From positions 51,881 through 115,880 of the forward strand of contig DIEY01000072.1 in the NCBI GenBank assembly GCA_002418865.1: a stretch of 64,000 nt of DNA, written 5' to 3'. This document shows, one piece after another, positions 1 through 64,000 of the stretch; position 1 is the first letter of the stretch, and every line of letters starts with the position of its first letter. Below the pieces are notes generated by a model. That model made no database searches. It saw nothing but the letters and a program-made list of their open reading frames with translations, and was not told where the DNA came from. Made by a program: the position numbers and the translations under genes. The stretch is from Bacteroidales bacterium UBA5762 (lineage in GTDB: Bacteria; Bacteroidota; Bacteroidia; Bacteroidales; TTA-H9).

Positions 1-1085
1 AAGTTTTAAGTTCACAATTTTCAAGAACATACCGCTACCTAAAGGTTGTTTTGCTTATTGTAGTAAACATTCTATCGGCCAATTTGCTGAAATCTCAACC
101 TCCAGTGGGATATTACGATGGTACAGAAAATCTTACAGGCATTGCCCTACAAGCCAAGCTGCACGATATTATCGATGATCACACCTCCGTAAGCTATGGT
201 TCTATTTTATTGCATTTCCAAACCACCGATAAAAAACCTAATAACACGGTTTGGGATATGTATTCAGATGTCCCGGGCGGAAATCCTCCTTATATTTACT
301 ATTTCAATGAAGATGAGTGTGGAAACTACAATTCGGAAGGCGATTGTTTCAACCGGGAACATTCATGGCCTGCAAGCTGGTTTAACGATCAAATGCCCAT
401 GTACACTGATCTCTTTCATATTTATCCTACCGATGGTTATGTAAATGGTAAACGCAGCAATTACCCCTATGGTGAAGTAGGCAGTGCTTCATGGACTTCT
501 ATGAATGGAGGTAAATTAGGAAACTGTAATTACCCTGGATATACCCAAATAGTTTTCGAACCTATAGATGAATACAAAGGCGATTTGGCAAGAAGCTATT
601 TTTATGTGGCAACGCGTTACTACAATGAAGACAATGGCTGGCAAAGCAATGGCATGGTAACTGGCTCTCAGCTAAAACCCTGGGCAGTTAATATGCTGCT
701 GGAATGGCATCATCAGGATCTTGTAAGCCAAAAAGAAATCGACAGAAACAATGCCATATTCAACATCCAAAACAATAGAAATCCTTACATCGACCAACCC
801 GATTTTGCCGATAAAATCTGGGGAAATGGAGCTGGTTTCCCACACGAAATTGCTGTGGTGTATCAACTCTATCCCAACCCTTGCCGTAACTTCCTAAAAA
901 TCGTACTGTATGACGGACAGAGACATTCCCATGTTTTTGTTCTTTCAGATATTTCTGGGCGCAAAATCTTTTCATCTTCTTTATATAGTGAAAAAGAAAA
1001 TCTCATCGATATTTCTCATTTAAAGGCTGGAATATACATTGGGCAAATCGACAAGTATCCACCAATTAGAATTATCAAGCAATAA
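1..1085 (+). CDS. Secreted endonuclease I family nuclease (EndA/NucM-like) with T9SS type A C-terminal domain; 5' end probably lies outside the window
   Basis: Motifs NREHSW, DLFHIYPTDGYVNGKRSNYPYG, EPIDEYKGDLAR and RNPYID. The C-terminus LYPNP...IIKQ is typical of a T9SS CTD. The frame is open from position 3 to the TTG at 51. Confidence 0.85.
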   Translation, partial: VLSSQFSRTYRYLKVVLLIVVNILSANLLKSQPPVGYYDGTENLTGIALQAKLHDIIDDHTSVSYGSILLHFQTTDKKPNNTVWDMYSDVPGGNPPYIYYFNEDECGNYNSEGDCFNREHSWPASWFNDQMPMYTDLFHIYPTDGYVNGKRSNYPYGEVGSASWTSMNGGKLGNCNYPGYTQIVFEPIDEYKGDLARSYFYVATRYYNEDNGWQSNGMVTGSQLKPWAVNMLLEWHHQDLVSQKEIDRNNAIFNIQNNRNPYIDQPDFADKIWGNGAGFPHEIAVVYQLYPNPCRNFLKIVLYDGQRHSHVFVLSDISGRKIFSSSLYSEKENLIDISHLKAGIYIGQIDKYPPIRIIKQ

Positions 1086-1541
1086 ATGCATTACATACGC
1101 ATTACGAAGAAATTCAAGTTCGAAATGGCTCATGCGCTGGTAGGTCATGATGGCCCATGTCGTCATATTCATGGACATTCATATGAATTGTCCATCACAC
1201 TGAAGGGTCAGCCAGTAAATGATTCTCTTTCACCCAAAAACGGTATGGTTATGGATTTTGGAGAGCTTAACCGCATTGTAAAATCTACCCTCATCGATCG
1301 TTTCGACCACGCCCTTGTATTGAATGATACCGTTAGAGATGAAATTCCCAACAGCAGTCATGAATTGTTTGCCAGAACAATATGGGTAAAGTTTCAGCCT
1401 ACCACAGAAAATCTTTTGCTTTATTTCGTCGAAATTTTGCAGCCCCTTCTTCCTTCAGACATAGAACTCTATTGCATAAAACTGAGTGAAACTGCCACTT
1501 CATTTGCAGAGTGGTATGCACCCGACCAAAGCGCCTATTGA
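1086..1541 (+). CDS. queD: 6-carboxy-5,6,7,8-tetrahydropterin synthase (QueD/PTPS family)
   Basis: FEMAHAL, C-x3-HGHSY, MVMDFGEL, DHA, PTTENL and LSET motifs. Confidence 0.9.
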   Translation: MHYIRITKKFKFEMAHALVGHDGPCRHIHGHSYELSITLKGQPVNDSLSPKNGMVMDFGELNRIVKSTLIDRFDHALVLNDTVRDEIPNSSHELFARTIWVKFQPTTENLLLYFVEILQPLLPSDIELYCIKLSETATSFAEWYAPDQSAY

Positions 1542-1545
1542 TTTT

Positions 1546-2541
1546 TTATTGTGGCTTGTATATCAGCCTTACCAGAACATCTCCCACCATTTGCAATGAT
1601 TGTGGATCGACATGCTCGAGATTATCCTGTAGAGTATGCCAATGTTCGAAAAAAGAACTTCCTTGTGGGTCATTCTCGAGATGAATGATATCTATCATGG
1701 GAATTCCGGCGTATTTATTCACATAGTAATGGTCATCGGTAATAAAGCCTCCTTTTTGCTTGGGGAAATATTTGCCATAGCCCAGAGATGCTGCAATATC
1801 CCAGATTTTTTTTACCACATCGGGAGCATAATACATGGAGAATCCTTCCATGAGAAAGGATGGTTGTGGCACTCCTACCATATCAAGCAACACACCGTAT
1901 CTGGCATTATAGGAGGGAATATGTTTATTTCGGCTCCAATATTGAGATCCCAGGCCCCACCAGTCCTCACCCTGCTGGGTTTGCAAATCTTCGGGAGGTC
2001 CATAATCTTCGGCATCGAATAAAATAATATCTACACCAATGTTTGGTGGATAAGTATGCATGATTCTGGCCAATTCTAAAAGAACACCCACACCACTGGC
2101 CCCGTCATTGGCTCCGTCTATGGGTTTATTACGATTGGCAGGATTGGGGTCATGGTCGGCAAAAGGACGTGAATCCCAATGCGAAGCTAAAAGTATACGA
2201 GAAGAAGCTTCAGGATGAAATGAGGCAATAATATTCCGACCATGTATTACTTGGCCATTATAGGCTCTTGCCTGAAATGCTTGCACTGTAACATCGGAAG
2301 TATAGGTACGCAATTTTTCGATAAGCCAGTCACCACAACGCTTATTGGCTTCAGAATTCGATACACGGGGACCGTAACTGATTTGCTTAGCCACAAAACT
2401 GAAGGCAGTATCGCCAGAAAAAGAAGGATAAAACGTCGTATCAATAGTAATTTTTGGTTTCTTCTCTGGTTGGGGCCCTTTACAAGAATACATCAACAGC
2501 AGAACCATGCAAAACAACCCAAGATATTTAACGGCTTTCAT
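1546..2541 (-). CDS. M28-fold lipoprotein, probable Bacteroidota glutaminyl cyclase
   Basis: Lipobox MYSC; SHWDSRP, GANDGASGVGVLLE, FDAEDYG, LLDMVG, TDDH and HWHT motifs. Confidence 0.8.
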   Translation of the reverse strand: MKAVKYLGLFCMVLLLMYSCKGPQPEKKPKITIDTTFYPSFSGDTAFSFVAKQISYGPRVSNSEANKRCGDWLIEKLRTYTSDVTVQAFQARAYNGQVIHGRNIIASFHPEASSRILLASHWDSRPFADHDPNPANRNKPIDGANDGASGVGVLLELARIMHTYPPNIGVDIILFDAEDYGPPEDLQTQQGEDWWGLGSQYWSRNKHIPSYNARYGVLLDMVGVPQPSFLMEGFSMYYAPDVVKKIWDIAASLGYGKYFPKQKGGFITDDHYYVNKYAGIPMIDIIHLENDPQGSSFFEHWHTLQDNLEHVDPQSLQMVGDVLVRLIYKPQ

Positions 2542-2595
2542 CTGTTTATGACTTTGGTTTTTATTTAGAACTTCTTGTCAGCTCAAAATCCGAAC

Positions 2596-2603
2596 CAAAG
2601 ATA
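2596..2603 (-). promoter_or_regulatory. Bacteroidota -7 box (TATCTTTG) for the M28 gene
   Basis: CAAAGATA on + strand, 55 nt upstream of the start codon. Confidence 0.65.
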
Positions 2604-2866
2604 TAACTTTCGAGGGGTTTGAGTGCTTTTGGTCCTATCTCTATGATCCTGAGAAAATCAAGAAGTGTTTCGGTATTGTTCATATATTCCACAGCAATAA
2701 CAACTTCGGGAGCTTCATCTTAACTCAACGGCTTTGTTTTCACAACAGCGAGGACACCACCTGCGTCCTACAATCTCAAGTTTGCTCATATCTTAGGTAT
2801 TGAACTCTACAAACTACTTAAAAAAGTATTTTTCTTCCCATAAAACATTTGAAACAATAAAATTCA

Positions 2867-2874
2867 TATATTTG
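2867..2874 (+). promoter_or_regulatory. -7 box TATATTTG for the outer-membrane protein gene
   Basis: Matches TAnnTTTG; TTTG at 2848-2851 upstream. Confidence 0.65.
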
Positions 2875-2931
2875 CCTAAATAATAAGCTATTTTTTAGCT
2901 TCTAATTGTTAAATTTTAAAAACTAAAAAAA

Positions 2932-3381
2932 ATGAAAAAGGCAATTTGCTTGGTACTAATCATTGTGGCGGGATTTATGCATGTTGAGTTACTGCAAGCC
3001 CAAAAAAATTACGGAAGATATGAACTCGGGTTACGGCTTGGAGATACTTACGGAGGCTCGGCTGCGGTTGATGCTATGTTTCCATTGGCAGGCAATCGGC
3101 TTCATGCAAATCTTTCTTTTCACCACGATGGCCTCATTTTGGCAGGGTTATATGATTGGGGCTTCCCTATTGCTCCTAATTTCATCTTTTACCCTGGCGT
3201 AGGCGGTATAGTATATATTGGTGACGATTTCCGACTCGGAGTTACAGGAGAATTGGGATTCGAATATGCTTTCAATATTCCTTTAAGCATTGGACTGGAC
3301 TGGCGGCCAGTTATAACCATCATCGATGAAGGAGGTTTTTCGGGAGATGGCTTTGGTTTAAACATCCGATACCGATTCTAA
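2932..3381 (+). CDS. Small outer-membrane beta-barrel protein
   Basis: Signal peptide ending LLQA|Q, alternating hydrophobic strands, C-terminal IRYRF aromatic signature. Confidence 0.75.
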   Translation: MKKAICLVLIIVAGFMHVELLQAQKNYGRYELGLRLGDTYGGSAAVDAMFPLAGNRLHANLSFHHDGLILAGLYDWGFPIAPNFIFYPGVGGIVYIGDDFRLGVTGELGFEYAFNIPLSIGLDWRPVITIIDEGGFSGDGFGLNIRYRF

Positions 3382-3831
3382 ATCCTCGCTCGAGCGCCGA
3401 AATATGATATAATAAAATTTGTTAAATTGCAATCCATTCGATTTTTCATAAAGGATTGAAAGAAAAGGCTAGCGAACCAAAAAGAGAAAGCTAATTTAAG
3501 CTTCTCTTAAAAAACTAATACTCATCATCCTTATTTAAAGATTATTCTGGCATTTACTGGGCTCACTACTTACGAAGAAGATATTATCTGAGACAGCAAA
3601 GGATTTGTTCCGTCTTTACTTTCAAGATAATTTCATGCTATGATATGTGGAAAATAAAAAAACAGATTCCTATCATATTCAAGTAAAATACAGAGTGTTC
3701 GGCGGAAAATAATCAAAAATCTGCAATGATTTCAAATAAAATCCTCGTGATAAGATAAGGGGAAATATCAAGCCTTAGTGAACATTTCCGAAGATGATTT
3801 ATCTTAGTGAAAACTTAATGAAAAGCAAGCT

Positions 3832-3839
3832 TAATTTTG
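3832..3839 (+). promoter_or_regulatory. -7 box TAATTTTG for meaB
   Basis: Consensus match 18 nt upstream of the ATG. Confidence 0.65.
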
Positions 3840-3857
3840 CAAAACAAATTCTAACGA

Positions 3858-4964
3858 ATGGATAGCAAGAAGAAAAAATCAGCTACTGCATTGAAGGTGA
3901 ATGAGGGTATAGAACCGCCGCCACCTATCAATGAAGAATTGTTAAAAAGACCATTAAAACAAAAAGATATCCATCCAGCTGAGTATTATGTAGAAGGAAT
4001 TATTGAGGGGAATCGTTCTATTTTATCTCAAGCCATTACTTTGGTCGAAAGCTCGTTAACGACGCATCAGAAACTGGCACAAAAGATTATTGAGAGTTGT
4101 TTGAAAAAATCAGGAAACTCGGTAAGAATAGGAATTACGGGTATTCCTGGAGTAGGAAAGAGTACATTTATAGAAGCATTTGGGAAACAGTTAACTCAAA
4201 TGGGGCATAAGGTGGCTGTTTTGGCCATAGATCCAAGCAGTCAGCGTTCGAAAGGAAGTATCTTGGGTGATAAGACCCGAATGATGAAGTTATCGGCTGA
4301 TCCCAATGCCTATATTAGGCCTTCTCCTTCGGCAGGTTCGCTTGGAGGCGTTGCCCGTAAAACCCGAGAAACGGTTACCTTGTGTGAAGCAGCAGGATTT
4401 GACATTATCATTATCGAAACTGTAGGAGTTGGGCAGTCGGAAACTACAGTTCATTCTATGGTCGATTTTTTCTTGCTATTAATGCTGGCCGGGGCTGGCG
4501 ATGAGCTTCAGGGCATCAAGAGAGGAATAATGGAAATGGCTGATGCTATCGTTATCAACAAGGCAGATGGGGATAATCTCCCGAAAGCTCAACAGGCTAA
4601 AAGTCAATACGAAAGTGCCTTGCATCTTTTCCCACCTAAAACTTCGGGCTGGTCACCCAAAGTCTTACTCTGTTCCTCTATCTATCAAACAGGCATAAGC
4701 CAAATATGGGATATAATGAATGAATATATAGAAATAGTCAAAAATAATGGGTATTTCTGGGAAAACAGAAAACGTCAATCTATTCAACTTATGAACGACA
4801 CACTTCATGAATACTTGCTCGAGTCGTTTTTTTCGAATCCTACTATAGAGAATAAATATCAACAATTACAGAAAAAGGTAATGAATAGTGAGCTTAATCC
4901 TTATAAAGCAGCCCATGAGCTTTTCGATCTTTACTTACACATAATGAGCACTCTGAAAGCATAA
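3858..4964 (+). CDS. meaB: Methylmalonyl-CoA mutase-associated GTPase MeaB/ArgK
   Basis: GIPGVGKST P-loop, AIDPSS, ILGDKTRM, IETVGVGQSE, GDELQGIKRG, INKADG. Confidence 0.95.
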   Translation: MDSKKKKSATALKVNEGIEPPPPINEELLKRPLKQKDIHPAEYYVEGIIEGNRSILSQAITLVESSLTTHQKLAQKIIESCLKKSGNSVRIGITGIPGVGKSTFIEAFGKQLTQMGHKVAVLAIDPSSQRSKGSILGDKTRMMKLSADPNAYIRPSPSAGSLGGVARKTRETVTLCEAAGFDIIIIETVGVGQSETTVHSMVDFFLLLMLAGAGDELQGIKRGIMEMADAIVINKADGDNLPKAQQAKSQYESALHLFPPKTSGWSPKVLLCSSIYQTGISQIWDIMNEYIEIVKNNGYFWENRKRQSIQLMNDTLHEYLLESFFSNPTIENKYQQLQKKVMNSELNPYKAAHELFDLYLHIMSTLKA

Positions 4965-4995
4965 GGTAGTTGATGGATGTTGATATAGAAAATTG

Positions 4996-5026
4996 GAAAG
5001 TTCATAAAGTTGAGAAATTGAAAAGT
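4996..5026 (+). repeat. Dispersed 31-bp repeat, copy 1
   Basis: GAAAGTTCATAAAGTTGAGAAATTGAAAAGT; 28/31 identical to the reverse complement of 16572-16602. Confidence 0.75.
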
Positions 5027-5286
5027 AATAAGTGTTTGGTAGATAGAATTTGGAGAAATGAATTCATGAATATATAGGGCTAAAACTAAATACAGAAGAT
5101 TGAGCTTGGTGAAACGGGGAATGGAGATTAAAGGATGTAAGAATGAGAAATGGCGATAAGGGCACAAAAAACAGGGAAAGGAGATGAGGGAAAAAAGCTT
5201 AAAAGGAGCAATCTTCTTTTAACAAAAATAATGCTCTAGTGGCAGAGCGATAATAAAGGGATTGAATGAAGGACGAATCTCTCAGA

Positions 5287-5330
5287 ATGAAAAAACCGAC
5301 TCAATGAGAAAGCTGAGTCGGTTTTTTCAT
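5287..5330. terminator. Bidirectional intrinsic terminator between convergent meaB and tonB
   Basis: Perfect 17-bp inverted repeat ATGAAAAAACCGACTCA / TGAGTCGGTTTTTTCAT with a 10-nt loop; gives a 6-U run on both strands. Confidence 0.9.
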
Positions 5331-5350
5331 AATATAAAGGATATATTATT

Positions 5351-6037
5351 TTATTGTAAGGTAAATTTAATAGGCATATTAAATTGTACACGAACGGGTT
5401 TACCTCTTTGGTTACCAGGAATCCATTTTGGCATCATTTTTACGACGCGCACTGCTTCTTCGTCGCATCCTCCGCCTATGCCTCTTATAACTTTTACATT
5501 TGTAATGCTTCCATCGGGTTCTACCACAAAGGTTACATAAACTACACCTTGAATCCCTGATTCGCGGGCTATTTGCGGATACTTAATGTTTTGGAGTAAA
5601 AATTTCATACGTGCCTCTTCACCTCCTGGAAATTCAGGCATTGATTCTACTATTGTAAATATTTCCTGTTCTTCGATTTGTTCATCATCCTTAGAAATGT
5701 TTTGAACTGGAACATATTCTTGAATTACAGTGCTTTGTGTAGCTTCGGCATCAATGGTAAAATCTGTTTCAATGTCAGCATTGTCTTCAACTATATTGAG
5801 AACAGTTACTTGTTGAGGGGGTGGAGGCGGAGTTGGTGGAGTTTCCTGTTTTGTAATTTCTACCATTTCTTCAGGAATATCTAAGGCTTGCCGTTGAAAT
5901 ACTTCAACCGTCTTCTTTTCGTAAGTTTTCCATTCGAAGGCAACCAAAACTAAGGCTAAAGATATTACCAGGCCTATTTCTACAAAGATACCTCTTTTAC
6001 TTTCGAGATCGGCTTTGGATGATTTTTTCTCAATCAT
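5351..6037 (-). CDS. tonB: Energy transducer TonB
   Basis: N-terminal TM anchor, Pro-rich PPTPPPPP linker, TonB_C domain (MPEFPGG, YPQIARESGIQGVVYVTFVVEPDG). Confidence 0.93.
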   Translation of the reverse strand: MIEKKSSKADLESKRGIFVEIGLVISLALVLVAFEWKTYEKKTVEVFQRQALDIPEEMVEITKQETPPTPPPPPQQVTVLNIVEDNADIETDFTIDAEATQSTVIQEYVPVQNISKDDEQIEEQEIFTIVESMPEFPGGEEARMKFLLQNIKYPQIARESGIQGVVYVTFVVEPDGSITNVKVIRGIGGGCDEEAVRVVKMMPKWIPGNQRGKPVRVQFNMPIKFTLQ

Positions 6038-6195
6038 AGGTCAAAATTTTTTATCTTGTTTTTATCAAATAACGTGCTAAATTATAAACTATTTCGTAAA
6101 TTATACCATCTCCATTAAATATTTTCCTCTTTTGGCTTGCATCTAATGAGATATTTATGATAGATGTTTTGAGCAATGGAATCGATTCAAAAAGT

Positions 6196-6579
6196 TTAGA
6201 GTGATTCTATAAATGTTCGATAGGATTGAGCATCGAGTAAATCATTTATCTCAAGAGGGTCGGTAAGACTGATTTTTACAATCCAACCTTCTCCATAAGG
6301 GTCTTTATTAAGTAAATCAGCATTTTCGGAAAGTTTTTCATTAAACTCGACAATTTTGCCCGAAACGGGCATATAGATTTCTTCGACTGTTTTTACAGCT
6401 TCTATGCTTCCAAGGCTTTCTCCTTTTTCAAGCATTTCACCTACGGTTTGAACATCTACAAACACAATGTCACCCATTTGACTTTGTGCATAATCGGTGA
6501 TGCCTACCTTGGCCAAATCGCCTTCTACCCTAATCCATTCGTGTTCACGGGTGTACTTTAAATCGTCCAATATGTTCAT
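6196..6579 (-). CDS. gcvH: Glycine cleavage system H protein
   Basis: YTREHEW, GITDYAQ, EAVKT lipoyl-lysine motif, NKDPYGEGW. Confidence 0.97.
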   Translation of the reverse strand: MNILDDLKYTREHEWIRVEGDLAKVGITDYAQSQMGDIVFVDVQTVGEMLEKGESLGSIEAVKTVEEIYMPVSGKIVEFNEKLSENADLLNKDPYGEGWIVKISLTDPLEINDLLDAQSYRTFIESL

Positions 6580-6611
6580 TTTTCGTTCTTTTATATTTTT
6601 ATTGTTGACGG

Positions 6612-6619
6612 CAAATATA
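6612..6619 (-). promoter_or_regulatory. -7 box TATATTTG for gcvH
   Basis: CAAATATA on + strand. Confidence 0.65.
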
Positions 6620-6741
6620 TGATTTTCTTTTAAGTTATAGCCAATTGATAAAATTCAGGAAAGATTTCGAAAAATTGCTCGAGATTACCAAAACATAGTT
6701 TTGAGCGAAAAAATAGATGCAATAGAAGTAAATAACGAGAT

Positions 6742-7311
6742 TCAGTGTGAAAGTAAAAAATCATCCACTACATGAATAGCTTCATTAATGGCTCGTTCTA
6801 AGTCATCGTTAATAATAATAACATCGAATGAAGGGGCAAAGGTTAGTTCAAAAGCGGCTTTGTTCAGTCGTTGGCTAAGAGATTCTTCAGTTTCGGTGCC
6901 TCTAAGGCGTAGCCGTTGTTCTAAAATCTGTAACGAAGGAGGTTGAATAAAAATGGTTAGAGCTTCAGATTGGAAGATATTTTTTAAATTGAGTGCTCCC
7001 TTCACATCAACGTCAAAAACTGGATTTTTCCCTTGTGTTAAGATTCTATCCAATTCGCTTTTTTGAGTTCCGTAAAAAATTCCTGGATACACTTCTTGCC
7101 ATTCAATAAATTCATCACTCTCGATTTTTCGCCGAAATTCTTCTGAGCTAATAAAGTAATAATCCTTTGCATTGATTTCGCCAGGCCGCTGAGATCGACT
7201 AGTAGTAGAGACCGAAAATGCCAGTTGGGGAAAATGTTTTAAAACTGCTTTTACGATTGTGGTTTTCCCCCCACCCGAAGGAGCCGAAAAGATCAACATT
7301 TTCCTGTTCAT
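6742..7311 (-). CDS. gmk: Guanylate kinase
   Basis: SAPSGGGKTT, SVSTTSR, FYGT, DVDVKGA, LRLRGTE. Confidence 0.97.
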   Translation of the reverse strand: MNRKMLIFSAPSGGGKTTIVKAVLKHFPQLAFSVSTTSRSQRPGEINAKDYYFISSEEFRRKIESDEFIEWQEVYPGIFYGTQKSELDRILTQGKNPVFDVDVKGALNLKNIFQSEALTIFIQPPSLQILEQRLRLRGTETEESLSQRLNKAAFELTFAPSFDVIIINDDLERAINEAIHVVDDFLLSH

Positions 7312-7315
7312 TACT

Positions 7316-8194
7316 TTAGAGAATATTCAAAAGCTGTTCTTTTATTTTTTCGAGTTCGTCTTTCATGGAAACCACAATTTGCTGTATGCCCGCATGATTG
7401 GCTTTCGATCCTAAAGTGTTGATTTCACGGCCAATTTCCTGAGCTATGAAACCAAGTTTTTTCCCCTGAGCGCTTTCTTCTTCCATAGTGCGCAAAAAAT
7501 GATGCAAGTGTTTGGTAAGTCGAATCTTCTCTTCAGTGAAATCAATTTTCTCAAGCCAATAAATCATTTCCTGTTCGAATCGGTTCTTATCGTAAACCGG
7601 TTGATTGGGTAAGTTCATCAACTCTTTTATGATTTTATTTCGCAACGATTCTATGCGTTCCTCCTCAAAAGGCTGAATACTTTGAAGCATACTCTCAATC
7701 TCTTTAATTCTGTTTTCCATATCTTTTGCTAAAATGAGACCTTCTTCTTTTCTGAATGCAATCACTTTACTCAAAGCCTCATTCAAACCCTTCAGCAACA
7801 GATTCCACACTTCTTCAGCTATTTCTGACTCAGGGTTTTTGAAAACCTCAGGCAAACGTGCAATGATTTCTAAATAATCAGTTAGTGAATTTTCAATGCC
7901 AAGTTGCTTTTCTAAGATTTTGAGTTGATCGTAATAATTTACAGCAACAGGAAGATTCAAAGTAGCTACATGCGAGCCGTCAGTATAATCGATATTAATG
8001 ACGGTATCAATCTTCCCTCTCTCAAGAGCAGCAATAATCAAATTTCGAATTTCATATTCTTTTTCACGGTATAGAGTAGGCAGTTTTAAATTTAAATCGG
8101 CTTGGCGGCTATTGAGGGAACGGATTTCTATGGTGATGGTCTTGCCATTGGTCATCAATTGAGCCTTCCCAAAACCAGTCATGGATTGAATCAT
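7316..8194 (-). CDS. yicC: YicC/YloC family endoribonuclease
   Basis: MIQSMTGFG, EIRSLN, ERGKID, GKKLGFIAQEIGREINTLGSKAN; canonical linkage to gmk. Confidence 0.95.
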   Translation of the reverse strand: MIQSMTGFGKAQLMTNGKTITIEIRSLNSRQADLNLKLPTLYREKEYEIRNLIIAALERGKIDTVINIDYTDGSHVATLNLPVAVNYYDQLKILEKQLGIENSLTDYLEIIARLPEVFKNPESEIAEEVWNLLLKGLNEALSKVIAFRKEEGLILAKDMENRIKEIESMLQSIQPFEEERIESLRNKIIKELMNLPNQPVYDKNRFEQEMIYWLEKIDFTEEKIRLTKHLHHFLRTMEEESAQGKKLGFIAQEIGREINTLGSKANHAGIQQIVVSMKDELEKIKEQLLNIL

Positions 8195-8212
8195 CTTTTA
8201 CAGCTTTAAATG

Positions 8213-8220
8213 CAAATTTA
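8213..8220 (-). promoter_or_regulatory. -7 box TAAATTTG for yicC-gmk
   Basis: CAAATTTA on + strand. Confidence 0.65.
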
Positions 8221-8662
8221 CTGGATAATTTTCACTAAGCAGGCAGATGGATAAAAATCTTTCCTTGTTTTGCAATGTAACATAGCTTTTTAGGGGGAAA
8301 AATAAGTATGTAATATGTAATAAGTGAGAAAAAGATCGCATAGATTTTCACGCAGATAAGACTGAATAATCATTAGTTTCACTAAGCAAGAAAAAATTTA
8401 AAAAGTTCTCCCAGATGTTAGCCAATATTCTTGTAAATCTTCGAAGATAATAATGGGCGTCTATCAGAGTAAAAGATAAATTGGCATTCATCGTCGAGAG
8501 GGGGAAAATTAAAGAATATATAGATGTGTACAAGTATTTCTCTCCATTCGACAAATGTAGTCTTGGTAAAGATGAGGAAGAAAGATAAAGGAATTTCAAA
8601 AAAGGAATGGCTTTCAGATTAATTGCAAATTTTTTTCATTTTTTTTGGTTTGATAAAATTTT

Positions 8663-8670
8663 TATCTTTG
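8663..8670 (+). promoter_or_regulatory. -7 box TATCTTTG for the two-component operon
   Basis: Consensus match inside the 5' extension of the ORF-track call, implying a later start codon. Confidence 0.55.
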
Positions 8671-8735
8671 AAGAGTTTCTTTTAGATTTGGGTGCCAATG
8701 ATTTCAATAGAAAATTATTTTATAATTTTTCGCAA

Positions 8736-10799
8736 TTGAAGAAGCTTTTCTATAGTGTTGGTATTGTTTTACTCTTGTTTATTCTTAAGCCATTGAAAGC
8801 TGAAGATGTAAGAGGTAACTTTTTATATCGTCAAAATATAGATGATTTAAAACAAAGTCTTTCTCGGGCTAAAAGTCCTGAATCAAAAATCAGAGCTTAT
8901 TTGTCACTTTCGAAGATGTATCAGATTATTTCTGCCAAGGAGGCCTCAGCCTATGCCGATTCGGCTATAATTTTAAGTCATTCAGCTAAATTACCTTCAC
9001 TTAAAGCCGATGCTTTTTTACTTAAGGCAAGAGTATATATGATTGGTTATGTTACCGACTCGGCGAATCTTTTTTTGGATAGCGCCTATAATGAGGCCTT
9101 AAAATATAAGGCTCATTCGTCACTGGGATATATTTTGACCACACAAGCCATTAAAAGTATGTACGAGAATGATAAAGGTATATTTCTCGATGAAATTAAT
9201 CAGGCTGAAGAATATTTTAAACTTGCTAAAGATTACGAAGGGCTAATATATGCCTATTTAGCAAGAGCAGGATTATTTATTAATTTGGACCTATTCGATG
9301 AGGCCCGGCATGATCTGGATTTAGCCAACGAATTAGCCAATAAGCTAAAGGATCCTTCTTTAAAAATATTCTTATTGCTCAAAGAAGCCGATTTGCTTTC
9401 TGCCCTTGGGAATCATCAACAAGCCATTAGTCTCATCTTGTTAAACATGCCTAATATTCGTAAAGATAGTCTCGTTTACTTAGAAAGCACTTGTTTACGT
9501 TCTATTTCTATGCTTTACATTAAATTAGGAGAATACAATAAGGCTCTTGAATGTGCCTATGAAGCTTACGACAAATGTAAGCCACTGAATTTTAATCTTA
9601 TGGCCTCAGACCTGCTTACTTTAATCGCAAATATTTTTCATCGGACAAATAATTTTGATCTTAGCATAAGATTGAATCATCAGGCAAGAGCACTTCGTTA
9701 TTACAATCATTTCCCGTTGTCCTATTTCAACTCTTGTTATAATCTTGCTGCTTTATATGGGGCTTTAAATCAAATTGACAGTTCCCTTTATTGGCTAAAC
9801 CAAGCCGATATAATAGCTGATCGATACAATAATATAGAGACAAAGGCTTTGACCGCCGAACTGTATTATCAAATCTTTGAGCAGGCTGGACTTTACGAAT
9901 CCGCTATTCATTATTTTCAACTCTGGTCAACATTTAAAGCTCAACGAGACCAAATAGTTACTAAAAATGCTTTTCGTGCCTTAAAAGCTACCCTCGATGT
10001 TCAAAGACAAAAAGAGCAATACCAATTGAATGAAAACCGGGTAAGAAACCGATTAATTTTTTCATATTTACTGGCAGGCCTTACTCTTTTGGCCATCATC
10101 ATTGCCTTTCTTCTTGTCCGATCTTATAAAAATAAGATAAGATTGCAGTATAATCAAATGCGTGAAAGGCTCTTGCGTATGCAAATGAACCCCCATTTCA
10201 TTTTTAATGCTCTAATAGCTATTCAAAGCTACATCTATAAAAATGATTCTTCAAAGGCCATCAATCTACTCGACAATTTTTCGGCTCTTATTCGCTTGTT
10301 CTTAACGTCTTCGTCCAAAGACTTTATACCTCTTTCAGAAGAATTGGACATTATACGATATTATCTCGAAATACAACAAATTCGTTTTGATGATAAATTT
10401 GAATATGAGATAGAAGTGTCACCAAAACTTGAACCCGAAAAAATTGCGATCCCACCATTACTTATTCAACCTTTTATCGAAAACAGTATAGAACATGGGT
10501 TTAATGGAATTAAGATAAAAGGTCAGCTAAAGATTATTTACACCAAGCAAGGGAAAAACTTAATGATTTATGTTTTGGATAACGGTATTGGTTATTGTAG
10601 GAGCATACGTCAGAATCCTAATATGAAAAATCATAAATCTATGGCAATTCCAATAACTAAGCAACGACTCGAGATTTTAAATCGTCGATTTCGCATGGAG
10701 CAGATACAGTTTAGAGTAACTGATAATTCGGCCCCAGGTTCGGTTTATCCAGGCACAAGGATAGAATTTTCAATTCCTCTCATTGATATGAAGATATGA
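8736..10799 (+). CDS. TPR-sensor LytS-type histidine kinase (active-site motifs intact); probable TTG start at 8736 rather than 8607
   Basis: Signal peptide MKKLFYSVGIVLLLFILKPLKA, TPR-like helices, one TM, QMNPHFIFN H-box, QPFIENSIEHG N-box, DNGIG G1 box. Confidence 0.88.
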   Translation: MKKLFYSVGIVLLLFILKPLKAEDVRGNFLYRQNIDDLKQSLSRAKSPESKIRAYLSLSKMYQIISAKEASAYADSAIILSHSAKLPSLKADAFLLKARVYMIGYVTDSANLFLDSAYNEALKYKAHSSLGYILTTQAIKSMYENDKGIFLDEINQAEEYFKLAKDYEGLIYAYLARAGLFINLDLFDEARHDLDLANELANKLKDPSLKIFLLLKEADLLSALGNHQQAISLILLNMPNIRKDSLVYLESTCLRSISMLYIKLGEYNKALECAYEAYDKCKPLNFNLMASDLLTLIANIFHRTNNFDLSIRLNHQARALRYYNHFPLSYFNSCYNLAALYGALNQIDSSLYWLNQADIIADRYNNIETKALTAELYYQIFEQAGLYESAIHYFQLWSTFKAQRDQIVTKNAFRALKATLDVQRQKEQYQLNENRVRNRLIFSYLLAGLTLLAIIIAFLLVRSYKNKIRLQYNQMRERLLRMQMNPHFIFNALIAIQSYIYKNDSSKAINLLDNFSALIRLFLTSSSKDFIPLSEELDIIRYYLEIQQIRFDDKFEYEIEVSPKLEPEKIAIPPLLIQPFIENSIEHGFNGIKIKGQLKIIYTKQGKNLMIYVLDNGIGYCRSIRQNPNMKNHKSMAIPITKQRLEILNRRFRMEQIQFRVTDNSAPGSVYPGTRIEFSIPLIDMKI

Positions 10800-12850
10800 A
10801 CAAAAGCAACATTATCTTATTGGTTGTGTTTTTTTGTTTTTTTTCTTCAGAGCTTTTAGCTCAGCATCTCAGCATGAAGACAGATAGCTTGCAAAATGCT
10901 TTGCCAAGATTAAGAGGAGCTGAGCGCTGGCAAGCTATGATGCAAATTATTGATTATTCTGAAGAATTTAGTAAAAATATTTCCCAAGAATATTCGCATC
11001 TATTGTTCGAAGAAGCAAAAATAGCGAGTGATACCTTATACATGATTGAAGGTTTGTACAACTTGGGAATGGTTGAATATATGGATGGGAATTTTAGTCA
11101 GGCGAATCAGTATTTTGACCAATTGATATTTTTAGCAAAAAAAATGAAAGATCCTGAGTTGTTGGCCAAAAATTATATGAGAATATCGAGAATACTTTCG
11201 CATATGGGCATGACAGATCTGGCCTTCAATTATCTTGAACAATCTATCGTTCTATTAAGAAATTCGTCTGATATATACCTAATAATCAGTTTAATGCAAA
11301 ACATTGCCCAGGAATATTACCGCTTGGGACTCTATCAAGAAGCTATAGAAATTTATAGAATGTCGAAAATCTTCTTAATACCTCAACTTCCAGCAGAAGA
11401 CATATCAAGGGCTGACTTTTACAGGAATTATGCCTATGCATTATGTATGAATGATTATCTTACCGATGCATTATATTATGCAGATAAGTCTCGCGAAATA
11501 GTCAAGAAAAATAATTCCAAAGAAGACCTCTTTAATTTAGATAGATTGTATGGCCTCATTTATAGTAAAATGCAAAAAATTGAGCATGTTGTTCAATATC
11601 TTGATCCGGTTTCTGTACAAACCGAAAAATATAGTTACTTGTTGAAGAGCTCTTATATCCATAATGAACTCGCTCACTACTTGCAGCAAGCAGGCGAATA
11701 TTCCCATGCCTTAGAGCATCAATTGAAATCGTTGCGCTTGCGGCAAAAAGTTGGTTTCAATTCGGTAATATGCATTGCCTATATCAATTATGGCGATGCC
11801 TTGATGAAAGCTAACAAGATGGATTCTGCTTTTTTGTATCTCTCGATGGGCAAAGATATGGCTTCATCAATGGATTTTAAATCAGAATTAAAAAGAGCTT
11901 ATGAAAAATTGGGAAGTTACTATGTGCAAACTCAGCAGTTCGGGAAGGCTTTATACTTTATTAAAGAGGCTAGAGAATTTGAAAATATAGAAGCCAACAT
12001 TCAATCGGAACAACAACGTAAACTTCTGGCCTTAAATACAGAAGTTCAATCCTATAACGAAAAAAATCTCAGTCTAAAAGACATAGAATCGAAACAAAAC
12101 ATCTTCTTTGTTTTGATTGGGGGGATTATTTTGTTATTGATTATTACACTTTGGCTGTATTTTTTTAATCATAGACGCGAAGACTTTCTAAAAAGTACTG
12201 AAATAAAACAGAAGATATTGGCTTTACAACTTAACCCAGCTTTTATTTTCAATATGTTAGTTGGAATTCGTGGAATTATCGAGCATGGAAGAACTGAGGA
12301 AGCCTCGCAATATTTAACGGGTTTCGCCAAACTGATTAGAGTAATTTTGGTAAGCCCGCAATATAATTATCAATTTATTGATAAAGAGATAGATGTGTTG
12401 AACAATTATCTCGAACTACAAAAAATACGTTTTGCCGACCTCTTAACGTATGACATTCAGGTTGATACTTCTTTCGACTCGTCACGTATAGGAATGCCAT
12501 CGTTTTTATGCCATCCCCTACTCGAAAACTTTTTCAACTCTATTGCTTCCAAAAACGATAAACCCCTTCACGTATCTGTCAATTTTCAACAAGGGAATGG
12601 TAATATGTTGGCTTCTATAAAAATATCACTTGACAAAGAGATTTATGACAAAAATCCGGGCTCTCCATGGCTCGAAGAGCTTAAACCTGTTCTTGAGCTC
12701 ATCAAGGAAAAAATAATCATTATCCAAAAGTCGAAGAAGACTTCTAAAACGATATATAAGACAGAAGAAATTGTAGAGAATGGAAATTATAACCTGATAA
12801 TGCACATTTATGCTCCTGTTTCTACTGAAATGAAATCAGAAGCATCTTAA
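10796..12850 (+). CDS. TPR-sensor LytS-like kinase paralogue with degenerate catalytic motifs (probable pseudokinase)
   Basis: Same architecture and size as the upstream kinase, but H-box reads QLNPAFIFN, N-box reads ENFFNS, and there is no DxGxG; ATGA overlap with the upstream gene. Confidence 0.8.
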   Translation: MNKSNIILLVVFFCFFSSELLAQHLSMKTDSLQNALPRLRGAERWQAMMQIIDYSEEFSKNISQEYSHLLFEEAKIASDTLYMIEGLYNLGMVEYMDGNFSQANQYFDQLIFLAKKMKDPELLAKNYMRISRILSHMGMTDLAFNYLEQSIVLLRNSSDIYLIISLMQNIAQEYYRLGLYQEAIEIYRMSKIFLIPQLPAEDISRADFYRNYAYALCMNDYLTDALYYADKSREIVKKNNSKEDLFNLDRLYGLIYSKMQKIEHVVQYLDPVSVQTEKYSYLLKSSYIHNELAHYLQQAGEYSHALEHQLKSLRLRQKVGFNSVICIAYINYGDALMKANKMDSAFLYLSMGKDMASSMDFKSELKRAYEKLGSYYVQTQQFGKALYFIKEAREFENIEANIQSEQQRKLLALNTEVQSYNEKNLSLKDIESKQNIFFVLIGGIILLLIITLWLYFFNHRREDFLKSTEIKQKILALQLNPAFIFNMLVGIRGIIEHGRTEEASQYLTGFAKLIRVILVSPQYNYQFIDKEIDVLNNYLELQKIRFADLLTYDIQVDTSFDSSRIGMPSFLCHPLLENFFNSIASKNDKPLHVSVNFQQGNGNMLASIKISLDKEIYDKNPGSPWLEELKPVLELIKEKIIIIQKSKKTSKTIYKTEEIVENGNYNLIMHIYAPVSTEMKSEAS

Positions 12851-13018
12851 GACGAATTTTGAGGTTATGGCGATTATATGACGATTTCCTTATTAAGGAA
12901 GCCGAATTCGTATTTCTGAATTTATGGGTTAAGGTTATTCGAATTTTCAGAGAAATAATTTGTTATTGTTAGAATATATTTCTAATTTTATCCATTCATT
13001 TAAAACCACTTAAGAGCC

Positions 13019-13777
13019 ATGCGAATCATCGTTGTGGATGATGAAAAATTAGCCAGAGATGCGATAATAAAGATTGGTAATCAGAGAATTGCGGATTTCG
13101 AAGTAGTAGCTCAGGCAGGCAGTATACATGAAGCTCAGCAAGCTATTTTACAACATCAACCCGATCTGCTTCTGCTCGATATTCAGCTTCTCGATGGTAG
13201 TGGTTTCGATTTATTAGCCTTATTTCCCTCGCCTCTAAAATTTAAAGTTATCTTTATCACGGCTTACGAAGAATATGCCATCAAGGCTTTTAAGGCGAGT
13301 GCCCTGGATTATTTATTGAAACCTATTGATGCCGATGAATTTGTAAAAAGCATCAATAAAGTAAAATATCAGCTCAACCTCGAAACTTTCAACAAAAGCT
13401 TTCAAACTTTCATTCATCTATACCATGCCAATATTGGTGAACAAAATCAGCCTATAATTATTCATTCCCATTCATCCCTTATCCGCCTTCTCCCAAGTGA
13501 GATTTCCCGAATAGAAGAAGAGGGCAATTATGCCAATATTTTTTTATTATCGGGTGAAGTTGTAAAAGTAACACGAACTCTTAACAGTTTAGAGGAAGAA
13601 TTAAAATCGAGGGGTTTTTTACGGACCCATAAATCGCATCTTGTGAATATTCAATATATTAAAACTTTCCATTCCAAAGAATTAAATATTGTGATGGTTG
13701 ATGGTATAAAAGTTCCTGTTTCGTTTCGAAAGCGTTCTCAGGTTTCTATGTCCATTACCCAATGGTGTAAGATGTAA
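13019..13777 (+). CDS. LytTR family response regulator
   Basis: Receiver domain (VVDDE, LLLDIQ, FITAY, LKP) plus LytTR domain (FLRTHKSHLVNI, VPVS). Confidence 0.95.
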   Translation: MRIIVVDDEKLARDAIIKIGNQRIADFEVVAQAGSIHEAQQAILQHQPDLLLLDIQLLDGSGFDLLALFPSPLKFKVIFITAYEEYAIKAFKASALDYLLKPIDADEFVKSINKVKYQLNLETFNKSFQTFIHLYHANIGEQNQPIIIHSHSSLIRLLPSEISRIEEEGNYANIFLLSGEVVKVTRTLNSLEEELKSRGFLRTHKSHLVNIQYIKTFHSKELNIVMVDGIKVPVSFRKRSQVSMSITQWCKM

Positions 13778-13780
13778 CTT

Positions 13781-14860
13781 ATGGAAGATTATTCGGCTGT
13801 AGCAAAATATTCTGTATTCGATGATACATTGCGATTCTACAATGCTTTGCTTTCTGATATTGAAAATGCCACGAGGTATATTTACATTGAGATTTATCGG
13901 TTTACTTATCATAGTTTGGGGAAAAAGTTCAGAGATACCTTATTAAAGAAAGTCCATCAGGGTGTTAAGGTGAGAATGCTTTTAGACTCATGGGGAACTT
14001 CACCAAATCAAGAATTTTTTTCACCCCTAACAAGGGCTGGTGCTGAGGTTAGATTTTTCGAGAAAATTCGTTTCAATTTAGATTATTTTACACGCAGTCA
14101 CAGGCGTAATCATCGTAAAATTATTGTCGTAGACGATCAAATTCTTTATCTTGGTTCCGCTAACATCACCGATTATAACGTGGTTTGGCGCGAACTCATC
14201 GTGAGAATGGAAGGGGAACTTGCAAGCGTTTTTAAGGACATCTTCAATTCCATGTTTGATATTTATAATCGTTATTTAATTTACTCACCCGAGCTTACTG
14301 CGCCCATCACATATAAAGGATTCGACATCATTCGCGATGTACCTTCTCAGCGTCATCAAAATATCAAAAAACATTTCATAAAATTGATTCATTCGGCTCA
14401 TAAAAGCATTTTCATCGAAACACCTTATTTCTTGCCCTCTTTCCTTTTGCGTTCCGCCCTTATTAAAGCCGCTAAAAAGGGCGTAAAGGTTTTTGTTTTA
14501 CTACCAAAACATTCCGATGTTCGGCTTGTTGACTTGCTTCGGAACAAGTATCTTGGCCCTTTAACCGAAAAAGGAATTAAATTTTTTATGTATATCCCTC
14601 AAAATCTTCATTCAAAACTTTTATTGGTCGATGATAATTCCTTTGCCTTTGGTTCACCTAATTTTGATTACCGTAGCTTTAGCTTTCAGCACGAAATTGT
14701 TTTGAGCGGCCATGACCCACGATTGATAAAACTTTTGAAGGAACATGTAAATGAAACCCTTCAGGATTCTGAACCTTTCGATTATTTACGCTGGAAAAGA
14801 CGTCCTTATATAGAAAAAATTTTTGAATGGCTCATCGTTCCATTCAGGCAGCTTCTTTAA
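13781..14860 (+). CDS. Phospholipase D superfamily protein, cardiolipin synthase-like, lacking N-terminal TM helices
   Basis: Two HKD motifs (NHRKIIVVD...GSANI; LHSKLLLVD...GSPNF) and ETPYF. Confidence 0.88.
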   Translation: MEDYSAVAKYSVFDDTLRFYNALLSDIENATRYIYIEIYRFTYHSLGKKFRDTLLKKVHQGVKVRMLLDSWGTSPNQEFFSPLTRAGAEVRFFEKIRFNLDYFTRSHRRNHRKIIVVDDQILYLGSANITDYNVVWRELIVRMEGELASVFKDIFNSMFDIYNRYLIYSPELTAPITYKGFDIIRDVPSQRHQNIKKHFIKLIHSAHKSIFIETPYFLPSFLLRSALIKAAKKGVKVFVLLPKHSDVRLVDLLRNKYLGPLTEKGIKFFMYIPQNLHSKLLLVDDNSFAFGSPNFDYRSFSFQHEIVLSGHDPRLIKLLKEHVNETLQDSEPFDYLRWKRRPYIEKIFEWLIVPFRQLL

Positions 14861-14965
14861 AATGAAAATGAATAAATGCTATCTCTGATCTTATCGCCGA
14901 TTGTACTTTCTCAATAATCGTATTCATCTCCAAACTCTAAAAAAGATGAGAGAATTTCTATCTTG

Positions 14966-15529
14966 CTATTTTAGCAATGTGTTTTTAATTTTTCCGGCTT
15001 TATAGAATCTTTGCCTGAAGTAAGCTTCTTCCATATTGCTAATCATTACTCCTTTAATGGAGGATGCGTGCACGAATTTGCCATTCCCTAAATAAATACC
15101 TACATGAAATTCTTTTTCCTTTTCTATTTCATAAAAAACCAGATCACCCGGTTGCAAACTATTTTCTTCAATGACCTGAATAATGGAGAGAAGTTCTGTG
15201 GTAGATCGAGGCAAGTTAATTTGAAAGGCTTCTTTGTAAATAGCACTTACCAATCCCGAACAGTCCACACCAGATTTGCTGGTACCACCATACCGATAGG
15301 GCACACCTATCCATGATTTCACAACACTATCCAGAACTTGAGATTTTGTATCGAAACTCCCCAGTTTTTCAGATGGTTCAATCCTATTTTTGGGTGCGTT
15401 AACCCTTTTTGCAATAGAACAACCCGAGACCAAACCCCCAAATAATAAAACTGATAGGATTAGTCGTATAGCACTGACTATTATTTTGTTAAAATCATTA
15501 TTCGATTTTATGTAATGCTTATTTTGCAT
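14966..15529 (-). CDS. NlpC/P60 (C40) lipoprotein; start probably 15529
   Basis: Lipobox VSGC; WIGVPYRYGG, DCSG, HVGIY and FVHAS catalytic motifs. The ORF-track start at 15580 lies inside the hsp20 terminator. Confidence 0.88.
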   Translation of the reverse strand: MQNKHYIKSNNDFNKIIVSAIRLILSVLLFGGLVSGCSIAKRVNAPKNRIEPSEKLGSFDTKSQVLDSVVKSWIGVPYRYGGTSKSGVDCSGLVSAIYKEAFQINLPRSTTELLSIIQVIEENSLQPGDLVFYEIEKEKEFHVGIYLGNGKFVHASSIKGVMISNMEEAYFRQRFYKAGKIKNTLLK

Positions 15530-15550
15530 GGCAATATTCGTCATGCAATA

Positions 15551-15584
15551 ATAAAAAAATGGGATGTTCCTTTGAAACACCCCA
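15551..15584 (-). terminator. Intrinsic terminator of hsp20
   Basis: mRNA UGGGGUGUU-UCAAAGG-AACAUCCCA followed by UUUUUUUAU, 20 nt after the hsp20 stop. Confidence 0.85.
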
Positions 15585-15604
15585 GTTATTAAAGTTTCTT
15601 AAAT

Positions 15605-16036
15605 TTACTGTATAGCAATTTGTTTGCTAATGGTTAATTCTTCACGTTTAGGAAGAATTACATGCAAAATGCCGTCCTTGTAATCAGCAGAGATCTTTTC
15701 GGTATCTATGCTGTTTGGAAGACTGAATGAACGAGTGAATTTTCCAAAAGCAAATTCCTGTCTCAGGCATTCCATTTTCTTTTCTTCTTTTTCTTTAGCT
15801 TTCGAAACATCAGACGAAATCCTTAATACATTGTTTTCTACCGTAATCTTAAAATCATTTTTCGAGAAACCTGGCGCAGCTAACTCAATTTCAAAAGTTT
15901 TGTCAGTTTCGATGATGTTTACAGCAGGGACATTGTAATAATAATTTGTTCCTTCACTTTCTCCTTTTTCGCTTTCGAAAAGATTATCAACTAAATCGAA
16001 GAGATTCGGAAAATTTTTCCAACGCATCATAGCCAT
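15605..16036 (-). CDS. Hsp20/alpha-crystallin small heat-shock protein
   Basis: PAVNIIE, ELAAPGF, FTRSFSLP, SADYKDGILHVILPK. Confidence 0.95.
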   Translation of the reverse strand: MAMMRWKNFPNLFDLVDNLFESEKGESEGTNYYYNVPAVNIIETDKTFEIELAAPGFSKNDFKITVENNVLRISSDVSKAKEKEEKKMECLRQEFAFGKFTRSFSLPNSIDTEKISADYKDGILHVILPKREELTISKQIAIQ

Positions 16037-16093
16037 AATTTTTCCTCCCTTATTTTAATGTTAGACAATCTATTAATTTGTAAGAATAATAGG

Positions 16094-16108
16094 TCAATTC
16101 CTATGCCA
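16094..16108 (-). promoter_or_regulatory. Sigma54-like -24/-12 element upstream of hsp20
   Basis: Minus strand TGGCATAGGAATTGA (GG-N10-GA); no TAnnTTTG box found near this start. Confidence 0.45.
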
Positions 16109-16571
16109 TGAGGAAAAGTGAAAAAATATACGTCATTATGGCATAATGCTCTCTAATATTTACTGCCGTAATGTCTTACTGCTGAATCATACTAAGCTAA
16201 ACAATTGAAAATCAGCAAAAATTATTCTCAAACAAAAAATGAGAAGATGAGAGACAAATTAACGAAGAGAATGAGAAATTTGGAGGTTGGAGGTTAGAAG
16301 TTTGAGTTTGTGAAGAAAAACGAATGAATTGCGACCTAATGGTTTTAAAAACCCCTTACGGCTTTGAAATTAACACCGATTTCTCTGTTGCCTCAAAAAT
16401 CTGTAAGCTCTATTCAGAAATGTAGCACCGATACCTTTGTAGCCACTGAAAATAAGCTATATACATTCTTATAGTTCTCTATTTAGGGTAAAAATAAGGC
16501 TAAAATCGGCCAACTATATTTAGGAATCCATAACTCATCATTCTCGATACTCGATCCACGTGGCTCCAGCC

Positions 16572-16602
16572 ACTTTTCAAAATTTCAACTTTATGAACTT
16601 TC
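16572..16602 (-). repeat. Dispersed 31-bp repeat, copy 2
   Basis: Minus strand GAAAGTTCATAAAGTTGAAATTTTGAAAAGT. Confidence 0.75.
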
Positions 16603-16679
16603 TACTCGCCAATCTCCGGCCACCATACACCAAGAGAGACAATTCGAAAAAGATCCAGTCTACGCATTTTACTGGGCGC

Positions 16680-18845
16680 TTATCTTTCGTATTTGATACT
16701 TAATTCACGCATAATATGATGGCTATGTGCATACTTATCGATGAGAAACAATACATAACGAATATCGACATTGATAGTACGTTGTAACTCGGGTTCATAG
16801 GCAATATCACCACTCATGGCCTCCCAGTTTCCATCGAAAGCCAACCCGATTAATTCTCCATCCCCATTCAAAACCGGACTACCACTGTTCCCACCCGTTA
16901 TATCATTATTTGTCAAGAAACAAGTTACCACAGTATCATTTTTATAATAAGGCGAAAAATATTTTTGGTTAAAAACCTCTTTTAAGCGTGATGGAACTTG
17001 AAAATCGGGATTAGATGGGTCTTCTTTTTCTAGAATACCAAAATGGGTTGTAAAGTAATTGTATTCTATTGCATCAGCAGCCTGATAATCCTGAATAGTC
17101 CCATAAGTTAATCTCAAAGTTTGGTTGGCATCGGGATAAAATGATCTATTGGGATACATCAGTTGGACTGCCTCAACATACAATCTTTTGTTTCTTTTTA
17201 GTTGATCTCTGGCTTCAACATTCATAGTTTCGATTTTCCTGCTCATCTCTTTGAAAGCCACAGCCAACTGGTAGATAGGATCATCTTTGACGATGTTAAT
17301 GGAAGGATTGTTCAGAAATTTAGTGAAGGATTCCATACTCGAGAAGATTGACTTTTGATAGACTTCATCGGCATATTTATCCCATTGGCCTTTGTATTTC
17401 TTATTGGCCGACAAAAGAACTTGAGGTACAAATTGAGGATCCATATCATTATAATACATACTCATCATGGCAGCAAAAAGCCTTTTATCCGTTGATTGAT
17501 CAAAATTTCTGAAAAAAGAATCGCCCATTTCTTTTGCACTGAGAAGTAAGTTTTCGAGTAGATTATTCCTGTTTTTGTTAACACTTTGATTGATAAGTGA
17601 TTCGGAACGAGAAGCGAATGAAATAATTTCAGGCCCAAAGGCAGCTTCTCGAATATAAACCAGAGGTTTTGCCGTTTGATTGAGCAGCTGATAAGCTTGT
17701 TCGAAACCTGTAAGAACCCCTCCATACTTTTCATGTCGTTGAGGATCGGCGCTTACCCAATCGGCAAATTCTTTTTCCTGCTGTTTTTTCTTTTCATAGA
17801 CCTTTAATCGTTTCAATTGCTTGTTCTGGCCGATATAATATTTCCAGTAATTAGAGATTCCGGCATATTTGGCAGCATACTTTATCCTTATTTCATCATT
17901 TGCTGCCATACTGTTTCGAAGTATTTCGAGTTTCTTATCGCGTATTTTTATTATGGAAGGATTAGTAAGATTCATTGCTTGAGCGACTCCCCAAGAGGTA
18001 GCATAGCGGTCGGTGCGACCAGGATAACCCATAATCATAGCAAAATCGCCTTTTTTGATACCTCCTGCATTAATTGTCAAGTATCGTTTAGCTTTGAGCG
18101 GTATATTATTTACTTGATAAGTTGCAGGTTTCCCACTGGGGCTTGTATAAATTCGAAAAACCGAGAAATCGCCAGTATGCCTTGGCCACATCCAGTTATC
18201 GGTATCCCCGCCAAATTTTCCTATAGCAGTAGGAGGTGCACCTACCAGTCGAATATCTTTATAGGTTTGATAAACAAATAAATAATATTGATTCCCAGCA
18301 TAAAATTCTTTGATTACTCCTGCCATTCCATCCTGAGCGGGGATGGCTTCAAGAAGACGTTTTTCATTGAATTTCAAAATAGAATCGAATTGATTTTCGG
18401 GCATTTGAAAGTTTACACCCTCAAGCATTTCATTTGTAACATCTGTAACATTTATAAGAAATTGGACAGTGAGGCCAGCTATAGGAATTTCTTCCTTTAA
18501 ATTTCTTGCCCAAAATCCTTCTTTTAAATAATCATTTTCAATGGAGCTTGAACTCTGGATAGCTCCAAATCCACAATGATGATTCGTAAAAATAAGACCA
18601 TCGGCCGAAACGACTTCTCCCGTACATCCACGGCCAAAAATTACAATCGCATCCTTCAGGCTCGAATGATTGATATTGTATATATCCTCGGCCGAAAGCT
18701 TCAAACCCATGGACTGCATATTCTCAATCTGAATCTGATCAAGCAGATAGGGAAGCCACATTCCTTCATCTGCATAAAGGTTTAGGCTAAAAACTAAGCC
18801 TAATAAAAAAGTGAAAATATTACGTTTAATGTGATTCATTTTCAA
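16680..18845 (-). CDS. dpp7: S46 family dipeptidyl peptidase, DPP7-type
   Basis: Mature N-terminus DEGMW, TNHHCG, DITGGNSGSPV; GLAFDGNWE has Gly at the S1 position (Arg in DPP11). Confidence 0.9.
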   Translation of the reverse strand: MKMNHIKRNIFTFLLGLVFSLNLYADEGMWLPYLLDQIQIENMQSMGLKLSAEDIYNINHSSLKDAIVIFGRGCTGEVVSADGLIFTNHHCGFGAIQSSSSIENDYLKEGFWARNLKEEIPIAGLTVQFLINVTDVTNEMLEGVNFQMPENQFDSILKFNEKRLLEAIPAQDGMAGVIKEFYAGNQYYLFVYQTYKDIRLVGAPPTAIGKFGGDTDNWMWPRHTGDFSVFRIYTSPSGKPATYQVNNIPLKAKRYLTINAGGIKKGDFAMIMGYPGRTDRYATSWGVAQAMNLTNPSIIKIRDKKLEILRNSMAANDEIRIKYAAKYAGISNYWKYYIGQNKQLKRLKVYEKKKQQEKEFADWVSADPQRHEKYGGVLTGFEQAYQLLNQTAKPLVYIREAAFGPEIISFASRSESLINQSVNKNRNNLLENLLLSAKEMGDSFFRNFDQSTDKRLFAAMMSMYYNDMDPQFVPQVLLSANKKYKGQWDKYADEVYQKSIFSSMESFTKFLNNPSINIVKDDPIYQLAVAFKEMSRKIETMNVEARDQLKRNKRLYVEAVQLMYPNRSFYPDANQTLRLTYGTIQDYQAADAIEYNYFTTHFGILEKEDPSNPDFQVPSRLKEVFNQKYFSPYYKNDTVVTCFLTNNDITGGNSGSPVLNGDGELIGLAFDGNWEAMSGDIAYEPELQRTINVDIRYVLFLIDKYAHSHHIMRELSIKYER

Positions 18846-18870
18846 TATTATATTTATTCTAAATGGATCT

Positions 18871-19959
18871 TTATTTCTTTCTTATTTTTAAATCATTTAC
18901 GATGCTTCGAATCTGCTGTTCGTCATTTTTATTGCATATTAGTAACATACCTTCATCTTCTACCACAATAAGATTATCTAATCCTTGAAGCACGACAATT
19001 TTTTCATGAGGCACATGCACGATACAATTATGAGTATCGTAAGCCATAACTTGATTACCAATGATGGAGTTGCTATTTGAATCTTTTTGACGAATTTCGT
19101 ATAAAGAAGCCCATGTACCCAAATCGGACCAACCAAAATCTGACATGAGTGTATAAACATTGTCGGCTTTTTCCATCACGCCGTAATCAATGGAAATACT
19201 TTTGCAGTGGGTATAAACATGTTCGATAAAGGCTTTCTCGTCGGGTGTATTGAAAAGCTCTTTACCCTCGTTGAATAAAGAAAAAATATCAGGTAAATAA
19301 GCTTCGAGAGCGTGAAGTATAGTTTGCAAATTCCAAATAAAAATACCCGCATTCCATAAAAAATCGCCACTAGCAAGAAAAGCCCTTGCAAGCTCAAGAT
19401 TGGGTTTTTCGGTGAAGGTTTTTACTTTTTTGATGCGTGAATCAACGCCAGGGGTAATTTCATCAATAAATTGTATATAACCATAACCTGTATCGGGCCT
19501 ACTGGGTTGAATACCCAAAGTTAGCAGCCAGTTATGTTCTCTTGCTGTTCTAAGGGCGGTAGCAATTACTTCATGAAATCTTGCCTCATTTTGAATAATA
19601 TGATCCGAAGGAGTCACAACAATGTTGGCCGATGGATTACTGTTGGCAATACGATAACTGGCGAAAGCAATGCATGGAGCAGTATTACGACCTGAAGGCT
19701 CACATAGTATATTTTCGGGCGGAAGCTCGGGAATTTGTTCTCTCACTAATGAAAAATATTTTTCGTTGGTAACCACAAAAATATTTTCAATCAAGCAAAT
19801 AGGTTTAAACCTCTGAAAAGTTTGTTGTATCAGGGTTTGCCCAGTTCCAAGAAAGTCGATGAACTGTTTGGGGTGGTCTTCACGGCTCATAGGCCAAAAA
19901 CGCGTCCCAACACCTCCTGCCATTATAACACAATAATCGTTTGGATTCATTTCTTTCAA
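18871..19959 (-). CDS. manC: Mannose-1-phosphate guanylyltransferase
   Basis: IMAGGVGTRFWPMSR..PKQF, EPSGRNTAP, PSDH, PDTGYGYI, FTEKP, SIDYGVMEK, WSDLGTW. Confidence 0.95.
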   Translation of the reverse strand: MKEMNPNDYCVIMAGGVGTRFWPMSREDHPKQFIDFLGTGQTLIQQTFQRFKPICLIENIFVVTNEKYFSLVREQIPELPPENILCEPSGRNTAPCIAFASYRIANSNPSANIVVTPSDHIIQNEARFHEVIATALRTAREHNWLLTLGIQPSRPDTGYGYIQFIDEITPGVDSRIKKVKTFTEKPNLELARAFLASGDFLWNAGIFIWNLQTILHALEAYLPDIFSLFNEGKELFNTPDEKAFIEHVYTHCKSISIDYGVMEKADNVYTLMSDFGWSDLGTWASLYEIRQKDSNSNSIIGNQVMAYDTHNCIVHVPHEKIVVLQGLDNLIVVEDEGMLLICNKNDEQQIRSIVNDLKIRKK

Positions 19960-19983
19960 ATTTTTTTATTTTGGCTCTTTATG

Positions 19984-19991
19984 CAAATGTA
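19984..19991 (-). promoter_or_regulatory. -7 box TACATTTG for manC-dpp7
   Basis: CAAATGTA on + strand. Confidence 0.65.
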
Positions 19992-20005
19992 AAGATTTCA
20001 TATTT

Positions 20006-20635
20006 CTACAAAAAAGGTTTTACAAAAATTGAAGGGTCCATTTTAAATATGGCCCCAGTGGTGAGCTCCTTACAAAGAATAACATCTCCCTGTCGACCAA
20101 TACTTTGAAATGAGTCCTTAGATAGAAAAAATTTACTCTCGATGGGTAATCTCCCCAACTGAACCGAATAGGGACTTCTTTCCTTACTATTATAGTTTTC
20201 GAGAACCTTACCTAACCTCTTGTCGGAGGAAGTAGAGCCATATCGACTCCTTAGATGAGCCTCGAAAGCCTCCTGGATATCAGCAGGAAAAACATTATCA
20301 TTTATAAAAGGTTTAGAAATTTCAATGAAAGCGGAATGCCATTCCTTTCCATGAGGCCTTACTTCGGTTTTAAATCTTTCCTGAACCAGCAGATGGGCAA
20401 ATTCATGCAATAGGGTGATTAAGAACTGATAACGATTAAGATTGATATTGATGCTGATACGATGTCTATTGTTGGTAGTATTGAATAAATAATCTCCCAT
20501 TCGCCCTCGACGTGGATAAGTAACCACCAAATCAACCTGAAAACGAAACAATAGGTCGACCACACGCTTAAGAGCAGCTTCAGGCAATAAAGAGGCTAAA
20601 TTTCTCTCTATTAAACTCCTTTCCTTTATTGTCAT
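20006..20635 (-). CDS. SprT-like zinc metalloprotease domain protein; start probably 20635
   Basis: PRRGRMGDY, ITLLHEFAH (HExxH), PHGKEW. Confidence 0.85.
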   Translation of the reverse strand: MTIKERSLIERNLASLLPEAALKRVVDLLFRFQVDLVVTYPRRGRMGDYLFNTTNNRHRISININLNRYQFLITLLHEFAHLLVQERFKTEVRPHGKEWHSAFIEISKPFINDNVFPADIQEAFEAHLRSRYGSTSSDKRLGKVLENYNSKERSPYSVQLGRLPIESKFFLSKDSFQSIGRQGDVILCKELTTGAIFKMDPSIFVKPFL

Positions 20636-20828
20636 ATACTTTATCCACTTTGAATTGAGTAAATGAGGGGCAATCACAATCTTTCGACTTATTTCGCTGA
20701 TTTCTGTGTTGTGCTTTGCGCGAACTTTGACATGATAGCATGAGTATACACATACACAACAAAATAAAAAGATTTAACCATTTATTTCTAAAATGAACTT
20801 TTGCAAGATTTCGTATGGGTTTAGTCAT
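20580..20828 (-). CDS. Small basic lipoprotein with CDCP motif, function unknown
   Basis: Hydrophobic stretch ending in lipobox MLSC, basic linker, CDCP; 3' end overlaps the SprT-like gene. Confidence 0.5.
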   Translation of the reverse strand: MTKPIRNLAKVHFRNKWLNLFILLCMCILMLSCQSSRKAQHRNQRNKSKDCDCPSFTQFKVDKVYDNKGKEFNREKFSLFIA

Positions 20829-20891
20829 ATAACAATTCCCCTTTCATCAAATTCATTTTCTTGTTATTAACCCATGAAGCCTACAAATATT

Positions 20892-21731
20892 TTATGATGA
20901 AGATTCATTAGAAGAAATTTTATTTTCTGTTGGGTGATCGGAAAAATGCTGTTTTGGATTTCCCATTCCTGAGCTTTGAATATAGGATTTCACTTGTAGA
21001 TTTTCTTCGGGTAATAAGGGTGGGCCGATAGGCTCGATTAGGTCGGCACCATCTGCCTTGGGTGATTTGATGAGCGGACTAATTGGATAAGCATTCATTA
21101 AAGAAGCATCAAAAGGTTTTAATAAGGCAGTAATATCGGAAAGAGGAAGCCTCAAATCGAGCCACTTTCTTTCATCTGAAGGACTAAGGATAACAGGCAT
21201 TCGTTGATGAGGGAGTTTCAACAGCAGTTCGTTGGCCACTGTCGTTATAATGGCAAACGACCGTATTTTTTCACCTGTCTGCGGATTTATCCATTCATCC
21301 CAAATACCCGCCATGGCAAAAGGTCTTATTTTGTTTCTGAGATATATTACAAAAGGTTTGTTCAATCTTTCTTCAGTAGTTCCTTCGATAAAAGCATCGG
21401 CGATAACCAGACAACGTTGTGAGCGTATAGGTTTGCGAAAGGCAGGCTTCTCGATAATTCCTTTAGCTCCTTTATAATTTGGAGAATTGTCGAGGTTATG
21501 CTCTCCCTCGGCTCTGGCATTAATAAAAAACTTATCTGTTTTCGACCAATAAGGAGTCATACCAAATCGCAACAGCTGCAACTGATGAGGATTATTGCTA
21601 GCAATAACTGGAGCTAACCTACCAGGGGCAATATTATATTGAGGTTTTAAAGGAGCATCGAATGCAGCTCTCACATTAAACCTTTTTTCTATATTTTCGA
21701 GTTTCTGTACTAAAATATATCTTCCGCACAT
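20892..21731 (-). CDS. SRAP family abasic-site processing protein (YedK/HMCES-like)
   Basis: N-terminal MCGRY (catalytic Cys2), YNIAPG, INARAE, RCLVIADAFIE, MAGIWDEW, HQRMPVIL. Confidence 0.93.
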   Translation of the reverse strand: MCGRYILVQKLENIEKRFNVRAAFDAPLKPQYNIAPGRLAPVIASNNPHQLQLLRFGMTPYWSKTDKFFINARAEGEHNLDNSPNYKGAKGIIEKPAFRKPIRSQRCLVIADAFIEGTTEERLNKPFVIYLRNKIRPFAMAGIWDEWINPQTGEKIRSFAIITTVANELLLKLPHQRMPVILSPSDERKWLDLRLPLSDITALLKPFDASLMNAYPISPLIKSPKADGADLIEPIGPPLLPEENLQVKSYIQSSGMGNPKQHFSDHPTENKISSNESSS

Positions 21732-21823
21732 CTTATTCTATGAATCAATTTGAAAAGTAAAGTTAATCCAAAAAGCATTATTTTAAATTAAGTTGTATTT
21801 TTACTGAAAAATATACACAGAAA

Positions 21824-22372
21824 ATGATGAGTTTTTTAGATCTTGTTAAGACAAGACATAGTACCCGGCACTTCGAAGATCGCCCTGTTGAATATGAAAA
21901 ACTCGAAAATTGTTTGGAGGCTGCAAGGCTTGCTCCTTCGGCCAGTAATTCACAGCCGTGGACTTTTATTGTTGTTGACGATCCCAAATTGAAGGAAGAG
22001 GTTGCCAGAGAAACTTATAGTCCCTTGGTTTCATTCAATAAGTTCGTACTTAAAGCTGGTGCTATTGTAGTTATCGTTATCGAGAAATCCAAAATGATTA
22101 CCCAAATTGGAGAAACTATAAAAAAGAAGGAATTTCCTTTGATCGATATTGGAATAGCTGCAGAACATTTTTGCTTGCAAGCGCAGGAGGAGGGGCTTGG
22201 AACTTGTATTTTGGGATGGTTTAACGAAGCTCCCATTAAGAACCTTTTACATATTCCTCAATCCAAAACCATTGGCTTATTGATTGCCGTAGGTTATCCT
22301 GCAAATGAGACTCCCAAAGAAAAGAAAAGAAAACCTATGGATGAATTTCGTAAATACAACACATATCGCTAA
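21824..22372 (+). CDS. Nitroreductase family protein
   Basis: RHSTRHF, AARLAPSASNSQPW, GLGTCILG. Confidence 0.93.
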   Translation: MMSFLDLVKTRHSTRHFEDRPVEYEKLENCLEAARLAPSASNSQPWTFIVVDDPKLKEEVARETYSPLVSFNKFVLKAGAIVVIVIEKSKMITQIGETIKKKEFPLIDIGIAAEHFCLQAQEEGLGTCILGWFNEAPIKNLLHIPQSKTIGLLIAVGYPANETPKEKKRKPMDEFRKYNTYR

Positions 22373-22386
22373 ATCGATAAAACATT

Positions 22387-23325
22387 CTACCTCTGAATTC
22401 CTTCGAGAATGCTTTGGGCTTGTATTTTATCTTTTTTCAACTGATTTTTAAGCTGCTCAAGAGAATCGAATTTTATCTCATCTCTTAGTCTATCAATAAA
22501 ACTTATATTAATCACTTCGTCATAAATTTCATCGTTGAAATCGAATATATGAACTTCGATAGCAAACGAGCTATGGGCAATAGTAGGTCGTACGCCTATA
22601 TTGCTCATACCTCCATAAATTTTACCTTTATATTCAACCTTAGAAATATACACTCCATTAGCAGCAATAAGGGCGAGTCTGTCATCGGCCAAAATGTTGG
22701 CAGTAGGAAAACCGAGCTGATGCCCTAACCGATTTCCATGAATTACTTTACCAGAGATAGTATATGCATATCCTAAAAGTGAATTAGCCAAGCGAATATT
22801 GCCCGCATGAAGAGCATTGCGTATGCGAGTAGAACTTACTTCCTCTCCATCTATTAATAAAGGAGGAACTTCCTCAACTTTTAGTCCTAATTCATGAGCA
22901 AAAGATTGAAGTTTCAAATGGTCTCCTTCTCTGTCATGACCAAAACGGTGATCATAGCCAACCACAAGACAGAAAGTATGAAGCTGATTAACAATAAATT
23001 CACGTATAAAGACTTCCCAAGGCGTCATCGAAAATTCGATCGTAAATGGTAAAACGATTAAATGATCAATGCCTAATTCCGATAAAAGCTGATATTTGCG
23101 ATGAGTTGAAGTAATTAACTTTACGGGTACGCCATATTGTGGCAAGACTAAACGAGGATGTGGTTCGAAAGTTATAATGATGGTTTCTCCCTGAATTTTT
23201 CGGGCTATTTCTTTTAAATGATTGATGATTTGCCGATGTCCCAAATGAACTCCATCAAAAGTTCCGACAGTAACAATTGGTTTGTTAAAAACAGGCAAAT
23301 GATCAAGATCTCTGTGAATTTCCAA
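22387..23325 (-). CDS. ribF: Bifunctional riboflavin kinase/FAD synthetase (TTG start)
   Basis: GTFDGVHLGH, VGYDHRFG, VSSTRIR, LGFPTAN, GVRPT, EVHI. Confidence 0.97.
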   Translation of the reverse strand: MEIHRDLDHLPVFNKPIVTVGTFDGVHLGHRQIINHLKEIARKIQGETIIITFEPHPRLVLPQYGVPVKLITSTHRKYQLLSELGIDHLIVLPFTIEFSMTPWEVFIREFIVNQLHTFCLVVGYDHRFGHDREGDHLKLQSFAHELGLKVEEVPPLLIDGEEVSSTRIRNALHAGNIRLANSLLGYAYTISGKVIHGNRLGHQLGFPTANILADDRLALIAANGVYISKVEYKGKIYGGMSNIGVRPTIAHSSFAIEVHIFDFNDEIYDEVINISFIDRLRDEIKFDSLEQLKNQLKKDKIQAQSILEGIQR

Positions 23326-23327
23326 TT

Positions 23328-24326
23328 TTAAAGTATATAATTTTTGTTGACTATGTATTCAGCAATTTGGACTGCATTAGTGGCAGCTCCCTTCAGCAAA
23401 TTATCCGCAACTATCCACAAATTGAGAGCCTTAGGGCAAGATTCATCCCTGCGGATGCGACCTACAAACACTTCGTCTTTCCCTTCAGCAAACAGTGGCA
23501 TGGGGTAAATGTTCTTTGAAGGATCATCTTGTACTATAATTCCAGGTGTTTTTTTTAAGATTTCAATGACTTCTTCAATAATATAGTCTTTTGCAAACTC
23601 AACATTTACGGCTTCGCTATGCCCACCCTTGACAGGGACACGCACTACAGTAGCAGTAACCTGTATTTGGAAGTCATTTAAAATTTTCCGAGTTTCATTT
23701 ACAAGTTTCATTTCTTCAGTAGTATATCCATTAGGCAAAAAGCTGCCTCCATGAGGGAAAACATTGAGATCGATGGGATATGGATAAGCAGGCTCAGTTA
23801 TAGAAAGTCCAGCCCGTTCGTTCATTAGCTGGGTTAAAGCCTTTGCCCCAGTACCTGTAACCGACTGATAAGTGGCTACAACAATCCTCCGAATGCCAAA
23901 GGACTTATGAAGGCCAGATAAGGCTAAAACCATCTGTATGGTCGAACAATTGGGATTAGCAATCAATCGCGTTGCCGATGTAATAGTGTCAGCATTGATT
24001 TCAGGCACTACCAACGGAACATTGGCTTGCATTCTCCAATAGCTACTATTATCAATCACAAATGTGCCTTGTTTGGTAAATTGTACCGCATATTTTTCCG
24101 ATACTTGATTGCCGGCCGAAAATAATGCAATATGCGGCTCTGCTTCTAAAACTTCTTCTACAGCTTGAATTTTAAGAATCTTCCCTCTAACAGGCATCTC
24201 CTTTCTATACGATTTTTGGCTGGCTGCCAAAAATATTTCGGCATCATCTGAAATAAACGAAGACTCTATTTTTTCTATCATTTTACGTCCTACAAGTCCC
24301 GTCGCTCCAATAATTGCTATCTTCAT
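23328..24326 (-). CDS. asd: Aspartate-semialdehyde dehydrogenase
   Basis: GATGLVG, IDNSSYWR, ANPNCST, YQSVTG, GGHSE, DNLLKGAATNAVQ. Confidence 0.97.
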   Translation of the reverse strand: MKIAIIGATGLVGRKMIEKIESSFISDDAEIFLAASQKSYRKEMPVRGKILKIQAVEEVLEAEPHIALFSAGNQVSEKYAVQFTKQGTFVIDNSSYWRMQANVPLVVPEINADTITSATRLIANPNCSTIQMVLALSGLHKSFGIRRIVVATYQSVTGTGAKALTQLMNERAGLSITEPAYPYPIDLNVFPHGGSFLPNGYTTEEMKLVNETRKILNDFQIQVTATVVRVPVKGGHSEAVNVEFAKDYIIEEVIEILKKTPGIIVQDDPSKNIYPMPLFAEGKDEVFVGRIRRDESCPKALNLWIVADNLLKGAATNAVQIAEYIVNKNYIL

Positions 24327-24468
24327 CAGCTATTTCTATCTATTGAAAATATTTCAGCCTCCTTTAAAAAGAAACTTTATTTTTTCGAGGCAAATGTTAC
24401 AAAACGGCAAAATTACTATATTTACCGATGTAAAGAGATACTGAACCTTACCAAATTTTTCTTTAACA

Positions 24469-27400
24469 ATGAGACTATATAATACTTTAAAAAAGAAAGC
24501 AAATTTGCTTAAAAAACTTATGCTTTTGATGTCTTGTCTCGGATATTTTCAGATACTTCATGCACAATTTACGGATGACTTCAGTGATGGAGATTTTTTA
24601 GCCAATCCCCCATGGACGGGCACTTCTGAGGTATTTATCGTAAATGCAGCTAAACAATTACAGCTCAATGCGCCCATGGAAGGTATGGCTTATCTTACAA
24701 CGGCTTCATCTAGCATAGAGTCTACGGAATGGAGATTTTGGATTAAATTAGGATTTAGCCCCTCCGCTAACAATTTTGCAAGGATATATTTGATTTCCGA
24801 CCAGGAAGACCTCTCGGGCGACTTGAATGGATATTATTTGCAATTCGGAGAATCAGGTTCTATTGATGCTATCGAGCTTTTTAAACAACAAGGACAAAAC
24901 ACTACATCCATATGCAGAGGAACTGACGGAAGCATTGCATCATCCTTCGCTATTCGTATTAAAGTAGTACATCAATCCGATGGACAATGGCTAATTTATT
25001 CCGATCCTACAGGAAACGAGAATTTTCAGTTAGAGGCAGTCGGCATGGATTCCAGTATCACCACGGGAAACAGGTTTGGAATCTATGCAAAATTTACTTC
25101 GAGCAATATCACCAAAATGTATTTCGATGATTTTTATACTGGACCAATTATCGTCGATACCATACCTCCTGAGCTGCTATCGCTTACTGTCGCTTCCGAT
25201 TCCAGCCTCATACTCGAGTTCTCTGAACCATTAGAACCTACATCAGCTCAAAATACCAATAATTACTCAGTTACTCCGGGTGATCTTCATCCCTTAGAAG
25301 CGAGTTTGCTACCTAATATTGTAAGTTCTGTCAGGCTCATATTTTCAGATCCTTTTCAATCAGGAGTAAATTATACTCTATTCATCAATAACCTCATTGA
25401 TTTAGCAGGGAACAATACAGGACCTATTTTTCGCCAATTTTCTTTGCATTCTTTACAACCCTACGACGTCGTAATCAATGAAATAATGGCCGACCCCGAC
25501 CCCTCTGTAGGTTTGCCCCTATGGGAATATATCGAACTATACAATACTACAACAGCAGAAATCTCCTTAAACAACTGGAGATTGCAAATCGGAAGTACGC
25601 CAAAAATAATGAATGATGTTAGTATAGGTCCACAGGCCTATTTAATATTATGTCGTCCTGAAGCTCAAAGCGAATTATCGGCTTATGGTGCTACAGCACC
25701 CATCGCTTCATTGTCGCTTAACAATACAGGACAGGTTTTACAGCTTTTTGACGATAGAAACATTTTGATTTCGAGAGTAAGTTATACCGATAAGTGGTAT
25801 AGGGATGCCTCCAAAAGCAATGGTGGATGGTCGCTCGAGCAAATCGATCCCTTATCTCCCTGCCTGGGAAGTAAAAACTGGATGGCCTCCATAAATATTT
25901 CGGGAGGAACTCCGGGAGGAATAAATTCGGTTTATTCCACTAACCAGCTGATACCTTTACCCGAGATGGTCGTCCCAATCTCCAACCACCAAATCAAGGT
26001 GATTTTCAATCAGGATATGGACAGCCTTTCATTGATTGATAGAACCAATTACAGTATTTCACCCAATTTGGAAAATCCTGAAAGCGTTGAACTCTCAGGC
26101 CCAGATTTTACAACCATAATTCTTCATTTTATTACAAATTTCGATTCGGCAAGCTCTTACATACTCTATTTTTCGACTCAAATACATAACTGCATAGGGC
26201 AAGCCATCCCCGAAAATACCTTTTGGGAATTCAATATTTCACAACCCAGCCAGATTTTTGATGTCATCATCAGTGAAATTATGGCTGACCCCGATCCTCC
26301 TGTACATCTGCCTAATGCAGAATATGTCGAAATATTCAATCGTAGCAACCACTCCATCGATCTTTCAGGCTGGAATTTTTGCATTGGAAGCAGTGACCAC
26401 CTTTTCGATCTTTGTTATTTAGAGCCTAAAGAATATTTAATTCTATCCCATGAAAAATATGTTTCCGATTTCGAAACTTTCGGAAATTTCTATGGATTTA
26501 GCAGTTTTTCACTTCCCAATAGTGGAGAAGCAATTGTACTGAAAAATGAAAAAGGAGAAGTTATTCACTGGGTTGATTATCAACAAGAATTTTATGGCAA
26601 ATCCCCTAAGCAAGAAGGTGGGTGGTCACTCGAAATAGTGGATATAGAAAATCCTTGCACCACAGAAGGAAACTGGCTACCTTCTATTGCCCCAGATGGA
26701 GGAACCCCAGGGCAAAAAAATTCTGTTTCGGCTTTACTGATGGATACTACCTTACCACGACTTTCACGCGCATATCCAATAGATCCTCAAAAAATTTGGC
26801 TCTATTTTTCTGAATCCGTCAATCAAATTGAAGCAACTCGTACGGAAAATTACTCTTTGAGCGATGGCCTTACTTTTTTGAATATTCATGCAATTGATCA
26901 TAGAAATAACATTTTTGAAGCTGAACTTTCTTCCGAACTCACTATTGGAGTTATTCATACTGTTTCTGCCAAAAATACCATAACCGATTGTATGGGAAAT
27001 CTCCTTCGTGATAATGAAGTGAAATTTGGTTTGCCCTTGCGTCCTTCAATGGGAAAACTAATTATCAATGAAATTTTAACTAATCCTTTAGAAGGAGGGA
27101 GCGATTATTTGGAAATTTTCAATATTTCGGATACCGTAACTGATCTTGCAGAGCTGGCATTAAGTTATACTTCTCCTTCGGGAAATTCATCTACCATCTT
27201 TCTTCCTCCCTTTTTATTGTTGCCTTTTGAATATTATTGCCTAACGCGTTATCCTTCAGCAGTTGCCAGCCAATATCCTCTTCATAAGAAAGACAATTTT
27301 GTTCAAGTGAATGATTTTCAGGATATTTCGAGTTCAGGCGGGATACTCCTTCTTCATCTCAAGGAAGATAGTTCACAAATTATAGAAAAATTCAGTTATT

Positions 27401-27888
27401 CTGCTGACATGCATCTGCCCATTCTAAAGAATCTCGATGGAGTAGCCTTAGAACGCATCAATCCCTTACGACCTGCTAATGATCGTACCAATTGGACTTC
27501 AGCTTCGGAAGCCTCGGGCTTTGGTACGCCAGCTTATGAAAATTCCCAATACTCTGCTTTACCTCTTGCTAAAGGTACGCTTACAATTGAACCTGAAATA
27601 TTTTCACCCGATGGCGATGGCTTCGACGATATTGTAAATATCACCATCAAGGCTCCTGCCGAAGGTTATGTGGCTAATATCAATCTGTTCGACTCTAAAG
27701 GTAGAATGGTGAAACAGCTTGCCAGAAACCTCATTGTTGGCAGTCAATGTACAATATCTTGGGATGGCATTCGCGATGACCTTTCGAGAGCAGCTGTAGG
27801 ATTTTACATCGTTTACTGCGAATTATTCGATACTTTAGGCAATACTGAAAAATTAAAATCAACTATAGTGCTTGGCGCAAAATTGTAG
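24469..27888 (+). CDS. T9SS-secreted surface protein with three lamin-tail (LTD) modules, Ig-like spacers and a type B (CHU_C-like) C-terminal domain
   Basis: Signal ILHA|Q; three repeats of I[NS]EI[ML]...[ED]Y[ILV]E[LI][FY]N...[AS]LE...GTP; C-terminal FSPDGDGFDD...WDG. Confidence 0.8.
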   Translation: MRLYNTLKKKANLLKKLMLLMSCLGYFQILHAQFTDDFSDGDFLANPPWTGTSEVFIVNAAKQLQLNAPMEGMAYLTTASSSIESTEWRFWIKLGFSPSANNFARIYLISDQEDLSGDLNGYYLQFGESGSIDAIELFKQQGQNTTSICRGTDGSIASSFAIRIKVVHQSDGQWLIYSDPTGNENFQLEAVGMDSSITTGNRFGIYAKFTSSNITKMYFDDFYTGPIIVDTIPPELLSLTVASDSSLILEFSEPLEPTSAQNTNNYSVTPGDLHPLEASLLPNIVSSVRLIFSDPFQSGVNYTLFINNLIDLAGNNTGPIFRQFSLHSLQPYDVVINEIMADPDPSVGLPLWEYIELYNTTTAEISLNNWRLQIGSTPKIMNDVSIGPQAYLILCRPEAQSELSAYGATAPIASLSLNNTGQVLQLFDDRNILISRVSYTDKWYRDASKSNGGWSLEQIDPLSPCLGSKNWMASINISGGTPGGINSVYSTNQLIPLPEMVVPISNHQIKVIFNQDMDSLSLIDRTNYSISPNLENPESVELSGPDFTTIILHFITNFDSASSYILYFSTQIHNCIGQAIPENTFWEFNISQPSQIFDVIISEIMADPDPPVHLPNAEYVEIFNRSNHSIDLSGWNFCIGSSDHLFDLCYLEPKEYLILSHEKYVSDFETFGNFYGFSSFSLPNSGEAIVLKNEKGEVIHWVDYQQEFYGKSPKQEGGWSLEIVDIENPCTTEGNWLPSIAPDGGTPGQKNSVSALLMDTTLPRLSRAYPIDPQKIWLYFSESVNQIEATRTENYSLSDGLTFLNIHAIDHRNNIFEAELSSELTIGVIHTVSAKNTITDCMGNLLRDNEVKFGLPLRPSMGKLIINEILTNPLEGGSDYLEIFNISDTVTDLAELALSYTSPSGNSSTIFLPPFLLLPFEYYCLTRYPSAVASQYPLHKKDNFVQVNDFQDISSSGGILLLHLKEDSSQIIEKFSYSADMHLPILKNLDGVALERINPLRPANDRTNWTSASEASGFGTPAYENSQYSALPLAKGTLTIEPEIFSPDGDGFDDIVNITIKAPAEGYVANINLFDSKGRMVKQLARNLIVGSQCTISWDGIRDDLSRAAVGFYIVYCELFDTLGNTEKLKSTIVLGAKL

Positions 27889-27950
27889 AATTTTTTCTGA
27901 ATTAATTCAAAAAACCTCATTATAAGATTTTATCTGTTTGTATAAATAAC

Positions 27951-27974
27951 TTTCCCAATGTAATGATTGGGAAA
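27951..27974 (-). terminator. Hairpin, probable polA terminator
   Basis: Perfect 9-bp stem TTTCCCAAT/ATTGGGAAA with a 6-nt loop, followed by GUUAUUUAU on the minus strand; lies between convergent genes. Confidence 0.55.
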
Positions 27975-28118
27975 TGGGTAATTATAAAATTTGAAGCAAG
28001 AATTTTACTCTGTTCAAATCCTATCCATTTCATGTAATGGGTTTTTTAACGCTTTAGACTCTATATTTGATCCTTCATCAAACCATCATTGGCAATAAAA
28101 ACCCAAGGTCCTAAAGTA

Positions 28119-30890
28119 TCAATGAGCTTCGAGCCAGTTTTCCCCTGCATTGATGTCTACAACAACTGGAATAGAAAGAGGCATAGCATTTTGCATGATA
28201 TTTCTCACCATTATTTTTATTTCTTCTGCTTCTTCTTTTCTGGCATCGAATACCAATTCATCGTGAACCTGAAGAATCATATAAGAATGCGGGAATTTTT
28301 CCTTTAGAGCCTGATAAATATTAATCATGGCTATTTTGATCATATCGGCTGCCGAGCCTTGAATAGGAGCATTAATAGCGTTACGTTCAGCGAATCCACG
28401 CATATTGGCATTGGCGGAATTAATATCAGGCAAATAACGTTTGCGCCCCTTGATGGTTTCAACGTAACCATGCTCCCGAGCAAACACGATACTTTTTTCC
28501 ATATAGGCCTTTATACCGGGATATTGCTTAAAATACTCTTCTATAATAGCTGCGGCTTCCTTTTTAGGAATGTCAAGGTTTTGTGAAAGTCCATAGGCCG
28601 ATATTCCGTAAACGATTCCAAAGTTTACCGATTTAGCTGTTCTTCGTTGTTCTTTGGTAACTTGGTTAAGGGGAATATTAAAAATTCGAGAGGCAGTAGC
28701 TGCATGAATATCGAGGCCTTGTCTGAAGGCTTCTTTCATGGCTTCGTCTCCACTTAAATGGGCTATGATTCTCAGTTCTATCTGAGAATAATCGGCAGAA
28801 ATCAATATATAATCAGAGTTTCTGGGAATAAAAGCTTTTCGAATCTCACGTCCACGCTCAGTCCGTACGGGAATATTTTGCAAATTTGGATTGTTGCTAC
28901 TCAATCTTCCGGTAGCGGTAACCGCTTGATTGTAACTTGTATGTACTCTCTGAGTACGAGGATTAATCATCTGGGGAAGTGTATCTACATAAGTAGATTT
29001 AAGCTTGGTTAGTTCTCTGTAATCGAGAATTTTCTCTACAATAGGATGGCGATGCGCTAACTTTTCTAAAACATCTTCTCCCGTTGCATATTGTTTAGTA
29101 CTTGTTAACCGTGGGTTTTCAGCTATTTTTAATTTTTCGAATAAAATAACCCCTAATTGTTTAGGAGAGGAAATATTGAAAGATTCACCGGCCAAAGAAT
29201 ATATCTCTTCCACGATTTGATGGATTTCATTTTCGAGTTGTTCGCCAAAAGCATTGAGGGCCTCGGTGTCAATTTTTACTCCTTGGGTTTCCATGCTAAC
29301 TAAAACTGGCATTAAAGGCATTTCTATTTCCTGAAACAACTCGTATGTGCCTGTTTGGTGCAAAAGTGGTTCTATGGCATACTTCAACTGAAGGGTAATG
29401 TCGGCATCCTCGGCCGCATATTCTTTTATTTTTTCGATTTCCACCCCCCTCATATTTCCCTGATGGTTGCCTTTTTTCCCTATGAGAGATTCAATGGGAA
29501 CAGGATCATAATGAAGATAAGCTCGGGCAAGATAATCCATACTATGACGTTGCTCAGGTTCTATGACATAATGGGCTAACATAGTATCGAAAAATGGAGC
29601 GCTAGGCTGACAACCATACCAATGCAAAACCGTAAGGTCGAATTTCATGTTCTGACCAATTTTTAGTATGTCAGAATTCTGAAGAGGAGGTTTTAAAATT
29701 TCCAGTATTTCGATGGTTTTATCACGATTTTGGGGCAAAGGGATATACCAAGCTTCATGAGCCAATACTGCAAATGAAATACCTACCAAATCACAGTTAT
29801 TAGGATCGAGGCCTGTGGTTTCTGTGTCAAAACAAAATTCTTTGGTATATTGTAAAGTATAGGCAAGAGAACGAATCTCTTCTATAGAACTAAGAACAGA
29901 ATAATGATGCGGTGTATTGTGAATGTTCTTTAAGGAATCTGTTAAAGATGTACCTTCTGCGTTTTTCTCTAAAGGGAAGAAGGAAAGTTGTTCACTAGGT
30001 TTTTTCTTTTCAAGATCTTTGAATATTCTTTGAGAAAAAGTACGAAACTCGAGTGTATCCAATATTTTTCTCAAAGACTCTATATCTGGAGAATGCCGCT
30101 TAAAAAGTTCTTCGTCGAATTCTACAGGAGCATCCAATCGTAAGCTAGCTAATTGTTTTGAAAACAAGGCCTCTTCGGCATGGGCAAGAATTTTCTCTTT
30201 AATTTTTGGATTTTCTATCTTTTCGGCATTTTGAATCAGATTCTCTATTGTATCAAATTGTGCGATGAGTTTTTTAGCATAAGTTTCTCCTATACCAGGC
30301 ACACCAGGTATGTTATCGGAAGCATCGCCCCAAAGTCCAAGAATATCAGTAAGCTGTGCAGGATTTTTTATTCCATATTTCTGACATATTTCTTCAACAC
30401 CAAGAATCTCGGATTCATTACCAAAACGTGCGGGACGATAGAGTAATATGTTCTCGCTGACGAGTTGACCCAAATCTTTATCAGTACTCATGATATAAAC
30501 CTTGAAACCTTTTTGTGCTGCCTGAAGAGCTAAAGTTCCAAGTAAATCATCGGCTTCGTATCCTTCCTTTTCAAGAATAGGTATGTTAAAAGCTCTGATG
30601 AGATCTTTAATCCATGGAATTGAAGCGGCAAGATCTTCGGGCATAGCTTGGCGATTGGCCTTATATTCGGCAAAATCTTCATGACGCATGGTAGGAGCTT
30701 GCATGTCGAAAGCAACACCTATATGTGTTGGATCTTCATTTTTTAAAACATCCCATAAAGTATTGGCAAATCCCAAGATAGCACCGGTGTTCATACCTTT
30801 GCTATTTATACGAGGTGTTTTGGCCATAGCATAAAAAGCTCTATAAATTAAAGCCATGGCATCAAGAAGAAATAATTTATTTTCGGGCAT
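28119..30890 (-). CDS. polA: DNA polymerase I; start 30890 (MPENKLFLLD)
   Basis: 5'-3' exo (LLDAMALIYRAFY, EADD, GDASDNIPGV), intact 3'-5' exo (FDTETTG), polymerase motifs ADYSQIELR and QVHDEL; -7 box at 30913-30920 excludes the TTG at 30908. Confidence 0.98.
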   Translation of the reverse strand: MPENKLFLLDAMALIYRAFYAMAKTPRINSKGMNTGAILGFANTLWDVLKNEDPTHIGVAFDMQAPTMRHEDFAEYKANRQAMPEDLAASIPWIKDLIRAFNIPILEKEGYEADDLLGTLALQAAQKGFKVYIMSTDKDLGQLVSENILLYRPARFGNESEILGVEEICQKYGIKNPAQLTDILGLWGDASDNIPGVPGIGETYAKKLIAQFDTIENLIQNAEKIENPKIKEKILAHAEEALFSKQLASLRLDAPVEFDEELFKRHSPDIESLRKILDTLEFRTFSQRIFKDLEKKKPSEQLSFFPLEKNAEGTSLTDSLKNIHNTPHHYSVLSSIEEIRSLAYTLQYTKEFCFDTETTGLDPNNCDLVGISFAVLAHEAWYIPLPQNRDKTIEILEILKPPLQNSDILKIGQNMKFDLTVLHWYGCQPSAPFFDTMLAHYVIEPEQRHSMDYLARAYLHYDPVPIESLIGKKGNHQGNMRGVEIEKIKEYAAEDADITLQLKYAIEPLLHQTGTYELFQEIEMPLMPVLVSMETQGVKIDTEALNAFGEQLENEIHQIVEEIYSLAGESFNISSPKQLGVILFEKLKIAENPRLTSTKQYATGEDVLEKLAHRHPIVEKILDYRELTKLKSTYVDTLPQMINPRTQRVHTSYNQAVTATGRLSSNNPNLQNIPVRTERGREIRKAFIPRNSDYILISADYSQIELRIIAHLSGDEAMKEAFRQGLDIHAATASRIFNIPLNQVTKEQRRTAKSVNFGIVYGISAYGLSQNLDIPKKEAAAIIEEYFKQYPGIKAYMEKSIVFAREHGYVETIKGRKRYLPDINSANANMRGFAERNAINAPIQGSAADMIKIAMINIYQALKEKFPHSYMILQVHDELVFDARKEEAEEIKIMVRNIMQNAMPLSIPVVVDINAGENWLEAH

Positions 30891-30994
30891 CCTGTGTAAA
30901 AGTTTCAAAAAACAAATTTACACAAAGCTTTTGTAAAGGAATTGATGCCTAATGATTATATCATTGAGATAAAATAAAGTATAATTCCTTATGC

Positions 30995-31876
30995 TTAGGC
31001 CCTTAAGATAGCAATTAATTGGTCCATTCCTTCAACTTTCTCGCCATCACCCTCTATTTCGTACATCATACGCATTTCGGCTGCTAAACGTTGGAGTATC
31101 TGTACATTATTACAGGGAGTATAAAATTGAGGCTGAGGTTCAATTTTATTATCCTTCAGAAAACGGTCAATTTCTTTACGAATAAATACCATACCCTTAA
31201 AGAATGGATTAATATAAAAAAGCACAGGGTCATTTTCAGGATCCTGAATATAATGGCCAGGATTATTCTCGAGAAAGGCAATCACCATGTTATAAGGCAG
31301 ATTAACCCCGTATACAGGTAGTTTGAGACTTTGAGCAATGATAAGATAAAGAATACCCAGGGTAGTGGAACTGCCACGTTTTAAATCGATTACATTATGA
31401 ATAAAATAATCCTGTAGGGTATATTGAGGAGGCCTGGTTGGAACAAACTTATAAACCTCGAACAAAATATGATTAAGGACTTTGATTTTTTCCAGGGGGT
31501 TCATTCTATCGTTCATTTCAAGCCAAACGTCTTGCACAATTTGTCCTAAATCGTGTGTAATTCGCTTAATATCCAAGTAATGATAATGGTAACGCGAGAG
31601 AAGCAAAGCACCTTTAAGAAGATCATCTTGATTGGCATCTACCCATTCCCTTAATTGTTGCCGAATGCTTTCGAAATTAATAGTATTAATAAGTTCTTCT
31701 ATACGTTGTCGTGTAAATTCTTCAAAGGCATTTTCCCAAGCTTTCTCGAGCGAGGGCAAGGCTCCCTCTCCTAAATCAATAATGCGCTGACGAATTCTAT
31801 CATACACATTTTCATCAGGCTCGTCCATCATACTTATCAAAGCTGTTAATTCCTTTATGTTTTCCTCATTTCCCAT
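30995..31876 (-). CDS. SirB1/transglutaminase-like (Transglut_core2) protein
   Basis: LISMMDEPD N-terminus, LNHILFEVYKF, LGILYLIIAQSLKLPVYGVNLP, FYINPF. Confidence 0.75.
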   Translation of the reverse strand: MGNEENIKELTALISMMDEPDENVYDRIRQRIIDLGEGALPSLEKAWENAFEEFTRQRIEELINTINFESIRQQLREWVDANQDDLLKGALLLSRYHYHYLDIKRITHDLGQIVQDVWLEMNDRMNPLEKIKVLNHILFEVYKFVPTRPPQYTLQDYFIHNVIDLKRGSSTTLGILYLIIAQSLKLPVYGVNLPYNMVIAFLENNPGHYIQDPENDPVLFYINPFFKGMVFIRKEIDRFLKDNKIEPQPQFYTPCNNVQILQRLAAEMRMMYEIEGDGEKVEGMDQLIAILRA

Positions 31877-31915
31877 AAGTAAAAAAAGAAGTACAAAATG
31901 ATTTAAATGTTGATA

Positions 31916-33061
31916 TTATAGGTCCATTCTAAAGTTTGCGCTTAAGGTATCAAAAATTGTACCGTCGGTTCCTATCATTCTCTGAGCCGCACTAATCATT
32001 AAACAGGAGTGTACTGGAACGATATCCAGTAGATCGCCGGCATGAATCTTTTCGAGAAAATCTCTCCTGGCCTTTACAACTCCATGTTCCTGCGAAAGCG
32101 TACTTAATATGGCTATAGGATATTGCCCCTGCCATTGTATGAAATCTCCGTGAAAACATACTGCCCCATAATATGCCTTATTGTCAGGTCCAATTAAAAA
32201 ATCTTTCCCTAAATGTATGGCTCCACCATATATCACCGCTCTCTCCTGGTCAGGATATACAGCTACAACAGGACAAACCAAGCGAACGGCAATTTCATCC
32301 TGAGTACAAGAGCCCAAATAATATTGCATCAGATCGTAAAAAATGAAATTACCCGGCCTCATTTCATCTATACCTTCATAACGATTGTCAATACTGCATG
32401 AAGGAGTATCTCCGATCGAATATAGAAATTTCCTTCCCGGATAGTACATTTCAAGATCCCGGAGTAAATGGGCAGTCATGGTAAGAGTAGCCATTCGAAT
32501 TTTTCTGATTTCATCTCTGTTGTGCGTCTGATAGGTATGTCCGTCATGGAACAGGAACCCTTTGATAGAAATTTGATTTTCATCGGCTAACCGAATAATA
32601 GGTAAAATTTCCTCCGCCGAGCATCGAAACCCCGACCTGCCGTGTCCTGTGTCTAATTCGATAAAAAAATTCAGAGGATAGTTCCAAAAATCAAGTTCTG
32701 AGATTTTCCATAAAGATGTTTCGTCTGAAATAAGCAGGGATAAATGTGCTATAGAGGCAATACCCTTAATTTGTTCCCATTCGCGCAGATTTATTGGAAA
32801 TGCAATGGTGATGTCGTCCCAACCATCTTCAGCAAAATACCTAGCCATACTTACCGAAGAAACTGTAATAGCCTTCACTCCTGCTTGTCTGAAAAATCTT
32901 CCTACTCCTCTACTTTGATGCGTCTTGAAATGCGGACGAAATGTAATTCCCGCCTGACGGCTGATCTTCATCATCTTTTGGATATTAGCCTTACATTGAG
33001 CAATATCGAGCACAACTTCGGGTTGGCAAAATGCGAAAGAACTATTCAGAATCTGGCTCAT
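31916..33061 (-). CDS. PLP fold-type III enzyme, D-threonine aldolase/D-serine dehydratase (DSD1)-like
   Basis: RPHFKTH (PLP lysine), ELDTGHGRSG, HDGHTY, EMRPGNFIFYD, SQEHG, PVHSC. Confidence 0.85.
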   Translation of the reverse strand: MSQILNSSFAFCQPEVVLDIAQCKANIQKMMKISRQAGITFRPHFKTHQSRGVGRFFRQAGVKAITVSSVSMARYFAEDGWDDITIAFPINLREWEQIKGIASIAHLSLLISDETSLWKISELDFWNYPLNFFIELDTGHGRSGFRCSAEEILPIIRLADENQISIKGFLFHDGHTYQTHNRDEIRKIRMATLTMTAHLLRDLEMYYPGRKFLYSIGDTPSCSIDNRYEGIDEMRPGNFIFYDLMQYYLGSCTQDEIAVRLVCPVVAVYPDQERAVIYGGAIHLGKDFLIGPDNKAYYGAVCFHGDFIQWQGQYPIAILSTLSQEHGVVKARRDFLEKIHAGDLLDIVPVHSCLMISAAQRMIGTDGTIFDTLSANFRMDL

Positions 33062-33073
33062 ATGACTGAAATT

Positions 33074-33949
33074 CTATGAACAAGTGAGTTTTTCAAGGAC
33101 AAATTGAATAAGTTCATTCATGCGTGAATGATAATCAGAACTAAATGTTCCTGAAGCCCTATTGGCTATGGTAAGACAAATCGTGAGTGCCTGATGACCC
33201 ATCAGCGTTGATAAACCATATAGAGCCGAGGTTTCCATTTCGAAATTGGTAATACTTCGGCCGTGATACCGAAATTTCATCAATCTTTCATTCATATCAG
33301 ACATAACCAGTGGTAAACGCAATTTACGACCTTGGGGACCATAAAATCCAGGTGCAGTTGCAGTAATTCCATTGATGACTTCCTTGCCTACTAAATTCAA
33401 CAATTCGGGAGAAGCTTTAACTACATAAGGCCTTCCTAACTCAGGCTTCCATTCCGTCTGAATAATAAATTCATCGACCATTTCTTCTTCGAATGAATTC
33501 CCTTCGAAACGATAAAAACGTAGTAAGGTATCGAGACCTATAGCATATTCTGCCGCCACGAAAGCATTTACCGGAATATCGGGCTGTAGGCTTCCCGAAG
33601 TCCCAATTCTGATAAGTCGTAATGAAGTTTTATTGGGTTTTTCTTCTAAAGTTTTCAAATCGATATTTGCCAGGGCATCTAACTCATTTACAACAATATC
33701 AATATTATCTGGGCCCATCCCCGTAGATATAACCGTTATTCTTGATTTGCCTATCCAGCCTGTATGAACTAGCATCTCGCGATTTTGTCCTTGAAACTCT
33801 AAATGGTCAAAATGGCCCGAAACCATTGATACCCGACCAGGATCACCCACCAGAATTACCGTATCGGCAAGCTGCTCGGGCTTTATCCTTAAATGGTATA
33901 TACTTCCATCGGCACTGAGAACAAGTTCAGAAGCATTGGGTTTTAGCAT
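33074..33949 (-). CDS. Nucleoside phosphorylase (uridine phosphorylase-like, PNP_UDP_1); start 33949
   Basis: GSIYHL, LVGDPGRV, STGMGPDNIDIV, RIGTSG, GFYGPQGR, NFEMET. Confidence 0.88.
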   Translation of the reverse strand: MLKPNASELVLSADGSIYHLRIKPEQLADTVILVGDPGRVSMVSGHFDHLEFQGQNREMLVHTGWIGKSRITVISTGMGPDNIDIVVNELDALANIDLKTLEEKPNKTSLRLIRIGTSGSLQPDIPVNAFVAAEYAIGLDTLLRFYRFEGNSFEEEMVDEFIIQTEWKPELGRPYVVKASPELLNLVGKEVINGITATAPGFYGPQGRKLRLPLVMSDMNERLMKFRYHGRSITNFEMETSALYGLSTLMGHQALTICLTIANRASGTFSSDYHSRMNELIQFVLEKLTCS

Positions 33950-33965
33950 AATTGCAAATGATTTA

Positions 33966-33989
33966 TTGATAAACAAATTGATAAACAAA
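33966..33989. repeat. Perfect 12-bp tandem duplication TTGATAAACAAA x2
   Basis: Read directly; lies in the 5' leader of the nucleoside phosphorylase gene. Confidence 0.85.
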
Positions 33990-34235
33990 AAATAATATAG
34001 AAAATTTTAGAGTAACAAAACTAAAGAGAAAAAATCATCAAAGAAGAAAGCTTTTTATCCTCATCTGCTACTCAATGAAATATTATATGTTTGGAAGGCT
34101 TTCATGCCCCTAGCTCGACATATAAGGATATAGTGATAATTCGATATTTCTAATTTCTCAATCAATAGGTAGGTTTCATGGCGAATTTTTTATTGCCGTT
34201 AAGAATGATTTTAATTTTGCAGAAAATGTCTATCT

Positions 34236-35930
34236 GTGGAAAAATATCCATTTTATATTCAGAAAGAATATCAAAGAATAAAAACCATTGAAGTTCCTAT
34301 TGGAGATATACCCATTGGTGGAACAAATCCCATAAGGATTCAGAGCATGACTAATACTTCTACTTTAGATACTCAAGCCACTGTAGATCAGGCCATGCGA
34401 TTGTTCGATGCAGGTTGTGATTATGTGCGTATTACAGCCCAGGGGCCGAGAGAGGCTTCGAATTTGAAGGAAATAAAAGAAGAATTACATCGTAGAGGGT
34501 ATAAAAAACCCTTGATCGCCGATATTCATTACAGCCCTAAAGCCGCTGAAATTGCCGCTGCAATAGTTGAAAAAGTTAGAATTAATCCAGGAAATTACAT
34601 TGGCCCGCACTTAGGGAAAATGGAGTACACCGAAAAGGAATACCAGGAGGAATTAGAAATTATACGTGATAATATAAAACCTCTGTTAGGAATATGCCGT
34701 CAAAATGGAACTGCATTGCGTATTGGAAGTAATCATGGGTCCCTATCGAAGCGCGTCCTGTCTCGTTATGGAGATACAGCCGACGGAATGGTAGCTTCAG
34801 CATTGGAATTTATTGAGATTTGCGAGGACCTTGATTTCAATCGCATGGTTATATCGATGAAGGCAAGCAATCCTCGTGTAATGACTGATGCCAATCGTTT
34901 ATTGGCAATGAAAATGCTACAGAGAGGTAGAGTTTATCCCATACATTTGGGTGTAACAGAGGCAGGTGATGGAGAAGACGGAAGAATCAAGTCTGCTGCA
35001 GGGATAGGAGCTTTACTTGCCGAAGGAATTGGCGATACTATTCGAGTCTCTTTGACCGAGGAGCCTGAAGCTGAAATTCCTGTAGCTTCTTTCCTCAAGC
35101 AAATGACCACTGCTTTCCCTCTAAATCCTATAGCTTTCAGTCCAAAGAATTATTATTATGAGAGTTTTCTAAAAGAAAAATTTATTAGTCATGCAATAAA
35201 TGGATTAGGAGGTAAGAATTTTCCTTTAGTGATAGGCCAACAATCGCCTGCTGATATCATCATTGTATCCGATCTACCCTTTCGAACCCATCACATTCAC
35301 ACCCAATCGTTTCCATCTCCCAACGAGATTGCAAAAATTCCGAAAGAATTACCTCTTGTAATTCATTCCGACCATCCTCGTGAACTAATTGCCTTGAGGG
35401 CAGCAGTTATTTATTTGAGGAGTGAAGGCATGAATCAGCCCATTATTTTAAAAAGAAGCTCCAATGAGTCCAATTCTGAGAAATTTATTACTGAATCTGC
35501 TGCGGTAATGGGGCCTGCATTTCAGGAAGGATTGGGACAAGCCATCTGGCTCGAAAATCCAATGTTAAATCCAGACCATCTGGTGAGCATTTCTTTTGCT
35601 ATACTTCAAGCTGCTAAGGCACGCATCTCCCGAACCGAATACATTGCCTGCCCTTCGTGTGGACGAACACTTTTCAATATTCAACCCACTCTCCAAAAAA
35701 TTAAGGAGCGCACTTCTCATCTCAAAGGGCTTACTATTGCCGTAATGGGTTGCATAGTAAATGGGCCAGGCGAAATGGCCGGAGCCGATTACGGCTATGT
35801 TGGTGCCGGAAAAGGAAAGGTTACTCTCTACAAAGGCCATACTCCCGTTAAAAGAAATATTCCGGAGGAAATGGCCGTAGAAGAATTGATCGATTTAATT
35901 CGTCAGAACGGCGATTGGATTGAACCTTAA
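34236..35930 (+). CDS. ispG: (E)-4-hydroxy-3-methylbut-2-enyl-diphosphate synthase, long form with inserted domain (GTG start)
   Basis: IRIQSMT, LIADIHY, RINPGN, RIGSNHGSL, HLGVTEAG, DTIRVSL, CPSCGRT, MGCIVNGPGE; -7 box TAATTTTG at 34212-34219. Confidence 0.97.
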   Translation: MEKYPFYIQKEYQRIKTIEVPIGDIPIGGTNPIRIQSMTNTSTLDTQATVDQAMRLFDAGCDYVRITAQGPREASNLKEIKEELHRRGYKKPLIADIHYSPKAAEIAAAIVEKVRINPGNYIGPHLGKMEYTEKEYQEELEIIRDNIKPLLGICRQNGTALRIGSNHGSLSKRVLSRYGDTADGMVASALEFIEICEDLDFNRMVISMKASNPRVMTDANRLLAMKMLQRGRVYPIHLGVTEAGDGEDGRIKSAAGIGALLAEGIGDTIRVSLTEEPEAEIPVASFLKQMTTAFPLNPIAFSPKNYYYESFLKEKFISHAINGLGGKNFPLVIGQQSPADIIIVSDLPFRTHHIHTQSFPSPNEIAKIPKELPLVIHSDHPRELIALRAAVIYLRSEGMNQPIILKRSSNESNSEKFITESAAVMGPAFQEGLGQAIWLENPMLNPDHLVSISFAILQAAKARISRTEYIACPSCGRTLFNIQPTLQKIKERTSHLKGLTIAVMGCIVNGPGEMAGADYGYVGAGKGKVTLYKGHTPVKRNIPEEMAVEELIDLIRQNGDWIEP

Positions 35931-35941
35931 AATTTTATCTC

Positions 35942-36766
35942 ATGTATTGTTATCACACCCATACCCATTTCTGTGATGGAACTTCAGCTCCTGAACTCTA
36001 TGCTAAGAATGCCCTCCAGTTTCATTTTCATTCTTTAGGCTTTTCAGGACATGCACCCTTGCCGTTTACCAATAATTTTGCCATAACTCCCAGTAAACTT
36101 ACTCAATATTGCTACGAGATAAAATCACTTCAATTGAAGTATCAAGATAAATTGAATGTATTACTTGGTCTGGAAATGGATTATATTCCCGGAATTAGTA
36201 TACCCTTTGAAGAATTAATAAAAAAATGCCAGCTTAATTATACCATAGGTTCGGTCCACTTTGTAAGCAATTCTGCAAAGGAAAAGTTATGGTTTATTGA
36301 TGGCCCTAAAAGAGAAATATGGGACAAAGGGCTTGAGGAAGTAATGGAAGGCGATATAAAAGGCGGTGTGAATCTCTATTACCGACAGATACAAGAAATG
36401 ATTGAACGAGAAAAACCGGATATTGTAGGTCATCTCGATAAAATCATGATGTATAATGCTCATCGTTATTTTTCAGAAAACGAATCTTGGTATCGTTATT
36501 TAGTTATTGAAACACTTGAAAAGGTTCACCAAAGAGGGGCTATTCTCGAAATCAACACAAGAGGACTTTATAAGAAAAACTGCGAGCAGTTGTTCCCCTC
36601 CGAAACATTTCTGCCTATCATAAAAGAAATGGGCATTCCTGTAATTATTTCGGCCGATGCTCATGATCCATCCGAGATTGGATTATTATTTACGCAAACT
36701 CACCATCTTTTACTTTCGAAAGGCTTCGAGAAAATATACTATAAAGGGTTCGAATGCTATAATTGA
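35942..36766 (+). CDS. PHP-family histidinol-phosphatase (HisJ-like)
   Basis: YHTHT..CDG, GFSGHAP, GLEMDY, IGSVH, GHLD, LEINT, SADAH. Confidence 0.88.
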   Translation: MYCYHTHTHFCDGTSAPELYAKNALQFHFHSLGFSGHAPLPFTNNFAITPSKLTQYCYEIKSLQLKYQDKLNVLLGLEMDYIPGISIPFEELIKKCQLNYTIGSVHFVSNSAKEKLWFIDGPKREIWDKGLEEVMEGDIKGGVNLYYRQIQEMIEREKPDIVGHLDKIMMYNAHRYFSENESWYRYLVIETLEKVHQRGAILEINTRGLYKKNCEQLFPSETFLPIIKEMGIPVIISADAHDPSEIGLLFTQTHHLLLSKGFEKIYYKGFECYN

Positions 36767-36769
36767 TTT

Positions 36770-37570
36770 TCAGGGGAGAGCATTTTTAAATTCCTGATAA
36801 CGTTCGGCAAAAGTGCCGCCATGCACTCCACCCAAAGACAGAAAATGCTCATTAATTTTGTCCAATCTGTCCTCAGGCGAAGGATGAGTACTTAAAAATG
36901 TTGGCGGATGTGTCTCTCCTTCTAATTTTTTAAAGAAATCACCCAAGCTGGCAGCATCATATTCAGTAGCATATAGAAACTTTACGGCATACTCATCGGC
37001 CTCATATTCCTGACTACGGCTGAAGGCGAGCGTACCAAGACCTAAAGCCAGTTCGGCTGCAATTTGCTCTGCAACGTTTGGATTATTACCAAGTAAAACT
37101 CCCAGTAAAATCTCCAAACCATAAACTTTAGTGAGTTGGTCAGTAGAATGGCGTCTATCGGCATGAGCCATTTCATGCGCCATAACACCTGCAAACTGAG
37201 CCTCATTATCCAAAAACTTAATGATACCCGTATAAAAATACATGTCGCCCCCAGGTAAGCTAAAAGCATTGATCATAGTATCATTTTGAATAATCTTGCA
37301 GTTCCATTGAAACTTTGTGGCATATTTTACCTTACCTGAAGCAAGAATGGTATTGCGAATCCGATAAAGATGATCGTAAGCCGAGGAATACCTAACAGGA
37401 TCGAGAATGGGATACTCCTGAGGATTGGCGTCAATTTCGTCAGAAACTTGCTGCCCTAAAGCTATGTCATCTTCAATAGCAAATATATTGATAGAGGGGT
37501 CGTCTTTTGAACAACTGCTCAAAACAAGAATAAAAAAACAGGTTACTACTCCCAGCGTTAGTTTTTTCAT
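36770..37570 (-). CDS. M48 family zinc metalloprotease lipoprotein
   Basis: Lipobox LSSC, NAFSLPGG, HEMAH, FSRSQEYEAD, LSTHP; -7 box at 37605-37612. Confidence 0.92.
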   Translation of the reverse strand: MKKLTLGVVTCFFILVLSSCSKDDPSINIFAIEDDIALGQQVSDEIDANPQEYPILDPVRYSSAYDHLYRIRNTILASGKVKYATKFQWNCKIIQNDTMINAFSLPGGDMYFYTGIIKFLDNEAQFAGVMAHEMAHADRRHSTDQLTKVYGLEILLGVLLGNNPNVAEQIAAELALGLGTLAFSRSQEYEADEYAVKFLYATEYDAASLGDFFKKLEGETHPPTFLSTHPSPEDRLDKINEHFLSLGGVHGGTFAERYQEFKNALP

Positions 37571-37679
37571 AGCTTCAGGAATATTTTAAAGAAATTTGTG
37601 ATGACAAATTTAACAAAAGGAATGTTAGCAGAATGAAGATTGAGAAAGAGATATCTAAGCTTACGAAATGTCTTTGAGA

Positions 37680-38681
37680 TTACTTTGGATTATAGGCCCA
37701 TTTCAAATAAATAGCTCCCCAAGTAAACCCTGCACCAAAAGTGGTCAAAATAATGTTATCTCCTTTATGCATTTGATTTTCCCATTCATAGAGGCATAAA
37801 GGAAGTGTAGCAGATGTCGTATTTCCATATTTTTCGATGTTAATCATCACCTTTTCTTTTGGAAGTCCCATACGACGGGCAACAGCTTCTATAATCCTGT
37901 AGTTGGCCTGATGGGGTACTAACCAATGAATGTTTTCTGAGGTAAGTCCATTTCTTTCCATTATTTCTACTGCAACGTCGGCCATAGAAGCAACTGCAGC
38001 TTTAAAAACGGTTTGTCCTTCTTGATAGATATAATGTTCATGGGCTTCGACTGTTTTATGGGTTGGAGGATAAACCGAGCCTCCGGCTTTTTGATAGAGA
38101 TAAATACGACCATATCCATCAGTATGCAATATTTCGTCAATATAGCCAACTTCAGAATCCGTAGTTGGTTCAATAAGCACGGCACCAGCAGCATCTCCAA
38201 ATAAGGGACAAGTAGTGCGATTAGTATAATCATTAACTGACGACATCTTATCGGCACCTACCAAAATAACCTTCTTATATTTTCCAGATTCTACAAATTT
38301 TGCTGCACTGGAAAAACCAAAAAGAAAACTGGAACAGGCTGCATTCAAATCGAAGCAAAATGCATTCTTAATTCCAACCTTATCGGCAATGATTGCCGAG
38401 GTTGAAGGGAAAAGATGATCAGGGGTTACGGTGGAACATATTAATAAATCAACCTCTTCGGGCTTTGTTCCAGTTTTACGAAGTAATTCGTTTACAGCCG
38501 GTGCGCCCATATCAGAAGTGCCCTTTTCTTTCTCTCTTAAAATTCTTCGAGTCTTAATTCCAACCCTCGTCATTATCCATTCATCCGAGGTATCCACCAT
38601 TCTGCTAATTTCATCATTGGTTAAGATATAATCAGGTACATAAGCACCAACTCCCGTAATCGCAGCACGTATCTTTGTCAT
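37680..38681 (-). CDS. fabH: Beta-ketoacyl-ACP synthase III; start 38681
   Basis: NAACSS catalytic Cys, [28 protein letters not shown]. Confidence 0.97.
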
Positions 38682-38816
38682 TTTAAATACAATTAAAAAA
38701 GAATACAATATTTCTACCCTTCAATAATTTAACCCTGAGTTTAAAAGGGAAAATTTCTTTGAGAAATCTCTTGTGGAAGCATTTATTAAACAATGCCGTT
38801 TTACTGATTGAAAAAT

Positions 38817-39002
38817 TTATTTTACCTTTTCCACTTCCATAACCTGACGACCTCTGTAAAAACCACAGGAAGGGCATACTCTGTGGTAAAGTACTGGTGA
38901 GCCACAGTTAGGACATGCAAATGCAGCTGGCATCTCGACCTTGTAATGGGTTCTTCTTTTACGCGTTCTGGTCTTCGACCATCTTCTTTTGGGATTCGGC
39001 AT
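38817..39002 (-). CDS. rpmF: 50S ribosomal protein L32 (Zn-ribbon form), 61 aa
   Basis: MPNPKRRWSKTRTRKRRTH, CPNC...HRVCPSCGFYRG. Confidence 0.96.
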   Translation of the reverse strand: MPNPKRRWSKTRTRKRRTHYKVEMPAAFACPNCGSPVLYHRVCPSCGFYRGRQVMEVEKVK

Positions 39003-39034
39003 GGTATATAAAATTTTAAGTTTAAATAATTGAA

Positions 39035-39559
39035 TTAGTCGATTTTTAATTGATTCAAAACATCCCATCGCGGATCTACTGGAGTTTCCTTAGGTGAGAG
39101 TTCTTCCAAAATTTCGAGATTCTGTTTGTTGCACCCCAAGTTTCCTTGCTCATCGGGTAAGTGTAAACGATGATAAGGCACCAATAAATGGATAAAATCA
39201 TATAGCATTGACGATACATCAACTTCGTGGCTTCCCTGAGGTAAAATTAATACATCATCATCTTCTTCCAAGTATTCTGATCCAAACTTGATAAAAACAA
39301 CTTCTTTCCCAGAAATAGGCTGCATATATTCATAGGCGCAGCGATCACATACCACTTCAACTTCACCATGAATATCAAAACTTAATACAAGCATCTTTTC
39401 TTGTTTTTCTAAGTCCAAATCTACTTTCACTTGGCCAACATGAATTTCCGTTTCTTCGAAACATTCGAAAAAATCGGATCCAATGTCAAAATCGAAATGA
39501 TGATGACCCAATGATAAGCCTTTAAACCCCAGATGATATGGTTTTAATCTATTCGACAC
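39035..39559 (-). CDS. yceD: YceD/DUF177 23S rRNA accumulation protein; GTG start probably 39559
   Basis: FKGL..G.H.FDF, VVCDRC, DPRWDVL; upstream of rpmF; -7 box at 39580-39587. Confidence 0.9.
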   Translation of the reverse strand: MSNRLKPYHLGFKGLSLGHHHFDFDIGSDFFECFEETEIHVGQVKVDLDLEKQEKMLVLSFDIHGEVEVVCDRCAYEYMQPISGKEVVFIKFGSEYLEEDDDVLILPQGSHEVDVSSMLYDFIHLLVPYHRLHLPDEQGNLGCNKQNLEILEELSPKETPVDPRWDVLNQLKID

Positions 39560-39641
39560 CTTTTTCACAAATCGGGGGGCAAAATTACAAAATAAAATGA
39601 ATGAATATGAAAATAGAAATAAAAGGGAAGCATTAGAATGA

Positions 39642-42600
39642 TTACTTGAAGGCTTTTTCAGGCAAACCATCGCCCTGAATGCTTAAACGAGGAAAATATT
39701 CAGGTACTGATCTTCCCATAAGCTTATCAACATACATTTTAGCGAGATATTGACCCAACATAAAGCCTTGTCCACGAAGTCCTACAAATAATCCTAAATC
39801 GGGATCTATAATCATGCGAGGTTCAACATAATAACCTGCCCAAACAGCTTGAAAACCAACCGAAGATAATTCAGGCAACCAATCCACAAATACCTCCGAA
39901 ACGATTTCAAGAAATTCTTTTGTGTTGATTTTCAGATTTTTAGATGTTTCCGCGGGATCTACAGCAGGAGAAGCACATCCAATTACTTGTCCAGTTTCGG
40001 CAAGCTGTTGTCCATAAACTGCAACAAAACCCTTATATTTTCTTCTATCAATCAACATAGGAAGCGGAATATTGTCAACTCCCAGCATTGGCATACGACG
40101 TGTAATAAATGCCTGATGACGAACAGGATACAGGCCTGTCTCTATACCAAGACGACGGGCAAATTGTCCTGCTTCAGGTCCCAAGGCATTGATGAAGATT
40201 TCTGTGCTGTATTCAATGTATTGTTTGGTATGATCTTGCACCAAAACTTGAAATTCATTTCCATTCTTTTTTACATCTATCAATTTACAATCTTCCAAAA
40301 TTGTACCTCCATGCTGAATTCCAATTTGACGGATTAAATCGATGGTTTTGCCCGGAGTAGCTTGCCAACAATTATAAGTAATCTGAGCCGCTATATAGGT
40401 TTTTAAACTTGGATTGAAAAATGGGGAAATACGTTTTGTAAAATCCTTCGGACTGATCATTTCGGCTTTGCTCCATGCCATAGCAGCTTCTAAGGCCTTA
40501 TACATATCTTCATCATGCGCAAAATTTACGTATTGAATGGGATGATAATCAATGTTGCGTAATTGTTGTAATTCAATAAAAATCTGACGATTATGTTCCG
40601 CAATATCCGAAAGCTCAGGAACGCTGAAATTGGGTCGGCCTCCTGCGATATTTCTCCATGAAGAACCACGGCCAAAATTAACCAAAACAGGTTTCTTACT
40701 GGCTTCGGATAAATATCTAAAAAGAGCACTACCACCTATCCCTCCACCAGCTATGATGGCTTCGACCTTGATTTTTTTAATAGGCTTGTTGACGATATAG
40801 TTCTCCTGCACAGGCCTAGGATATAACTCACCCAGTACAAGCTGATTCGACATTGGCCCTCGAGGTGTGGCTTCGCCAACAATCTGAATTCCATAATCCT
40901 TTATTTTACTCTTTAATCGAGGTATGCAACGCTTGCCACGACATGCTCCCATCCCTAAACGAGTAGTATGTTTTATTTCATCAATGGAAATAAATTTCCT
41001 TTCACCTACCACTTCTAATATTTCCTCCATTTTTACGTCATCACAATGACAAATATAACTTTCAGCAGGGACTTGTTCATCATAAGGTTGAAGTTCGAAT
41101 GGTTCGGGATAATTTTCCTTTACTATAAAACTACGCACTTGAGTAAGATCTTCTCCATGCAAGCTAAATGACTTTACACGAGCAATATGGGTTTTATTGG
41201 GTTTTCGAAGAATTTTATCGATCACTCCTTCCCCTAAAACTTTCCCATTATTGTCAACAAGAAAAACCTCTGCATTCTCTTTTACTTCATATTCAATGGG
41301 TAAAAATACCCAGTCGCGTTTTAGATTGTAGCCAAAAATAGCCAAGCCCGGACATTGATACACACAGTCCATACAGCCAATACATTTATTGAAATCGATG
41401 GAAGGCACTGTACTGGTGGAGGATTTGGTTATGGCACCATGAGGACATGAAAAAGCACAAGGATTACAGGCGAATCCATAAAGACAATCGATTAAAACGA
41501 ATCCTTTTGCTTCCATTCGTTCGCGTTCAGGACGGTAAGGCTGATCGATAATTTTTATAGGATGTTGTTGCGAATCGATATATTCTTTCGAAAGTGAGAG
41601 ATATTCATCATAATTCAAGCGTATTCCCATATCCATCAAAATTTCGTAGGCAACCTGCTTTCCCCTCAAAACCGCGCTCGTACCTTCTCCTATACGAATG
41701 GCATCGCCGGCTCCATAACATTTTCGCCCAAAAATTTCATTGCCTTTAATTAGCAATTGATCATCCGAAACCAATCCCGTACAAATATTGATAGCATCGA
41801 TACCTTCTACCACGGTTTCCGTTCCCGGAATAGGATGGAAATTTTCGCAACGCGCTATTACAGCGCCTATAATTCCCGTTGAATCAGAATTGGGAATGGC
41901 TTTAAGAAGTATATGTGAAGTCAAAATAGGGATTCCTAACCTTCTTACTCTATTAGCCTGCACAGGAAACCCCCCTTCGAAAGGCTGAGCTTCCAAAATA
42001 GCCTTTACCCTTGCACCTGCTTGCATCAGCTGGTATGAAGTCAAATATCCTATATTGCCGGCTCCAACCGTTAAAACATTTTTACCCAAAAGGGTAAACT
42101 GCATATTCATCATTTTTTGAACCACAGCAGCCGTGTATACTCCCGGCAAATCATCATTTTCAAAGGTTGGCATAAAGGGTACGGCTCCAGTAGCTACAAC
42201 CAAATATTCTGTATCAATATAATAGATTCTATCGGTTGAAATTTCCTTAACTGCAATCCGCCCTCCCTCCAGAATATCCCATACCGTCGAATTCAGAAAT
42301 ATTCCTTCATGATTAGCTCCCGCAAGGGTTTGGGCAATATCGAAACCACGCATCCCTCCATATTTCTTTTCCTTCTCGAAAAAGAAAAACTGATGAGTTT
42401 GCATTAGAAATTGCCCACCTATCTTACTATTATTATCCACCACCAAATTATCTATTCCATATTCACGCAAAATCTCTCTGGCAGCTAAACCTGCTGGGCC
42501 TGCACCAATAATAACCACTTGTGTTTTATAAACATCAATGGGTTCATTCTTTGCATATTCTATAATATCAGGCCTATAATCATGCGGAATTTCCTTCACT

Positions 42601-42866
42601 TCCTTTACTTCATCCACCAGAGTAATACAAATACGCTTCACCTGGCCATCCACCAACATCTCACATGCACCGCATTTGCCTATACCACACTCCAAACTTC
42701 GCTTACGATTGCGTAAACTATGGCTGTGTACTGGAAATCCGGCCTGATGCAAGGCAGCTGCAATGGTAAAACCTTTTTCGGCTTCGATGATGTGCTCATC
42801 AAACTGAAAAGTTACCTTTTCAGCCTTGGGAATCTCAAGAATGGGATGAGTAGTAATTTTATACAT
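39642..42866 (-). CDS. Multidomain Fe-S flavoprotein: [2Fe-2S] + FAD/NAD oxidoreductase + 2x[4Fe-4S] + BFD-like [2Fe-2S] + DAO-family FAD dehydrogenase
   Basis: CGIGKCGAC..C; GAGPAG and GAGNIG; CLYGFACNPCAFSC and CIGCMDCVYQC; ICHC..GMGACRGKRC; AGGGIGG, PVRHQ, WAGYY, GQGFML. Confidence 0.88.
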   Translation of the reverse strand: MYKITTHPILEIPKAEKVTFQFDEHIIEAEKGFTIAAALHQAGFPVHSHSLRNRKRSLECGIGKCGACEMLVDGQVKRICITLVDEVKEVKEIPHDYRPDIIEYAKNEPIDVYKTQVVIIGAGPAGLAAREILREYGIDNLVVDNNSKIGGQFLMQTHQFFFFEKEKKYGGMRGFDIAQTLAGANHEGIFLNSTVWDILEGGRIAVKEISTDRIYYIDTEYLVVATGAVPFMPTFENDDLPGVYTAAVVQKMMNMQFTLLGKNVLTVGAGNIGYLTSYQLMQAGARVKAILEAQPFEGGFPVQANRVRRLGIPILTSHILLKAIPNSDSTGIIGAVIARCENFHPIPGTETVVEGIDAINICTGLVSDDQLLIKGNEIFGRKCYGAGDAIRIGEGTSAVLRGKQVAYEILMDMGIRLNYDEYLSLSKEYIDSQQHPIKIIDQPYRPERERMEAKGFVLIDCLYGFACNPCAFSCPHGAITKSSTSTVPSIDFNKCIGCMDCVYQCPGLAIFGYNLKRDWVFLPIEYEVKENAEVFLVDNNGKVLGEGVIDKILRKPNKTHIARVKSFSLHGEDLTQVRSFIVKENYPEPFELQPYDEQVPAESYICHCDDVKMEEILEVVGERKFISIDEIKHTTRLGMGACRGKRCIPRLKSKIKDYGIQIVGEATPRGPMSNQLVLGELYPRPVQENYIVNKPIKKIKVEAIIAGGGIGGSALFRYLSEASKKPVLVNFGRGSSWRNIAGGRPNFSVPELSDIAEHNRQIFIELQQLRNIDYHPIQYVNFAHDEDMYKALEAAMAWSKAEMISPKDFTKRISPFFNPSLKTYIAAQITYNCWQATPGKTIDLIRQIGIQHGGTILEDCKLIDVKKNGNEFQVLVQDHTKQYIEYSTEIFINALGPEAGQFARRLGIETGLYPVRHQAFITRRMPMLGVDNIPLPMLIDRRKYKGFVAVYGQQLAETGQVIGCASPAVDPAETSKNLKINTKEFLEIVSEVFVDWLPELSSVGFQAVWAGYYVEPRMIIDPDLGLFVGLRGQGFMLGQYLAKMYVDKLMGRSVPEYFPRLSIQGDGLPEKAFK

Positions 42867-42899
42867 AATATTTCTTTCCTTTATGTTAATGCAAAAACA

Positions 42900-42917
42900 T
42901 TGTGAATTATTTCACAG
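42900..42917. promoter_or_regulatory. Rex-like (or CRP/FNR-like) operator TTGTGAA-TTAT-TTCACAG
   Basis: 13/14 defined positions match TTGTGAA-N4-TTCACAA; abuts the -7 box CAAAATTA (42918-42925) of the Fe-S flavoprotein gene. Confidence 0.7.
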
Positions 42918-43098
42918 CAAAATTACTGGGATTATCTTTTATGATTGAATCTTATCTTTAAAAAGTTCCTATTCATAATTATTTCAAATAATAATTCAAA
43001 AAATTGATTTATATTGAATTTCGATAATTCACTACTTGGATATAAAACATTAGAGTCGAAAAAATTAAAAATAACCATAATAGATTTAAACCTCTTCT

Positions 43099-43106
43099 TA
43101 ACTTTG
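43099..43106 (+). promoter_or_regulatory. -7 box TAACTTTG for proline dehydrogenase
   Basis: Consensus match 34 nt upstream of the ATG. Confidence 0.65.
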
Positions 43107-43140
43107 AATTGTTATAAAGCAAAATATAAATACGAATTCC

Positions 43141-44310
43141 ATGTCACTAGATTTCAACGATACTTCAATAGCCTATGCTCGAATGAGTGATACAGATTTG
43201 AAAAAAGCCCAGTTTCTCTTTCGGCTCATTTCATCTCCAAAATTGGTAAATGCAGGCAAACAGCTTTTGAATGGACTTTTAAGAATTCATTTCCCTGTTG
43301 ATTGGGCCATCAAACCAACCGTTTATCATCAGTTTGTTGGTGGAGAAGAGCTTGAGCATTGTAGCCAGATTATAAACTTGTTAAGCCAATACAACGTTAA
43401 ATCCATATTAGACTATTCGGTCGAAGCCATCCAAGATGATGATGCCATAAATAAAGTATTAAACGAAACTCTTCGTTCTATTCGTTTTGCTGCAAAAAAT
43501 CCCGATATTCCTTTTGCCGTGTTTAAACCATCGGCTTTCATTCAACCTCAGATTCTCGACAAAATAGAACATCCCGAAACATTATCCCAGGATGAGCATG
43601 CACAGATTGAACAGTTTAAAAACAGAATCGATATACTTTGTCACGAATCGGCTTCACTTGGGCAACCCATCCTCATAGATGCCGAACATACTTGGTATCA
43701 AGGATTAATTGATGAGATTGCGGAAGAAATGATGTTACAATACAATAAAGAACACACTATTGTATATAATACTTTGCAAATGTATCGCATCGACAGAATT
43801 TCATTTCTTCAACAACAAATTCAAAAAGCCCATGAAAACGGATATTTACTTGGGTTAAAGTTTGTGAGGGGGGCTTATATGGAAAAAGAAAGAGACAGAG
43901 CTCGAAAGTATGGTTATGCATCACCTATACACCCTGATAAAGCCTCTACCGATAGAGCCTTTAATGAAGCACTGAAAATCTCCATAGAAAATATGGATGT
44001 GACTTCTATATTTTGTGGCACACATAACGAAGAAAGCTGCCTTTACCTAACACAACTTATGCAGGAAAGAGACATAAATAAGAATAATAACAACATTTGG
44101 TTTTCACAGTTATATGGCATGAGTGACCATATCAGTTTCAATCTTGCCATGAATGGCTATAATGTTGCTAAATACATACCTTATGGTCCTGTTAAAAATG
44201 TAATGCCTTATCTAATTCGTAGAGCTGAAGAAAACACTTCGGTTGCCGGGCAAACAAGCCGTGAGCTTCGACTCCTTCAAAAAGAAATCGAAAGAAGAAA
44301 ACTAAGATAA
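43141..44310 (+). CDS. Monofunctional proline dehydrogenase (PutB/PRODH)
   Basis: LIDAE, YNTLQMYR, KFVRGAYMEKE, GTHN, QLYGMSD, KYIPYGP, PYLIRRAEEN. Confidence 0.93.
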   Translation: MSLDFNDTSIAYARMSDTDLKKAQFLFRLISSPKLVNAGKQLLNGLLRIHFPVDWAIKPTVYHQFVGGEELEHCSQIINLLSQYNVKSILDYSVEAIQDDDAINKVLNETLRSIRFAAKNPDIPFAVFKPSAFIQPQILDKIEHPETLSQDEHAQIEQFKNRIDILCHESASLGQPILIDAEHTWYQGLIDEIAEEMMLQYNKEHTIVYNTLQMYRIDRISFLQQQIQKAHENGYLLGLKFVRGAYMEKERDRARKYGYASPIHPDKASTDRAFNEALKISIENMDVTSIFCGTHNEESCLYLTQLMQERDINKNNNNIWFSQLYGMSDHISFNLAMNGYNVAKYIPYGPVKNVMPYLIRRAEENTSVAGQTSRELRLLQKEIERRKLR

Positions 44311-44382
44311 TGAGGTAACCTTCTTTAGTAGAATCGGCCGCAGATTATCTGCCTCCACTTTTTGATTAAATATTGATAATTA

Positions 44383-44961
44383 TCATTTTTGAAGCCGGCC
44401 TAATTTCTCAACTTTGTCGAGCCAATGCTGCCTTGTTTTTTCATCAGATAGCTTAACCTTACTAAAGGTAGTCTTTTTTACAGGTCGAATCCCACAAAAT
44501 TCCAATAGTGCCCTTTTTATAGAATTATGTCCAGGACTTTTGTATATTATCGAATAATACCACTTTGGTGAATCCATAGTAACAATAAGGCGAGCCGATT
44601 TCCCAGTCAACAGTTTATCCCACCTCAATGAATTTTCATGGTATTTAAAACTAAATCCAGGAAGAAAAATTCTGTCGATAAATCCTTTGAAAAGAGCAGG
44701 ATAAGTTCCCCACCAGGTAGGGTAAACGAACACTAAATGGTCTGAGTCTATGATGCTTTGCTGAATGCTGATGAGATCGGGTTCTAATTCCATTCGTTTT
44801 CTATAACCATATTGCAAAATAGGATTAAAATGCAAATCAATAAGATGGATTAGCTTACAATTAGCACCAGTGGCTTCAGCTCCTCTTTTGTAACTTTGAG
44901 CCAAACCGCTGCATAGGCTTTCCTTATCAGGATGCCCATTCAAAATGAGAATATTTTTCAT
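44383..44961 (-). CDS. Flavodoxin-like fold NAD(P)H:quinone oxidoreductase (Flavodoxin_2 family); start 44961
   Basis: ILILNGHP, VFVYPTWWGTYPALFKGFIDR, LLTGKSARLIVT, LLEFCG. Confidence 0.88.
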   Translation of the reverse strand: MKNILILNGHPDKESLCSGLAQSYKRGAEATGANCKLIHLIDLHFNPILQYGYRKRMELEPDLISIQQSIIDSDHLVFVYPTWWGTYPALFKGFIDRIFLPGFSFKYHENSLRWDKLLTGKSARLIVTMDSPKWYYSIIYKSPGHNSIKRALLEFCGIRPVKKTTFSKVKLSDEKTRQHWLDKVEKLGRLQK

Positions 44962-45199
44962 AGTAACTTTACATATTGCATTCAAACTGCAATCAATAAG
45001 CTATCAAATTCTTATTTTTCCCCATTAATTATATCGTATAAACCACCATGACTTGAATAATTAGGATTAGTGGAGTATAAAACACTTCTTGAGGAATTTC
45101 AAAAACAAATGCAGCTTATTTTTTAAGGATAGATGGTTTTGCATAAGAACCAAGGGGATAGCGAAGGCAACAAATTCATTTCAAATATGCTACTAAGGA

Positions 45200-46582
45200 T
45201 CAATGCTCAACCTTTTCGAGTTCAACCGTAAAATGACGCATAATAGGAGCTTCCCATGAAATTCGATATCCATGTTGGATATTCAAACGACGGTCCCAAA
45301 TATTTTTGATTGCAACGGCCACGACGTCCATGTGATTATTAGTGTAAACTCTTCTAGGAATAGCCAATCGAACCGTTTCGAGAGCCGGATAACGGTCCTC
45401 ACGTGTAATAGGATCTCTGTCGGCTAATAAAGTTCCAATTTCTACGGCACGGATTCCGGCTTCAAGGTAGATTTCGATAGCAAGTGTTTGAGCCACATAT
45501 TCTTTACGCGGAACATTAGGCAGAAACTTCAGTGCATCCACAAAAACTGCATGTCCGCCAACAGGTTGTTGTATAGGAATTCCAAAATCGGTGAGTCGTT
45601 TCCCGAGATATTCTACTTGACGTATACGTGTCTCTAAATATTCGAAAGTAGTACTCTCGCGCAGACCTTCTGCCATTGCATTCATATCTCGTCCCGCCAT
45701 GCCTCCATAAGTAATATATCCTTCGAACATGATGTTGAAAGTAGTGGCTTGCCTAAAAATTTCTTCAGAACGAAATCCTATGAATCCACCAATGTTGACA
45801 ATTCCATCTTTTTTACCACTCATAGTAGATAAATCGGCATAAGAATACATTTCGGTAACAATTTCTCGAATCGATTTTTCTTTATATTCTGGCTCACGTA
45901 GTTTGATGAAATAAGCATTTTCTGCAAAACGAGCCGAATCGTAACAAACGGGAATGCCATATTTATTAGCTAAAGCTTTTACTTCACGCAGATTCTGCAT
46001 CGAAACAGGTTGTCCCCCTGAAGTGTTGCAAGTAATAGTCATCAAAATAAAAGGAATATTCTCTTTTGGATTGGATTTTAGCACATCTTCGAGTTTCTGC
46101 AAATCCACATTCCCTTTGAAAGGATGAGAAATACTGGTATCGAAAGCTTCATTTATGCTACAGTCAATAGCTACTGCATGTCGAAACTCAATATGACCTT
46201 TAGTAGTATCGAAAGGCGAATTGCCCGGGATAACGTCACCAGGTTTAACCAGGGCCGAAAATAAAACGTTCTCTGCAGCGCGCCCTTGATGTGTTGGCAG
46301 AAAATATGGGAAACCAAATATTTCATAAATGGCCTGTTTCAGCTTGTAATATGAAGTTGCTCCGGCATAACTTTCATCGCCAAGCATCAGCTCACTCCAC
46401 TGACGGTCACTCATGGCTCCTGTACCAGAATCAGTGATTAAATCAATATACACTTGCTCGCTTTTGAGATTGAATAAATTGTATCTGGCTTGTTTTATCC
46501 ATTCCTCCCTTTGAACCCGCGAGCTCCGATAGATGGGCTCTACCATCTTTATCCGGTAATATTCAGCAAATGGTAATTCCAT
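45200..46582 (-). CDS. tnaA: Tryptophanase (beta-eliminating lyase)
   Basis: IDLITDSGT, PTHQGRAAE, FDTT, SGKKD PLP lysine; C-terminal RHFT has His (tyrosine phenol-lyase has RFFT). Confidence 0.9.
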   Translation of the reverse strand: MELPFAEYYRIKMVEPIYRSSRVQREEWIKQARYNLFNLKSEQVYIDLITDSGTGAMSDRQWSELMLGDESYAGATSYYKLKQAIYEIFGFPYFLPTHQGRAAENVLFSALVKPGDVIPGNSPFDTTKGHIEFRHAVAIDCSINEAFDTSISHPFKGNVDLQKLEDVLKSNPKENIPFILMTITCNTSGGQPVSMQNLREVKALANKYGIPVCYDSARFAENAYFIKLREPEYKEKSIREIVTEMYSYADLSTMSGKKDGIVNIGGFIGFRSEEIFRQATTFNIMFEGYITYGGMAGRDMNAMAEGLRESTTFEYLETRIRQVEYLGKRLTDFGIPIQQPVGGHAVFVDALKFLPNVPRKEYVAQTLAIEIYLEAGIRAVEIGTLLADRDPITREDRYPALETVRLAIPRRVYTNNHMDVVAVAIKNIWDRRLNIQHGYRISWEAPIMRHFTVELEKVEH

Positions 46583-46674
46583 AAAATTAAATTTTAATGA
46601 TGAATTATATTCAATAAGATAGGGATTGAAAATCTATAGAAGTAAGGGGAGGGCAAATTATCTGCCCTAATTAA

Positions 46675-46755
46675 CTAAAGCGAGTAATCGTCGCGGCGCT
46701 TTATATGGCAATATCTGCAAAGTGCTAATAATGAAATCAGCTCAAACCACATCAT
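46675..46755 (-). CDS. Candidate tnaA leader peptide MMWFELISLLALCRYCHIKRRDDYSL (26 aa)
   Basis: Complete ATG..TAG ORF in the tnaA 5' region, one Trp codon, followed by a hairpin; not in the ORF track because of its length. Confidence 0.45.
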   Translation of the reverse strand: MMWFELISLLALCRYCHIKRRDDYSL

Positions 46756-46861
46756 TCAAATTTTCTGTGTAAAATTAAAAGAATTTATATTTTACAGCGC
46801 AAAATTCGAAAAAGAAAATTTTATAACCAACATTCATTTATTTTTCTTATAATTCCCTCTA

Positions 46862-46881
46862 TTTGTTAAATAATTAACAAA
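46862..46881. promoter_or_regulatory. Rex-like operator TTTGTTAA-ATAA-TTAACAAA
   Basis: Perfect 8-bp arms with a 4-nt spacer, overlapping the -33/spacer region of the promoter whose -7 box TACCTTTG is at 46889-46896. Confidence 0.65.
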
Positions 46882-46966
46882 AGCTCATTACCTTTGCTTT
46901 CGGCGGTATTGATCAACCTACTAAATATAGAATATTATAGATTAACATTTTACATTTTTCAAAATA

Positions 46967-48262
46967 ATGCATTCGCGATTTTATAAGATCCTGCCATTTT
47001 TCTTTTTTTTGTTGAGTAGTTTACTATATCCCAATGTCATTTCTGCTCAGTTTGACTCTCTTTTCCTCAATAAGACTCTCCGTTTCGACTATATTCACAT
47101 GGGTGATGCCAATAGTGAATTTTTTGCCATGGATGAATTTCTCGAAGAACCCTATTGGGCAGGCTCACACCTCAACCTAATCGATACCTTAGGTTATGGC
47201 AAATTTCAGTATCGAGTTTATGATCTATCTACTGGTCGTTTGATCTATTCGAGAGGTTATTCTACCTTGTTCTCTGAATGGCAAACTACCCTTGAAGCAC
47301 AAGATGTTTTCAGAGCATTCGAAGAATCCATTGTCATGCCTTTCCCACGTCATGACATCCTCATCGAAATATACAGCTACAATAAAAAGGGGCAATTCGA
47401 AAAAAAAATTTCTTATCCTTTTCGCGTCAACAATTATTTTGTCAATCGAAAGCAGAGAATGGTTTTCCCTGTCATAGAGGTTAGAGAAGTTGCTCCCACA
47501 GAAAAAGCCCTCGATATTGTGATTTTGCCCGAGGGATATACTTCTCAGCAGATGGAAATTTTCAAGCAAGACTGTCAGAAATTTGCGGAAATACTCATAG
47601 GATACGCTCCATACAACGAATACAGCGATAAGATCAACATCAGAGCGGTTTTAGCTCCTTCTCAAGAAGAAGGAAGTGATTTTCCAGCTACCGGTATTTG
47701 GAAAAATACTCTGCTACATTCAAAATTCTATACCTTCGATCTGGATCGTTACTGCATGACCGAAGCCTTTCAAACGGTAAGAGATGTTGCTGCTAATGCC
47801 CCTTACGACCAGATTTATATTCTGGTCAATTCCTCCAGTTACGGCGGTGGTGCAATCTTCAATTATTATGCTCTTTCGGTGAATAGCAACATGTTGGCTG
47901 GAAAAGTCTTTATCCATGAGTTTGGGCATAGTTTTGCCGGATTAGCCGATGAATATTATGATTCTCAGGTGGCTTACAATGAATTTTATCCTTTAGACGT
48001 AGAGCCTCAGGAACCGAATATCACTACTTTAGTAAAGTTCGATAGAAAATGGGCTGATATGGTAGAAGAAGGCGTTCCCATCCCTACCCCAGCCGAAGAA
48101 GATTACAGAAATAAAATTGGAGTTTTCGAAGGAGGTGGCTATGCTGCCAAAGGCATTTATCGCCCAGCCATGGATTGCCTGATGAATACTTTTCATCAGA
48201 ACACCTTTTGCCCGGTTTGCATACGTGCTATCCGACAAATGCTCAATTTTTATACTCAATGA
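46967..48262 (+). CDS. M64 family metallopeptidase (IgA peptidase-like), secreted
   Basis: Signal VISA|Q, KTLRFDY, DIVILPEGYT, HEFGHSFAGLADEY, EGGGY, YRPAMDCLM, FCPVC. Confidence 0.92.
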   Translation: MHSRFYKILPFFFFLLSSLLYPNVISAQFDSLFLNKTLRFDYIHMGDANSEFFAMDEFLEEPYWAGSHLNLIDTLGYGKFQYRVYDLSTGRLIYSRGYSTLFSEWQTTLEAQDVFRAFEESIVMPFPRHDILIEIYSYNKKGQFEKKISYPFRVNNYFVNRKQRMVFPVIEVREVAPTEKALDIVILPEGYTSQQMEIFKQDCQKFAEILIGYAPYNEYSDKINIRAVLAPSQEEGSDFPATGIWKNTLLHSKFYTFDLDRYCMTEAFQTVRDVAANAPYDQIYILVNSSSYGGGAIFNYYALSVNSNMLAGKVFIHEFGHSFAGLADEYYDSQVAYNEFYPLDVEPQEPNITTLVKFDRKWADMVEEGVPIPTPAEEDYRNKIGVFEGGGYAAKGIYRPAMDCLMNTFHQNTFCPVCIRAIRQMLNFYTQ

Positions 48263-48289
48263 ACCATATTAATAATTTTAAATACGACC

Positions 48290-49192
48290 ATGATTACTCA
48301 TTTAGAACAAATGATCGAAGCTGCAAAGGCTAAAGCCCGTAAAAGAATCGTTGTGGCTTACGCCAACGACATCCATTCCATAGAAGCCGTACACCATACT
48401 ATGGAATTAGGAATTGTAGATGCTACGCTTGTAGGTGACAAAGCTACTATTGTAAAGGTTTGTGAGGATTTGAATATTCAATCCCAGAAATTTCGTATTG
48501 TTCACGAGTCGGATGAGCAAAAAGCAGCTCACAAAGCCGTTGAACTGATCATAAAGGGTGAAGGTGATATTCTGATGAAAGGCCTTGTGAGCTCCGATAA
48601 ATATATGAGAGCCATTCTCAATAAAGATGCAGGTTTATTGCCCCCAAAGGCCATCTTGAGTCATGTAACGGTAATTGAAAACCCAAATTACGACAAACTA
48701 CTAATAGTTGGTGATGTAGCCATTATACCTTCTCCAGACTTAGACCAGAAGATCGCCATCACGAATTACCTGATACAAACCGCTCATCGGCTGGGAAATG
48801 AAAAGCCTAAAGTGGCGATTATTGCCGCAACCGAACAAATGTTACCGAATATGCCCGCATGTGTTGATGCAGCCATCATTTCAAAAATGGGTGAACGCGG
48901 ACAGATTAAAGGAGCCATTATTGACGGCCCTCTTGGACTTGATTCAGCTATCGACAAAGAGAGTGCCACTATAAAAAAAGTAAAGAGTGAAGTGGCCGGT
49001 GATGCCGATTGTCTGCTTTTCCCCAACATCGAAACGGGTAATGTTTTTTATAAATTCAATACTAAACTCGCCAAAGGTGAATTGGGAGCAATCGTTATAG
49101 GAGCCAAATGCCCAGCTATCCTCACCTCAAGAGGCGATAGCGCTCTCTCAAAAACATATTCCATTGCTTTGGCTGCCCTTTCAGCCGACTAA
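48290..49192 (+). CDS. ptb: Phosphate acyl/butyryltransferase, copy 1
   Basis: ILMKG, LSHV, IDGPLGLDSAI, LLFPNIETGNVFYK, LTSRGDS. Confidence 0.9.
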   Translation: MITHLEQMIEAAKAKARKRIVVAYANDIHSIEAVHHTMELGIVDATLVGDKATIVKVCEDLNIQSQKFRIVHESDEQKAAHKAVELIIKGEGDILMKGLVSSDKYMRAILNKDAGLLPPKAILSHVTVIENPNYDKLLIVGDVAIIPSPDLDQKIAITNYLIQTAHRLGNEKPKVAIIAATEQMLPNMPACVDAAIISKMGERGQIKGAIIDGPLGLDSAIDKESATIKKVKSEVAGDADCLLFPNIETGNVFYKFNTKLAKGELGAIVIGAKCPAILTSRGDSALSKTYSIALAALSAD

Positions 49193-49221
49193 TAACAAAC
49201 CACCCTTTAACCTTTTGCTCT

Positions 49222-50133
49222 ATGATCACTAATTTTACACAATTAGTGGATAAAGTAAAAACAGTAACTCCTCAAACCATTGCTGTGGTTGCTGCCGAAG
49301 ATCATGCCACCCTTGGAGCTATTCATCGCGCTATTTCTACGGGTTTCGCAAAGGCTATCCTCTTTGGCAATCAATTAATTATTGAATCTTTGCTTGCTCA
49401 TTATGAAATTCCTGATCATTCCTATACAATTATTCATCAACCCAATGAACAAATAGCGGTAAGTGAAGCCGTTACTATGGTTAATCAAGGTAAAGCTGAT
49501 ATTTTGATGAAAGGCATTATTGGCACTGATATTTTTTTGAAAGCAGTGCTGGATAAAACATCAGGACTATTAAATCAAGGTGAAGTAATGACTTATGTAG
49601 CTGCTATGCAAATACCTACTTATCATAAATTACTCTTCATTTCCGATACGGCGGTCATCCCTTATCCTGACCTCAATCAAAAAGTTGCCATGTTGAAGTA
49701 TTCAGTTGAGATGGCTAAAAGATTTGGCATTTCTAAACCTAAAGTTGCTTTCATTGGAGCCTCTGAAAAAGCTGGGAATCAATCACAAACAGCAATTGAT
49801 GCCAGTATTATAAGCAAAATGGCTCAACGTGGACAACTTGGGGAAGTTATTGTAGATGGCCCACTCGATATTTTTCTGGCTACCCAACCCGAAAGTCTGA
49901 GTATTAAACGAATTAATACCCCCATCGAGGGAGACGCCGATATTTTAATCTTTCCTTCTCTTGAAAGTTGTAATGCCTTTTATAAAGGTTTAGTGAGATT
50001 TGCTGGGGCAGAATTGGCGGGCTTAATACAAGGTACTCGCAAACCTGTAGTTCTGATGTCGAGAAGTGAAAGTGAAAATTCAAAATTTTATTGTCTGGCT
50101 CTCGCATGCCTTATGTCGAATAAAAACCTCTAG
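49222..50133 (+). CDS. ptb: Phosphate acyl/butyryltransferase, copy 2 (divergent)
   Basis: ILMKG, VDGPLDIF, LIFPSLESCNAFYK, LMSRSES. Confidence 0.85.
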   Translation: MITNFTQLVDKVKTVTPQTIAVVAAEDHATLGAIHRAISTGFAKAILFGNQLIIESLLAHYEIPDHSYTIIHQPNEQIAVSEAVTMVNQGKADILMKGIIGTDIFLKAVLDKTSGLLNQGEVMTYVAAMQIPTYHKLLFISDTAVIPYPDLNQKVAMLKYSVEMAKRFGISKPKVAFIGASEKAGNQSQTAIDASIISKMAQRGQLGEVIVDGPLDIFLATQPESLSIKRINTPIEGDADILIFPSLESCNAFYKGLVRFAGAELAGLIQGTRKPVVLMSRSESENSKFYCLALACLMSNKNL

Positions 50134-50137
50134 TATA

Positions 50138-51214
50138 ATGAACAATGAACGTATTCTTGCCATCAATCCAGGCTCAACTTCGACCAAAATAGCCGTATAT
50201 GAAGGAAACAAAAACATCTTTCTGAAAACCATACGTCACACGCCTGAACAATTGCAATGCTGTCGGAAAATTACCGATCAATTTTCTTTTAGAAAAGAAA
50301 TCATTTTGAAAGAATTGAAAGCTGCTGGGATAGATCTAAACAGTATAAAAGTGGTAGTTGGGCGTGGAGGTCTGGTAAAACCTATCCCCAGCGGAGTATA
50401 TGAAGTTAACGCCCGTTTGATAGAAGATTTGAAGGCAGGAGTAATGGGTGAACATGCCAGCAATTTAGGTGGACTTATAGCCGATGAAATTGCTCGATCC
50501 TTAAACAATGCCAAAGCCTATATAGCCGATCCGGTTGTAGTAGATGAATTACAGGATGTTGCACGAATTGCAGGGCATCCTCTCTTCAAAAGATTGTCTA
50601 TTTTTCATGCCTTGAACCAAAAAGCTATAGCTCGATTATATGCTCGATCGCAAAACAAGAATTACGAAGACCTTAACCTTGTGATAGCGCACTTAGGAGG
50701 TGGCATATCAGTTGGAGCTCATCAAAAAGGGAAGGTTATTGATGTAAATAATGCTTTAGATGGAGAAGGGCCTTTTTCCCCTGAACGTAGCGGGACTTTA
50801 CCTGCAGGACAATTGGCAACTTTGTGTTTTAGTGGGCAATATACACTTGAAGAAGTAAAAAAGATGATTACGGGCAATGGTGGGTATATGGCCTATCTGA
50901 ATACCAATAATGCTTATGAAGTTGAAATGGCGGCACGCGAAGGCGATCAAAAGGCTAGTCTTATTCAAGACGCATTGGCTTATCAAGTTGCTAAGGAAAT
51001 TGGAGCTATGGCCACCGTTTTAAAAGGGAATGTCGATGCTATTATTCTTACAGGAGGAATAGCCCACAATACTTACGTGGTTAACTATATCAAAGAAATG
51101 ACAAGCTTTATAGCACCTATTATAGTTTATCCAGGAGAAGACGAAATGAGTGCTTTGGCCATGAATGGACTAATGGTTCTTAGAGGCGAAGGCAAGGTGG
51201 GTATTTATGAATAA
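50138..51214 (+). CDS. buk: Butyrate (branched-chain carboxylate) kinase; start 50138
   Basis: ILAINPGSTSTK, VGRGG, EHASNLG, DPVVVDE, HALNQKA, HLGGGISV, GPFSPER, LTGGIA, YPGEDEM. Confidence 0.96.
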   Translation: MNNERILAINPGSTSTKIAVYEGNKNIFLKTIRHTPEQLQCCRKITDQFSFRKEIILKELKAAGIDLNSIKVVVGRGGLVKPIPSGVYEVNARLIEDLKAGVMGEHASNLGGLIADEIARSLNNAKAYIADPVVVDELQDVARIAGHPLFKRLSIFHALNQKAIARLYARSQNKNYEDLNLVIAHLGGGISVGAHQKGKVIDVNNALDGEGPFSPERSGTLPAGQLATLCFSGQYTLEEVKKMITGNGGYMAYLNTNNAYEVEMAAREGDQKASLIQDALAYQVAKEIGAMATVLKGNVDAIILTGGIAHNTYVVNYIKEMTSFIAPIIVYPGEDEMSALAMNGLMVLRGEGKVGIYE

Positions 51215-51358
51215 AACACTTCGAAACCATTTCTATCTTCCTTACAATGCTATCTTGCTTTTTTGGGTAGAAAAAACCTCTTATCTTTTTATATTTATAT
51301 AAGCCCTCAAAAAGCTAATTTTGCTTTATAGATTTAAATTTTCCCTGTTATCCCAAAT

Positions 51359-52087
51359 ATCATTCATACACGGGCAATTCTGCTGCATTATATTCATTAT
51401 AGCGATCACAGCATCATTGCAAAGTTATATACTCGAGAGAGTGGCTTAAAGTCGTTCATGGTCAAAGGTATGAGCAGAAAGAATTCTATATTGAAACCTT
51501 CTCAGCTTCAGCCATTGACCCTTCTCGAAATCATATATGAAGAAAAACCACATCGCCAACTTTACTTCTTAAAAGAAGCAAGAAATTATTTTCTGAGCTA
51601 TAAAGCCCAAAATAATGTGATTATATCAGGAATTATCCTTTTTATAACCGAAGTGCTCAATCATAGCATAAAGGAAGAAGAAGCCAATCCCCAGCTTTTC
51701 GATTTTATAGAAAAAATCATCATTAAGCTCGAAACAATAGAAGAGAATATAGCTTTTTTACCTATCTGGTTTCTTATCAGATTGTCGAGTTTTTTAGGGA
51801 TTACCCCTTTAAATAATTACACTTCGGAAACTATTACTTTCAACATGGAGGAAGGAAAGTTCCAGGAAAGTTTCCCAGAACGAAATGTTTATATTACTGG
51901 TGAGAATGTCGAAATTCTCTCACTTCTCATCAAAGCATTTAGCGCCTCCGACTATTTTGTACCTAACATTCAAATTAGTGACAAATCTGTCATAATAGAT
52001 ATTCTACTTCAATATTATCATCAACATTTACCTGGTTTTTCAGAGATTCATACTCATAAAATCTTGAAAGAAATACTATATTCTTGA
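51359..52087 (+). CDS. recO: DNA repair protein RecO; N-terminus extends 33 codons above the first ATG (51458)
   Basis: xIHTRAILLH...YSDHSIIAKLYTRESG..SFMVKG OB-fold start, QPLTLLEI, FLIRLSSFLGITP, FNMEEGKF; -7 box at 51316-51323. Confidence 0.88.
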   Translation: MIHTRAILLHYIHYSDHSIIAKLYTRESGLKSFMVKGMSRKNSILKPSQLQPLTLLEIIYEEKPHRQLYFLKEARNYFLSYKAQNNVIISGIILFITEVLNHSIKEEEANPQLFDFIEKIIIKLETIEENIAFLPIWFLIRLSSFLGITPLNNYTSETITFNMEEGKFQESFPERNVYITGENVEILSLLIKAFSASDYFVPNIQISDKSVIIDILLQYYHQHLPGFSEIHTHKILKEILYS

Positions 52088-52367
52088 TATTCATAAGATT
52101 GCAATAATTTGCTGAAGAGTTCAAATTGATGAAACACATCTGTGTGGTTATTTTACTCGATGCGAAACTTTTTTTCAATAGAACCTTTTATATTACTTCT
52201 TTTAAAACTTACACCATCAGTCTTTTTGTTTTTCTCATTCTTATGAAAAATGAACTTAGATAAGAATAGTTTTATATAGAATTAGTAATCAATGAATTTT
52301 TTCTATATCTGAGTAAAAAATCGTATTTTTGCAAAGAAAAGACGACGATTTATATAACTTTTTTATA

Positions 52368-53186
52368 ATGACTAAAGCTCGTGTGCTCTTTGTATCTCAA
52401 GAAATAGTTCCTTATTTGAAGGACAGCCCTATGGGACGTATCTCGAGATACCTTCCTCAAGGGATTCAGGAAAAGGGAAAAGAAATCAGAACATTTATGC
52501 CAAGATATGGGCATATCAATGAAAGGCGAAATCAGCTACATGAAGTAATTAGATTATCGGGTATAAATATTATTATTGATAATACTGATCGCCCACTCAT
52601 TATCAAAGTGGCTTCCATACAGCAAGCACGAATGCAGGTATATTTTATTGATAATGATGATTATTTTGCCCGAAAGTTTCAGTTTTACGACAAGAACGAT
52701 AAGTTCTTCAAGGATAATGACGAAAGAGCCGTATTTTTTGCAAGAGGAGTACTAGAAACTGTTAAAAAGTTAGGCTGGAATCCCGATATTATCCACTGTC
52801 ATGGATGGTTTACAAGTTTACTCCCACTTTATGTAAAAACAGCCTACAAAGACAATCCTATTTTTAGTGATGCAAAAATTATTGTTTCACTGTATGATGA
52901 TGAATTTGAGGGTGAACTTGGGAAAACAATCAAATCGAAAATAAAGCTTCCTGGCATCAAGGAAAAACATCTCACTAATTATAAAAAAGGAACTTTTGTA
53001 GGGATAATGCAAGGAGCCCTCGATTTTGCCGATGGAGCAATTATTGCAAGCGAAAACGTAAACCCCGAGATATTAAACTATCTTAGTCAAAAAAATATGC
53101 CTATTCTTCCTCTCCAAGATGAAGAAACCTATATTGACGCTTATAATGATTTTTATGAGAAAATTCTCAAAAATGAGAAGACTTAG
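52368..53186 (+). CDS. Stand-alone glycogen/starch synthase N-terminal (Glyco_transf_5) domain protein; start 52368
   Basis: EIRTFMPRYG, VYFIDNDDYF, DNDERAVFF, PDIIHCHGW; no C-terminal GT-B half; -7 box at 52324-52331. Confidence 0.85.
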   Translation: MTKARVLFVSQEIVPYLKDSPMGRISRYLPQGIQEKGKEIRTFMPRYGHINERRNQLHEVIRLSGINIIIDNTDRPLIIKVASIQQARMQVYFIDNDDYFARKFQFYDKNDKFFKDNDERAVFFARGVLETVKKLGWNPDIIHCHGWFTSLLPLYVKTAYKDNPIFSDAKIIVSLYDDEFEGELGKTIKSKIKLPGIKEKHLTNYKKGTFVGIMQGALDFADGAIIASENVNPEILNYLSQKNMPILPLQDEETYIDAYNDFYEKILKNEKT

Positions 53187-53254
53187 GTTATATTTGCAAA
53201 AATAATCCTGCACATTATAAGTATTTCCTTTGAGTTAGTTAAAATATCAATACT

Positions 53255-54598
53255 TTGAAAGAATTAATCCGAAATTTGTTTATCATCGCCTTATTGGCTA
53301 CAGCTTTTATAGTTGATTCGTGTACTAAAGAACCCGATCAAATAGGAACTAGCATCATTCCTCCTACCGATAAACTTCAATATGGTAGAGATACAACTAT
53401 AGTCATCGAAGCTTACTCGGTTTTGGAAGACTCTGTCCGTACGGATGAGACCAGTCAAAATATCATTGGAAGTTATTGGGATCCAATTTTTGGTATTACT
53501 ACAGCAGGAATTTATACTCAACTTTCCTTACCTTTTGTTGGACATAGCTTTGGGACTAATCCTACCATTGATTCGGCCATTCTTAAATTAGCACTTAAAG
53601 GGGCCTATGGTGATTCTACCTCTTATCTTACTATCAATGTTTACGAACTTCTCGATACAATAAGTTACGGTGGCACATATTACTCCACAAATAGCATTGC
53701 TCATTCCGCTGTGCCACTCGCCTCAAAAAGCCTCATTGCTCGGCCTTACGACAGTGTATATATAGATTCGGTAAAATATGCCCCTCATCTTCGTATCCGC
53801 CTCGACCAATCTGCTCCAAATTTTATTCAAAAACTGTTTTCAACCCCTACTGAGGCCCTGGGCGAAAATGCTGAATTCATTCAGTATATGAAAGGATTGT
53901 ATATTACCGCAGAAGATGCCAATATGCCGGGTAAAGGTTCTCTTTTATATGTTAACCTCGAATCTACACTTACTGAGTTAATCTTGTATTATAAGAACGA
54001 TGAGAGTGATTCCTTGTCTTTTAGTTTGGTTGTTAATGCAGCAACGGCTCGATTCAATCATTTCGATCATTATGGCTATGCACATGCAGATCCTGTTTTC
54101 AAGCAACAAGTTATTTATCACGACAAATCTCTTGGAAAAGACAAACTCTATTTGCAGACTATGGGCGGTGTAAAAACAGTAATCACTATCCCAAGCCTAA
54201 AAGGACTGGTTCCTGAGGGGACGAAAGTCGCTATTACAGAAGCCAGCCTTATTATCTCCAATATTGATGCTTCATCTATTTATACTGCCCCTGACAATCT
54301 CGTTCTTTTTGAAGAAGACACAACGGGAAAAGTATATTTTCTTGCAGAACAAAGCATAGGAAGTGAATATTTTGGAGGTATTTACAACCCTACACAGCAA
54401 AATTACTATTTCCGTATTCCACGTTATATCCAGAATATATTCGATGGAACAGCCGATACTACTCGTCATTTAACACTTATTGCTTCAAGCCCTTCAGTAA
54501 GAGGCAACCGACTTATTTTTGGAGGTACTAATCCAATTCTTCCATCTTTATCTCCAAAACGTTTACGTTTACATCTCATTTATACTTTTTTACCTTAA
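53255..54598 (+). CDS. DUF4270-like lipoprotein (TTG start)
   Basis: Lipobox VDSC, GSYWDPIFG, YMKGLYI, LYLQTMGG; lies between the GT5-domain gene and glmS; -7 box at 53189-53196. Confidence 0.75.
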   Translation: MKELIRNLFIIALLATAFIVDSCTKEPDQIGTSIIPPTDKLQYGRDTTIVIEAYSVLEDSVRTDETSQNIIGSYWDPIFGITTAGIYTQLSLPFVGHSFGTNPTIDSAILKLALKGAYGDSTSYLTINVYELLDTISYGGTYYSTNSIAHSAVPLASKSLIARPYDSVYIDSVKYAPHLRIRLDQSAPNFIQKLFSTPTEALGENAEFIQYMKGLYITAEDANMPGKGSLLYVNLESTLTELILYYKNDESDSLSFSLVVNAATARFNHFDHYGYAHADPVFKQQVIYHDKSLGKDKLYLQTMGGVKTVITIPSLKGLVPEGTKVAITEASLIISNIDASSIYTAPDNLVLFEEDTTGKVYFLAEQSIGSEYFGGIYNPTQQNYYFRIPRYIQNIFDGTADTTRHLTLIASSPSVRGNRLIFGGTNPILPSLSPKRLRLHLIYTFLP

Positions 54599-54636
54599 AT
54601 TTGTTATGTTTTTTCCTCAACAAAAACTTTTTAAAA

Positions 54637-56475
54637 ATGTGTGGTATAGTAGGTTATATTGGTTACCGAGATGCTGAACCCATTTTAATTAATGGACTCA
54701 AGCGCCTCGAGTATAGAGGATACGACAGCGCAGGTATTGCTATCCTCAATGAAAAGCTTCATGTATACAAAACAAAAGGCAAAGTAGCCGATTTGGAAAA
54801 ATTGATTAATGGGAAAGATCTTCATGGCACTATTGGTATGGCTCATACACGTTGGGCTACTCATGGAGAACCCAATGAAGTGAATGCTCATCCGCATTTT
54901 TCCCAAAACGACGAACTAGCCCTTATTCACAATGGCATTATTGAAAATTATGCCGTTATTCGTGATTCTCTCATTCAACATGGTTATCAGTTTCGTAGTA
55001 ATACCGATACTGAAGTCCTCGTCCAACTCATTCATTATATTAAAACCTCTTCGGGTTTTCCCTTGATAAAAGCAGTTCAGGCAGCTCTTAATAACGTAAT
55101 TGGAGCTTGGGCAATAGTGGTTATGGATAAGAATGACCCTGATACACTGATTGCTGCACGTAAAGGAAGCCCTTTAGTCATTGGCATAGGCAATAATGAA
55201 TTTTTTCTGGCCTCCGATGCGTCTCCTATAGTTGAATTTACTAAAGATGTTGTTTATCTTAACGATGAAGAAATAGCTATTCTCAAACGAGGCGAAAATC
55301 TTAGGATAAAAACGATTAAAGATGTGGAAAAAAATCCTGTAATACAAAAATTAGAACTTAATATCAGTCAGTTGGAAAAGGGGGGATTTGAACATTTCAT
55401 GCTCAAAGAAATATTCGAACAGCCCGAAACCATTAAAGACTGCATGAGAGGAAGAATAAGCGAGGATAAGACCACTATTGCTATGGCGGGTATTATCGAT
55501 CATCTTGAGAAATTTATGCAGGCGCGCCGCATCATCATTACTGCAGCCGGAACTTCATGGCATGCAGGATTGGTCGGAGAACACCTGTTAGAAGATTTAG
55601 CCCGTATTCCTGTCGAAGTTGAGTATTCCTCGGAATTTCGTTATCGTAATCCTGTCATTTTCCCTGACGACATTGTGATTGCCATCAGCCAGTCGGGCGA
55701 AACGGCCGATACCATGGCGGCTATTCAAATGGCAAGACAAAAAGGAGCATTCCTCTATGGAATTTGTAACGTTGTAGGTAGTTCTATCGCTCGTTATGTA
55801 GATGCAGGATCCTACACTCATGCAGGACCTGAAATAGGCGTGGCTTCAACTAAAGCTTTTACAGCTCAAGTAACCGTTCTGGCACTTATGGCTCTAGCCT
55901 TGGGTCAAAAGAAGGGAACTATTACTAACCAGAGAGTTAAAGAAATACTGACCGAAATGGAAACCATTCCTGATAAAGTCAGTCAAATACTCGACAAAGC
56001 AGAAAAAATTAAGGACTTTTCAAAAATCTTCACTTATTCACGCAATTTCCTTTATCTGGGTCGAGGTTACAATTTCCCCGTTGCCTTAGAAGGAGCCTTA
56101 AAACTCAAAGAAATTTCATATATTCATGCCGAAGGTTACCCCGCCGCCGAAATGAAACATGGACCCATTGCTTTAATCGACCAGGAAATGCCTGTTGTTG
56201 TTATTGCAACCAATAGAGGTACTTACGAAAAAGTGATCTCTAACATAGAAGAAGTAAAATCTCGTAAAGGTCGTATTATCTCTATCATAACTGAAGGAGA
56301 TACAAGAGTAAAAAATCTTTCAGATTATTATATCGAAATACCTGAAACTGAAGAAATGTTAGTTCCTATACTGGCAACTATTCCCTTGCAGTTGATGGCA
56401 TACTATATTGCCGTTCTTCGCGGATGCAACGTCGACCAACCTCGCAACCTCGCTAAATCGGTTACCGTAGAATAA
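54637..56475 (+). CDS. glmS: Glutamine-fructose-6-phosphate aminotransferase; start 54637
   Basis: MCGIVG, LEYRGYDSAG, HTRWATHG, HNGIIEN, SQSGETADT, VASTKAFT, EMKHGP, NLAKSVTVE. Confidence 0.98.
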   Translation: MCGIVGYIGYRDAEPILINGLKRLEYRGYDSAGIAILNEKLHVYKTKGKVADLEKLINGKDLHGTIGMAHTRWATHGEPNEVNAHPHFSQNDELALIHNGIIENYAVIRDSLIQHGYQFRSNTDTEVLVQLIHYIKTSSGFPLIKAVQAALNNVIGAWAIVVMDKNDPDTLIAARKGSPLVIGIGNNEFFLASDASPIVEFTKDVVYLNDEEIAILKRGENLRIKTIKDVEKNPVIQKLELNISQLEKGGFEHFMLKEIFEQPETIKDCMRGRISEDKTTIAMAGIIDHLEKFMQARRIIITAAGTSWHAGLVGEHLLEDLARIPVEVEYSSEFRYRNPVIFPDDIVIAISQSGETADTMAAIQMARQKGAFLYGICNVVGSSIARYVDAGSYTHAGPEIGVASTKAFTAQVTVLALMALALGQKKGTITNQRVKEILTEMETIPDKVSQILDKAEKIKDFSKIFTYSRNFLYLGRGYNFPVALEGALKLKEISYIHAEGYPAAEMKHGPIALIDQEMPVVVIATNRGTYEKVISNIEEVKSRKGRIISIITEGDTRVKNLSDYYIEIPETEEMLVPILATIPLQLMAYYIAVLRGCNVDQPRNLAKSVTVE

Positions 56476-56495
56476 ACTTCTTTTATTCATAAGAA

Positions 56496-56537
56496 AAATC
56501 TCTCTCCCTTATTTGTCAATAAAGATGAGAGAGATTT
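56496..56537. terminator. Long imperfect hairpin between convergent glmS and sod
   Basis: 11-bp outer stem AAATCTCTCTC/GAGAGAGATTT plus inner TTATT/AATAA. Confidence 0.55.
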
Positions 56538-56692
56538 ATTTTGTACACATTTGCAATGCTAATCGAATTTGAATGGCGGGTTTTTAAGTTCCACCATAGT
56601 ACATCTCTTTTCTATCTCGATAAAATTTACATTATTCCTCAAAATTCCCAGAATAAAAAACCACAAAACTTTACCTCAAACTATTCATACCA

Positions 56693-57268
56693 TCAGAATC
56701 TTGCTTCGACAGCCTCCCAGTTGATCATTTTCCAAAAATCAGCCACATAATCGGCTCTACGATTTTGTTTGTCGAGATAGTAGGCATGTTCCCACACATC
56801 ACAAGTCAAAAGAGGTGTTTTACCCTTACGAAGAGGATTTCCTGCATTGCTTTCTTGAATAATCTCCAAATGACCATCTGGATTTTTGACTAACCATGCC
56901 CAACCTGAACCAAAAAGAGATACAGCCGCAGCTGAGAATTTTTCTTTAAAAGCTTCGAACGAGCCAAATTCTCTTTGAATAGCTTTGGCAAGCTCCCCTT
57001 GAGGTTCACTTCTACCATTGGGCATTAAGCAATTCCAATAAAACGTATGATTCCAGACTTGAGCACCATTGTTAAAAATTCCCCCTTCAGCCTTCAAAAT
57101 GATATCTTCGAGACTGGAATTTTCGAAAGGAGTTCCTACAATAAGATTATTCAGATTGTTTACATACGTTTGATGGTGTTTCCCATAGTGAAACTCAATG
57201 GTTTGTTGGCTAATATATGGCTCAAGAGCATTCTTAGCCCATGGCAATGGCGGTAATTCATGTTTCAT
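56693..57268 (-). CDS. sod: Fe/Mn superoxide dismutase
   Basis: FHYGKHH, WNHTFYW, FGSGWAWL, DVWEHAYY; -7 box at 57321-57328. Confidence 0.97.
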   Translation of the reverse strand: MKHELPPLPWAKNALEPYISQQTIEFHYGKHHQTYVNNLNNLIVGTPFENSSLEDIILKAEGGIFNNGAQVWNHTFYWNCLMPNGRSEPQGELAKAIQREFGSFEAFKEKFSAAAVSLFGSGWAWLVKNPDGHLEIIQESNAGNPLRKGKTPLLTCDVWEHAYYLDKQNRRADYVADFWKMINWEAVEARF

Positions 57269-57355
57269 AACTTATTGCTTTTATAGTTGAAAAATTTAAA
57301 AACTATTCAAAATCTATTCTCAAAGATAGATATTTTTCTTTAAATATCCTTCAAA

Positions 57356-58858
57356 TTATCCACAATGATAATATTTTTCGACAAGATGTAAAATGGCTTC
57401 AGAATTATTTTCTACCTCTTGTCTGAGATTTTTATCATTATACGATTTTAATTGCTGAATTAATCCTTCAATAAAAGAAGAGGAAAATACCCCAAAGCGA
57501 GTATAAATATTAGCTTGAGCCTGAAGTTGCTCGGCCGACTCCCAACATGAAGCAGGAAGATGCTGTAATCCTTTGAGTTTTTCCTTATGGGCTTCGTCGA
57601 AGATATTTACGTCGACATAAGTGCGTTCAGCATATTCCAAAGCATTGGACATTTCAAGGCCATGTTGGGCTGCTACGACCAAACCAGCCAATAAATAATA
57701 CACATTAGCTGAACCATCGGGACTGCGAAATTCAACTGTTTGTTTTTGCGAAAAATCATATTCTCCAGATGGCTCAAGAGGATTGGCATCTTTAGCCATA
57801 TTAGCCTTGCCTAACCATCCGAGAGGTACACGCACTAATACAGAACGGTTCCTATCACCCCAGCAAATATTAGTTGGAGCTTCTTGGTATGGCACTAAAC
57901 GAAAATAAGAAGTAGGAATCTGATTGCCAAAAGCCGTAAGTGAGGGTGCTAAATCTAAAAAACCAGCTATGGCACGTTTTGCAATATTGCTTAACCCACC
58001 ATTTTCAATCATCATATTCTCGTCTTTCTTCATCAAACGTGTATGAATATGAAACCCACTACCAGCTTTTCCTGTAGTGATTTTGGGTGCAAAGGTCAAA
58101 TTAATATGTTGTCTATAAGCCAGATTGCGTAAAATCCATTTGGAAATCACAATTTGATCTGCGGCATCTTCAACAGCTACCGGCATAAATTCGAGCTCAT
58201 TCTGTTCGTAATCAAAATCTCCTAATGAAAAATTACCCACTTCGGAATGGCCATATTTTATAAAACCACCAAGTTGGGCAATATGAAGCATGGCTTGCCT
58301 GCGCAATTCAGCTCCCTTACAAAAAGGAGTCGATTCATGATATCCTCTCTGATCATCAGCATGAAATAGTTCGGTTCGTGGCTGAATAAGGTAATATTCC
58401 AATTCACCCATGGCTTCAAAATTTAAGCCTGTATGTTGCTTAAAAACTTCATGTGCCTTATGAAGAACATTCTCCGGAGCATCTTCAAATGGAATACCTT
58501 CTTTAGTATAATATGAACACAAAATATCCAATGTAGGGATTTCAGCAAATGGATTGATAAAGGCCGTACGATATCTTGGTATAACATACAAATCACTCGA
58601 ACCAGCTTCAATATTTCGAAACAAACTCGAGCCATCTACTCTTTCACCTGCACTTAACAAAGTATCTAAATGCTGGTAATCGTGAATAACAAAATTCAAG
58701 GTCTTGAGTCTTCCATCTCCCCCAACATACCTGAAATTTAACATACTAATATTATTATCCTCAACGTATCGTATGATATCCGCCTTTGTAAATTCGCTAC
58801 AGGGCTTATTTAAATATTGCACCAGAGGGTTGGGATTTAAATTTGTGTTTGTACTCAT
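57356..58858 (-). CDS. glnA: Glutamine synthetase type I family protein; start 58858
   Basis: VDGSS, GELEYY, HSEVG, FAPK, GSGFHIH, SYFRLVPYQEAP, NRSVLVRVP, EFRSPDG; -7 box at 58895-58902. Confidence 0.88.
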   Translation of the reverse strand: MSTNTNLNPNPLVQYLNKPCSEFTKADIIRYVEDNNISMLNFRYVGGDGRLKTLNFVIHDYQHLDTLLSAGERVDGSSLFRNIEAGSSDLYVIPRYRTAFINPFAEIPTLDILCSYYTKEGIPFEDAPENVLHKAHEVFKQHTGLNFEAMGELEYYLIQPRTELFHADDQRGYHESTPFCKGAELRRQAMLHIAQLGGFIKYGHSEVGNFSLGDFDYEQNELEFMPVAVEDAADQIVISKWILRNLAYRQHINLTFAPKITTGKAGSGFHIHTRLMKKDENMMIENGGLSNIAKRAIAGFLDLAPSLTAFGNQIPTSYFRLVPYQEAPTNICWGDRNRSVLVRVPLGWLGKANMAKDANPLEPSGEYDFSQKQTVEFRSPDGSANVYYLLAGLVVAAQHGLEMSNALEYAERTYVDVNIFDEAHKEKLKGLQHLPASCWESAEQLQAQANIYTRFGVFSSSFIEGLIQQLKSYNDKNLRQEVENNSEAILHLVEKYYHCG

Positions 58859-59006
58859 GACTTTAAAATATGTTAAAATTTTTAGATTAATGAGCAAAAT
58901 TATGACTTTCCCATCGATATTATCTGAATCTACTGCATAAGGTGAATAATTCTAAAATATTACCTCATTTCAACTCATATATTTACATTTGTAAAAATTA
59001 TATTGT

Positions 59007-60248
59007 ATGCGTATTGGAATTTTTGAAGACGAATTTTGCCATTATTTCCACCCTTTGACGCAGCTGAGGCCATTATTTGATTTGCGATGTGGTATATACT
59101 TATTGAGGGAAAAAACCAGCATGAGATATCCTGGTATTCCGGTCGATTATTTTGTAAGGGATATTTTAAAACCTCTCATGAACCAAACTTATGCTTCTGC
59201 AAGAATAAACGAACTGGCTTCTTCATCTTACCTTTTTATTAATGCTCGTTTGTTAGCCGATTCCACGTTTTACGCTTTTATTAATTCAGCAGTAGAGGGC
59301 CAATATTTCCTCATAGAAGGAGAGCTTGCTGCAGCCAAGTTAAATGCATCACAATTAAGCCTTCTGGCTTTTGATGAAGAAGGCTTGCTGGTTTTCCCGA
59401 ATGATAATAAGATAAAAATTACCAATTACCCTAAAGCGGGTTCTAAAATGGCTCATTATTTATGGGATTTAATTTATGAAAATGGTAATCAAATCATCAA
59501 TGATTTTCAACTGAGCCCAGGAAACGGTTATTGCGGTAGTAAATTACCCGAAGGGGTCTATCTAATAGAAGAGGGAAAAATCTTCATCGGCAATAATTCG
59601 AAAATATACCCTGGGGTTGCCATTTCAGCCGAAAATGGCCCTGTTTATATCGGGAATGAAGTAACTATTATGCCTAATAGCTTTATTGAAGGACCTTGCG
59701 CAATTGAAGATAAAACATTGATAAAAGCAGGCGCAAAAATTTATGGCAATACCAGTATTGGCCCCTATTGTAAAATTGGCGGTGAAGTGGAAGGCAGTAT
59801 TATTCACTCTTTGAGCAACAAACAGCATGATGGATTTCTTGGACATGCTTACCTAGGTCAATGGGTAAACCTTGGAGCCAATACCAATAACTCTGATTTA
59901 AAGAATAATTATTCCTCAATTAAGGCTTATTCCAATGGTCATTTTATCGATACGGGCCTTCTTTTCCTTGGCCTCATTATGGGTGATCATTCAAAAAGCG
60001 GCATCAACACCATGTTTAATACCGGAACTATAGTGGGCATAATGTGTAATGTGTTTGGAGCCGATTTCCCACCCAAATACATCTCCGATTTTTCATGGGG
60101 AGGAAAAAATGGAATAGAACGCTATAAAATTGAAAATGCCATAGAGACAGCACGTATTGTGATGCAAAGAAGGAAACAAACACTCACACCAGAAATGGAA
60201 GATCTTATAAAGTATTGGTACGATAAGGCTATTAATAATTATTCCTGA
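59007..60248 (+). CDS. Bacteroidota alternative GlmU-like sugar nucleotidyltransferase with hexapeptide repeats
   Basis: FHPLT..RP..DLRCGI..LREK, hexapeptide region, KIGGEV, NKQHDGFLGH, GANTNNSDLKN, GDHSKSGINTMFNTG; -7 box at 58984-58991. Confidence 0.85.
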   Translation: MRIGIFEDEFCHYFHPLTQLRPLFDLRCGIYLLREKTSMRYPGIPVDYFVRDILKPLMNQTYASARINELASSSYLFINARLLADSTFYAFINSAVEGQYFLIEGELAAAKLNASQLSLLAFDEEGLLVFPNDNKIKITNYPKAGSKMAHYLWDLIYENGNQIINDFQLSPGNGYCGSKLPEGVYLIEEGKIFIGNNSKIYPGVAISAENGPVYIGNEVTIMPNSFIEGPCAIEDKTLIKAGAKIYGNTSIGPYCKIGGEVEGSIIHSLSNKQHDGFLGHAYLGQWVNLGANTNNSDLKNNYSSIKAYSNGHFIDTGLLFLGLIMGDHSKSGINTMFNTGTIVGIMCNVFGADFPPKYISDFSWGGKNGIERYKIENAIETARIVMQRRKQTLTPEMEDLIKYWYDKAINNYS

Positions 60249-62686
60249 TTAGGTTGAGGAGTGATATTCAATTTTTTATTCTTGACGTATTTTTCGAGCC
60301 ATTGATCTGTTTCCCAAAGTGTATGTAGGATATTTTCTCTTGCAACATAACCATGGCTTTCAAAAGGCAAAATAACCAATCGGGCTGTTCCACCAAGGCC
60401 ATTGATAGCGGCAAACATACGTTCACTTTGCATTGTAAAGGTTCCGGAGTTATTATCGGCTTCACCATGAATAAGAAGCAAAGGCGATTTGATTCGATCG
60501 GCATATATAAAAGGAGACATCTTTAAATATACCTCTGGAGCCTCCCAAAATGTTCTTTCTTCTGATTGGAAACCAAATGGAGTGAGGGTTCGGTTATAAG
60601 CCCCGCTGCGAGCGATTCCAGCGGCAAACAAGTCGGAATGGGCCAAGAGATTAGCCACCATAAATGCTCCATAGGAATGGCCTCCTATAGCCACTCTTTC
60701 ACGATCGGCAATACCTCTTTCGGCAAGATATTCTATTGCTGCACGAGCATCTTCTACTAATTGCTCAATAAAAGTATCATTAGGTTCCTCATCATTTTCT
60801 CCAATTATGGGAAAACTAGCCTCATCGAGAACGGCATAACCTCTCAAGGCCCAAAATACCGGCGAACCATAATTAAAACTAACAAACTGATGTGGTGAAT
60901 CCTTTATTTGACCTGCTCTGTTGGCATCTTTATATTCTCGCGGATATGCCCACATGAGCAATGGCAACGGACCATCTTTATCAGGATCGTAAGCGGCAGG
61001 CAAATAAAGCGTGCCTGAAAGCTCAACCCCATCTTTCCTTTTATAAAATATTTTTTCTGATTTTATTCTTGACTGAAGGTCACCATAAGGACTGGTAAAA
61101 TAAGTGAGTTGACGCAATTTTTTCCCTGTTCGTACAAAAAGATTGGGTGTTTCATACTTGCTTTCTATTGAAGTAATCATAACAATTTTCTCTGGCTCAA
61201 TTACTCTTAATATGTTTTCATAATTCAATTTGCCTTCGGCTTGCCATAAACGACGTTTAGTTAAAGACGCCACATCGAGTTCATCTAAAAATGGACGATT
61301 ACCATCAGGGCTGTAGCCTTCGCCCTCCAAATAAAGATATTCCATATTTTTTGAAAACCTCAATATCCATTCATTGAATTCATTTCTTTGGGTTAGAAAA
61401 TCTCCTGGATCGGCGTAAAGATCTTCAAAAGATACATCGAATACAATTTTCTTAGTTGATGAAGGATTGGCAGGAGAGAAAAAACTAGTAAGGCTTCTTC
61501 TATTTTTATACCACAATTCGTTTAAAACAGCAATTTGGTCATTGCCCCAGATTATTCCAGAAAAACGATACTGAGTTGTAGCAATCTGTGTGGGTGGATT
61601 ATAGAGATGAGCATCTTGAATATAAATGGCATCTCTCTTATCGGTTTCAATTCTAGGGTCACCTTTATCGAGTGCTTCTACCCAGCAAAGTTCGGCTGGC
61701 TTATCACTGCGCCACCTTATAGCCCTTCTACCTTTTTCACAGGCATCAAACATGGGCAGAACATCTTCAACAACGGGCCGTAGATAAAAATCATGTAAAA
61801 ACTCACCACTTCCGCTATGGATTGCATATTTCATCGAAAAATCATAATAAGGGACATGGTAAGAAAATGGTTTTTGTATGGTGCTTACTAGAATGAATTT
61901 TCCATCAGGCGAATAATTTAAGCTTTGATATATTGCTGGGGGTAAAAATGGTTGTCGCGAGCCATCCAGACCAATTTTCAAAATAGCAGAAGTAGCATAG
62001 TGTTCAAATAAATTTTCATCATATGGATTTTTAAGCAAATCTTGATAGGTACGAAATGCCGACTTTTCACCTTTTGTTTCCTGAACTATAGGGCCTTCGG
62101 GTAAAGGCTTGTCTATCGGTAAGGAAGGCCAATTCTCAGGTACAACATTCACTAAAAGACTCTCAGAATCCGGTGCCCAATGATAAGGCGCCCCTAAACA
62201 TGCATTCATTCGTTGATGATATATCATCCTTGCTTGCTGAGTTTGAATATCTACAACCCATAAAGAAATATTCTTTCGGTAAGTATTGGTAAATGCAATT
62301 TTCTTATTATCGGGTGAAAAACTGAGATAAGCCATCTTTAAACTATCGGGAAGATTTTCAATGGGTAATTCTTTTCCTGTTGCAATTTCTATTAGCTGAA
62401 TTCCATAAAAATAATTTATCCGACTTTGGCTATAGGTCTCTGGATTTATTCTTAATCCGGCTAATCTCAATTCAGGTTGAGCCAATTCTTCTATATCTTT
62501 AAAAGCCTTACGCTCGCATAATATCATGTATTTATTATCATAATCAATAAATACGGCCGGTTGTGGCTTCACATCCACCAATTGAAGTATCTCAGGCGGT
62601 GGCAATTGATACTTTAAATTCTCCTGTGCATAATTCTCCATAATCATCAATAATAAATAAGGTAAAATAATCATCCACTTCTTCAT
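60239..62686 (-). CDS. S9 family serine peptidase (glutamyl peptidase/acylaminoacyl peptidase-like), secreted
   Basis: Signal NYA|Q, beta-propeller region, GGHSYG nucleophile, HGEADNN, ESHGY. Confidence 0.92.
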   Translation of the reverse strand: MKKWMIILPYLLLMIMENYAQENLKYQLPPPEILQLVDVKPQPAVFIDYDNKYMILCERKAFKDIEELAQPELRLAGLRINPETYSQSRINYFYGIQLIEIATGKELPIENLPDSLKMAYLSFSPDNKKIAFTNTYRKNISLWVVDIQTQQARMIYHQRMNACLGAPYHWAPDSESLLVNVVPENWPSLPIDKPLPEGPIVQETKGEKSAFRTYQDLLKNPYDENLFEHYATSAILKIGLDGSRQPFLPPAIYQSLNYSPDGKFILVSTIQKPFSYHVPYYDFSMKYAIHSGSGEFLHDFYLRPVVEDVLPMFDACEKGRRAIRWRSDKPAELCWVEALDKGDPRIETDKRDAIYIQDAHLYNPPTQIATTQYRFSGIIWGNDQIAVLNELWYKNRRSLTSFFSPANPSSTKKIVFDVSFEDLYADPGDFLTQRNEFNEWILRFSKNMEYLYLEGEGYSPDGNRPFLDELDVASLTKRRLWQAEGKLNYENILRVIEPEKIVMITSIESKYETPNLFVRTGKKLRQLTYFTSPYGDLQSRIKSEKIFYKRKDGVELSGTLYLPAAYDPDKDGPLPLLMWAYPREYKDANRAGQIKDSPHQFVSFNYGSPVFWALRGYAVLDEASFPIIGENDEEPNDTFIEQLVEDARAAIEYLAERGIADRERVAIGGHSYGAFMVANLLAHSDLFAAGIARSGAYNRTLTPFGFQSEERTFWEAPEVYLKMSPFIYADRIKSPLLLIHGEADNNSGTFTMQSERMFAAINGLGGTARLVILPFESHGYVARENILHTLWETDQWLEKYVKNKKLNITPQPNQE

Positions 62687-62753
62687 AGTACACTACTTTT
62701 ATAATTTAACCATGATTTATAGCATAGTTTCTGAATCTATTTTTTCTGTTGAG

Positions 62754-63923
62754 TTAAAAAACAATTTGAATGTTTTCCCATTTGTCTTTTAGGCGTTGAA
62801 TTTCTTCCTTTTTAATAGGATTTCCTTTTAAGTTGATATATTTTAATGAGGTACAATATTCTATTTCGTCGGGTAGGCTTTTGAGTTTGTTTGAAGACAA
62901 ATCGAGTAATTCGAGTTGTGATAGTTCTTTAATGCCGGCAGGTAAAGAGGTAATTTTATTGGATGCCAGATGCAATTCCTTCAATCCTTTCGGAAAAAAC
63001 AAAGAATCGGGAATTTGTTCCAAACGATTGTTGGAAACATCGAGATACACAAGCTTTTGAAGACTTTTTAATGTATTCGGGAGACTTGCCATCATATTGC
63101 CTTTTAAGACCAACACTTCAAGGTTTTCTAAATGTTGAATATCATCGGGCAGAAGACTAATATTGTTACTGGATAAATAAAGTTCCTGTAATTGAGATAG
63201 ATGAAATAAATATTGTGGTGGCTTGGATAGCTTATTGCTTGAGAGATTCAAATATTGCAAAGATTGTAAGTCGCTTATGTCAACAGGAAGTCGTTCGAGA
63301 TTGCATTCACTCAAATAAAGTTGACGCAGACTCTTGCATTGTTTTAAAATAGAAATAATCTGATCGAGCTGTAAAGAAGTATTCCCAGATAAATCGAGGG
63401 TTTGCAGACTATCGAGTGAGTTAAGGCATTCGGGCAGCGTTTGTATGTTATTGTGATGAAGCGATAATACCTGAAGATATTCGAAATTGCAGAAATAATC
63501 AGGAATTTCAATTATCTTATTTTTCCCAGCAAAAAACATGAAGAGATAAGGAAATTTTGATAAACCCGATGGAAGATATTGTATGTTATTTTCCTGAAGG
63601 TCGATAATCTGCAAATAAGGTAAACTTCCATAGTACTTACGCGTAAAAGCTTCTTCGAAGTCAATACCTGGATTGCCTGCTAAATGAAGCACTCTGAGAT
63701 TTTCTAAATTTCTCACACGTTCAGAATTGAACGTTAGATTCTGATAACTTAAATCGAGTACTACGCAATTCCATGGATCTTCAAAAGCTTCATCGTACGA
63801 AGTATAAACTTTTTCCCTCATCAATTCTTCGAGTGATAATGGCTGACTAAAGATCGAATCAGAAAAGCCATATATACATAGTAATGTAATTGTAATGCGA
63901 AAATAAAATCTTAAATTTTTCAT
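62754..63923 (-). CDS. Secreted leucine-rich repeat protein; start probably 63923
   Basis: Signal IFS|Q followed by about 12 LxxLxLxxNxLxxLP repeats of 23 aa. Confidence 0.92.
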   Translation of the reverse strand: MKNLRFYFRITITLLCIYGFSDSIFSQPLSLEELMREKVYTSYDEAFEDPWNCVVLDLSYQNLTFNSERVRNLENLRVLHLAGNPGIDFEEAFTRKYYGSLPYLQIIDLQENNIQYLPSGLSKFPYLFMFFAGKNKIIEIPDYFCNFEYLQVLSLHHNNIQTLPECLNSLDSLQTLDLSGNTSLQLDQIISILKQCKSLRQLYLSECNLERLPVDISDLQSLQYLNLSSNKLSKPPQYLFHLSQLQELYLSSNNISLLPDDIQHLENLEVLVLKGNMMASLPNTLKSLQKLVYLDVSNNRLEQIPDSLFFPKGLKELHLASNKITSLPAGIKELSQLELLDLSSNKLKSLPDEIEYCTSLKYINLKGNPIKKEEIQRLKDKWENIQIVF

Positions 63924-64000
63924 GAAGTGTATATTCTTAAACGCAGAGTTACCATTCATTTGTATAAAAGAGTCACAGATGAGTTTTTAGTTATTCCATT

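Follow-up and report, generated by a model that had tools for sequence, protein, structure and literature searches.

A putative pseudo-histidine kinase maintained beside its presumed active paralogue in a LytTR regulator operon of Bacteroidales

Histidine kinases are commonly regarded as symmetric homodimers. To our knowledge documented pseudo-histidine kinases are few (DivL, RocA, FasC), and each of these was found genetically in one organism. The locus described here, from a window of 64,000 nucleotides of the Bacteroidales bacterium UBA5762 genome (contig DIEY01000072.1), encodes two similar sensor kinase-like proteins, HK1 and HK2, followed by a single response regulator (RR), and HK2 lacks the residues needed for catalysis. 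The question raised is what such a protein does between a presumed kinase and its regulator. A first-pass annotation of this DNA had proposed that HK2 is a catalytically dead co-receptor which heterodimerises with HK1. Its sequence statements (proteins of 687 and 684 aa, the ATGA overlap, NPHF versus NPAF, and the conserved boxes) all held when re-checked, and the wider proposal is considered below.

Layout of the locus and its kinase-like genes

The features of the locus are presented in Table 1.

Table 1. Positions of the genes, motifs and intergenic features of the HK1-HK2-RR-PLD locus within the window
Feature	Position	Strand	Remarks
HK1	8736..10799	+	Signal peptide, ~400 aa periplasmic TPR, one TM helix, PF06580 DHp and CA
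HK1 phosphoacceptor His codon, CAT (NPHF)	10194..10196	+	Aligns with GanS H-box His
HK1 N box to G1 box	10479..10592	+	ENSIEHG 10479-10499, DNGIG 10578-10592; align with GanS motifs
ATGA overlap, HK1 stop and HK2 start	10796..10799	+	Read as translational coupling
HK2, putative pseudo-histidine kinase, 684 aa	10796..12850	+	HK1-like architecture
HK2 DHp region	12188..12475	+	Best conserved part in the HK2 clade; has 15 of the clade's 21 invariant or near-invariant positions
HK2 Ala482 codon, GCT (NPAF), at phosphoacceptor His position	12239..12241	+	Two base changes from CAT/CAC
HK2 CA-like alpha/beta domain without ATP-binding motifs	12476..12847	+	Mean between-genus identity 0.19
HK2-RR spacer, 168 nt	12851..13018	+	Imperfect direct repeats CGAATTTTGAG and CGAATTTTCAG, 87 nt apart
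Response regulator, REC and LytTR (BtsR/LytR-like)	13019..13777	+	Only output partner of the operon
Soluble two-HKD PLD protein (cardiolipin-synthase/ClsB-like)	13781..14860	+	Starts 3 nt past the RR gene

HK1 is presumed to be an active kinase, its catalytic competence being read from motifs. It matched the Pfam His_kinase family PF06580 (78.6 bits against a gathering cut-off of 25.2, E 4e-22) together with TPR repeats, while no Pfam match to HATPase_c (PF02518) was obtained at E<0.1 and no NCBIfam model matched. The ENSIEHG and DNGIG motifs occupy aa 582-588 and 615-619, and NPHF, EN..EHG and DNGxG were retained in all eight HK1 orthologues and in the single kinase of G053, a genome of a related family. 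With respect to its N-terminus, the 687-aa form begins at TTG 8736, directly before the signal-like MKKLFYSVGIVLLLFILKPLKA, within an enclosing open reading frame of 8607-10799; a start at ATG 8607 would give 730 aa, and the choice of start codon is uncertain. The G001 orthologue has GTG at the equivalent site.

HK2 comprises a signal peptide (aa 1-22), a TPR region (~aa 25-425), a TM helix (aa 438-459), a DHp region (~aa 465-560) and a CA-like domain (aa 561-684). It is a homologue of the PF06580 family, because its His_kinase domain scored 59.4 bits against the cut-off of 25.2 (E 4e-16); TPR repeats were also matched. The only NCBIfam match was a weak, TPR-level one to Porphyromonas FimS. 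HK1 and HK2 share 34% identity over a 114-aa DHp region (E 2e-21) and are, as judged by this similarity, paralogues. The earlier reading of the motifs stood for the loss of the phosphoacceptor His and the G1 box in HK2, with DxGxG absent over the full length of the protein, and was amended on two points. In ENFFNS (aa 577-582) the Glu-Asn pair of the N box (E577, N578) is still there in the source species, and HK1 itself has no canonical G2 box, HKSMA standing in place of GxGL, as is common to many His-bearing TPR relatives.

The claim that the Ala codon is not a single read error was borne out. Contigs covering HK2 at ~99% identity came from four independent metagenomes (two from wastewater, one from groundwater and one from an oil field); they were free of indels and of listed variants at both 12239-12241 and 10194-10196, and GCT was unchanged in all four. 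A read or assembly error at this codon was ruled out by its presence in these metagenomes and in RNA-derived contigs.

Metatranscriptome contigs covered HK1, HK2, RR and PLD, although as assembled contigs they may contain DNA. One RNA-derived contig crossed the HK1/HK2 junction and another ran from RR into PLD; none was seen running from HK2 into the RR gene. In seven of eight genomes HK1 and HK2 overlap by 4 or 8 nt, and in the remaining one they are 4 nt apart; the P0014 locus again has a 4-nt overlap. Between HK2 and RR the gap was 24-168 nt across the genomes compared. The spacer with its repeats is a possible location of an internal promoter or regulator site. A scan for sigma-70 promoters and terminators gave hits no more frequent than in shuffled sequence, the consensus being unsuited to Bacteroidota promoters. 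The regulator matched PF00072 (68.6 bits) and PF04397 (64.8 bits), and its nearest NCBIfam models were BtsR and LytR, each under the equivalog cut-off.

Conservation, selection and predicted fold of HK2

The survey for kinase-pseudokinase tandems that had been suggested earlier was productive. The layout Gmk-YicC / HK1-HK2-RR-PLD was present in five of the family's six genera and also in one additional metagenomic lineage, the PLD gene being syntenic with HK1-HK2-RR in every lineage that carries the system. Across these five genera and the metagenomic lineage the His and the G1 box were absent from every HK2 orthologue, in keeping with the claim that HK2 is catalytically dead. The residue at the His site in the 11 orthologues was A, T, S, N, I, I, L, R, Q, K and K, DxGxG was missing in 11 of 11, and the N-box Asn was found in genus g1 only, with Q, A, S, V or I in other genera. 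In genus g2 the whole HK1-HK2-RR module has been dropped from beside the PLD gene, and no clear HK2 orthologue was found there, the best whole-genome matches being weak (about E 1e-18 to 1e-24).

Phylogenetic analysis placed HK2 in a single clade (UFboot/SH-aLRT 100/99) and HK1 in another (99/87), with genera g1 and g4 as sisters in both. This pattern fits a single loss that predates the separation of the genera, after which HK1 and HK2 co-diverged. HK2 was long-branched at the midpoint root of the tree, with kinase-core branches ~2.7 times those of HK1. G053 carries one kinase at the site occupied by the HK1-HK2 pair, and this single-kinase arrangement is probably the ancestral state. Synteny and the G053 locus, rather than the tree, suggest that HK2 came from duplication of HK1 in the family ancestor.

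Selection on HK2, which the first-pass annotation had listed as a check, was found to be purifying. Between G000 and G001, pN/pS was 0.28 for HK2 and 0.19 for HK1; within HK2 it was 0.34 for the CA-like domain and 0.18 for DHp, the lowest among the three regions compared. SNPs across the four independent metagenomes were 21 synonymous versus 11 non-synonymous over HK2, and 9 versus 2 in residues 454-684 (TM, DHp and CA-like). No internal stop was present in any HK2 orthologue, and the frame was intact in 11 lineages despite C-terminal-region identity down to 22-38%. Mean between-genus identities for HK2 and HK1 were 0.36 and 0.44 in DHp, 0.19 and 0.38 in CA or CA-like, and 0.18 and 0.17 in TPR. 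By these measures the TPR domain of HK2 appears as constrained as that of HK1, its DHp conserved and its CA-like domain relaxed. The CA-like domain is C-terminally shortened in G001, and its last beta-hairpin is missing in the sister species, with two sheet strands gone.

An AF2 monomer model of the TM-DHp-CA part of HK2, built using a 41-row alignment, reached a pLDDT of 88.4 and a pTM of 0.81, compared with a pLDDT of 58.9 for a single-sequence run of the C-terminus. Foldseek analysis of this model gave the GanS kinase domain as best match (E 2.7e-7), along with AgrC and HK853, so that kinase cores headed the matches, and also DivL and RetS, which are known pseudo- or atypical kinases, and the RetS-GacS DHp complex. 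The histidine-kinase fold is thus predicted to be retained. Recent decay, named beforehand as grounds for rejecting the dead co-receptor proposal, was ruled out by orthologues, selection and phylogeny. With the retained fold and the RNA-derived contigs added, HK2 as an old, selectively maintained pseudo-histidine kinase is strongly supported.

Proposed role of HK2 and rival explanations

We consider that HK2 is a dead paralogue which on balance probably serves as a second, non-catalytic sensor subunit tuning the output of HK1 to the LytTR regulator. It would have originated when a TPR-sensor LytS-type (PF06580) kinase gene was duplicated and one copy lost the catalytic motifs. What HK2 has kept is the periplasmic TPR domain, the TM helix, the helical hairpin of a well conserved DHp and a CA-like fold in degenerate form. 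HK1 and HK2 would be made together from their overlapping frames, and the TPR domain of HK2 would read a second cue and relay it through the membrane to its own DHp. This DHp may pair with, or pack on, that of HK1 in a hetero-dimer or hetero-oligomer, and the contact would set how far HK1 phosphorylates or dephosphorylates the lone LytTR regulator, which in turn may control at least the co-transcribed ClsB-like PLD gene. What we infer is that HK1 and not RR is the physical partner, and likewise which way the effect runs and which genes are regulated. Were HK1 to autophosphorylate in trans, a 1:1 heterodimer would have no activity, and HK2 would therefore be an inhibitor rather than a co-activator; with phosphorylation in cis, a heterodimer could remain active.

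Heterodimerisation of HK1 and HK2 is plausible given the overlap of stop and start codons, the conserved DHp and independent single-chain fusions. In the latter (P0056 and P0067) a His-less module is followed by an active one, and we regard them as Rosetta-stone-type hints of physical association. Furthermore, HK1 and HK2 are the sole PF06580 genes in G000, G001 and G004, so that HK1 is the only kinase partner of the same family available to HK2 in these genomes. Points that weigh against the co-sensor reading are the loss of the whole module in genus g2 and the non-canonical G2 box of HK1, with its missing HATPase_c match.

A different arrangement, in which an HK2 homodimer acts on RR through DHp docking, whether as a signal-controlled sink or scaffold, as a sensor of phosphorylated RR in the manner of DivL, or as a His-independent phosphatase, is in our view unlikely. 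The DHp is the docking site of response regulators and is the conserved part of HK2, whose gene immediately precedes that of RR in every lineage; a tight overlap, however, joins HK2 to HK1, while the RR gene lies 24-168 nt off. The fusions found link a pseudokinase to a kinase and not to a regulator. An Asn at His+4, which may matter for LytS phosphatase activity, is kept in HK2 of the g1, g4 and P0014 lineages but lost in g3, g5 and g6, and a dedicated phosphatase role is weakened because it is kept in those three only; a literature search found no published support for this Asn as a phosphatase residue in LytS. Residues of alpha-1 after the His usually determine regulator specificity, yet nowhere is the DHp of HK2 more variable, with strong divergence in g3 (FIFTS), g5 (FIYLS) and g6 (FSYRW). 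The same divergence argues to some extent against the HK1-HK2 pairing, as a DHp interface under strict conservation would be expected to vary less. A precedent for RR docking is the binding of DivK~P by the kinase core of the pseudo-histidine kinase DivL (PMC4211667), a protein matched by the HK2 model.

Less probable still, and in our estimation quite unlikely, is that HK2 is a membrane-anchored periplasmic TPR scaffold, for instance for envelope proteins or lipids, standing outside HK1/RR signalling with a vestigial cytoplasmic part retained only for folding, dimerisation or membrane insertion. Such a role would suit the equal constraint on the TPR domains of HK2 and HK1, the relaxed CA-like domain with its last hairpin missing in the sister species, and the varied residues at the His position, which indicate no new chemistry. 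It sits poorly with the DHp being the most conserved region of HK2 (15 of the clade's 21 invariant or near-invariant positions, pN/pS 0.18), with the overlapping frames and the position of HK2 between HK1 and RR in all lineages having it, and with genus g2, where kinase and regulator are missing and a clear HK2 orthologue is missing too. Very little weight was given to HK2 as a decaying, functionless duplicate, a pseudogene in waiting. The loss of the catalytic motifs, the longer core branches and the relaxed CA-like domain, shortened in G001, point that way, but this reading is contradicted by an intact frame in 11 diverged lineages with no internal stops, by pN/pS well under 1 between species and within the population, by the confident fold model and by RNA-derived contigs over HK2. 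It is also hardly credible that HK2 acts as a kinase or phosphotransfer protein by another residue or an unconventional nucleotide site. A candidate is His573 in PSFLCH, an HK2-specific, near-invariant residue at the place where the HK1 motif PPLLxQPFxEN has its conserved Gln; this His, however, is on helix 1 of the CA-like domain and off the DHp, no orthologue has a G1 box, only g1 has the N-box Asn, and the sister species is without two strands of the would-be pocket sheet.

A bolder form of the heteromeric sensor reading, which we hold tentatively and with some doubt, is that the pair is an obligate asymmetric receptor of one live and one dead protomer with distinct TPR sensors, and that such receptors evolved repeatedly among Bacteroidota TPR-LytS kinases. 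The lineages cited for repeated evolution are the Lentimicrobium-like family, a Saprospiraceae tandem whose third gene is His-less (NADF), and the single-chain pseudokinase-kinase fusions; the Saprospiraceae case and the fused proteins are separate lineages and not HK2 orthologues. Read in this way, HK1-HK2 would parallel, in bacteria, receptors that pair a kinase with a pseudokinase, such as HER2/HER3, and kinase-pseudokinase heterodimers would be a general, genome-predictable means of integrating two signals in two-component signalling.

Relation to known systems

The gene set, a single transcription unit of two kinase-like genes plus that of a regulator in the conserved order HK1-HK2-RR, resembles FasBCA of group A Streptococcus, a three-component system in which one operon encodes two membrane sensor-kinase-like proteins, one of them a proposed pseudokinase, and the regulator FasA, and in which FasB and FasC heterodimerise with no homodimers in two-hybrid assays (Mol Microbiol 2025, PMC12675982). 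FasC keeps a needed His, H246, with only its kinase domain dispensable (PMC12675982), whereas HK2 has lost both the His and the ATP-binding motifs and can therefore neither donate nor accept phosphate. FasBCA also belongs to another kinase family and phylum and has another type of sensor; HK1-HK2, with PF06580 domains and periplasmic TPR sensors, is known from its sequence only.

RocA is likewise a membrane sensor-kinase homologue with a CA domain free of catalytic residues and a dispensable His, and it binds CovS and shifts its kinase/phosphatase output (PMC7028121). Unlike HK2, which is translationally coupled to its tandem paralogue and has a complete TPR ectodomain, RocA keeps its His, and its gene lies apart from covRS. 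The protein crosses the membrane with six TM helices, lacks a large sensor domain in the periplasm, and is no recent paralogue of CovS. DivL of Caulobacter shares with HK2 a histidine-kinase fold repurposed for signalling after clade-wide loss of the His (PMC4211667). It has a conserved Tyr in place of the His and keeps the N, G1, F and G2 boxes, however, whereas HK2 is without G1 and its His site is unconstrained; DivL is also a cytoplasmic protein carrying PAS domains, its binding partner is a phosphorylated regulator, and the hybrid kinase under its control is non-adjacent. In RetS-GacS of Pseudomonas aeruginosa, as far as it is summarised in PMC12675982, a sensor-kinase-like protein controls a kinase by hetero-association of DHp domains. 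RetS differs from HK2 in that its kinase motifs are kept, it also forms homodimers, it is not adjacent to gacS and it is a HisKA hybrid kinase.

HK1 resembles LytS/LytR, BtsS/BtsR (YehU/YehT) and the GanS core (PDB 6swj, 6swk) in its NPHF motif, N box and G1 box, and in its LytTR regulator. The canonical LytS sensor is 5TM-LytS plus GAF, in contrast to the single-pass, periplasmic TPR sensors of HK1 and HK2. Canonical LytS and BtsS systems are without an extra dead paralogue, and the G2 box is replaced by HKSMA in HK1. A literature search found no papers on TPR-PF06580 kinases or pseudokinases in Bacteroidota.

The HK1-HK2 locus thus presents a dead partner hard-wired beside its live paralogue, recognised from sequence alone, which persists family-wide despite having lost the His and the ATP site. 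It may be viewed as a natural experiment in the conversion of a duplicated sensor kinase into a regulatory subunit, with the probable single-kinase ancestor visible in a related family. Practical impact is likely to be modest because the hosts are uncultured anaerobes of wastewater, digesters and oil fields. A pair of adjacent PF06580 genes of which one lacks the His provides a simple genomic signature for further cases. In public records HK2 and its orthologues are named 'histidine kinase', 'LytS', 'YehU', TPR repeat protein or hypothetical protein, and the kinase labels among these overstate the catalytic function of the HK2 family.

The kinase gene pair and its cluster

Four tightly spaced plus-strand genes were found within 8.6-14.9 kb of the window: HK1, the presumed active kinase; HK2, its His-less partner; a response regulator (RR); and a two-HKD gene (PLD). 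Both kinases consist of an N-terminal signal sequence, a TPR part of about 400 residues, one TM helix, basic residues and a kinase-type core, a layout which places the TPR part in the periplasm. Across the 114-residue DHp region, the helical hairpin bearing the acceptor His, HK1 and HK2 are 34% identical (E 2e-21), with only faint similarity outside it, and by this homology they are paralogues. The start of the 687-aa form of HK1 is uncertain; the candidate TTG lies immediately 5' of a signal-like hydrophobic stretch and is replaced by GTG at the equivalent position in the sister species.

Features of the kinase cluster, in window coordinates
Feature	Position	Strand	Description
HK1 (ORF)	8607-10799	+	PF06580 (His_kinase) and TPR Pfam matches
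HK1 candidate start	8736		TTG
HK1 His codon	10194-10196		CAT, in NPHF
HK1 H(K/Q)S(M/L)A motif	about 10623-10655		aa 630-640
HK2	10796-12850	+	684 aa; PF06580 (His_kinase) and TPR Pfam matches
HK2 Ala codon	12239-12241		GCT, in NPAF
HK2 CHPLLE	12509-12526		aa 572-577, within PSFLCHPLLEN
HK2-RR spacer	12851-13018		168 nt
RR	13019-13777	+	REC+LytTR response regulator (domain matches)
PLD	13781-14860	+	two-HKD protein; cardiolipin synthase/ClsB the closest models

The codon positions reported in the first-pass annotation proved exact, and the ATGA overlap of the two kinase genes, the ENSIEHG and DNGIG boxes of HK1, and the ENFFNS box and missing DxGxG of HK2 were all located as described. Its view that the Ala codon of HK2 is no read error was borne out, the same codon being present in RNA-derived contigs and in contigs of four metagenomes unrelated to one another (two from wastewater, one each from groundwater and an oil field). 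The metagenomic contigs cover HK2 at approximately 99% identity with no indels and no listed variant at the Ala or His codons, and no variant at the Ala codon was listed in RNA-derived contigs across 11995-12658. All four genes are covered by contigs from rRNA-depleted metatranscriptomes and a cDNA library, one bridging the HK1/HK2 junction (10470-10845) and another extending from RR into PLD (13186-14597); these assembled contigs, which may include DNA, support transcription but do not prove it.

The 168-nt spacer between HK2 and RR exceeds those of all the other orthologous loci (24-105 nt). It contains the imperfect direct repeats CGAATTTTGAG (12853) and CGAATTTTCAG (12940) and a further pair, AAGACGAATT / AAGCCGAATT, 50 nt apart. 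One metagenome carries a 7-nt insertion at 12872, and the sister genome's assembly is broken inside this spacer.

Conservation of HK2 across the family

Orthologues of the window's genome (2.8 Mb, 102 contigs) were searched for in 60 relatives and the loci retrieved. The order Gmk-YicC (divergent), HK1-HK2-RR-PLD and, beyond, NlpC is shared by five of the family's six genera, and a metagenomic contig encoding the HK2 orthologue P0014 has the arrangement too. In seven of eight genomes HK1 and HK2 overlap by 4 or 8 nt (stop/start), and in the remaining one 4 nt separate them; the overlap at the P0014 locus is 4 nt. In every locus having the arrangement the upstream kinase carries NPHF, EN..EHG and DNGxG, and the downstream kinase is without the His and the G1 box. 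In place of the His, the HK2 sequences show A, T, S, N, I, I, L, R, Q, K and K, a spread by which the position is simply unconstrained; the N-box Asn is retained in the window's genus only. Neither the window's genome nor its sister species nor a further relative, G004, has PF06580 genes other than HK1 and HK2.

A matching neighbourhood with one His-bearing kinase in another family of the order (G053) is probably the ancestral state. PLD, which encodes a soluble ClsB-like protein, lies downstream of RR in every lineage with the system, and in G053 it likewise comes after the single-kinase version. Genus g2 (L098, L099, L100) retains it as an isolated gene, with neither kinase nor regulator genes adjoining it. 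This conservation suggests an envelope or phospholipid output, a guess from synteny.

In a tree of the DHp-CA region, where CA is the ATP-binding domain, HK2 and HK1 each form a clade of their own (support 100/99 and 99/87, respectively), and the window's genus and g4 are sister genera in both. Branch lengths in HK2 exceed those in HK1 by a factor of about 2.7 (path from the window's genome to G004, 3.49 versus 1.28). Mean between-genus identities for HK1 and HK2 are 0.17 and 0.18 in the TPR part, 0.44 and 0.36 in the DHp, and 0.38 and 0.19 in the CA or CA-like domain; the sensor and DHp of HK2 therefore appear constrained about as in a real kinase, with only the former catalytic domain relaxed. 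The listed SNPs in HK2 from the four metagenomes (21 synonymous, 11 non-synonymous; 9 and 2 in residues 454-684, spanning TM, DHp and CA-like domain) indicate purifying selection. A dN/dS-type comparison, proposed in the first-pass annotation, gave pN/pS values between the window and the sister species of 0.19 for HK1 and 0.28 for HK2 (0.18 in the DHp, 0.34 in the CA-like domain), as ratios of proportions because dS is near saturation. Recent decay, with orthologues keeping the His and G boxes, is contradicted, since the orthologues lack both and selection is purifying. By these comparisons the loss of catalytic motifs is old and the gene is maintained.

HK2 has 21 positions that are invariant or nearly so, of which 15 fall in the DHp region, five in the PPFxxHxxxE segment opening the CA-like domain and one in a later helix. 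H573, specific to the HK2 clade and nearly invariant, takes the place that a conserved Gln has in the HK1 motif PPLLxQPFxEN; H573, PPF and the Glu that follows make up the sole conserved patch of the degenerate CA-like domain. An AlphaFold2 model of residues 431-684 (41-row alignment; pLDDT 88.4, pTM 0.81) predicts with confidence a TM helix followed by a helical hairpin and then an alpha/beta sandwich. Its top Foldseek PDB matches were AgrC, HK853, YycG, SrrB and the kinase domain of GanS (a PF06580 kinase), with DivL and RetS also among the matches. GanS, the only solved relative by sequence, can be aligned to HK1 across the H, N and G1 boxes (E 1e-19) and to HK2 over the same helices, without the His (E 2.5e-5). 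The sister species' HK2 (L021:18-1979; cluster members P0166, P0167), found in its shorter form on more than 100 contigs, is 651 aa long, ends in ...KSKKNHY* and is without the last beta-hairpin of the CA-like domain that the window's protein has.

Recurrence of His-less copies

The survey for kinase-pseudokinase tandems called for in the first-pass annotation returned, besides the pair kept in five of six genera, independent His-less cases. When the HK2 C-terminus served as query in an exhaustive HMMER search, 44,017 related representatives were obtained (E<=1e-3); in the best 150 of these, His-less kinase cores were confined to the HK2 orthologues P0002, P0014 and P0015 and the first module of P0056 and P0067. 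The latter two (1182 and 1193 aa, Logan assemblies), a clade apart from HK2, are single chains running TPR, TM, His-less module (NPVF or NPSF), two hydrophobic segments and active module (NPHF, EN..EHG, DNGIG). Their layout resembles that of a pseudokinase fused to a kinase, although with one contig each a gene-calling or assembly artefact is possible. At L064:3251-8093 (Saprospiraceae MAG-108, JAHDBJ010000002.1) three TPR-less PF06580 kinase genes stand in tandem, two with NPHF, EN..KHA and DNG and the third (6684-8093) with NADF, EYYFKEM and no G1 box; nested among its local paralogues (100/99), the third is by its placement an independent His-less paralogue. The His has therefore apparently been lost beside a live paralogue at least three times in the TPR-PF06580 group, once within one polypeptide. 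Tandem TPR-PF06580 pairs in two uncultured Bacteroidales MAGs (L045, L053) keep the His, N and G1 boxes in both copies, and could represent a stage preceding pseudokinase formation or two-input live/live pairs.

Possible role of HK2 and known systems

Judged by its motifs, HK2 has neither a phosphate-carrying residue at the acceptor position nor a recognisable ATP site, and its gene shares a locus with a single live kinase and a single regulator. DHp domains are able to pair with one another or to act as docking sites for a receiver domain. Given this ability and the constrained sensor and DHp, HK2 most likely relays a periplasmic cue, which its TPR domain would sense, to the HK1-RR phosphotransfer step. 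Hetero-association with HK1 is the favoured reading, at roughly even chances, because the frame overlap is with HK1 and not the RR gene, because kinase-pseudokinase fusions exist, and because FasB-FasC heterodimers (PMC12675982) and RocA binding to CovS (PMC7028121) are precedents. The main rival, docking of the regulator by HK2 as in DivL, is rather unlikely. The mode of HK1 autophosphorylation, cis or trans, would decide if an HK1-HK2 heterodimer is active. The His+4 Asn is important for phosphatase function in LytS; its loss from HK2 in three genera weakens the proposal of a dedicated phosphatase.

Pseudo-histidine kinases and 'three-component' systems are already established in DivL (PMC4211667), RocA (PMC7028121), and FasBCA and RetS-GacS (PMC12675982). 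In contrast to these, the HK2 system belongs to the LytS-type PF06580 family and to Bacteroidota, and HK2 is without both acceptor His and nucleotide site, has a large periplasmic sensor of its own, and is a translationally coupled tandem paralogue conserved family-wide, with a probable single-kinase ancestral state and independent recurrences visible. DivL has a conserved Tyr at the His position (PMC4211667), unlike the variable residue of HK2. No paper on the HK1-HK2 system was found in the literature on TPR-PF06580 kinases and pseudokinases in Bacteroidota. HK2 and its orthologues go by histidine kinase, LytS, YehU, TPR repeat protein or hypothetical protein in public annotations. The comparative genomics is solid, and a two-component-system specialist would find the result moderately surprising, within the limit of an uncultured host.

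The G2 box of LytS-type kinases is usually GxGL. At its place Bacteroidota TPR-PF06580 kinases (HK1, P0003-P0006) have H(K/Q)S(M/L)A, and HK1 gave no Pfam match to HATPase_c; the motif may represent a variant form of the ATP lid throughout a large and uncharacterised subfamily.

Follow-up and report, generated by a model that had tools for sequence, protein, structure and literature searches.

A Single-Chain Bacteroidales Flavo-Iron-Sulfur Dehydrogenase Related to Archaeal Proline Dehydrogenase and Putatively Coupled to NAD(H) and Ferredoxin

Domain Architecture of the Fusion Protein

The window analyzed here is a stretch of 64,000 nucleotides from Bacteroidales bacterium UBA5762 (GCA_002418865.1 DIEY01000072.1:51881-115880). 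Positions 39642..42866 on its minus strand form an uninterrupted reading frame of 1074 codons with a complete 1074-aa product (P0001), a single-chain flavo-iron-sulfur dehydrogenase of the PdhA-F-X-B type whose orthologs are 57–98% identical. From N to C terminus, Pfam matches and the sequence itself give a Fer2_4 [2Fe-2S] domain, a two-Rossmann FAD/NAD(H) oxidoreductase, a 2x[4Fe-4S] module, a small beta domain, a BFD-type [2Fe-2S] domain, and a DAO-type FAD domain. This bears out the initial annotation, which had described one 1074-aa frame with these modules in this order; the frame is open and the Pfam domains fall at the positions it had given. The fusion gene is real, far above chance expectation. 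Among 77 full-length orthologs, the 16 cluster cysteines show 100% conservation and 373 of the 1074 positions are invariant. The AlphaFold2 model has a pLDDT of 83.6, and metatranscriptome contigs at least 99% identical span the gene, which is transcribed in situ.

The N-terminal [2Fe-2S] domain (42597..42821, minus strand, as are all modules; residues 16–90; Pfam PF13510, E 2.6e-10) resembles HcnA and the γ subunit of opine dehydrogenases. Its ligands, C60-x4-C65-x2-C68-x11-C80, are invariant in the 77 orthologs, and their spacing agrees with the Cys-X4-Cys-X2-Cys-X11-12-Cys motif of the γ subunits of the HCN synthase (HcnABC), opine dehydrogenase, and D-hydroxyproline dehydrogenase class (PMC4575208). 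The FAD/NAD(H) oxidoreductase that follows (about 41547..42533; Pyr_redox_2 from residue 116; PF07992, E 7e-19) has two dinucleotide folds and is of the PdhA/SoxA/HcnB/OoxA type, with 1y56_A and SoxA α as its best matches. It carries a GAGPAG motif at residues 121–126 and a second GxGxxG, GAGNIG, at 268–273 that is followed by the acidic residue E291; the second motif and its trailing acidic residue are invariant among orthologs, as is an LQTH-x-FF motif (Q156, H158). The ferredoxin module, in the position of PdhF (41331..41504; 4Fe-4S dicluster at residues 466–510, with Pfam Fer4 family matches), has eight cysteines, arranged as C461-x5-C467-x2-C470-x3-C474-P and C495-x2-C498-x2-C501-x3-C505-P, which are invariant even in distant homologs of about 30% identity.

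Between the ferredoxin and BFD modules lies a small beta-rich domain (41067..41330; beta strands at residues 510–582 of the AlphaFold2 model), which matches no Pfam family and is the least conserved module in the 77 orthologs; residues 455–600 give no match to DUF1667 (PF07892) at E values up to 10. The BFD-like [2Fe-2S] domain (40887..41066; Fer2_BFD at residues 604–652; PF04324, E 2.2e-7) has the invariant ligands C606-x-C608-x33-C642-x4-C647. This is the pattern of the α subunits of the HcnABC, opine dehydrogenase, and D-hydroxyproline dehydrogenase class, Cys-X-Cys-X15-20-Cys-X4-Cys (PMC4575208), but with a longer middle spacer. The C-terminal DAO-family FAD domain (39717..40769; residues 703–1046; PF01266, E 3e-28) resembles the β subunit of proline dehydrogenase and presumably holds the substrate site. 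No Pro_dh domain was found in the fusion protein with Pfam.

Relationship to Archaeal Proline Dehydrogenase and Other Known Systems

The initial annotation had also proposed kinship with the archaeal PdhA-F-X-B enzymes, and structural searches sustain it. In a profile search of the PDB, the best matches are the two chains of P. horikoshii L-proline dehydrogenase, 1y56 (1y56_B, the β chain, 1e-45; 1y56_A, 7e-39), with SoxA, glycine oxidase, and SoxB ranking below them; in a Foldseek search with the AlphaFold2 model, SoxA, 1y56_B (TM 0.79), and 1y56_A come out on top. As single sequences, 1y56_A matches fusion residues 14–269 with E 1.4e-13, and the DAO domain finds 1y56_B (2.7e-7) as the only solved chain with E <0.01, the next best standing at 0.036. 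Four motifs that the annotation had given as shared with PdhB align residue for residue with 1y56_B: GSSWRNIAGGR with GSTFRCGTGIR, PVRHQAFIT with PYKHQAVIT, GQGFM with GHGFM, and WAGYY, which is identical in both. The gene order given there was likewise correct, as consecutive locus tags of T. litoralis encode the α, γ, δ, and β subunits in the order pdhA-F-X-B (PMC4364671).

The fusion protein is thus colinear with the four-subunit archaeal L-proline dehydrogenase, the likeness to PdhF and PdhX being read from cysteine motifs and module order. The dye-linked L-proline dehydrogenases of Thermococcales with which we compared it are heterotetrameric (T. profundus PdhA-PdhF-PdhX-PdhB; P. horikoshii PDH2) or α4β4 (PDH1, PH1363/PH1364, PDB 1y56). 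Modules and their order agree, as do the β-subunit motifs that surround the flavin and substrate site, whereas the archaeal enzymes have four (or two) subunits, come from hyperthermophiles rather than a mesophilic bacterium, and are only about 20% identical; the N-terminal domain of the fusion retains a full [2Fe-2S] ligand set. Because one 1074-aa chain replaces the separate subunits of a hetero-oligomer, the fusion is a variant of the archaeal type rather than a strict member of it. A 713-aa A-F-X protein whose gene is directly followed by one for a 387-aa DAO protein represents an evolutionary intermediate.

Other relatives share parts of this architecture. HCN synthase HcnABC, opine dehydrogenase OdhABC (OoxAB, NoxAB), and D-hydroxyproline dehydrogenase LhpBEF, which act on glycine, opines, and D-hydroxyproline, have in common with the fusion the γ-type C-x4-C-x2-C-x11-C [2Fe-2S] domain (PMC4575208), an α-type two-Rossmann flavoprotein with a BFD-type cluster, and a β-type DAO flavoprotein; they are three-subunit enzymes of aerobes that lack the 2x[4Fe-4S] module, whereas in the fusion all parts are joined and a ferredoxin module and beta domain are inserted. 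The N-terminal half of SoxA and SoxB of heterotetrameric sarcosine oxidase (SoxABDG) match the fusion strongly in sequence and fold, but the folate-binding C-terminal half of SoxA, SoxD, and SoxG have no counterpart in it (no GCV_T, SoxD, or SoxG family among its Pfam matches, the SoxA match stopping near residue 377), and the fusion contains Fe-S clusters. An oxidase role is implausible because the host is an anaerobe.

Gene Neighborhood and Regulation

The divergent neighbor of the fusion gene encodes a PutA-type monofunctional proline dehydrogenase, a Pro_dh TIM barrel (43141..44310, plus strand; Pfam PF01619, E 1e-74). This quinone-linked enzyme is unrelated to the fusion in fold and cofactor set and probably shares its substrate. 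Pro_dh directly adjoins the fusion gene in 19 of 80 loci, and three arrangements occur: Pro_dh neighbors occur in 17 loci, 11 of them convergent and 5–6 divergent, and a second Pro_dh type is found in the window and in locus L001. The gene for P5C dehydrogenase (P5CDH) lies 2.4–7 kb upstream of the fusion gene in four loci and adjoins it in one genome (G097).

The 274-nt intergenic region between the fusion gene and this divergent neighbor contains a Rex-type palindrome, TGTGAA-ATAA-TTCACA (42901..42916), directly after a Bacteroidota −7 promoter box, TAATTTTG (42918..42925, minus strand). The box follows TAnnTTTG, the −7 consensus of Bacteroides promoters, and is visible in most orthologous upstream regions. 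A Rex-type motif precedes the fusion ortholog in 20 of 76 loci, compared with 3 of 788 other genes (p 9e-20). The genome of the window has a Rex gene and only 8 Rex-type sites (3.2 expected), the others of these boxes preceding a HydABC-type hydrogenase operon, nqrA, gdhA, and ptb-ptb-buk. The fusion gene is a well-supported member of a Bacteroidales Rex regulon, with a predicted operator. Induction by Rex when NADH is high would be expected of an enzyme that consumes NADH more than of one that produces it by oxidizing proline.

Phyletic Distribution

Of 201 sampled Bacteroidales genomes, 92 carry the fusion as a single-copy gene, at 57–76% identity, and relatives are encoded by at least 592 species genomes; these genes are annotated just as "FAD-dependent oxidoreductase." The fusion is a common, vertically inherited Bacteroidales gene, and other lineages have independent fusions and a two-gene form. 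Most of its carriers are anaerobes that are auxotrophic for amino acids and live in sediments, digesters, wastewater, and oil reservoirs.

Across the sampled genomes, with kinship ignored, the fusion co-occurs with P5CDH (OR 3.8, p 2e-5), above all where Pro_dh is missing: 18 of the 23 Pro_dh-less genomes with P5CDH carry it (OR 11.8, p 2e-5). P5CDH is encoded in the window's own genome and was not detected in 20 of the 92 fusion genomes. With the same disregard of kinship, the fusion is uncorrelated with the presence of Pro_dh (OR 1.3, p 0.38) and is anticorrelated with hisD (OR 0.14), and its distribution also follows a general amino-acid-auxotroph lifestyle.

Substrate of the Fusion Protein

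The initial annotation had left the substrate open; from genome context and phyletic patterns it can now be argued to be proline/P5C, the assignment toward which we lean. A protein of the same class, with the same electron wire, may instead act on hydroxyproline, pipecolate, a D-amino acid, sarcosine or glycine in the manner of HCN synthase, or an opine-like compound. Catalysis varies within the family, and kinship of subunits is no guide to substrate: BjOdhB2 lies near archaeal L-proline dehydrogenase, yet this octopine dehydrogenase shows no activity with proline (PMC4575208), so relatives in this neighborhood may use other substrates. The fusion gene is also mostly monocistronic, outside any conserved catabolic operon, and the genome of the window encodes an L-piperideine-6-carboxylate dehydrogenase (P6CDH) and hence a pipecolate/lysine path. 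However, P6CDH has no association with the fusion in the sampled genomes (OR 1.5, p 0.26, kinship ignored), Pro_dh adjacency has arisen in three independent arrangements, P5CDH tracks the fusion, and 1y56_B, the sole solved chain found with the DAO domain below the E threshold, has substrate-site motifs in common with it. We consider a different substrate unlikely. A fused version of FngABC or GlpABC, that is, a dehydrogenase of glycerol-3-phosphate (G3P) or a polyol phosphate, is close to refuted. FngABC shares the logic of DAO, BFD, pyridine-nucleotide flavoprotein, and Fe-S components, and NCBIfam GlpA models match the fusion, but in the BFD segment only; the BFD module precedes the DAO domain rather than following it, DUF1667 is present in neither the protein nor 151 Bacteroidota genomes, and no glycerol genes are nearby. 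The DAO domain ranks with amine oxidizers, as L-α-glycerophosphate oxidase reaches only 7e-9 in the profile search in which 1y56_B reaches 1e-45, and no G3P dehydrogenase is among the Foldseek top 50; the grouping with G3P dehydrogenase that the annotation had named as contradicting its reading is thereby disfavored.

A further alternative is one in which the fusion replaces ProC as a biosynthetic or electron-sink P5C reductase and NADH reduces P5C to proline with or without reduction of ferredoxin. The fusion is strongly complementary to ProC in its distribution (both in 13 genomes, the fusion only in 79, ProC only in 72; OR 0.085, p 3e-14, kinship ignored), also among hisD-positive genomes (OR 0.07, p 3e-6); the window's own genome lacks ProC, and Rex control suggests an NADH-consuming role. 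Against this, the anticorrelation with hisD is almost as strong, so that much of the signal reflects general auxotrophy, and ProA occurs in just 5 of the 92 fusion genomes, so glutamate is no source of P5C. The positive association with catabolic P5CDH also speaks against such a reductase, and a chain of 1074 aa that is expected to carry about six cofactors would hardly stand in for a simple NAD(P)H reductase. We regard this reading as quite improbable.

Electron Coupling

The proline/P5C potential is about −120 mV in the PutA literature, well above that of NAD+/NADH at −320 mV, and a fermenting anaerobe would therefore be unable to drive proline oxidation with NAD+ alone. A precedent is FngABC, published in October 2026 as a tightly coupled electron-bifurcating G3P oxidoreductase composed of a DAO and BFD subunit, an NADH flavoprotein of the HcnB/OoxA family, and a [4Fe-4S] subunit; until then, all that was known of it was "dye-linked" activity and, separately, an NADH:dye activity (PMC13689815). 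Both systems combine a DAO substrate flavoprotein and BFD [2Fe-2S] cluster with an NADH-binding-type flavoprotein and a [4Fe-4S] entry for ferredoxin, and both have a strict-anaerobe host and a substrate couple above NAD+/NADH, putatively proline in the fusion. They also differ: FngA is GlpA-type (hydroxy-acid phosphate) with BFD C-terminal to DAO; FngC, a DUF1667 protein, has a single cluster, where the fusion has a 2x[4Fe-4S] ferredoxin module of canonical type plus an additional [2Fe-2S] at its N terminus; and the likeness of FngB to the α-type module is one of InterPro family name only (HcnB/OoxA; PMC13689815), its Gln-Cys-Ile-His (QCIH) motif being replaced by the invariant Leu-Gln-Thr-His (LQTH) in the fusion family. 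Relatives of the α-type module are fused to MvhD/FlpD and ferredoxin, flavodoxin, or GltD/NfnB-like modules.

By analogy, we posit a cytoplasmic single polypeptide in which the C-terminal DAO-type FAD would oxidize L-proline to Δ1-pyrroline-5-carboxylate (P5C), or the reverse. Electrons would pass via the adjoining BFD-type [2Fe-2S], perhaps with an FMN at the interface, as in 1y56, to the two-Rossmann FAD, whose module would bind NAD(H), and the 2x[4Fe-4S] module, probably with the N-terminal [2Fe-2S], would form a second, low-potential branch to ferredoxin. The result would be a three-way flavin-based confurcation/bifurcation, proline + 2 NAD+ + 2 Fd(red) <-> P5C + 2 NADH + 2 Fd(ox). P5C could then be converted to glutamate by the P5C dehydrogenase of the same genome. 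In many lineages a Rex-type sensor of NADH/NAD+ would govern expression; elsewhere an FNR-like box would do so. Support for the NAD(H)/ferredoxin reading of the initial annotation is added by FngABC (PMC13689815) and the conserved Rex-type operator. We judge NAD(H) to be a probable redox partner; ferredoxin coupling with bifurcation, which we infer from the analogy, is more tentative and falls somewhat short of an even prospect.

The clusters may instead form a linear, non-bifurcating wire that takes electrons from the substrate flavin to a single acceptor, be it ferredoxin, menaquinone, or NAD+; the nucleotide site of the α-type module may then be structural, as in 1y56 and sarcosine oxidase. 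In sarcosine oxidase the α-subunit nucleotide, NAD+, is not known to be redox-active. For 1y56, the title of the structure paper cited in PMC4575208 has ATP bound to the α chain, a nucleotide that is not redox-active either. The fusion lacks DUF1667 and QCIH, FngAB forms without FngC are thought not to bifurcate, and archaeal enzymes of the PdhA-F-X-B type are known solely as "dye-linked" dehydrogenases, although FngABC was likewise long taken for a plain enzyme of that kind. Two separate Fe-S branches and two flavin domains, however, exceed the needs of a linear wire, the orthologs all keep the NADH-type Rossmann motif, the gene is part of a Rex-type regulon, and electron transfer from proline to NAD+ or ferredoxin alone is thermodynamically uphill. 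A non-bifurcating enzyme is, in our estimation, somewhat unlikely.

Implications

Taken as a whole, an NAD(H)- and ferredoxin-coupled proline:P5C oxidoreductase on one chain is a proposal to which we give an even chance, its substrate and bifurcation being suggested by context and analogy. It is possible, if rather doubtful, that with this single-polypeptide enzyme the new Fng-type bifurcating family, the fifth of its kind, reaches beyond sugar phosphates to an amino acid, with flavin-based bifurcation among proline/P5C, NAD(H), and ferredoxin. Paired with the quinone-linked PutA-type Pro_dh, which is adjacent and co-regulated, the enzyme might even sustain a Rex-controlled proline/P5C redox cycle in which electrons from NADH are split between menaquinone and ferredoxin, which we think improbable. 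The conserved Rex-type operator adds the fusion gene to a Bacteroidales Rex regulon. A bifurcating enzyme encoded by one gene, its cofactors all carried by one polypeptide, would be convenient for expression, mutagenesis, spectroscopy, and structural work, and the physiological acceptor of the archaeal "dye-linked" proline dehydrogenases would receive a testable answer, NAD+ plus ferredoxin. If the proposal is true, about half of Bacteroidales families would oxidize proline, or reduce P5C to proline, by means of an enzyme annotated only as "FAD-dependent oxidoreductase," and metabolic reconstructions would be missing a proline route.

Domain architecture and kinship of the fusion dehydrogenase

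The fusion gene occupies positions 39642–42866 on the minus strand of the window and comprises 1074 open codons. A Pfam scan places its modules where the initial annotation had read them: Fer2_4 (residues 16–90), Pyr_redox_2 (from residue 116), a 4Fe-4S dicluster (residues 466–510), Fer2_BFD (residues 604–652), and DAO (residues 703–1046). The cysteine patterns of the N-terminal cluster (C60-x4-C65-x2-C68-x11-C80), the 4Fe-4S region (C461-x5-C467-x2-C470-x3-C474-P and C495-x2-C498-x2-C501-x3-C505-P), and the BFD cluster (C606-x-C608-x33-C642-x4-C647) are complete. An alignment of 77 full-length orthologs shows complete (100%) conservation of the 16 ligand cysteines, of the two GxGxxG motifs in the N-terminal flavoprotein module, and of GGGIGG in the DAO domain; 373 of the 1074 positions are invariant. 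Three cysteines outside the cluster motifs, C362, C833, and C964 (window about 41781–41783, 40368–40370, and 39975–39977), two of which lie in the DAO domain, are also invariant in these orthologs; they may attach a flavin covalently or have a redox function. An AlphaFold2 model from a 32-sequence alignment has a mean pLDDT of 83.6 and a pTM of 0.67. Metatranscriptome contigs cover the gene at an identity of at least 99%, with DNA carry-over possible (runs X24–X26, which gave identical numbers, were counted once). The call for a downstream YceD-family ORF (window 39035–39670) overlaps the 3′ end of the fusion by 29 nt; because the Pfam YceD match begins only at residue 96 of this ORF, the called start probably lies too far upstream, making the overlap an artifact of the longest-ORF rule. 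We are confident that the fusion is a real, expressed, and conserved single-chain flavo-iron-sulfur dehydrogenase of the PDH/HcnABC family.

The closest solved relatives of the single sequence are the two chains of the P. horikoshii L-proline dehydrogenase, 1y56_A (E 1.4e-13) and 1y56_B (E 1.1e-6), followed by sarcosine oxidase alpha. A family profile ranks PDB chains in the order 1y56_B (1.2e-45), 1y56_A (6.9e-39), and SoxA (2.6e-35), with glycine oxidase (5e-20), SoxB (1e-14), and L-alpha-glycerophosphate oxidase (7.5e-9) next. Foldseek comparison of the fusion model with the PDB puts SoxA, 1y56_B (TM 0.79 on the target), and 1y56_A at the top, and the ranks below hold only amine-oxidizing members of the DAO family (DMGDH, SoxB, glycine oxidase, D-arginine dehydrogenase, NikD, MSOX, and L-amino-acid deaminase). 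No glycerol-3-phosphate dehydrogenase occurs in the Foldseek top 50. By these PDB profile and fold rankings, the DAO domain groups with amine-oxidizing enzymes, and the grouping with glycerol-3-phosphate dehydrogenase that would have refuted the initial reading is not seen. With the DAO domain alone as query, the sole chain with E <0.01 is 1y56_B, and their alignment reproduces the four motifs initially noted as shared with PdhB; in a homolog search, this query recovered nothing beyond fragments of the fused family itself.

The genes of the four-subunit archaeal dye-linked L-proline dehydrogenase, pdhA, pdhF, pdhX, and pdhB (alpha-gamma-delta-beta), have consecutive locus tags in T. litoralis (PMC4364671), and the fusion is colinear with this operon, which bears out the module order claimed for it earlier. 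The wider family, for which cysteine motifs have been defined, consists of HCN synthase, opine dehydrogenase, D-hydroxyproline dehydrogenase, and archaeal L-proline dehydrogenase (PMC4575208). PdhA-F-X-B is the system closest to the fusion in working and build; however, the fusion is a single chain whose activity is predicted only, and it is thus not a strict member.

Distribution and evolution

More than 2500 database proteins match the fusion, all of about 1077 aa and 73–98% identical to it; the named matches are called only "FAD-dependent oxidoreductase" or similar, and our literature searches found no publication on the Bacteroidales fusion protein. Species-representative genomes with the gene number at least 592. 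Among 201 evenly sampled Bacteroidales genomes, 92 carry it, nearly always in single copy and at 57–76% identity, and a phylum-wide sample of 301 genomes, mostly from other orders, added one further genome only. Clustering at 50% collapses the full-length family into one or two clusters. The fusion family of Bacteroidales is tight, inherited vertically, and strongly constrained.

The single-chain form is not singular, being common in Bacteroidales and matched by independent fusions elsewhere with the same module order (P0140, P0148, P0165, and P0215; 1128–1218 aa, 24–27% identity). Related proteins of about 700 aa with nothing but the A-F-X part also exist outside the family, and in one case (P0139, 713 aa) the stop codon overlaps the start of a 387-aa DAO gene that follows. 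Four-gene, two-gene, and one-gene states therefore all occur. Modules of the two-Rossmann alpha type are further found fused to Fer2, 4Fe-4S, and MvhD/FlpD (P0138, 1310 aa), to flavodoxin (P0153, 867 aa), and to a GltD/NfnB-like module (P0171, 1179 aa), all of them partners that commonly accompany low-potential or bifurcating electron transfer. For the distant relatives P0137 and P0148, the neighboring genes gave no clue.

Gene neighborhoods and candidate substrate

No conserved operon surrounds the fusion, and its commonest neighbors, yceD, rpmF, plsX, and fabH downstream, represent housekeeping synteny. In 16 of 80 loci (for example, L002:13385–13960) a gene for an Fe/Mn superoxide dismutase follows within a few kilobases downstream, and in five of them immediately, which may be synteny only. 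The window is rich in amino-acid catabolism genes around the fusion, among them those for a D-serine-dehydratase-like PLP enzyme (31916–33061) and a tryptophanase-type beta-eliminating lyase (45200–46582), and a flavodoxin-like NAD(P)H quinone reductase is encoded at 44383–44985; this content fits an amino-acid-fermenting, auxotrophic lifestyle.

A short, 303-aa form of the PutA-type proline dehydrogenase Pro_dh (Pfam Pro_dh, E 1.6e-37) adjoins the fusion in 17 of 80 loci, convergently downstream in 11 and divergently upstream in five to six, and in the window and locus L001 the neighbor is a different, 389-aa Pro_dh in divergent orientation (E 1e-74). These three arrangements and two subtypes argue against a single inherited accident. 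In four loci the gene for the dehydrogenase of P5C, the product of proline oxidation, lies on the same strand 2.4–7 kb upstream of the fusion, and in genome G097 its coordinates place it next to the fusion. Phyletic tests were made across the 201 Bacteroidales genomes (about 148 families), with statistics uncorrected for phylogeny. Co-presence of the fusion with Pro_dh is not significant (OR 1.3, p 0.38), and it is the adjacency of Pro_dh, not its genome-wide co-presence, that counts as evidence for proline. The fusion is associated with P5C dehydrogenase (TIGR01236; OR 3.8, p 2e-5), which is kept in 23 of the 70 genomes that lack Pro_dh; 18 of these 23 carry the fusion (OR 11.8, p 2e-5). As such an "orphan" P5C dehydrogenase needs a supply of P5C, the fusion is the obvious candidate source. 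We lean slightly toward proline/P5C as the substrate, and the P5C dehydrogenase association suggests proline catabolism as the direction in vivo.

The genome of UBA5762 encodes Pro_dh, P5C dehydrogenase, and P6C dehydrogenase, the last of which brought pipecolate into consideration; we rejected this substrate, as P6C dehydrogenase of the pipecolate/lysine path is unassociated with the fusion in the 201 genomes (OR 1.5, p 0.26). The L-piperideine-6-carboxylate dehydrogenase itself (NF050084, 800 bits) is encoded at C12:19266–20831 of this genome and occurs in 51 of the 201, in many beside P5C dehydrogenase (relatives on G120:C231, G058:C99, G182:C33, and G191:C78). A minor and weak alternative is that the fusion serves as a biosynthetic or electron-sink P5C reductase. 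The fusion and the P5C reductase ProC do all but exclude each other (both in 13 genomes, fusion only in 79, ProC only in 72; OR 0.085, p 3e-14), also within hisD-positive genomes (OR 0.07, p 3e-6); however, ProA is present in only five of the 92 fusion carriers, and hisD is almost equally anti-correlated with the fusion (OR 0.14, p 9e-11). Judged by the hisD control, what looked like displacement of ProC by the fusion is mostly general auxotrophy, and the genome of UBA5762 lacks hisD, proA, and proC alike. Since its carriers mostly lack ProA and it is anti-correlated with hisD, the fusion is a marker of organisms that are auxotrophic for amino acids and presumably live by fermenting peptides.

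Predicted regulation

Upstream of the fusion, a −7 box (TAATTTTG, window 42918–42925) is directly followed by a Rex-type palindrome, TGTGAA-ATAA-TTCACA (window 42901–42916). The degenerate pattern TGT[GT]AA-N4-TT[CA]ACA, sought within 200 nt upstream, precedes 20 of 76 fusion orthologs and 3 of 788 other genes at these loci (Fisher p 9e-20), and all three of the latter are adjacent Pro_dh genes. The genome encodes a Rex homolog (C97:15611–16240) just downstream of hydrogenase and sensor genes, and contains only eight Rex-type palindromes against 3.2 expected. Six of the others precede an M64-ptb-ptb-buk cluster divergent from tnaA (window 46864–46879), gdhA (C27:38216), the operon of a HydABC-type (NuoE/NuoF/HydA-type) [FeFe]-hydrogenase beside the rex gene (C97:7745), an oxaloacetate-decarboxylase-alpha-like gene (C97:24200), an SDR gene (C97:91999), and nqrA (C101:34720); the remaining one precedes an apparent outer-membrane protein gene and may be a chance match. 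This set looks like a compact Bacteroidales Rex regulon. At 10 of 75 loci the Rex-type box is replaced by an FNR-like box, TGA[CT]AA[AT]NATCAT, of the FNR/CRP-like form TGAT-N4-ATCA (1 of 782 other genes; p 1.5e-10), located 12–88 nt upstream of the called start (L021, L051, L052, L060, L062, L064, L068, L073, L075, and L079), and the regulator thus appears to have been swapped between lineages. From these sites the fusion is predicted to belong to an NADH/redox-responsive regulon. Such membership speaks for NAD(H) as a genuine redox partner of the enzyme, a role that we consider probable.

Possible coupling to ferredoxin

The glycerol-3-phosphate oxidoreductase FngABC of P. furiosus was recently shown to be a tightly coupled electron-bifurcating enzyme that catalyzes G3P + 2 NAD+ + 2 Fd(red) <-> DHAP + 2 NADH + 2 Fd(ox) and represents the fifth bifurcating family (Schut, Poole and Adams, Biochemistry, 7 Oct 2026; PMC13689815). 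One of its subunits combines DAO with BFD[2Fe-2S], another is an NADH-binding flavoprotein grouped by InterPro with the alpha subunits of cyanogenesis and opine oxidation, and a third carries [4Fe-4S]. For a long time its homolog was known solely as a "dye-linked" dehydrogenase that had NADH:dye activity as a separate property (PMC13689815); archaeal proline dehydrogenases currently have this same status. All cofactor types of FngABC occur in the fusion, which has one additional [4Fe-4S] and the N-terminal [2Fe-2S] cluster; its predicted couple, like G3P/DHAP, lies well above NAD+/NADH; and the host, which has the HydABC-type hydrogenase and Nqr, runs a ferredoxin/NADH economy. Based on these three points, we propose that the fusion could catalyze proline + 2 NAD+ + 2 Fd(red) <-> P5C + 2 NADH + 2 Fd(ox). 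Derepression by Rex when NADH is high would be more in keeping with the direction that consumes NADH and reduces ferredoxin. At loci where the fusion and the quinone-linked Pro_dh have the Rex-controlled intergenic region in common, one can conceive, speculatively, of a proline/P5C cycle.

We are cautious about this analogy, and on balance doubt ferredoxin-coupled bifurcation somewhat more than we credit it. The nucleotide of the alpha subunit is not redox-active in the solved relatives of the fusion. DUF1667, which corresponds to FngC, is absent from the fusion and from 151 Bacteroidota genomes, which counts against FngABC-like bifurcation; the QCIH motif of FngB does not occur in that form, the fusion having LQTH-x-FF as its invariant motif, and the DAO domain is not of the GlpA type. 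The two enzymes share a design logic, but the fusion lacks two defining features of FngABC. Unsurprising in kind, the fusion is nonetheless a widespread and unannotated enzyme encoded by one gene, and the description of a new bifurcating family makes it timely.

Follow-up and report, generated by a model that had tools for sequence, protein, structure and literature searches.

The Rex regulons of Firmicutes are organised around the box TTGTTAANNNNTTAACAA / TTGTGAANNNNTTCACAA and include ldh, adhE, hydA and ptb-buk among their targets; TTGTTAANNNNTTAACAA is the clostridial consensus, and ptb-buk has been reported as a Rex target in clostridia (PMC5367854). In clostridial Stickland fermentation, an oxidative branch proceeds through acyl-CoA and acyl-phosphate to ATP, and the reductive branch consists of proline or glycine reductase. 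A different kind of control is known from the enterobacterial tnaCAB operon, where a short reading frame, TnaC, lies just upstream of tnaA and its residues W12-F13-N14-I15 contact the tunnel and L-Trp (PMC8429421). For Bacteroidales, no paper on a Rex regulon was found in the literature searched.

Here we followed up an 11.6-kb region (positions 39642-51214) of a 64,000-nucleotide stretch of DNA, the window, from the 2.8-Mb genome of an uncultured Bacteroidales bacterium. The first-pass annotation had described the region as a redox-gated island coupling proteolysis, amino acid breakdown and substrate-level phosphorylation, and profile and PDB matches confirmed every gene that it had listed, at the coordinates given below:

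39642-42866, minus strand: FUS, a fused flavoenzyme of 1074 aa (Fer2_4, Pyr_redox_2, 2x[4Fe-4S], BFD and DAO modules by Pfam)
42900-42917, no strand: Rex-like operator 1, TTGTGAATTATTTCACAG, one mismatch, 34-51 nt upstream of the FUS ATG
42918-42925, minus strand: candidate -7-like promoter element of FUS, TAATTTTG, read from sequence
43141-44310, plus strand: PRODH, a monofunctional PutA-type proline dehydrogenase (PF01619, 252 bits)
44383-44985, minus strand: flavodoxin-fold NAD(P)H dehydrogenase (quinone)-like protein (PF02525, Flavodoxin_2, 126 bits)
45200-46582, minus strand: tryptophanase TnaA (NCBIfam NF053783 equivalog, 836 bits against a cutoff of 750)
46675-46755, minus strand: tnaA leader peptide ORF, MMWFELISLLALCRYCHIKRRDDYSL, 26 codons, conserved
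46863-46880, no strand: Rex-like operator 2, TTGTTAAATAATTAACAA, a perfect clostridial-type box 87 nt upstream of the M64 ATG
46889-46896, plus strand: candidate -7-like element of the M64-ptb1-ptb2-buk operon, TACCTTTG, likewise a reading of the sequence
46967-48262, plus strand: M64 zinc metallopeptidase, at the head of the operon (PF16217, M64_N, and PF09471, Peptidase_M64)
48290-49192, plus strand: ptb1, phosphate acyl(butyryl)transferase (PF01515; TIGR02706 324 bits, below the cutoff of 410)
49222-50133, plus strand: ptb2, a phosphate acyltransferase paralogue about 40% identical to ptb1
50147-51214, plus strand: buk, butyrate (short/branched acyl) kinase (TIGR02707, 531 bits against a cutoff of 289)

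Amino acid catabolism and substrate-level phosphorylation are indeed the common theme of these genes, and this part of the earlier interpretation stands, as do the Rex-like boxes on two of the units; single control and the notion of an island do not. The genes fall into five predicted transcription units of alternating orientation, among which tnaA has its own leader, PRODH its own -7-like box (TAACTTTG at 43099-43106, a consensus match about 180 nt away from the Rex-like operator), and the flavodoxin-fold reductase gene no Rex-like operator that we could find. A single co-regulated system is therefore not supported, since there are five units and several carry control elements of their own. 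Nor is the region an island, because its GC content is ordinary and its flanks are housekeeping genes, glmS-DUF4270-GT5 on one side and yceD-rpmF-fabH on the other. We somewhat favour a neighbourhood particular to the lineage, made up of five amino-acid-catabolism units with separate transcription, two of them belonging to a genome-wide Rex regulon, over a mobile or unitary island. Such a neighbourhood would have been put together, in a family-specific manner, by rearrangement between conserved housekeeping blocks.

Conservation across Bacteroidales, which a coordinated island would lead one to expect, was not seen, and outside the family the genes are largely scattered in relatives. Among 79 other FUS loci, tnaA, M64, ptb or buk lies nearby in one and an intact PRODH in one; the usual neighbours of FUS in the order are GT5-DUF4270-glmS (about 30 of 80 loci), ptb-buk being located at some distance from them, and FUS and buk occupy separate contigs in four of the six genera of the family itself. 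PRODH is a decayed remnant in the same-genus genome G001, and a tblastn search of the relatives' loci examined gave no homologue of the reductase near these genes. Together with the alternating orientation of the five units and the ordinary GC content, these observations would also fit adjacency without shared control, in which independent catabolic and housekeeping genes were placed together by chance rearrangements, the palindromes may function although the region is no system, and the theme merely reflects the abundance of amino-acid genes in a proteolytic Bacteroidales genome. This explanation is possible, if distinctly less probable than a lineage-specific neighbourhood, and against it the same genes turn up together independently, in varying combinations. 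Seven of the 10 family genomes and members of at least three other families share the sub-module tnaA<>M64-ptb-(ptb)-buk, M64 adjoining ptb-buk and/or tnaA in 7 of the 10 and also in G033, G053, G070, G225, G234 and G107; tnaA<>FUS adjacency occurs in G044; and the divergent PRODH<>FUS pair, found in the same family only, recurs in four genera and is seen in G003, G004, G005 and G009, with PRODH of G008 at a contig end, next to the 5' start of FUS. Likewise at odds with chance placement, a secreted M1 peptidase with a T9SS tail takes the place of M64 before ptb1 in genus g2, and the 11.6 kb studied here holds two of the 10 intergenic Rex-like boxes in the genome.

Both Rex-like operators proposed earlier are real, and they occupy repressor positions upstream of FUS and of M64-ptb1-ptb2-buk. 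The -7 consensus of Bacteroides promoters is TAnnTTTG; the promoter elements given here are consensus matches only, and on that reading operator 1 abuts the -7-like box of FUS and overlaps its promoter and start-site region, while operator 2 sits between a -33-like TTTG and the -7-like box of the M64 operon. A bona fide Rex gene is present (NCBIfam Rex, 206.7 bits against a cutoff of 126), and the 2.8-Mb genome contains just 12 sites with at most one mismatch, of which 10 are intergenic, the remaining boxes lying upstream of nqrA, gdh, an OadA-like gene and an SDR gene. With up to two mismatches allowed, the FUS box is found in 32 of 78 orthologous upstream regions, against about 1.5 expected from a background rate of 0.019 per 300 nt, and mostly 46-80 nt from the ATG; at about 94-119 nt upstream, the corresponding place, five further family genomes have boxes before M64 (G004, G008 and G009) or before ptb1 (G011 and G002). 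A box precedes nqrA in 14 of 24 genomes with Rex versus 1 of 6 without, and FUS in 5 of 19 versus none of 8, an association that is not significant for FUS alone (p = 0.28) and reaches a combined Fisher p of 0.012 for the two genes. Against a Rex reading, the M64-operon box has degenerated in G001, the closest relative, and is missing from G003, G006, G007 and G010, and many genomes with Rex lack a FUS box.

The absence of boxes from many Rex-encoding genomes would suit operators of the CRP/FNR family, of which Bacteroidota have many members, with oxygen, nitrosative stress, a cyclic nucleotide or some other effector as the signal, and the core of operator 1 does match the CRP consensus TGTGA-N6-TCACA. 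We regard this assignment as unlikely: half of the conserved boxes read TTGTTAA-N4-TTAACAA, which is the clostridial Rex consensus and a misfit to CRP, the flanking TT/AA positions are conserved, the boxes are nearly restricted to genomes with Rex (19 of 43 promoters versus 1 of 14), and the set of targets (nqr, gdh, ptb-buk and an NAD(P)H-linked flavoenzyme) is typical of Rex. Under Rex control, a low NADH/NAD+ ratio would see the repressor occupy the 18-bp palindrome at the FUS start-site region and in the -33/-7 spacer of the M64 operon, and a rise in NADH would make it let go of both, and also of nqr, gdh, the OadA-like carboxylase and the SDR. Such a regulon resembles those of clostridia and other Firmicutes in its 18-bp palindrome, identical in both variants, in its Rex gene and repressor-position operators, and in having a ptb-buk operon and NADH-linked enzymes among its predicted targets. 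It differs in its Bacteroidales host, in a ptb-buk operon that contains two ptb paralogues and begins with the gene for an exported M64 peptidase, and in taking in nqr and the 1074-aa fused flavoenzyme.

The four genes of the M64 unit, separated by gaps of 27, 29 and 13 nt, probably form one operon. The peptidase retains an intact HEFGH motif and has an N-terminal signal peptide (ending in NVISA, before QFD) and no lipobox Cys, and is therefore exported; it would trim peptides in the periplasm. Ptb1 and Ptb2 are butyryltransferase-like members of the PTA_PTB family, both under the equivalog cutoffs, with putative substrates, and the start of buk at 50147 agrees with full-length alignments in relatives. 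Together, Ptb and Buk would turn acyl-CoAs into acyl-phosphates and these into ATP. The acyl-CoAs would come from VOR-, KOR- and IOR-type 2-oxoacid:ferredoxin oxidoreductases encoded elsewhere; the genome does encode VorB, a KorA-type enzyme, an IOR-like enzyme and PFOR, all of which could feed Ptb/Buk. Ptb and Buk are themselves redox-neutral, and the reason for a response to NADH is not obvious, a point against the Rex reading. PRODH, with its partner P5CDH encoded elsewhere, and the flavodoxin-fold reductase would run from their own promoters; the latter, which likely starts at the ATG at 44961, is assigned at family level only, its NCBIfam NAD(P)H oxidoreductase match being under the cutoff.

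FUS is a single-chain gamma-alpha-ferredoxin-beta fusion of the HcnABC / opine DH / D-HypDH / archaeal L-ProDH type. In the PDB it best matches the L-proline dehydrogenase of P. horikoshii, and does so with both subunits (1y56_A, E 1.4e-13; 1y56_B, E 1.1e-6), although identity to structurally solved family members is low. With the heterooligomeric flavin/Fe-S amino-acid dehydrogenases (archaeal PDH1/PDH2, 1y56; D-hydroxyproline dehydrogenase, D-HypDH; flavin opine dehydrogenase OdhABC; HCN synthase HcnABC) it shares the gamma-type Cys-x4-Cys-x2-Cys-x11-Cys (C60-x4-C65-x2-C68-x11-C80) and alpha-type Cys-x-Cys...Cys-x4-Cys (C606-x-C608...C642-x4-C647) motifs, two ADP-binding motifs and the DAO-type beta module; its further motifs are GAGPAG121, GAGNIG268, C461/467/470/474, C495/498/501/505 and GGGIGG707. 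The FUS motifs agree with those given for the family (PMC4575208). Unlike the heterooligomeric enzymes, FUS has every module in one chain, an additional 2x[4Fe-4S] ferredoxin insert, and a spacer of 33 rather than 15-20 residues in the second 2Fe-2S motif. The predicted cofactors are two FAD, one NAD(P)H site, 2x[2Fe-2S] and 2x[4Fe-4S]. Orthologues occur in 29 of 61 relatives, at 62-91% identity.

The description of these genes as Stickland-like remains an analogy because no reductive arm was identified. As in the clostridial oxidative branch, a route from the four encoded oxidoreductases to Ptb/Buk is plausible; unlike in Stickland clostridia, no GrdB/PrdB homologue (glycine/proline reductase B subunit, PF07355) was found genome-wide, the control genomes being likewise silent, and proline is taken by an oxidative PutA-type PRODH with P5CDH instead of a reductase. 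Electron disposal is more likely to proceed via Nqr and the quinone pool or via hydrogenase-type routes. A true Stickland-like coupling, with all units co-induced on peptides and FUS supplying the reductive arm that is otherwise missing, as an enzyme that uses NAD(P)H to reduce an amino-acid-derived imine or amine and reoxidises NADH from the branch ending in Ptb/Buk, could draw on the lack of GrdB/PrdB, on the Rex-type operator of FUS, typical of NADH-consuming enzymes, and on a complete predicted wire that runs via four Fe-S clusters from the NAD(P)H site to the DAO-type FAD, but is improbable given that all characterised relatives (L-ProDH, D-HypDH, opine DH, HCN synthase) are oxidative-direction dehydrogenases (PMC4575208), that FUS is missing in 32 of 61 relatives, most still with ptb-buk, and that nothing points to shared control of tnaA, PRODH and the reductase gene.

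Finally, tnaA, carried by 201 of 301 genomes from the order, was credited by the first-pass annotation with a Trp leader; the leader ORF exists and is conserved, but its tryptophan is not, and tryptophan was rejected as the conserved feature in favour of an order-wide core, [YF][LR]NIKxRDx[FY]. Like TnaC, the leader is a short ORF that closely precedes tnaA and is conserved in a C-proximal core, and its aromatic-hydrophobic-Asn-Ile segment resembles TnaC W12-F13-N14-I15; unlike TnaC, it has no conserved Trp, a Lys instead of Asp at the D16 position, and no terminal Pro. The leader would gate tnaA independently of the other units, presumably as a TnaC-like nascent-chain sensor. Another 0-6 residues follow the core. 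Of 35 regions upstream of tnaA, 29 hold an ORF with the looser form of the motif, [YF][LR]N[ILV]KxRDx[FY], which the core of MMWFELISLLALCRYCHIKRRDDYSL also matches, and all synonymous codons are used for each of the residues K, R, D and N: selection acts on the peptide sequence of the leader.

As an island, the 11.6-kb stretch at 39642-51214 of the window is ordinary, and its interest lies in its regulatory parts. Its eight genes fall into five apparent transcription units, and the following features are placed along it:

39642-42866, minus strand: gene for a 1074-aa single-chain Fe-S flavoenzyme (hereafter FUS), with Fer2_4, Pyr_redox_2, two 4Fe-4S, a BFD-like 2Fe-2S and a C-terminal DAO domain
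43141-44310, plus strand: proline dehydrogenase gene (PRODH)
44383-44985, minus strand: reductase-like gene (Flavodoxin_2)
45200-46582, minus strand: tnaA (tryptophanase), 836.1 bits on the NF053783 equivalog model against a cutoff of 750
46675-46755, minus strand: tnaA leader ORF, 26 codons, MMWFELISLLALCRYCHIKRRDDYSL, ending 92 nt before tnaA
46967-48262, plus strand: M64 peptidase gene (M64), with both M64 domains, an intact HEFGH motif, a type-I signal peptide and no lipobox

The first-pass annotation had named a tryptophanase and a proline dehydrogenase, and both stand, the former by passing the equivalog cutoff and the latter by its clear PutA-type Pro_dh domain; its NAD(P)H:quinone reductase survives as an NAD(P)H-reductase-like protein, but at the family level only. 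The M64 gene is tightly followed by two phosphate acyltransferase paralogues (ptb1 and ptb2) and an acyl kinase gene (buk), at gaps of 27, 29 and 13 nt. While buk is an equivalog-level butyrate kinase (531.3 bits vs. the TIGR02707 cutoff of 289.1), ptb1 and ptb2 score 323.7 and 273.6 bits on TIGR02706, under its cutoff of 410.5, below the phosphate butyryltransferase equivalog level, and are assigned only to the PTA_PTB family, without an acyl specificity. The proposed acyl-phosphate genes are thus present. The signal peptide predicts export of the M64 product, described earlier as secreted, with the periplasm as its probable destination.

The FUS protein, whose database name is only 'FAD-dependent oxidoreductase', finds its closest solved structures in P. 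horikoshii L-proline dehydrogenase (PDB 1y56), both subunits of which are matched: the alpha subunit by FUS residues 14-269 (E 1.4e-13) and the beta subunit by residues 700-1047 (E 1.1e-6). Its [2Fe-2S] motifs, read from the sequence, are C60-x4-C65-x2-C68-x11-C80 and C606-x-C608...C642-x4-C647, the very pair by which the opine-DH/D-HypDH/HcnABC/archaeal L-ProDH group is defined (PMC4575208); GAGPAG121, GAGNIG268, GGGIGG707 and two ferredoxin Cys clusters are present as well. FUS therefore shares with L-ProDH, OpnDH, D-HypDH and HcnABC the gamma- and alpha-type [2Fe-2S] Cys motifs, two ADP-binding motifs and a DAO-family catalytic module, but whereas those enzymes consist of distinct alpha, beta and gamma(/delta) subunits, FUS is encoded by a single ORF of 1074 aa, and every orthologue on a complete contig retains the full length. 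Given its domains, Cys motifs and 1y56 matches, its original description as a Pdh-like fusion is right at the family level. Among 61 relatives FUS is found in 29, and buk orthologues in most. Identity across many Bacteroidales families is 62-91% over all 1074 aa, which is unusually high conservation for an uncharacterised enzyme.

A candidate regulator for the two putative Rex-like operators is encoded in the genome itself: a PF06971 match at G000:C97:15626 (G000 being the organism's own 2.8-Mb genome, C97 one of its contigs) identifies a 209-aa Rex, which reaches 206.7 bits on the NCBIfam Rex model, whose cutoff is 126. The 18-bp palindrome TTGT[GT]AA-N4-TT[CA]ACAA is present in two predicted promoter regions of the stretch. 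Operator 1, upstream of FUS (42900-42917, TTGTGAATTATTTCACAG), has one mismatch relative to the canonical Rex box, and operator 2, upstream of the M64 operon (46863-46880, TTGTTAAATAATTAACAA), is an exact match to the clostridial variant, both the TTGTTAA-type consensus and Rex control of ptb-buk having been described in clostridia (PMC5367854). Sites within one mismatch of TTGTKAANNNNTTMACAA number 12 in the whole 2.8-Mb genome, 10 of them intergenic, and the other boxes precede genes for glutamate dehydrogenase, NqrA (nqrA), an OadA-like carboxylase and an SDR protein. Bacteroidota do not use the sigma-70 consensus; a generic promoter and terminator scan gave counts no higher than the shuffled expectation, and promoter elements were picked by eye with TAnnTTTG. 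Operator 1 abuts a consensus match to the Bacteroidetes-type -7 element, TAATTTTG, and is predicted to overlie the start site of FUS; operator 2 falls between a TTTG and the -7-like TACCTTTG (also a consensus match) of the M64 operon; both are candidate promoters that we infer from consensus only.

The boxes recur upstream of orthologues. With up to two mismatches allowed, 32 of the 78 FUS promoters compared from other Bacteroidales have a box, in most cases at a distance of 46-80 nt to the ATG, against a background of 0.019 per 300 nt. Before the M64/ptb operon, a box occupies the equivalent place in 5 of 10 other genomes of the family, is decayed in its right half-site in the nearest relative, which belongs to the same genus (G001), and is absent from four further family genomes. 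Perfect or near-perfect boxes are also seen about 170-200 nt upstream of nqrA in several Rex-bearing Bacteroidales families (C101:34719 in the own genome; relatives' loci L209-L238), and by this recurrence nqr looks like a core member of the regulon. Taken alone, operator 1 could fit either Rex or a CRP/FNR-type binder. Rex is encoded by 41 of the 61 relatives; a FUS box accompanies it in 5 of 19 Rex-bearing genomes and occurs in 0 of 8 Rex-lacking ones, a difference that is in the expected direction but not significant (p = 0.28). When boxes before FUS or nqrA are counted together, they are found in 19 of 43 promoters from Rex-bearing genomes vs. 1 of 14 from Rex-lacking ones (Fisher p = 0.012, a value that is indicative only, since the two promoter sets share genomes). 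Because boxes before FUS and nqrA concentrate in Rex-bearing genomes, we favour Rex over a CRP/FNR-type protein as their putative binder. Being rare, placed at -7-like elements and recurrent upstream of orthologues in an organism that encodes Rex, the two Rex-like operators originally proposed hold up well.

The leader ORF has a counterpart in all seven family loci (7/7). Upstream of tnaA in 35 loci from many families (L113-L161 among them), the core [YF][LR]N[ILV]KxRDx[FY] is recovered in 29, in ORFs whose ends lie 52-165 nt ahead of tnaA. The copy in the same-genus genome, RYCRIKCRD, differs little from the core but was missed by the pattern. All synonymous codons are in use for the invariant N, K, R and D of the leader, which argues for selection on the peptide and not on the DNA or RNA. 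Trp occurs in some copies only, and the terminal Pro is lacking. What had been called a Trp leader is thus a real leader ORF with an order-wide core, but one whose Trp is not conserved, and a Trp-codon attenuator is rejected on that ground. Membership in the TnaC family (TIGR02616 type, W12-x3-D16-x7-P24 before the stop) is likewise rejected, as neither a conserved Trp nor a terminal Pro is found. The aromatic-hydrophobic-Asn-Ile segment of the leader does resemble W12-F13-N14-I15 of TnaC (TnaC residues from PMC8429421). The conserved leader upstream of tnaA suggests that this gene is under its own control, apart from the Rex box of operator 2, which lies about 90 nt upstream of the -7-like element of tnaA.

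Conservation of the arrangement was followed from three anchors in relatives' genomes, which are MAGs of variable completeness. A mobile or horizontally acquired island is rejected: GC is 0.37-0.40, as elsewhere in the window, the stretch is bordered by housekeeping genes (yceD-rpmF-fabH at one end; at the other recO, DUF4270, glmS and a GT5 gene resembling glycogen synthase), and relatives carry differing subsets of the genes. Among 80 FUS-anchored loci (70-91% identity, 10-kb flanks), the commonest layout places glmS-DUF4270-GT5 divergent from FUS-yceD-rpmF-fabH (about 30 loci), tnaA, M64, the two ptb genes, buk and recO lie in between in the same-genus genome only, and PRODH is intact in a single locus. 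Anchoring on buk shows ptb-buk to be widespread and recovers the block tnaA<>M64-ptb1-ptb2-buk-recO-GT5 (<> marking a divergent pair) in 7 of 10 same-family genomes from 5 genera. Genomes of other families have tnaA<>M64-ptb-buk (G053), M64-ptb-buk (G033), or tnaA<>M64 with ptb1 about 1 kb downstream (G070). Within the best 30 tnaA-anchored loci, which include the window itself, M64 is divergent from tnaA in 5 from other families and adjoined by ptb1 in one. The PRODH<>FUS pair is seen in four genera, all of the own family, and tnaA<>FUS recurs once in another family (G044). Finally, tblastn gave no homologue of the flavodoxin-fold reductase in any relatives' locus examined, and this gene looks like an accidental neighbour.

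From these surveys the full eight-gene arrangement is private to the own genome, whereas its sub-modules are conserved at the family level and sometimes across families. The claim of a conserved island is therefore mostly not borne out: outside the family the genes are largely scattered, and the real conserved modules are tnaA<>M64-ptb-buk, PRODH<>FUS and the tnaA leader peptide found across the order. PRODH, kept in the own genome, has been lost from the closest relative; in this same-genus locus a 58-aa PRODH remnant (L001:9453-9611, 40% identity by tblastn) lies between tnaA and FUS. In another genus of the family (g2), a peptidase of the M1 family that ends in a T9SS C-terminal sorting domain (L170:811-3129, minus strand) sits directly upstream of ptb1-ptb2-buk, with a Rex-like box, TTGTGAAATTAATAACAA, between the peptidase gene and ptb1; its position in the place of M64 is suggestive of non-orthologous replacement. 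In a further genus (g4), three genes stand between tnaA and PRODH in place of the flavodoxin-fold reductase (L168:1624-5913), and encode a 212-aa protein without a Pfam match, a sigma-54 enhancer-binding protein (606 aa) and an NtrC-like response regulator (449 aa).

Elsewhere, the genome encodes P5CDH (TIGR01236, 780 bits), VorB (536 bits vs. a cutoff of 399), a KorA-type 2-oxoacid oxidoreductase, an IOR-alpha-like protein and PFOR, and the genomic 2-oxoacid:ferredoxin oxidoreductases together with ptb1, ptb2 and buk of the window provide the components of an oxidative arm as in Stickland fermentation. A search for the reductive arm (GrdB/PrdB family, PF07355) gave no match in the own genome, with 14 control genomes equally silent, and 'Stickland-like' is only an analogy. 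In the working that we propose, a rise in NADH/NAD+ would release Rex from both operators and from those of nqr, gdh and others; the freed M64 operon would then support peptide trimming and the conversion of acyl-CoA to acyl-phosphate to ATP, with the acyl-CoAs for Ptb/Buk made by the ferredoxin-dependent oxidoreductases. FUS may link an amine/imine couple to NAD(P)(H), TnaA would be switched by its leader peptide, and PRODH and the reductase would act independently. A more ambitious joint reading, which we regard as improbable, is that one environmental Bacteroidales family runs an NADH-responsive Rex programme of peptide fermentation with FUS as its NADH-reoxidising arm. Joined in such a programme would be Nqr, Gdh, a periplasmic peptidase, an acyl kinase and two acyl-phosphate transferases, with FUS as an Fe-S flavoenzyme that runs from NAD(P)H to amine within one chain of 1074 aa; were this so, FUS would stand in functionally for the selenoprotein reductases that clostridia use in Stickland fermentation, and the clustering in the window would reflect a Rex regulon condensing into one locus.

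Bacteroidales that ferment protein rank among the main sources of indole and of branched- and short-chain fatty acids in guts, sediments and digesters, and to our knowledge little is understood of how their redox is balanced in the absence of Stickland reductases. The analysis yields a testable list of candidate Rex targets for a Bacteroidales, namely nqr, gdh, the peptidase-led ptb-ptb-buk operon and FUS, the last a widespread and uncharacterised flavoenzyme, and tells conserved modules apart from accidental neighbours. In the literature searched, neither a Rex regulon of Bacteroidales nor a ptb-buk operon led by a peptidase nor a tnaA leader of this kind was found described, and the more novel pieces of the locus are FUS and the leader peptide.

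Two minor observations concern the flanking genes. The usual place of FUS is between the housekeeping blocks GT5-DUF4270-glmS and yceD-rpmF-fabH (loci L001-L080 and L176-L205), and in the window the longest yceD ORF overlaps the FUS 3' end by 29 nt on the same strand (39642-39670), so that FUS may be cotranscribed with yceD-rpmF-fabH; the yceD Pfam match begins at residue 96, and the position of its start is uncertain. On the other side, the recO ORF (51458-52087, plus strand), if begun at its first ATG, is short of about 35 residues at the N-terminus of the RecO_N domain, and as its Pfam match begins at profile position 36 the true start probably lies upstream, at a non-canonical codon.

Follow-up and report, generated by a model that had tools for sequence, protein, structure and literature searches.

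Which regulator reads the inverted repeat that lies at the promoter of a large fused oxidoreductase gene in the Bacteroidales bacterium UBA5762? The window analysed here, a continuous stretch of 64,000 nucleotides, carries at positions 42900-42917 the sequence TTGTGAATTATTTCACAG, an 18-bp inverted repeat of the form TTGTGAA-TTAT-TTCACAG. The repressor Rex binds TTGTGAA-N4-TTCACAA and leaves the DNA at a high NADH/NAD+ ratio. The repeat agrees with this sequence at 13 of the 14 specified positions, the sole mismatch being the last base, and it also contains the CRP core TGTGA-N6-TCACA. The palindrome is very probably an operator for the NADH/NAD+-sensing repressor Rex, for the reasons given below. 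The parts of the promoter region are as follows (positions in the window):

39642..42866, minus strand: fused oxidoreductase gene, encoding a single chain of 1074 aa with Fer2_4, Pyr_redox_2, 4Fe-4S dicluster, BFD-like 2Fe-2S and DAO domains (Pfam)
42900..42917, no strand assigned: predicted Rex operator, minus-strand sequence CTGTGAAATAATTCACAA, matrix score 23.9 bits
42918..42925, minus strand: -7 element TAATTTTG of the fused oxidoreductase gene, fitting TAnnTTTG, directly 5' of the operator
43141-44310: PutA-type proline dehydrogenase (PRODH) gene, the divergent neighbour, with its own -7 box TAACTTTG at 43090-43097

Read along the minus strand, the order is ...CCCAG, TAATTTTG, CTGTGAAATAATTCACAA, TG...(33 nt)...ATG, with zero gap between the -7 box and the palindrome and with 33 nt from the end of the palindrome to the ATG (42866) of the 1074-aa reading frame. 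The first-pass annotation had noted a near-perfect Rex-type operator sequence here, adjacent to the -7 box and with a core identical to the CRP consensus, and all three statements proved correct. The Bacteroidetes -7 element is TAnnTTTG, and transcription usually begins a few bases past it. With the start placed from the -7 box in this way, the palindrome would span about -4 to +14. A clear copy of the -33 element TTTG was not seen at this promoter. The -7 box of the divergent PRODH gene lies about 180 nt from the operator, which should therefore act on the fusion gene only; PRODH is probably outside the control of the 42900-42917 site.

Taken alone, the site is only suggestive. The chance expectation for the 64-kb window at no more than one mismatch is 0.06 matches, and 6 of 100 shuffles of the window contained such a match. 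The case for an operator is made by the comparative data.

A Rex operator calls attention to rex itself. The assembly (2.8 Mb, 37.7% GC, 102 contigs, 95.6% complete) contains exactly one match to the Rex DNA-binding domain PF06971, at 49 bits. In the control panel of this search, the laboratory strain Bacteroides thetaiotaomicron also proved to have Rex. The reading frame is complete, with 209 aa (L001:1486-2115, contig G000 C97). Its product can be aligned from end to end with B. subtilis Rex (2VT2, E 3e-34), and equally with the Thermotoga (5ZZ5) and Thermus (3IKT and 1XCB) proteins (E 1e-27 to 3e-34 for these structures). In this alignment, the RRD of the recognition helix, the GxGxxG loop, the FD motif that follows beta-2 and the swapped helix at the C terminus all correspond. 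UBA5762 Rex thus resembles the solved structures in its winged-helix motif, in the Rossmann GxGxxG and in the swapped C-terminal helix, although its identity to them is moderate only. The gene is part of a co-oriented run (G000 C97, L001:326-3141), in which a hybrid receiver/histidine-kinase gene (380 aa) is followed after an 18-nt gap by rex and then by a hydG-like radical-SAM gene. A weak half-box, TTAGGAATGAATTCACAA, precedes the kinase-rex run; it scores only 6.7 bits, and therefore no claim of rex autoregulation is made. The source of the assembly is a hydrocarbon metagenome, and a search of DNA runs also found the sequence in wastewater, groundwater and oil-facility metagenomes.

Conservation of the box was assessed in orthologous promoters, with one genome taken per species. 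This yielded 80 full-length orthologues of the fused oxidoreductase (70-91% identity), all of them from Bacteroidales or Bacteroidota metagenome-assembled genomes (MAGs). Within 150 nt upstream, the box is present in 31/80 at up to two mismatches, in 17/80 at up to one and in 7/80 as a perfect copy. First-order Markov simulation of the same sequences gave expectations of 1.3, 0.12 and 0.003, respectively. In a control on natural sequence, the remaining 62 kb of intergenic DNA in these loci contained 7 boxes, each with exactly two mismatches. The box density is therefore 2.6 per kb upstream of the orthologues versus 0.11 per kb in other intergenic DNA, a 23-fold excess.

The position of the box relative to the promoter falls into a few classes. 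In 13 promoters (this one and 12 orthologues) it abuts the -7 box, in 6 it sits inside the -33/-7 spacer, in 9 it lies just upstream of -33 and ends 26-30 nt 5' of the -7 box, and in 2 it is found further upstream still. Among members of the abutting class the flanks have fully diverged, and TAnnTTTG-C-(T)TGT[GT]AA-N4-TT[CA]ACA is retained. These data bear on the alternative of a palindrome without operator function, be it an AT-rich inverted repeat that arose by chance or a hairpin in the 5' leader RNA. The shuffle result noted above leaves some room for chance, and a 6-bp stem could form in RNA. Against this, 31 boxes in 80 promoters far exceed the 1.3 expected, and the density excess holds against other intergenic sequence from these loci. 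The transcript would not contain the box in 17 promoters, because it lies 5' of the -7 box there. The predicted fold of the leader is no better than that of shuffled sequences (z = -1.04). With the box upstream of the promoter in many relatives, it would act as DNA and not as an RNA hairpin; the hairpin was rejected on the basis of these upstream positions and the z-score, and chance or RNA structure is an extremely improbable explanation overall.

Two further features were seen near orthologues. Three loci (L024:2636, L046:2337, L059:2656) share a near-identical TTGTTAATCA[AG]TGCAAAA element, roughly 350-650 nt 5' of the fusion gene, whose left half-site is Rex-like and whose right half is not. 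In another (L047:78-147), tandem CATTTCAC units lie just upstream of the orthologue and reach its start codon.

If the conserved palindrome is a Rex operator, its distribution can be compared with that of rex. The gene was sought in 75 orthologue-bearing genomes, and 65/75 scored above the Pfam cut-off. At up to two mismatches, the box occurs upstream of the orthologue in 31/65 rex-containing genomes versus 0/10 rex-less ones. The corresponding Fisher P of 0.004 is optimistic, because the absences of rex come from MAGs, where they may reflect incompleteness, and because the genomes share ancestry and are phylogenetically non-independent. These caveats weaken the figure for the association, not its direction. 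There is no recognisable box in 34/65 of the rex-containing relatives, and control of the fused oxidoreductase gene is therefore not universal.

Further sites in the UBA5762 genome were looked for in two ways. A pattern scan of the whole genome with TTGTKAA-N4-TTMACAA at up to one mismatch found 12 sites, of which 9/12 are intergenic; the intergenic fraction of the genome is about 12%, by crude ORF calls made for this analysis. A weight matrix was also built only from orthologue-upstream sites of other genomes, with the window's own site left out. With this matrix, 42900-42917 scores 23.9 bits, among the top three of the 2.8-Mb genome, and the nine best matches genome-wide are all intergenic (9/9). 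The genes behind these nine matches, identified by their Pfam domains, are the predicted targets:

HydC/HydB/HydA-type [FeFe] hydrogenase operon, with two boxes 17 nt apart
second NuoE/NuoF-like pair, with two boxes 17 nt apart
nqrA-F (Na+-NQR)
glutamate dehydrogenase (gdhA)
PYC_OADA carboxylase subunit
short-chain dehydrogenase (SDR)
M64 peptidase-ptb-ptb-buk, with box TTGTTAAATAATTAACAA at 46863..46880 of the window (no strand assigned), a perfect palindrome of 23.4 bits
radical-SAM/SPASM gene or its divergent outer-membrane-like neighbour
1074-aa fused oxidoreductase

At both NuoE/F-containing operons (G000 C47:44915-44949 and C97:7744-7778), the boxes occur in tandem, with starts exactly 17 nt apart. 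The fused oxidoreductase promoter differs from this layout in having a single box. The second-best match in the window, TTGTTAAATAATTAACAA, is flanked by tnaA (minus strand, 45200-46582), 281 nt away, and by the M64 peptidase-ptb-ptb-buk genes (plus strand, from 46967), which begin 87 nt downstream of it; it is probably a Rex box for these fermentation/ATP genes. In metagenome contigs, near-identical strains keep the nqrA box, and so does one relative at 72% identity, where the spacer has changed. Homologues at 59% identity or less lack it, and the comparison is only modestly informative. The genome thus offers a clean and compact predicted Rex regulon of about nine operators. A weaker match (14.7 bits), TTGTGAATTTTTTCATAA at G000 C97:29458-29475, lies over the start codon of a secreted-type Fe/Mn superoxide dismutase gene and may be either a weak Rex site or a chance occurrence.

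The sister sites are also informative on whether a regulator of the CRP/FNR family binds the palindrome and responds to a nucleotide, oxygen or another signal instead of NADH. The core at 42900-42917 is a perfect CRP site, and some orthologous boxes lie upstream of -33, where activators often bind. However, this site is the sole intergenic TGTGA-N6-TCACA in the genome, whereas among the sites that share its spacing and flanks, 10/12 TGTTA-N6-TAACA and 2/2 mixed ones are intergenic. The CRP core is not conserved across the orthologous and sister sites, which read TGTTA/TAACA. Among them, position 5 of the half-site alternates freely between G and T (TGTGAA versus TGTTAA), and this is a position that CRP reads: CRP depends on a G:C pair that is lost in TGTTA. 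The 42900-42917 site does not match the FNR core TTGAT-N4-ATCAA either. In addition, the box tracks the presence of rex. With the E. coli CRP and FNR sequences as queries, phmmer --max and tblastn searches of the 95.6%-complete genome found no canonical CRP/FNR homologue, although such a single-sequence test is weak and remote members could be missed. Taken together, a CRP/FNR-type regulator is very unlikely at this promoter.

The same alternation is what published Rex sites would predict. It fits both published forms of the Rex consensus and not CRP: the general consensus TTGTGAANNNNTTCACAA of Ravcheev et al. 2012, as cited in PMC6391272 and PMC5317091, and the Clostridiaceae consensus TTGTTAANNNNTTAACAA (PMC9600882). 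The typical targets of Rex are hydrogenases, NADH dehydrogenases and butyrate-type fermentation genes (PMC6391272, PMC9600882).

A last alternative is that some other Bacteroidales transcription factor reads the same palindrome and that its association with rex is a phylogenetic coincidence. One or a few clades might account for all 10 rex-less genomes, and the literature searched yielded no experimentally characterised Rex from Bacteroidota. On the other hand, such a factor would have to share the published Rex consensus in both of its variants (PMC6391272, PMC9600882). The predicted targets in UBA5762 are the classic Rex ones (hydrogenase, NADH dehydrogenase, butyrate-type fermentation), and UBA5762 Rex retains the recognition-helix motif of the structurally characterised proteins. 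Regulation by another factor is accordingly rated as quite improbable, and Rex remains the preferred candidate. In motif, conservation, co-occurrence with rex and regulon context, 42900-42917 has the features sought in a Rex operator, and its place beside the -7 box would suit a repressor. The Rex-type regulation proposed by the first-pass annotation thus found support in the checks that computation allowed: one complete rex gene is present, with full-length alignment to Rex structures, the site is conserved in orthologous promoters well above expectation, it is absent from rex-less genomes, and CRP/FNR is disfavoured.

Closely comparable systems are found in the clostridial Rex regulons (consensus TTGTTAANNNNTTAACAA; PMC9600882, PMC6405883), for example the C. 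kluyveri rex-crt-bcd-etf-hbd-nfn cluster (PMC6405883). They have in common with UBA5762 the 18-bp palindrome, whose T-variant half-site is found here in the sister sites and orthologues, and the targets: [FeFe] hydrogenase, butyrate-pathway genes, SDRs and NADH-linked complexes. The hosts in both cases ferment anaerobically. They differ in that the host here belongs to Bacteroidota, with -33/-7 promoters and an operator joined to the -7 box, and a single-chain oxidoreductase of the proline dehydrogenase (PDH) type is not among the reported Rex targets. The general G-variant consensus TTGTGAANNNNTTCACAA is matched by the UBA5762 site at 13/14 positions. The Rex regulon of Caldicellulosiruptor bescii (PMC6391272) includes HydG and hydrogenase genes, and in UBA5762 rex is directly upstream of the hydG-like gene. 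Binding by C. bescii Rex was shown by EMSA with NADH dependence (PMC6391272), whereas the UBA5762 operator is predicted from sequence. The E. coli CRP site, TGTGA-N6-TCACA, is identical in its core to 42900-42917 alone. The flanks of the UBA5762 site have the Rex pattern, as do its related sites, and in the orthologous sites the G/C read by CRP is lost. In the literature searched, which did not include the main comparative paper, no description of a Rex regulon from Bacteroidota was found. The regulatory logic of Rex itself is textbook knowledge; what is new is the single-chain PDH-type oxidoreductase as a recurrent predicted member of the regulon.

The binding of Rex, its response to NADH, the repressing direction of the effect and the transcription start are predictions for the fused oxidoreductase promoter, and they would combine as follows. 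[quoted passage not shown] RNA polymerase would then be unable to bind or open the promoter, because the site starts right after the -7 element and covers about -4 to +14 of the presumed start. As NADH builds up, Rex would bind it, change conformation and leave the DNA. The fused oxidoreductase would then be made along with the HydABC-type [FeFe] hydrogenase, NuoE/F, Na+-NQR, glutamate dehydrogenase, ptb-ptb-buk, the SDR and the carboxylase subunit. An operator welded to the -7 box, or held at two other fixed positions, is a simple model for repression on Bacteroidetes promoters, and the operator/-7 box unit could possibly serve as a redox-responsive part for Bacteroides genetics.

The consequence for the enzyme depends on what the fusion does. 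Its nearest solved structures are chain A (residues 14-269) and chain B (residues 700-1047) of 1Y56, followed by sarcosine oxidase alpha. 1Y56 is the L-proline dehydrogenase complex of Pyrococcus horikoshii, formed by alpha and beta chains, and the fused oxidoreductase is a relative of both subunits, alpha and beta, of the dye-linked L-proline dehydrogenase of archaea. Its second dinucleotide motif, GAGNIG, is intact and has a Glu at +19, which suggests NAD(H) as the cofactor. The operator assigns this widespread and uncharacterised single-chain relative of archaeal proline dehydrogenase to a predicted NADH-responsive set in dozens of species. It also yields a hypothesis on when the enzyme is made and on which reaction direction should be assayed first.

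The first-pass annotation had gone further and proposed that the fused oxidoreductase is an NADH-consuming sink or imine reductase, an idea that is plausible but unproven. An NADH-consuming role is a reasonable reading because the best-understood partners in the predicted regulon, hydrogenase and Nqr, are NADH oxidisers. The P5C/proline couple has a potential of about -0.12 V versus -0.32 V for NAD+/NADH, and since it is far more positive, an NAD-linked enzyme of such a type would favour imine reduction. Not every gene in a Rex regulon, however, encodes an NADH consumer (PMC6391272). A more specific version, that the fusion runs reductively as an NADH-dependent reductase of P5C or another cyclic imine and perhaps couples exergonic imine reduction by NADH to ferredoxin reduction by flavin-based electron bifurcation, is speculative and judged rather unlikely. 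Bifurcation comes into consideration because the chain has three Fe-S modules and two flavin domains. If true, the bifurcating reductase would be a new kind of electron sink for fermentation, spread widely among anaerobic Bacteroidales and induced by NADH excess together with HydABC and Nqr.

The back-to-back layout with PRODH could have suggested a proline/P5C cycle hard-wired by gene adjacency. As a conserved feature this was rejected, since only 1/80 orthologous loci (L003) has a PRODH homologue within its 3-kb flanks, and the layout of the two proline dehydrogenase genes is therefore lineage-specific. At the other end, a YceD-family reading frame (39035-39670, 211 aa), as listed, extends 29 nt into the 3' end of the fusion gene, with rpmF and fabH-like genes after it. 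Its first ~95 residues are outside the Pfam match, and its true start is probably further downstream.
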